Assembly (NCBI GenBank): GCA_037481835.1
Contig: JBBFKW010000026.1
Location: 1 to 14,741 of the forward strand
From: Desulfosoma sp.
GTDB lineage: Bacteria; Desulfobacterota; Syntrophobacteria; Syntrophobacterales; DSM-9756
Length of the DNA stretch: 14,741 nt
Direction of reading: 5' to 3'
Shown one piece after another: positions 1 through 14,741 of this stretch; the first letter of the stretch is position 1; each line of letters starts with the position of its first letter. The notes beneath the pieces are model-generated. The model searched no databases, was not told where the DNA came from, and saw only the letters and a program-made list of their open reading frames with translations. A program made the translations under genes and the position numbers.

Positions 1-9
1 AGTAAGCTC

Positions 10-102
10 TCACAGGGTAGATTTTTTGCTGGCGACCTCGGCGGCTCTGAGGGTGATCCCCTTCATTCTCGCAAGTTCCTCGATGAGCTTTTTCCTGGTC
101 AT
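10..102 (-). pseudogene. Truncated HU/IHF-like nucleoid protein (N-terminal helices only, 30 aa)
   Basis: ATG at 102 preceded by TAAGG. MTRKKLIEELARMKGITLRAAEVA resembles the HU/IHF N-terminus (M.K.ELIE.LA...G.T...AE). TGA at 10-12 stops it before the beta-arm region. Confidence 0.45.
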
Positions 103-112
103 TCGTGTTGCC

Positions 113-994
113 TTATTTGCTGATTTTAATGATTTTGGGTTCCAGCCCGGAGAGTTTCTCTCTCGTCGGGAAATTGAATCGTCCGCCCAAGAAAACTTCA
201 TTCCAGATAGAGAAAAGCTGCGCAGTGGCCATCACGTCCTCTGCGCAGTATTCCGCGATCTCCTGGTGCTTTCCTTCATGGTGAGCCTTCCAAACGTCCT
301 TTCCGCCCATGCCCGTTTTGACCGGAATGCCGGCCAGGTAGCAAGCTGCGGCAAGGGAGATGGGGGTATTGGACCCGTCCATGATCTCCCAACAGAGATC
401 AACATGGTATTTGGTGTAGCGGTTTCGGTAGTTGGCCGCCTTGTCTTCCCACTTGTCGTAGTTGTCGCAGTACAGGGCGACTCGACCACGTTCCAGGGGA
501 TCCAGATGCCTTGCGTACTTCAGTGTCCTAGCGACAATCGCCGGCATGTCGAACCTCGTGCCGTTAAAGCTCACCAGGCAAGGAAAACCAAGGATGTTGA
601 TGACATTTTGGGGCCTTACTTCATAGAGCATTGCTTCCCGAAACCGCAACCAGAAGTGCTTGATTAGTTCCATTTCGGAACCGTGCGCTGATGCAAGGTC
701 CAGGCTGAATGCCCCGTCCCCGCTTGGCTTGATGACGAGGGTGGATACTGCGACAATCTGGTGAAAATGGGGTTGGAGAAATGCGCCCTGAGCAACCGGC
801 TCCCCATTTTGTCCGGCACGCATGCATTGGAGCTTTTCCTTTTCCTTGTCTTTGCCGACGACTTCCACCATCTCCGTATCCGGAACCGTTTCGATGTCAA
901 AGACAAGGAACGTTGTGATCCTTCCGACCGAGTCTTTCCTCTTTGCCAAAATATAAGCCCCATCATGAAGAACCTTCGTTTCTTGTTTGCCCAT
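113..994 (-). CDS. PolB-like DEDDy 3'-5' exonuclease (DNA_pol_B_exo2-type), 293 aa
   Basis: ExoI VFDIETVPD, ExoII SFNGTRFDMP and ExoIII YCAEDVMAT, plus HVDL and GIPVKTGMGGKDV segments typical of this family. Start moved to ATG 994 (MGKQ), which follows an AAAGGGG RBS. Confidence 0.85.
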   Translation of the reverse strand: MGKQETKVLHDGAYILAKRKDSVGRITTFLVFDIETVPDTEMVEVVGKDKEKEKLQCMRAGQNGEPVAQGAFLQPHFHQIVAVSTLVIKPSGDGAFSLDLASAHGSEMELIKHFWLRFREAMLYEVRPQNVINILGFPCLVSFNGTRFDMPAIVARTLKYARHLDPLERGRVALYCDNYDKWEDKAANYRNRYTKYHVDLCWEIMDGSNTPISLAAACYLAGIPVKTGMGGKDVWKAHHEGKHQEIAEYCAEDVMATAQLFSIWNEVFLGGRFNFPTREKLSGLEPKIIKISK

Positions 995-1083
995 GATGAT
1001 TTTCCCCTTTAATATCGAAGTGTTTTGGTTGATAATATATAAAAAGACAAAGAAGTCAAACAAGACACAAGGGAGGACGGTAA
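995..1083. promoter_or_regulatory. AT-rich divergent promoter region between the exonuclease and mucR
   Basis: 89-bp intergenic stretch between divergent starts containing TTGATAATATATAAAAAG, with an RBS at each end. Exact -35/-10 boxes are not assigned. Confidence 0.45.
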
Positions 1084-1521
1084 ATGGGAAAACTATTGGA
1101 AATGGCGGCTTCCATCGTGGAAGCCCAAGCGGCAGGCTCTTCGCTTAGTACGGACGAAGTGGCGGAATCTCTACGCAGGGTCTTCAACGTCATCCGCGAA
1201 CTGGAGGCGGTCGAGTGCGGCGGACAACCGGAAACCACCCCGGTTCCAAAGGTACGAGCCGAACAGGTATCTCCCGCCGAGTCCATTCAGGACGATTACG
1301 TAGTGTGCCTTGAGTGCGGCCACCAATTCAACCAGATTACGGCTAATCACCTCAAGAGCCACGGACTGACTCCCCGGGAGTACAAGAAGAAGTGGGGATT
1401 TCGCCTGAAGGACTCGTTGGCCTGCAAGAATCTCCAGCAGAGCCGAAGCGAGGCGGCGAAGAAGAGGGGGATTCCGAAAGAGCTGAAAGAATACCACGAG
1501 AAAAGGCGAAAGCGGGCATAG
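1084..1521 (+). CDS. mucR: MucR/Ros family zinc-finger regulator, 145 aa
   Basis: N-terminal LLEMAASIVEAQ, then PAESIQDDYVVCLECG...HLKSHGLTPREYKKKWG...LAC...SRSEAAKKRG. GGAGG RBS upstream. Confidence 0.92.
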   Translation: MGKLLEMAASIVEAQAAGSSLSTDEVAESLRRVFNVIRELEAVECGGQPETTPVPKVRAEQVSPAESIQDDYVVCLECGHQFNQITANHLKSHGLTPREYKKKWGFRLKDSLACKNLQQSRSEAAKKRGIPKELKEYHEKRRKRA

Positions 1522-1524
1522 ACG

Positions 1525-1561
1525 AAGAAAAGGCGCCTTCGGGAAGAAGGCGCCTTTTCTT
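1525..1561. terminator. Intrinsic, probably bidirectional, terminator
   Basis: Perfect 16-bp stem AAGAAAAGGCGCCTTC / GAAGGCGCCTTTTCTT with a 5-nt loop, 3 nt after the mucR stop. The stem ends are A-rich on the left and T-rich on the right. Confidence 0.8.
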
Positions 1562-1614
1562 AAATGCGGGGAAAGAGCCAATGCCGGGGGTCGGCATGGG
1601 GAGAGAAAGCGCAG

Positions 1615-1878
1615 ATGGAAACCATCTTCGACCACGACCCCACACCCGAAGAACTGGACTTGATTTTTAATATCCGGTCCTCCGAAGACATGGAATCATA
1701 CAGGCGGATGATGGCCGGCGACGCAGACACCCAACTGGGTGAGATCGCCCGCCTGTATCTCCACCGTGGACAACCGGACCGTGCGGCCCAATATCTGGCA
1801 TCCATCGACGACCCAAGTTACCGATGGACGCTGGAGATGGCCTACCTTGCTCCCGATCTGCTTGCTCCCGAATCATAA
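1615..1878 (+). CDS. Small acidic hypothetical protein, 87 aa, with one TPR-like helix pair
   Basis: ATG at 1615 (METIFDHD) after GGGGAGAG. IARLYLHRGQPDRAAQYL resembles a TPR-like motif. The upstream ATG at 1564 abuts the terminator and is less likely. Confidence 0.65.
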   Translation: METIFDHDPTPEELDLIFNIRSSEDMESYRRMMAGDADTQLGEIARLYLHRGQPDRAAQYLASIDDPSYRWTLEMAYLAPDLLAPES

Positions 1879-1915
1879 AATTTCGGGCAGACTGAGCCCT
1901 TGGCGCCTTGCCTTT

Positions 1916-2354
1916 TCAATGTGGCAAAAAAGCCAACGCCTTGGATTTTGCAACACAAATCGACGCCACCAGAATCAACCCGACATAGTCGTCTTCATGA
2001 AGCTCCCCGTCCGATAGAGAGGGTGATGCACGTAACGGCCAAAGATCCGGACCGCCGCGCAGGAAAACATATCCGCGAAGATATGGAGTATCCCGCCTAA
2101 GGGAATCGCCCAGATGGGCCAACCTGCTCCGGGCTGCATGGAAACCAAAAACGCGATCACCATGGCGATCAGCCACCGCCCAGCTCGTGGCTCGATCCCC
2201 GGTGTCGCATGAGCCGGGGGCTTCGCGGCCCCAGAGGTGTTTCAATGAGGTCCGGAAGGATTGAAGATGGCGCAATCATAACTATGGTCGGAATCGGAAG
2301 GCCGAGAGCCGCGCCAACGCAACCGCCGATGATCTTGTGGGAATGCCAACGCAT
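1916..2354 (-). pseudogene. Frameshifted YdjM-like inner-membrane metal-dependent hydrolase
   Basis: AAGGAGG RBS. First frame has WHSH, SILPDLIE and HRGSSHE. Second frame has WLIAMVIAFLV and GGILHIFADMF...LYRTGS. Third frame gives a hydrophobic tail YVGLILVASICVA. This implies shifts near 2180 and near 2000. Confidence 0.7.
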
Positions 2355-2768
2355 CAGCTTCCTCCTTTTCCGTTTTTACTTCTCACCATTCATTTACGGG
2401 AAAGGCGAAAGGGTTTGCGTAGGATCTGGCGGAAGATAAGGCCTTCTTCCTCCGTCAAGAAAAACGCAACATTAGATTAGGTCTCTGACCATGGAAAGCT
2501 TCTCAACTGCAACGAATCAGACGCGGGAACGACTTCACCGGCTTCCCCAATGCCTTTGCTTTCATGTGACGATAAAGGCGGTTTGGAAGGCCTCGTCCCG
2601 ATGCCCATGCCATACCAGGGCGGCTGGCTCCCCTGTCCAAAAACACCGCATCGTCCGCCGAACCTGTTCCCGTCATACGCCCCAAAACCATTTGCTGACC
2701 GAGTGCTGCGTTGGGGTCATCCCCGGGAGTTAAGCACCCCATGACTTTGCAGGATGCAATAAAATAGT

Positions 2769-2796
2769 TTGACTAAACAACAGGTTGCCATATAGT
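2769..2796 (+). promoter_or_regulatory. Sigma70-type promoter candidate for the parA operon
   Basis: TTGACT (2769-2774), 16-nt spacer, TATAGT (2791-2796), with AT-rich AATAAAATAG just upstream. Lies about 50 nt before the parA start. Confidence 0.55.
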
Positions 2797-2847
2797 CTCC
2801 ATCGCATGTGGTGTGCCGTTGAGCATACACGACAGCGAGGAGGCTTT

Positions 2848-3648
2848 ATGATCATCACAGTCGGCAACAACAAGGGGGGTGTCGGCAAGACCAGCGTTAC
2901 CGTCAATCTCGCGGCAAGTCTTGGACGGCAGGGGGTCAAGACGCTGGTCGTGGACCTGGACAGTCAATGCAACGCGACGAGCATCTTAATAGGAAATCCC
3001 AACATGCGCGCTCCGTGTCTTTACGACCTCCTCGACCCGGAGGCGGACGGAGTGAGCGTCGAGGAGTGCATCTCGGACACCAGGCACATCAATGTCTGGT
3101 GTCTGAGCAATGTGGAAGATTCGAGCATGTTGGACATTCCTCTTGGCCGTGGCATTCCCGAAAGTCTCTCTCTGCTCCGAAACCGGCTGCGCGATCATGC
3201 CATTGCGAACTACGATGTGACCCTCATCGACACTCCTCCAACCATCGGACTGTGGCTTACGCTGGCTCTTGTGGCAAGTGACTGCGCCATCGTGCCCATC
3301 CACGCCTGTTCCAGCCACAGCGTAGAAGGCCTCCGTCGGGTCATTGATCTTATCAATGTCACCCGGGCGAGCCGCAACCCTGATCTTCGCTTTCTTCGAT
3401 TGCTCGTGAACCTTGCGGATTCTCGCACACTGGTGACGCGCCACGTGTTGGCGCTCGTCAAGGAGCGGTTTCCCGGACAAGCCTTTGAGACGATCATTCC
3501 TCTCAATACCCACGTGCAACAGGCGGAACTTTTGGGCAAGACCGTGTTTGAGCGGGACCCTACGTGCCGTGCCGCCAGGGCCTATCGCGCCCTGGCCAGG
3601 GAGTTGTCGGCCATGCTGAACATTCACGGGAGGGAATCCGATGAGTAG
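2848..3648 (+). CDS. parA: ParA/Soj family partition ATPase, 266 aa
   Basis: Deviant Walker A NNKGGVGKT, A' VVDLDSQCNAT, Walker B LIDTPP and C-terminal AARAYRALAREL. ATG at 2848 follows GAGGAGG. Confidence 0.95.
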   Translation: MIITVGNNKGGVGKTSVTVNLAASLGRQGVKTLVVDLDSQCNATSILIGNPNMRAPCLYDLLDPEADGVSVEECISDTRHINVWCLSNVEDSSMLDIPLGRGIPESLSLLRNRLRDHAIANYDVTLIDTPPTIGLWLTLALVASDCAIVPIHACSSHSVEGLRRVIDLINVTRASRNPDLRFLRLLVNLADSRTLVTRHVLALVKERFPGQAFETIIPLNTHVQQAELLGKTVFERDPTCRAARAYRALARELSAMLNIHGRESDE

Positions 3649-5065
3649 TAGCCAGGACGACCGGCAGCTTCCGCCCAGGAGGAAACGCAAGAGCTTCCTG
3701 GATCTCATTCGGGAAAGCACTCCCCCGATTGTGGATGCGCTCGATCAGTCCAAGGCACTGCTGGACCAGATGATGGCAAATGAGAAGAGCCCCCAAGCAG
3801 GGGTATCAGCACATGAAAAAGCAGGTGCATCGGCAGATGGAAAAGCAGATGAATCAGCAGATGGTGGCCGACAGGCGCCTCTGAAGGCGCCTGCGGAGGC
3901 GCCTCTATCGGCAGGTGCATCGGCGCATAAAAAAGCAGATAGATCAGCGGACGGAAAAGCAGGGGTATCAGCACATGGAAAAGCAGGTGCAGCGGCATAC
4001 GAAACAGCAGATGAATCAGCATATGGAAAAGCAGGTCAATCGGCAGATGAAACAGCAGGTTCATCAGCACATGGAAAGGCAGGTGGATCATCACACGTAA
4101 AAGCCGTTGCATCAGCATATGAAAAAGCGGGTGGATCGGCATATGGAACAGCAGGTGAATCAGCATATGAAAAAGCAGGTCAATCGGCAGATGAAACAGC
4201 AGGTGCAGCGGCACATGGAAAAGCAGGTGCATACATTCTTCAAATGCCCAGTTTTACAGAGAAAGAAGCTCTCGTTTATGAAATTCTAAAAAAATTGGGT
4301 GGCCGGGAAACGTCCCAGGACAGAATCGCAAGGGCGATCGGGGGGAGCTATTCTCATGTGAGAAAGGTTATTTCGGACCTTCAAAAAGCAGGTGTTTTGC
4401 TCGGGCAAAAGAAGGTTCTCCGTGGGCGTAAGGTGGTCTCGTTTTCCGTGGTGCCCGTGGACTACGTGTGTGCGAGCGCCGACGATGTTGTGGCCAAGAT
4501 CAAAAGGATCAAGTGGGATTCCCTTGAGGTCTTCCCTAAGATAGATAGATCTTTCAATAAGAATCTATCTATCTGCGACGAGAGCGAAGAGGCGGCGGGA
4601 GGCGCGTGCGAGGAATTTGACCCCTCCCTCTACCCGGACCTTGCCCGGATCGGTTTCGGCCCAACCCAGATGCGCCAGATCCGCCAAGCCTGGCAGAAGC
4701 TGGGTTTGGCTTTGGACGGCCTACCGGAAGCCCTGGACCGAGCAAACTGGATGGCGAGACCGGAAAACTGTGTGGAGATCAAAAACCCTCTAGGCTATAT
4801 CACGATGGCGCTTAAAAACGGCATGCCGTCTCCGCCCCCCGGATACAAAAGCCGCCAGGAACTGGTTGCCGAGGCCATGCGAGAGAAGGCGGAAAAGATT
4901 CGACAGTTGCAGCACCAATACTTCGAGGACGCCTTTACGGTCTGGTGGCATGAGCTGGATGAGTCGGAACGGCGGCGGATCGACGCCGAAAACAGAACCA
5001 GGGCGATGTATGATGTGCATCGCCGTGAATTTTTCAAGCGACACGTCTTTAAGCCTCTAACCTGA
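3641..5065 (+). CDS. Winged-helix protein with an internal repeat tract; probable replication initiator and/or partition adaptor, 474 aa
   Basis: Overlaps the parA stop by 8 nt. Ala/Gly/Ser repeat tract, then a wHTH (FTEKEALVYEIL...SQDRIARAIGGSYSHVRKVISDLQKAGVL) at about 4253-4455, then IKNPLGYI...PPPGYKS resembling the NPxGY segment of Rep-like C-termini. The ORF is well supported; the function is inferred. Confidence 0.6.
   Translation: MSSSQDDRQLPPRRKRKSFLDLIRESTPPIVDALDQSKALLDQMMANEKSPQAGVSAHEKAGASADGKADESADGGRQAPLKAPAEAPLSAGASAHKKADRSADGKAGVSAHGKAGAAAYETADESAYGKAGQSADETAGSSAHGKAGGSSHVKAVASAYEKAGGSAYGTAGESAYEKAGQSADETAGAAAHGKAGAYILQMPSFTEKEALVYEILKKLGGRETSQDRIARAIGGSYSHVRKVISDLQKAGVLLGQKKVLRGRKVVSFSVVPVDYVCASADDVVAKIKRIKWDSLEVFPKIDRSFNKNLSICDESEEAAGGACEEFDPSLYPDLARIGFGPTQMRQIRQAWQKLGLALDGLPEALDRANWMARPENCVEIKNPLGYITMALKNGMPSPPPGYKSRQELVAEAMREKAEKIRQLQHQYFEDAFTVWWHELDESERRRIDAENRTRAMYDVHRREFFKRHVFKPLT
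3797..4234 (+). repeat. Intragenic degenerate 12-bp tandem array (higher-order 24 bp), 33 units
   Basis: 6 units at 3797-3868 and 27 units at 3911-4234, consensus about GCANNTGNAWMR (e.g. GCAGGTGCATCG, GCACATGGAAAA, GCAGATGAATCA). A 42-bp spacer holds AGGCGCCT three times. Confidence 0.95.
4539..4574. repeat. AT-rich perfect 12-bp inverted repeat inside the Rep-like gene
   Basis: AGATAGATAGAT (4539-4550), spacer CTTTCAATAAGA, ATCTATCTATCT (4563-4574). Confidence 0.9.
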
Positions 5066-5234
5066 GTCCGTCATGGTTAAGTGGATGAGCCTCTCCGGAT
5101 CCCTTGGAGAACCTTTTTTGAGCACCGCGATGGCCGATTTTCACGACGAAGGGACGGCCGCGATGCTCAACAAATATGCTCTCAGGGCTCCAAGGTGGAT
5201 CTTCGCTGTTTTGTGTGGAAATCGAAAAAACGAT

Positions 5235-5526
5235 AACGATGCCGTCGACCAGGTCCGGCGCCACGAGCAGAAGGAGCGACCGGAATTAAAAGGAAGTCGT
5301 TTCGTCTGGCTAAAGAATGAGAGCGACCTCACCCCCAAACAGAGAGAGTTGCGAGAAACGTTGAGCATGAAAAGGCTCCACCTGAAAACGGCTCGTGCCT
5401 ACCCCATCAAGTTGGCCTTCCGGCAATTCTATGAACAGCCCCCCGAACACGCAGAAGTTTACCTTCAACGCTGGTTTTTCTGGGCAACCCACAGCCATTT
5501 AGAGGCAATCATCAAGGCAGCCTATA
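5235..5526 (+). pseudogene. Internal fragment of an ISL3-family transposase
   Basis: NDAVDQVRRHEQKERPELKGSRFVWLKNESDLTPKQ...LKTARAYPIKLAFRQFY...YLQRWFFWATHSHLEAIIKAA matches the ISL3 central region. The preceding FDRFH motif and the following HW.GI...EG.N motifs are absent. No terminal repeats seen. Confidence 0.85.
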
Positions 5527-5547
5527 GGCGAAGGAAGGAGAGAATCC

Positions 5548-5979
5548 ATGGGTGAATTCATCGGAATTGCAACACGTATCGCAAGGCAAATCAGCGCAAT
5601 GGCAGCTGAACAAGGCGGGATAAGTCCCCAGGATCTACCTGAAATTGGATCGAGAGCTGCAGGTAGAGAAGAAATCAATATTTATCCTGGTGTTCCTGGT
5701 TACAGGTGTCATGAACTGTCCCTTTTTATTTCCTTGTCTTCTCCTACGGTTGTCAAAGGCAGGCGTGGCCACCTGTCATGTAGGCAGGCCCTCGAAAAGA
5801 TGGTGCAACATATGCAAGGAACGTGCATGGGAAAAACTAACATTGCGATTTTAGTTACTGATAGTTGGGATGCTGCTGCAGCTGATGAATGGGCAGGGAA
5901 TTTACGTCAGATAGCAAGAATGGCACATCTAGAAATTTATTTAATTGCTGGGCCAAATGTTTCACAAATCTACATGTGA
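5548..5979 (+). CDS. Hypothetical protein, 143 aa, integron gene-cassette ORF
   Basis: AAGGAG RBS, AT-rich codon usage unlike its neighbours, and a stop 6 nt before an attC site. Confidence 0.8.
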   Translation: MGEFIGIATRIARQISAMAAEQGGISPQDLPEIGSRAAGREEINIYPGVPGYRCHELSLFISLSSPTVVKGRRGHLSCRQALEKMVQHMQGTCMGKTNIAILVTDSWDAAAADEWAGNLRQIARMAHLEIYLIAGPNVSQIYM

Positions 5980-5985
5980 AAAATC

Positions 5986-6058
5986 GCCTAACAAATCGCT
6001 CCACCTTACCGCTATTCCGCTGGCGCTCTATAGCGGCAGGTGAGCCTGGTCGTTAGTC
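5986..6058 (+). mobile_element. attC integron recombination site, 73 bp
   Basis: R'' GCCTAAC (5986-5992), 5-nt spacer, L'' GCTCCACC (5998-6005), inner stem CCGCTAT/ATAGCGG, L' GGTGAGC (6039-6045), 6-nt spacer, R' GTTAGTC (6052-6058). L'' has the diagnostic extra base relative to L'. Confidence 0.88.
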
Positions 6059-6221
6059 GTCTTCAGGAGACAAGGAAACGCTGAGGGGAAAAGCGCTTGG
6101 GGATGTTGAAGGCGGCCTGACCTGTCCACTACTTTGGATAGAGCTGCGCGGTTCCTTCCACCGACAGTGGATGAAACGATAGCCGGGCAGGGTGTTCAGG
6201 GGTGATCGGTGGCCGCGTTTT

Positions 6222-9818
<3,597 letters not shown>

Positions 9819-9894
9819 GCCGTGATCTCCGCCGTGCGTACCGTGTCCAACCCAACTTTCATGGCCCACTTTGCGCACCCCGCATGGATGTCAT

Positions 9895-9914
9895 GTCCAT
9901 TTGCGTCCATTTGC
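9895..9914 (+). repeat. 10-bp tandem repeat (GTCCATTTGC x2) in the recC-recB spacer
   Basis: GTCCATTTGC GTCCATTTGC followed by GGTT, seen directly. Confidence 0.6.
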
Positions 9915-9974
9915 GGTTCTCTTTCACCTTGCCTGAGCGATTTCACCGGGTTTCTCTCTCACCGCGCGATTCGC

Positions 9975-10037
9975 GGGCGGGGATAAACCCCGCCCCTACG
10001 CAGCGCCTCTATGTAGGGGCGGGCTTTACGCCCGCCC
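9975..10037. repeat. Inverted pair of GTAG-type REP elements (REPIN-like doublet)
   Basis: Minus strand 9975-9999 reads GTAGGGGCGGGGTTTATCCCCGCCC. Plus strand 10013-10037 reads GTAGGGGCGGGCTTTACGCCCGCCC. They are 13 nt apart, and each is GTAG plus a GC-rich hairpin. Confidence 0.85.
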
Positions 10038-13000
10038 TTCGGGGCCGCCCCCTGAAAGAAGATCGTCCAATCCGGGTTGCGGAAGCCCCAGGGCAAGCGC
10101 CAATGGGGTTTGGCGTCATTTTCGGTGATGCTCCGCTGGCCTGGAGGATGGGATGGAAGACAGCGCGGGCGATCCGGCAAAAGTCGTCGTCCAGGGGTTC
10201 CCTTCCGCGGAACGCCGTGGCGACGCAGGCGTCGAAGCCTTCTCCCATTTGTTTGTAGTCGTCCTTGAAGGTGCGCTTGCACCGGGCTCGCACCTTGTCC
10301 TCCGAATCGTCCTTGGCGGCTCCGGAAGCGAATTCCCAGCTGGTGTCGGGAAAGAAGGGAATCGGTCTTTCCTGCCCTTCCCGCCAGAGGTCCAGGAGGG
10401 TGCGCAGGTGGTCTTCGGGCTTCGGCACCTCGCCTAAGCGAAAGACCGCGTCCTTGGCCACGTGAACACTTTCCAGAGCCACTCCCGGAGGACGTACGGC
10501 GCAAAGGGCCAGGTGGCGGATGCCCAGGCGGATCCGGTCCTTGCCCTTGATTTTCGCCGGGCGTACCTGCATCAGGCCCCGTTCCGTCACCTGGGGAATC
10601 CAGCCCCGGAGCCGGACACTCCCGAGATGCAGATCCACCTCCACCGCCTTCCTAGAGGTTCCCGCCCATTCCCGCACCCTTTCCGCCATCTCCTCCATGG
10701 CCCGAAAGCTGTCGCGAAAGACCACCTTCCCGGCCGCTCCATGGGGGAGCACCCCCCGGGCGCGGAGGAGTTCCCAGGTTTCTTCGGGATCCCGCCCGTC
10801 CAGGACCGCCTGGAAGATGTCCGTTTCCATCCGGTATCGGTCCAGCCCCGCCACGGTGAAGGGCTCTTCGTCCTGGATCGGGTCTTCCTCCCGGTAGGGG
10901 GTCATGCCCAGCGCCTTTTCCAGGAACCACCGGGACGGGTTTTCGAAAAAGCGCACGAGATCCTCCAGGTCCACTTCCGGAACGGTATGGACTCCCGCTT
11001 GCGCGGGAGTGATGGTTTGAGAAGTTCCCGTATCGTTTCCCGGGTCCGTGTGGCCGGGAAAGAACGGGGGCGTCTCGTCCCGCTCTTCCGTGCGGGCGGC
11101 TTCCAGCCACTGCCGGTCGTAGGAGAAAAGCCTCGGGTCGGATCCGTCGTAGAGGCGGCGGCTGAAGGGCTGGAGCGGTTGCCGTACTACGATGTCCGCC
11201 GACGGGGGCCGCCCGTCCGAAAGCACCCTAGATCCGTCCAGGTAGTCCAGCAGTTCCGACACCAGGACGCTCGGAACCCGCTCCCTGTCGTCCCGGATGT
11301 CCCGCCCCACGAAGCTCACGTAGAAGACGTCCCGGGCCGAAAGCAGCGCTTCCAGAAAGAGGAACCGGTCTTCCCGGTTGCGCAGCCGGTCCCCGGGCTG
11401 CGGATCCCGGGCCGCCAGGTCGAACTGCGGCGGGTGGTCCATGCGGGGAAAGTCGGAGTCGTTCATGCCCAAAAGGCACACCACCCGGAAGGGGATGGTG
11501 CGCATGGGAACCAGGTTGCAGAAGGTGACGCCCCCGGAAAGGAAGCGGCGGATGCTGGGGGCCGAATCCAGGAGCGCGCCCAGGTGGGCCTGCACCACCT
11601 GGACGGAAACGGGCTCGGTCATGCCGGCCAGGTCCGCGAAGCCGCGGAACCGATCCAGGGCCCTGCGGAACGAACGGAGGCTCCCTTCCCATTCCCCTTC
11701 CGGGTGGAAGAAGTCGTCCAGGAGCCGGTTCAGGAGTTCCTGCCAGCGGGATGGAGGGTGAGCTTCCTTGAGGGTTACCTGCCAGAACGCGATCCGGTCC
11801 AGGAGATCCTGGAGCTTTCCCAAGCACTCGGCCCAGGCCGCTTCCACGTGGGGATAGGAAAGCACCCGGCCGCAGAAGATCTCCCGGGGCGGCAGGGCGT
11901 AGCCCGCAAAGAGCCGGTCCAGGCCCATCTGCCACGTGTTGGCAGGGTCCGCCGGAAGTCCCCATTCTTTCTTTCGCTCGCCGTCCAGGCCCCACCGGAT
12001 GCCCGTTTCCCGGACCCAGGTGCGGATCCGGGCGAGGTCGTCCGGGGTGAGGTCGAACCGGGCGGCCACGGCGGGTGTTTCCAGCAACGAGAGCACATCG
12101 GAGGCCGTGAGACGCCGGCGGGGGAGGCTCAGCATCTCCAGGATCTTTTCCAGCAGGGGATCTTCCAGGGGGGCCTTTCGTTCCGACAGGTTCCACGGGA
12201 TGCGCGGGTCGTCCCGCGTGCCGAAGACGGCCTCCACGTAGGGGGCGTACACGTCGATATCCGGAGCCATGACCACGATGTCTTCGGGCGCGAGGTCCGG
12301 CAATTGGTCCAGCATCGAGGCGATCCGGTCGTGGAGCGCCTGCACTTCCCGCATGGGGGAATGGCAGGCGTGGACCTGGATGGACGCATCCGACCCGCTG
12401 AGGCGCTGCTTCGCCTCGGGGTCTTGGGGGCGGCGATCCGTCAGGTGAAAGATGTCGTGTTGCACGCAGCCCAGAAGGGAGGCGGGGGCGGGTTCCTCGA
12501 AGAGGTCTTCTTCCAGCGCCTCCGTCTCTTCGTGGATCTTCTGGAGGCTGTCGAAGAAGAACTTCCCGGACTGGGCCCACGATCCCATGAGCGGGTTGGC
12601 GTCGTCGGTGAAGGCCGACGCCAGGGCCCCGGTTCGGGCTTCCCGCCGGATCCGCTGCTTTTCCGTTTCCACGTCGCCCCAATAGGCCCGGCTGGGGTTG
12701 GGGTAGTAGAGGGTCACGGGAAGATGGGAGGCCAGGCGGACAAAGACTTCCAGGTGCACCGGGGCCAGATGGCTGACGCCGAAGAGGCTCACCCGGCGAG
12801 GAAGGCCTTCCGGCCGTTCGGGCGCCCGGCCGCCGCCCGCGGCCGTGCAGAACTGTTGGTGAAGACGGGCCTGGTGCGGTTCTCGGATACTTTCCGCCAG
12901 GCGGCGCCACAACACCGGCTGCCAGCCTTCCCCGCCCCCGTCTTCCCAGGAAAGGAGCATCTCCTGCCGATAGACCAGGTAGCGGTCGAAGACGGCGGCG

Positions 13001-13389
13001 ATCCGTTCCGCCAGCTGGTAGGCCTTGAGGCCCAAGGGATCTTCCGAAACGTAGCGCCGAAGGTCCGCGAATTCCTCCCGATCCAGGAAATCGGGAAGGT
13101 GCCGGAAGATGTGCCAGGTGAGCACGGGGCGGCTCCAGGCTTCCGGCTGGATGTCCTGGCCCAGCCACGCCCCGTAGACCGTCCGGATTAGGTCCGCCGG
13201 GACGAGAAAGCGGATGTTGGCCGCAACGCCTGCGGTGACGGCCAGCCTGTGGGTGATCCACCGGGCCATCCCCATGTCCTGCACCACCACGGTTTCCGGT
13301 TCCAGGGGATCCGGAGGCAGCGAAGAGATGTCCCTCGCAAAGGCTTCGAACAGTTTTTCCGTTCGGTTGCTCTGAACCGTCCGCCACAT
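10009..13389 (-). CDS. recC: Exodeoxyribonuclease V gamma subunit RecC, 1126 aa
   Basis: QSNRTEKL, DPLEPETVVVQDMGMARWI, IQVHACHSPMREVQALHD, DIVVMAPDIDVYAPYVEAVFG, FCNLVPMRTIPFRVVCLLGMND, DRFLFLEALLSAR and PLQPFS. ATG at 13389 follows GGGAG. Confidence 0.96.
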   Translation of the reverse strand: MWRTVQSNRTEKLFEAFARDISSLPPDPLEPETVVVQDMGMARWITHRLAVTAGVAANIRFLVPADLIRTVYGAWLGQDIQPEAWSRPVLTWHIFRHLPDFLDREEFADLRRYVSEDPLGLKAYQLAERIAAVFDRYLVYRQEMLLSWEDGGGEGWQPVLWRRLAESIREPHQARLHQQFCTAAGGGRAPERPEGLPRRVSLFGVSHLAPVHLEVFVRLASHLPVTLYYPNPSRAYWGDVETEKQRIRREARTGALASAFTDDANPLMGSWAQSGKFFFDSLQKIHEETEALEEDLFEEPAPASLLGCVQHDIFHLTDRRPQDPEAKQRLSGSDASIQVHACHSPMREVQALHDRIASMLDQLPDLAPEDIVVMAPDIDVYAPYVEAVFGTRDDPRIPWNLSERKAPLEDPLLEKILEMLSLPRRRLTASDVLSLLETPAVAARFDLTPDDLARIRTWVRETGIRWGLDGERKKEWGLPADPANTWQMGLDRLFAGYALPPREIFCGRVLSYPHVEAAWAECLGKLQDLLDRIAFWQVTLKEAHPPSRWQELLNRLLDDFFHPEGEWEGSLRSFRRALDRFRGFADLAGMTEPVSVQVVQAHLGALLDSAPSIRRFLSGGVTFCNLVPMRTIPFRVVCLLGMNDSDFPRMDHPPQFDLAARDPQPGDRLRNREDRFLFLEALLSARDVFYVSFVGRDIRDDRERVPSVLVSELLDYLDGSRVLSDGRPPSADIVVRQPLQPFSRRLYDGSDPRLFSYDRQWLEAARTEERDETPPFFPGHTDPGNDTGTSQTITPAQAGVHTVPEVDLEDLVRFFENPSRWFLEKALGMTPYREEDPIQDEEPFTVAGLDRYRMETDIFQAVLDGRDPEETWELLRARGVLPHGAAGKVVFRDSFRAMEEMAERVREWAGTSRKAVEVDLHLGSVRLRGWIPQVTERGLMQVRPAKIKGKDRIRLGIRHLALCAVRPPGVALESVHVAKDAVFRLGEVPKPEDHLRTLLDLWREGQERPIPFFPDTSWEFASGAAKDDSEDKVRARCKRTFKDDYKQMGEGFDACVATAFRGREPLDDDFCRIARAVFHPILQASGASPKMTPNPIGACPGASATRIGRSSFRGRPRRAGVKPAPT
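10991..11010. repeat. dRS3/RPE-like palindrome in frame within recC
   Basis: ACTCCCGC-TTGC-GCGGGAGT, i.e. ACTCCC-N8-GGGAGT, flanked by TGG and GA. Translated within ITPAQAGVH. Confidence 0.7.
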
Positions 13390-13553
13390 CGTTGAAAGCT
13401 CCCGCGGGATGGGTCCGCGCGTTGTCACAGGGTCGACGATGGATGCCGTGTCCAAAGATATGCCACAGGGCCACTCTCATCACAAGCCGTTGGGAAGGCA
13501 AGCGGGGAGACGTCCGCCTTTTCGTGGGGGAGGCGCAAAATCGGCCATGGCCG

Positions 13554-13577
13554 GCAGGGGGGGTTCGTGAACCGCCC
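13554..13577 (+). repeat. Degenerate REP-like hairpin
   Basis: GCAGGGGGGGTTCGTGAACCGCCC has the same layout as the GTAGGGGCG REPs, with GCAG for GTAG and a stem mismatch. Confidence 0.5.
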
Positions 13578-13605
13578 TGATGCAGATAGCGGGAATCGGG
13601 GAGCT

Positions 13606-13632
13606 GTAGGGGCGAATGATCATTCGCCTTTA
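13606..13632 (+). repeat. GTAG-type REP palindrome abutting the intron 5' end
   Basis: GTAGG, then a perfect 18-bp palindrome GGCGAATGATCATTCGCC (13611-13628), then TTTA. Confidence 0.75.
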
Positions 13633-14741
13633 GTGCTGCGTCGTCGTGAGGCGGGGTGGGAAGCAACCGGAGACGAACACACAGTTTGCAGGATGACGAA
13701 AGCGATTCGGCCTTACGACTCGACGAGTCTTCTAGCGAAGGACGAAGTCCAGACCGGGTCAAAGCGGCAAGGTATGGTCGAGATGCTGTGGCACTCGCAG
13801 ACGAAAGGGCGAGAAGCGGAGAACGCAAACTTCGACCTGGAGCCGGCCGACGTCGCCACGGGAGTCTGTCACGCTGGGCGGGCAGCGAGAAGCGATGGCA
13901 GGGGGCGTAGGGTGGTTGGCGGCGGAATGTGAGGAAGGTCACGTCATGTAAACTAGGGAGACCTGTCCGGGACGAGGACGGTGTTCATGGCACCTGGAAG
14001 GGCACGAAGAGCCGACCGGGCAAGAGTCAGAGCACCCATAGTAGCGAGGAAGCGGCGTAATGGCTGTGGAGCGAAGGGGTGCAGGAAGGTGGAGGCGAGA
14101 GGTCTATGACGGACGAAAGGAAACTTGCGGGAGTGCCGGGAGCTAAGCAAGCAGTAGAAGCCGCGAGCCGATGGGGCTGGGTGGAACGGAATGTCTGGAC
14201 CGAACGCATGCTGGAGGCCCTTGAAAGGGGTGTCAAAGGAGGCAAATGGTTCAGTTTGATCGACAAGGTCAGTCGGCGCACGACGCTTGAGGCCGCGTGG
14301 AAGCAAGTGAGGGCCAACAAGGGAAGTGCCGGGACGGACCACCAAGGGATTGAGGAGTTTGAAGTCCGGAAGGATGAAGAACTGGGGAGGCTGGAAGAGG
14401 AGTTAAGCCAAGGAAGGTATAAACCGAGGCCGATCCGGCGGGTCTACATTGACAAACCGGGCAGCCGAGAGAATCGCCCCCTTGGAATCCCTTGTCTGAG
14501 GGACCGAGTGGTACAAAGCGCTCTAAGGCTTGTGATCGAACCGATCTTCGAAGCGAGGTTTGCGGAAAACATTTACGGATTTCGACCACGGAGGGGATGC
14601 AAAGATGCTCTGAGGCGGGTGAACCAGGCCATCAAGGAGGGTTCCCGCTATGTGGTGGATGCGGACATCCGCGCCTACTTTGACAACATTGACCATGAGA
14701 GAATGATGGCCGATGTGAGGGGATCGATCGCAGACGGACGG
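13633..14741 (+). mobile_element. Group II intron, 5' portion (ribozyme domains I-III and start of IV); runs off the window
   Basis: Candidate 5' end GTGCTGCG at 13633 (approximates GUGYG; exact base uncertain). AACTAGGGAGACCT near 13951 as at the end of domain I. Domain III-like AGTCAGAGCACCCATAGTAGCGAGGAAGCGGCGTAATGGCTGTGGAGCGAAGGGGTGCAGG at 14025-14085. RT ORF follows. Confidence 0.85.
14106..14741 (+). CDS. ltrA: Group II intron reverse transcriptase/maturase, partial (212 codons, no stop in the window)
   Basis: Translated by hand; absent from the ORF track. MTDERK...WTERMLEALERGVKGGKWFSLIDKV...AWKQVRANKGSAGTD (RT0), PIRRVYIDKPG (RT1), RPLGIPCLRDRVVQ (RT2), YGFRPRR (RT2a), VVDADIRAYFDNIDH (RT3). 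Confidence 0.95.
   Translation, partial: MTDERKLAGVPGAKQAVEAASRWGWVERNVWTERMLEALERGVKGGKWFSLIDKVSRRTTLEAAWKQVRANKGSAGTDHQGIEEFEVRKDEELGRLEEELSQGRYKPRPIRRVYIDKPGSRENRPLGIPCLRDRVVQSALRLVIEPIFEARFAENIYGFRPRRGCKDALRRVNQAIKEGSRYVVDADIRAYFDNIDHERMMADVRGSIADGR

Follow-up and report, generated by a model that had tools for sequence, protein, structure and literature searches.

A Walker-type parA gene and an open reading frame (ORF) for a 474-aa protein lie in tandem on a 14,741-nt stretch of Desulfosoma sp. DNA, hereafter called the window. The 3′ end of parA overlaps the downstream ORF by 8 nt (Table 1). The parA start codon is preceded by GAGGAGG, the AAA_31 match spans ParA residues 2–181 and the KGGVGKT motif, which begins at residue 9, is invariant in an alignment of the window ParA with 6 homologous ParAs. 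Since this ParA is small and has no helix-turn-helix (HTH), a DNA-bound partner is needed. An earlier reading, made from the sequence alone, had described the parA overlap, the 474-aa ORF, its N-terminal peptide, a repeat array, a winged HTH, an inverted repeat and an NPLGY motif, and all of these parts were found where it had placed them. No terminal overlap, as a sign of circularity, was seen in the window or in 5 small contigs. Logan contigs show a step in depth at about 6.3 kb, although neither depth nor gaps in such contigs can be taken as copy number or absence.

Table 1. Features of the parA–partner region, with positions counted from the first nucleotide of the window.
Feature	Position	Strand	Basis
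Sigma-70-like promoter candidate TTGACT-16-TATAGT, 5′ of parA	2769..2796	+	Consensus scan, 10/12 positions; pattern match only
parA, Walker-type, 266 aa, without N-terminal HTH; ATG at 2848, stop at 3648	2848..3648	+	Pfam AAA_31 4.5e-34, CbiA 1.1e-19
474-aa partner gene (P0002), ATG at 3641	3641..5065	+	Member of unannotated family
Basic-then-hydrophobic N-terminal peptide PPRRKRKSFLDLIRE, residues 11–25; candidate ParA-contact peptide	3671..3715	+	Sequence; putative function
Array block 1	3795..3864	+	TRF: 24 bp x 2.9, 12 bp x 4.7
Array interruption, three GGCGCC palindromes spaced 12 bp, unit AGGCGCCTCTGA	3873..3906	+	TRF 12 bp x 2.8; also an inverted repeat
Main array, ~27 12-bp units, consensus nnAGCAnnTGnA; candidate sites for own product	3911..4232	+	TRF: 24 bp x 13.4, sub-period 12 bp
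Winged helix-turn-helix domain, residues ~204–290	4250..4510	+	AlphaFold2 mean pLDDT 91.6; Foldseek; family profile
AT-rich inverted repeat AGATAGATAGAT-(loop)-ATCTATCTATCT in second linker	4539..4574	.	11 matched bases per arm, 75% A+T
All-helical conserved C-terminal domain, residues 325–474, with NPLGY and PPGYKS; family hallmark	4613..5062	+	AlphaFold2 pLDDT 96.7
Terminator-like hairpin with T-run, directly 3′ of partner stop codon	5092..5110	+	Consensus scan; pattern match only

The association of the two genes extends to relatives. ParA lies directly upstream of the partner gene in 17 of the 18 family loci with enough upstream DNA (loci that are partly kin, e.g. L032 and L033), and the two genes usually overlap or are only a few bases apart. 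The sole homologue without ParA (L048) has neither the basic peptide nor arrays. No ORF in the window matches ParB and no other partner gene is found there; the 82 neighbouring ORFs of homologues likewise include neither a ParB_N match nor another partner gene, and neither ParB_N nor HTH_ParB is found by Pfam in the 474-aa protein or in 130 relatives. The single ParB_N protein of the genome is encoded on another contig (C5), adjoining its own Soj-type ParA, and provides a positive control for the ParB profiles with scores of 1.2e-32 and 3.1e-35. Tabulating parA linkage, parB absence and internal repeats in homologues, as the sequence-only reading had proposed, returned a conserved pair that is ParB-less, with internal repeats in most gene copies (below). 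The genetic surroundings vary: kfrC and Tra1 genes are neighbours of the pair in IncP-like elements, and at locus L030 the module is accompanied only by an integrase and one ORF of no known function, set between chromosomal genes.

The 474-aa protein belongs to a large family that has no Pfam or NCBIfam entry. Among 1.84 billion representatives, relatives at E ≤ 1e-3 form 129 representative clusters (50% identity), named by their sources 'hypothetical', MarR-like/MarR-family or DNA-binding regulator; a word-indexed homologue search gave one close relative, with all names 'hypothetical'. Proteins P0022, P0091, P0010, P0067 and P0046 are encoded on contigs of 2.7–3.6 kb. A viral contig scan returned no relatives, and tblastn matched neither the C-terminal domain in phages nor P0013 in plasmids. 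Full-text literature searches gave no account of the partner family, of any ParA partner whose gene contains 12-bp arrays or of pDRET01. A preprint on Fusobacterium RPA is, from its abstract, unrelated.

Three regions of the protein stand out. A strict pattern for the basic-then-hydrophobic N-terminal motif matches 32 of the 94 full-length representatives of the family vs. 5 of 94 at a control position, and the peptide to which the earlier reading had drawn attention is thus a recurrent one. For the winged helix, Foldseek returned MarR/ArsR-type matches only, every one with E > 0.01, and the family profile matches ZitR at 9.1e-8. The C-terminal domain, which holds NPLGY at residues 382–386, matches no Pfam family and gave nothing clear in fold searches (Foldseek E ≥ 2 against PDB and E > 1 against BFVD; best VIA Z 4.9 in the wide search and 3.3 in a second look). 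A weak structural hint comes from the DnaD domain 2i5u_A (Z 3.9, rmsd 3.1, 63 residues aligned). PF07261 (DnaB_2) gave zero matches in the own genome and in 200 other genomes of the phylum.

Between the peptide and the winged helix, the partner gene contains about 32 copies of the 12-bp unit in total, arranged head-to-tail and sharing the core AGCAnnTG. The array is in frame and encodes the 8-aa repeat KAGxSA[HYD][GE]. Column conservation in the unit is high at G4 (31/32), C5 (28/32), A6 (28/32), G10 (27/32) and A12 (32/32), which ranks wobble positions 6 and 12 with the best-kept columns of the unit. Codon usage in the array is skewed accordingly: alanine is written as GCA in 34 of 40 cases, vs. 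7 of 48 elsewhere in the two genes and 5 of 232 in recBC. Throughout the 3.63-Mb genome only 9 TRF rows have a period of 11, 12, 13 or 24 and a span of at least 60 bp; the window array has the top score, and the other period-24 arrays (on C6, C8 and C1) are unrelated to ParA or to the partner family. The units are confined to the partner gene. In the 800 bp upstream of parA the window has one chance-level match with 2 mismatches, and 8 other homologues have none.

Arrays of period 11–13 bp that cover at least 48 bp are present in 18 of 23 family gene copies vs. 43 of 2575 host-genome tiles of 1.4 kb. At L030 the gene holds 23 exact copies of the 12-mer CGTCTACCCGAC, which are spread over frames 0, 1 and 2 and read as LPDR, STRP or VYPT; the rest of the 18-kb locus has none. 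A 13-bp period is used by pDRET01, whose copies are found on either strand and in every frame, and by the D. bizertense plasmid. In two plasmids the main array is located outside the gene: a 12-bp array precedes parA in the Cardinium plasmid, the only one with an array at this position, and in the BuS5 plasmid the partner gene is followed by an array of 11 bp x 12.4. Within the window subfamily the core GCAGGTG/GCACATG is kept and the encoded peptides vary.

The repeats are thus conserved as DNA, not as protein. Taken by itself, the window array could pass for low-complexity DNA, prone to slippage, that merely codes for a disordered linker and has no cis role, given that it is read in a single frame, encodes an 8-aa peptide repeat and that disordered linkers tolerate repeats of such kind. 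We find this reading hardly credible, as it is already contradicted by frame-independent conservation: the L030 12-mer is read in three frames, periods are of 13 bp in two plasmids and of 11 bp in another, pDRET01 has inverted copies, two plasmids have arrays outside the gene, wobble positions rank among the best-conserved window columns and arrays are enriched in the family genes relative to the genomic tiles. The cis-sites that the sequence-only reading had placed inside the gene are therefore present and selected as DNA. Because it is as DNA that the repeat is conserved, the partner gene probably doubles as the binding site of its own product.

Selection at the DNA level also applies to the hairpin-forming repeat in the second linker, i.e. 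between the winged helix and the C-terminal domain. As single-stranded DNA, the window copy forms a fold of −11.3 kcal/mol (z −2.6). Counterparts of this AT-rich inverted repeat are found in 10 of 19 family genes vs. 3 of 95 shuffles, located in the second linker in 9 of those 10 genes; the one at L030 comes with an (AT)n run and has repeat arrays on both flanks.

The pair is conserved, and both the intragenic repeats and the hairpin are under selection as DNA. On balance, and with modest confidence, we read the gene pair as a type-Ib-like maintenance cassette of a mobile element, built on ParA without ParB and with a centromere-like array within the gene of its adaptor. We infer a scheme with segregation as its output, in which the 474-aa protein would be the DNA-bound partner of ParA. 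Its winged helix would bind the ~32 12-bp units in the DNA that codes for its own flexible linker, and the bound units would build up a large nucleoprotein complex with centromere function. Borne by this linker, the basic N-terminal peptide would touch ParA and stimulate its ATPase, and the C-terminal domain may hold the complex together or contact a conserved partner. According to passages of PMC9178275, small ParAs depend on partners that bind the centromere and stimulate ParA through their N-terminal region, and TubR, which has a winged helix, coats the tubC repeats in a superhelical complex. Some observations sit uneasily with this cassette. By the strict pattern, no more than 32 of the 94 representatives have the N-terminal motif. 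A pure partition role leaves the conserved AT-rich hairpin and the strongly conserved 150-aa C-terminal domain without explanation. None of the four complete module plasmids has an annotated Rep, and two of them, pDRET01 and the D. bizertense plasmid, carry further ParA + small-partner pairs, which could already provide partition. Unlike in classical type Ib, moreover, the repeat motif is missing from the parA promoter region.

The 474-aa protein may instead be a replication initiator, alone or besides being a ParA adaptor, a reading that we entertain only tentatively. The 12-bp units would then be iterons, the inverted repeat an unwinding element and the C-terminal domain a recruiter of host replication proteins, giving a compact replicon with its origin inside the initiator gene (cf. 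lambda O, RepA_N). In the dual form put forward by the sequence-only reading, one protein would serve as both ParA adaptor and initiator of a minimal two-gene replicon whose origin is also its centromere, made of 11–13-bp arrays flanking an AT-rich hairpin in linker-coding DNA, in any frame; we regard this as possible, if rather doubtful. An annotated Rep is absent from 4 of 4 complete module plasmids (pDRET01, Cardinium p_A, the D. bizertense plasmid and the BuS5 plasmid), and Pfam finds no Rep among 26 unnamed proteins of the module plasmids, although missing Rep annotation says little in a phylum that has received so little study. The further ParA pairs of pDRET01 and the D. bizertense plasmid point in the same direction, as do the recurrence of the AT-rich inverted repeat and its array-flanked form at L030, the scant company of the L030 module and the known initiator gene pSK41 repA, whose arrays are likewise mid-gene. 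When the gene is masked, cumulative GC skew reaches its minimum at most 2 kb from it in 2 of the 4 plasmids (pDRET01, where the skew is not significant at p about 0.07, and the D. bizertense plasmid), but away from the module in the Cardinium plasmid and 7–15 kb off in BuS5. Two further leads are weak: among named ESM Atlas clusters, those of RepB/RepA C-terminal domains come nearest (scores 0.83–0.84), and there is the DnaD alignment already mentioned. The C-terminal domain of the 474-aa protein lacks a convincing fold match. Neither Pfam nor NCBIfam assigns the 474-aa protein or its 130 relatives to a Rep family, Rep_3, RPA and TrfA included in the Pfam searches; hhalign gives the family profile a 0.4% probability against pSK41 RepA; and the AlphaFold2 model shows a single winged helix, not the tandem WH1-WH2 arrangement of iteron-type Rep_3/RPA/TrfA. 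A TrfA search in 5 host genomes gave zero matches, but it gave zero in control genomes too. DnaA boxes are not enriched (17 observed vs. 13.9 expected), and in IncP-like elements the pair adjoins kfrC and Tra1. Typical iterons measure 17–22 bp, and contiguous 11–13-bp units in up to ~32 copies come closer to centromeres such as parC and tubC. What stood of the earlier proposal is the ParB-less pair, the intragenic DNA-selected sites and the recurring peptide; its initiator half is possible but doubtful, with the missing Rep match, the hhalign value, the lack of a clear fold match for the C-terminal domain and the unenriched DnaA boxes on one side and the four plasmids without annotated Rep and the two GC-skew minima near the gene on the other.

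The names given to relatives (MarR-family or DNA-binding regulators), the MarR/ArsR type of the winged helix and the position beside kfrC in IncP-like elements would also suit a KorB-like protein that regulates or silences transcription of the mobile element, with the repeats as an operator 'sponge' and ParA positioning something other than element DNA. We consider this very unlikely: the repeat motif is missing from the promoter region, ParA linkage is near-universal, the basic N-terminal peptide is present and 30 or more sites within one gene are not operator-like.

If the maintenance-cassette reading is right, the 129 clusters of this unannotated ParA-partner family represent a further class of plasmid/ICE maintenance system, and annotators could use it to spot maintenance or replicon modules on those plasmids of sulfate reducers and their relatives that so far show no Rep; it might also yield vector parts for genetically difficult anaerobes. 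It would, moreover, be a clear case of natural dual coding, in which a protein-binding DNA array is kept inside an ORF and the linker peptide takes whatever the DNA spells. The two roles of the array are separable by experiment, since synonymous recoding vs. frameshifting tells the DNA role from the protein role. Should the dual adaptor–initiator reading hold instead, the module would stand for a replicon type that has no name yet is widespread, on plasmids as well as integrative elements, in Thermodesulfobacteriota and beyond.

Several known systems share parts of this design. The lambda O gene carries binding-site repeats followed by an AT-rich element (ori-lambda) in its linker-coding part, and the same order of repeats and AT-rich element within linker-coding DNA of the presumed binder's gene is found here; however, Phage_rep_O matches only 1 of 130 relatives, and this below threshold (22.6 bits vs. 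a 28.7 cut-off). RepA_N initiators (pSK41, pAD1), with oriV inside repA, have mid-gene DNA repeats in the part coding for the inter-domain region (in pSK41 repA, arrays of 23 bp x 3.8 and 15 bp x 2.6–3.9), and they combine a DNA-binding domain with a separate C-terminal domain. The partner family differs in giving no RepA_N or Bac_RepA_C match, consistent with the hhalign value above, in having the repeats precede the winged helix as 11–13-bp units in up to ~32 copies and in its near-universal ParA linkage. The intragenic repeats shared with RepA_N and lambda O are a resemblance of layout, not membership. The repABC replicons also couple a ParA-type gene transcriptionally to a gene with cis-sites in its own coding sequence, as a portion of PMC3155836 describes for repC. 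They have three genes instead of the two found here, including a ParB-type RepB that is absent from our pair, and no Pfam RepC match was obtained.

Closer in the form of their repeats are the partition systems. The units of tubC, the centromere of type III TubZRC, are 12 bp long. Judging from passages of PMC9178275, TubR-tubC resembles the present system in pairing a winged-helix protein with tandem short repeats, whose binding is in our case a candidate interaction. The motor here is a ParA ATPase and not the tubulin-like TubZ, tubC lies outside genes, and no sequence or fold match to TubR appears among the top Foldseek matches. With respect to type Ib (TP228 ParF-ParG-parH, pSM19035 delta-omega), whose partner is a small ribbon-helix-helix dimer, the partner here has 474 aa with a modelled winged helix and what appears to be a new C-terminal domain, and its repeats lie inside the partner gene, the upstream operator-centromere position being occupied only in the Cardinium plasmid. 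Both systems share a small HTH-less ParA with a non-ParB partner encoded directly downstream, a short tandem-repeat centromere, here a putative one, and a flexible partner N-terminus that, for type Ib, is thought to activate ParA according to sections of PMC9178275.

All of the features that the sequence-only reading had listed at the parA module are present in the window, which, as contig C26 (14,741 bp), belongs to a 3.63-Mb draft genome of 38 contigs. The module pairs parA with a gene for a 474-aa partner protein, whose ORF starts 8 nt ahead of the parA stop and has a terminator-like hairpin 3′ of its own stop. It occupies the right-hand end of a low-G+C island adjoining recBC: the left 6 kb (about 50-58% G+C) holds mobile-element genes and the right part is about 65% G+C. 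The transposase fragment and the group II intron reverse transcriptase are both likely reasons for the assembly breaks.

Features of the window in and around the parA-partner module
Feature	Position	Strand	Remark
PolB-exonuclease-like 3′-5′ exonuclease gene	113-1063	minus	
Ros/MucR regulator	1084-1521		
Promoter-like TTGACT-16-TATAGT	2769-2796		upstream of parA
parA	2848-3648		start at 2848 preceded by GAGGAGG
Partner gene	3641-5065		
12-bp repeat array	3795-4232		inside partner gene
GGCGCC block	3873-3906		within array
AT-rich inverted repeat	4539-4574		inside partner gene
ISL3-family transposase fragment	5073-5555		directly after module
RecB	6222-9878	minus	
RecC	10009-13455	minus	
Group II intron reverse transcriptase	14079-14741		runs off right end of contig
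Stretches matched in runs X2/X3	3311-3572, 3449-3599, 3729-3879, 4206-4407, 4581-4768		

In run X1, probably the source of the assembly, Logan unitigs break at about 6.33 kb, at the G+C jump from about 52% to 64%, and their depths are 199-228 over positions 1-6355 versus 123-151 over 6326-14676, contig depths not being copy numbers. Within that limit, the left low-G+C part may exist in extra copies, be it as an excised or replicating form, as a second copy or in other strains. Other samples contain the module or an element nearly identical to it, since two runs of a different study (P2), X2 and X3, yield short low-depth contigs identical in sequence to portions of parA and of the partner gene.

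Pfam and NCBIfam models gave winged-helix matches below threshold and no others for the partner, which, judged by its sequence, is a member of a large unnamed family. HMMER, run exhaustively with residues 196-474, returned 129 representative clusters at E ≤ 1e-3, 29 of them at ≤ 1e-10 and 6 at ≤ 1e-30; one relative (P0114), an Hpt protein and probably a false match, was excluded from later counts. Members are mostly 330-520 aa long with the conserved domain at the C-terminus, where none of 130 relatives scanned has a Pfam family, and their source annotations read 'hypothetical' or 'MarR-family/DNA-binding regulator'. AlphaFold2 (75-row alignment, 74 of 131 relatives) predicts with confidence a winged helix, resembling MarR/ArsR-type regulators, and a separate helical C-terminal domain with a disordered stretch between them (pLDDT 91.6; 96.7 for the C-terminal domain alone, 93-row alignment). 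For this domain no convincing match came from Foldseek against PDB (E ≥ 2), from BFVD (E > 1), or from the wide (best Z 4.9) and second-look (best Z 3.3) VIA comparisons. Weak leads are an alignment with a DnaD domain at Z 3.9 and ESM Atlas neighbours at 0.83-0.84, both pointing faintly to C-terminal domains of initiators or organisers; hhalign against pSK41 RepA gave 0.4%, and PF07261 was found in 0 of 201 genomes of the phylum. A literature search returned no description of the family or of a ParA partner of this kind.

The family gene was found on four complete plasmids (Desulfohalobium pDRET01, a Cardinium plasmid, Desulfosarcina BuS5 and Desulfobaculum bizertense), on three metagenome contigs and in 11 of 122 genomes of the class and 11 of 401 of the phylum, each count including the window's own genome. 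Of the 18 loci with some 900 bp or more of DNA upstream, 17 have a ParA gene immediately before the family gene; some of these 17 are close kin (e.g. L032/L033) and so not independent. Six loci cut by contig ends (L026, L029, L031, L051, L052 and L053) and a fragment (L034) are outside this count. ParB_N was detected at E ≤ 1e-5 in none of 82 neighbouring ORFs, and the host genome's sole ParB is on contig C5, beside its own Soj. In 32 of the 94 full-length representatives, residues 1-32 include a basic cluster and, after it, a hydrophobic pattern, as in RRKRKSFLDLI; residues 33-64 do so in 5 of 94. The lone exception to the ParA linkage, L048 on a complete chromosome (G221:C1, about 1,350,300-1,351,480), is devoid of ParA, basic peptide and arrays alike, a single case that fits the three belonging together. 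A RecB/AddA-like helicase-nuclease gene is found some 1.4 kb away from L048, on the opposite strand, the same arrangement as in the window (5065-9878), which could be coincidence or a shared insertion neighbourhood.

Tandem arrays (TRF, period 11, 12 or 13 or multiples, at least 48 bp) are found in 18 of 23 family gene copies, compared with 43 of 2575 1.4-kb tiles of the host genome. They are absent from ParA-less L048, from L049 (degenerate), L050 (just two copies of a unit) and L026 (a C-terminal fragment), and from the Cardinium gene, where a 12-bp x 13.5 array is instead found upstream of parA. Unit sequence varies among homologues and the period stays at 11-13 bp: 13 bp in the D. bizertense plasmid, 11 bp in BuS5, where the largest array (x 12.4) is 3′ of the gene.

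The repeats are selected as DNA. At L030 the exact 12-mer CGTCTACCCGAC has 23 copies in the gene and none elsewhere in the 18-kb locus, with 6 copies in frame 0, 8 in frame 1 and 9 in frame 2, translated LPDR, STRP and VYPT. In pDRET01 nine copies of the core ACCGCYCA are spaced 13 bp apart and are followed by three in reverse complement; the copies fall in all three frames, and the core is present once elsewhere on the 45-kb plasmid. In the window, the 32 twelve-mers (consensus nnAGCAnnTGnA) are confined to the gene and are missing from the promoter region of parA. Their columns 6 and 12, both third-codon positions, rank with the most conserved, having A in 28/32 and 32/32 units respectively. 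GCA accounts for 34 of 40 alanine codons in the array, versus 7 of 48 elsewhere in the two genes and 5 of 232 in recBC. L024, L052, L053 and L054 keep the core GCAGGTG/GCACATG/GCACCT with differing peptides. Within the arrays of the window, L024 and L029 there are short blocks of another 12-bp unit, one based on the palindrome GGCGCC (TGGGCGCCCAAG in L029), which may be a second kind of site. At L023 (G094:C251, 788-4433, minus) one ParA gene is followed by two tandem family genes, near-identical in winged helix and C-terminal domain and different in repeat units and in the linker at the N-terminus; the adaptor may have been duplicated here, each copy having its own site specificity.

AT-rich inverted repeats with at least 10 matched bases occur in 10 of 19 family genes versus 3 of 95 shuffles, in 9 of 10 cases within the linker between winged helix and C-terminal domain. 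The arms differ between homologues (GATAGATAGA, GATGATGAT, GAGAGAGAT, TAGTAGTAG), both varying in concert around a loop of 3 to 18 nt, which suggests that what selection maintains is a hairpin or cruciform and not any particular sequence. pDRET01 shares its arms, GATAGATAGA, with the window, its protein being only 27% identical. At L030 the inverted repeat includes an (AT)n run with arrays on either side, and the peptide 'IDRS...NLSI', conserved in close relatives, is the translation of both arms.

Besides plasmids, the module occurs in IncP-like conjugative regions (L029, L032, L033), beside integrases (L025, L030) and in islands with exonuclease, UDG, HU, helicase, RecJ or SSB genes (L024, L028). 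Upstream of the window's module lie the exonuclease and Ros/MucR genes; a MucR gene is also on pDRET01, and an RNase_T-type exonuclease, UDG, HU, helicase and RecJ are near the L024 module, so that such genes may form a recurrent accessory set. At L030 (G062:C42, about 5300-9800) a truncated-looking tyrosine integrase, a 291-aa ORF of unknown nature, ParA and the family gene are flanked by ordinary genes of the chromosome (rhodanese, URO-D). The stretch has the appearance of an integrative islet of about 5 kb with the module as main cargo, and an ARAGORN scan returned no tRNA there. At L027 (G028:C31, 8944-9560) the module's ParA is in two ORFs (121 and 79 aa), probably through a frameshift or sequencing error, with a tRNA-Asn gene 630 bp upstream.

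The parA-partner operon is conserved on mobile elements, and its partner genes contain a hairpin element as well as 11-13-bp arrays that are selected as DNA. We lean towards the partner being a ParA adaptor with an intragenic centromere: its winged helix would coat the array much as TubR coats tubC and ParR coats parC, its basic N-terminal peptide would activate ParA from a flexible linker, and the resulting nucleoprotein complex would be segregated over the nucleoid. The review PMC9178275 supports the principle of ParA activation by the N-terminal region of a partner.

That the partner is instead a replication initiator, or an initiator and adaptor in one as the sequence-only reading proposed, seems to us rather unlikely, even with all four complete plasmids lacking an annotated Rep, Pfam finding none in 26 of their unnamed proteins, and two of the four bearing additional ParA and small-partner pairs. 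The layout of arrays and AT-rich element does mirror lambda O and pSK41 repA, the latter with intragenic 23-bp and 15-bp arrays; however, searches turned up no Rep family and no initiator fold, there are 17 DnaA boxes where 13.9 would be expected, and the arrays resemble centromeres in the size of their units and in how many copies they have. When the gene is masked, the minimum in GC skew falls within 2 kb of it in the D. bizertense plasmid, where the skew is significant, and in pDRET01, where it is not (p about 0.07); in the Cardinium and BuS5 plasmids the minimum falls elsewhere. In IncP-like elements the pair adjoins kfrC and the Tra1 genes.

By their defining tests, the cassette is not a ParB, ParG/omega, TubZRC, RepA_N, Rep_3/TrfA or repABC system. 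Its conserved, DNA-selected architecture is well supported. It would work on the principle of type Ib ParA systems, with a centromere assembled much as in TubR-tubC, and its layout resembles that of lambda O and RepA_N genes.
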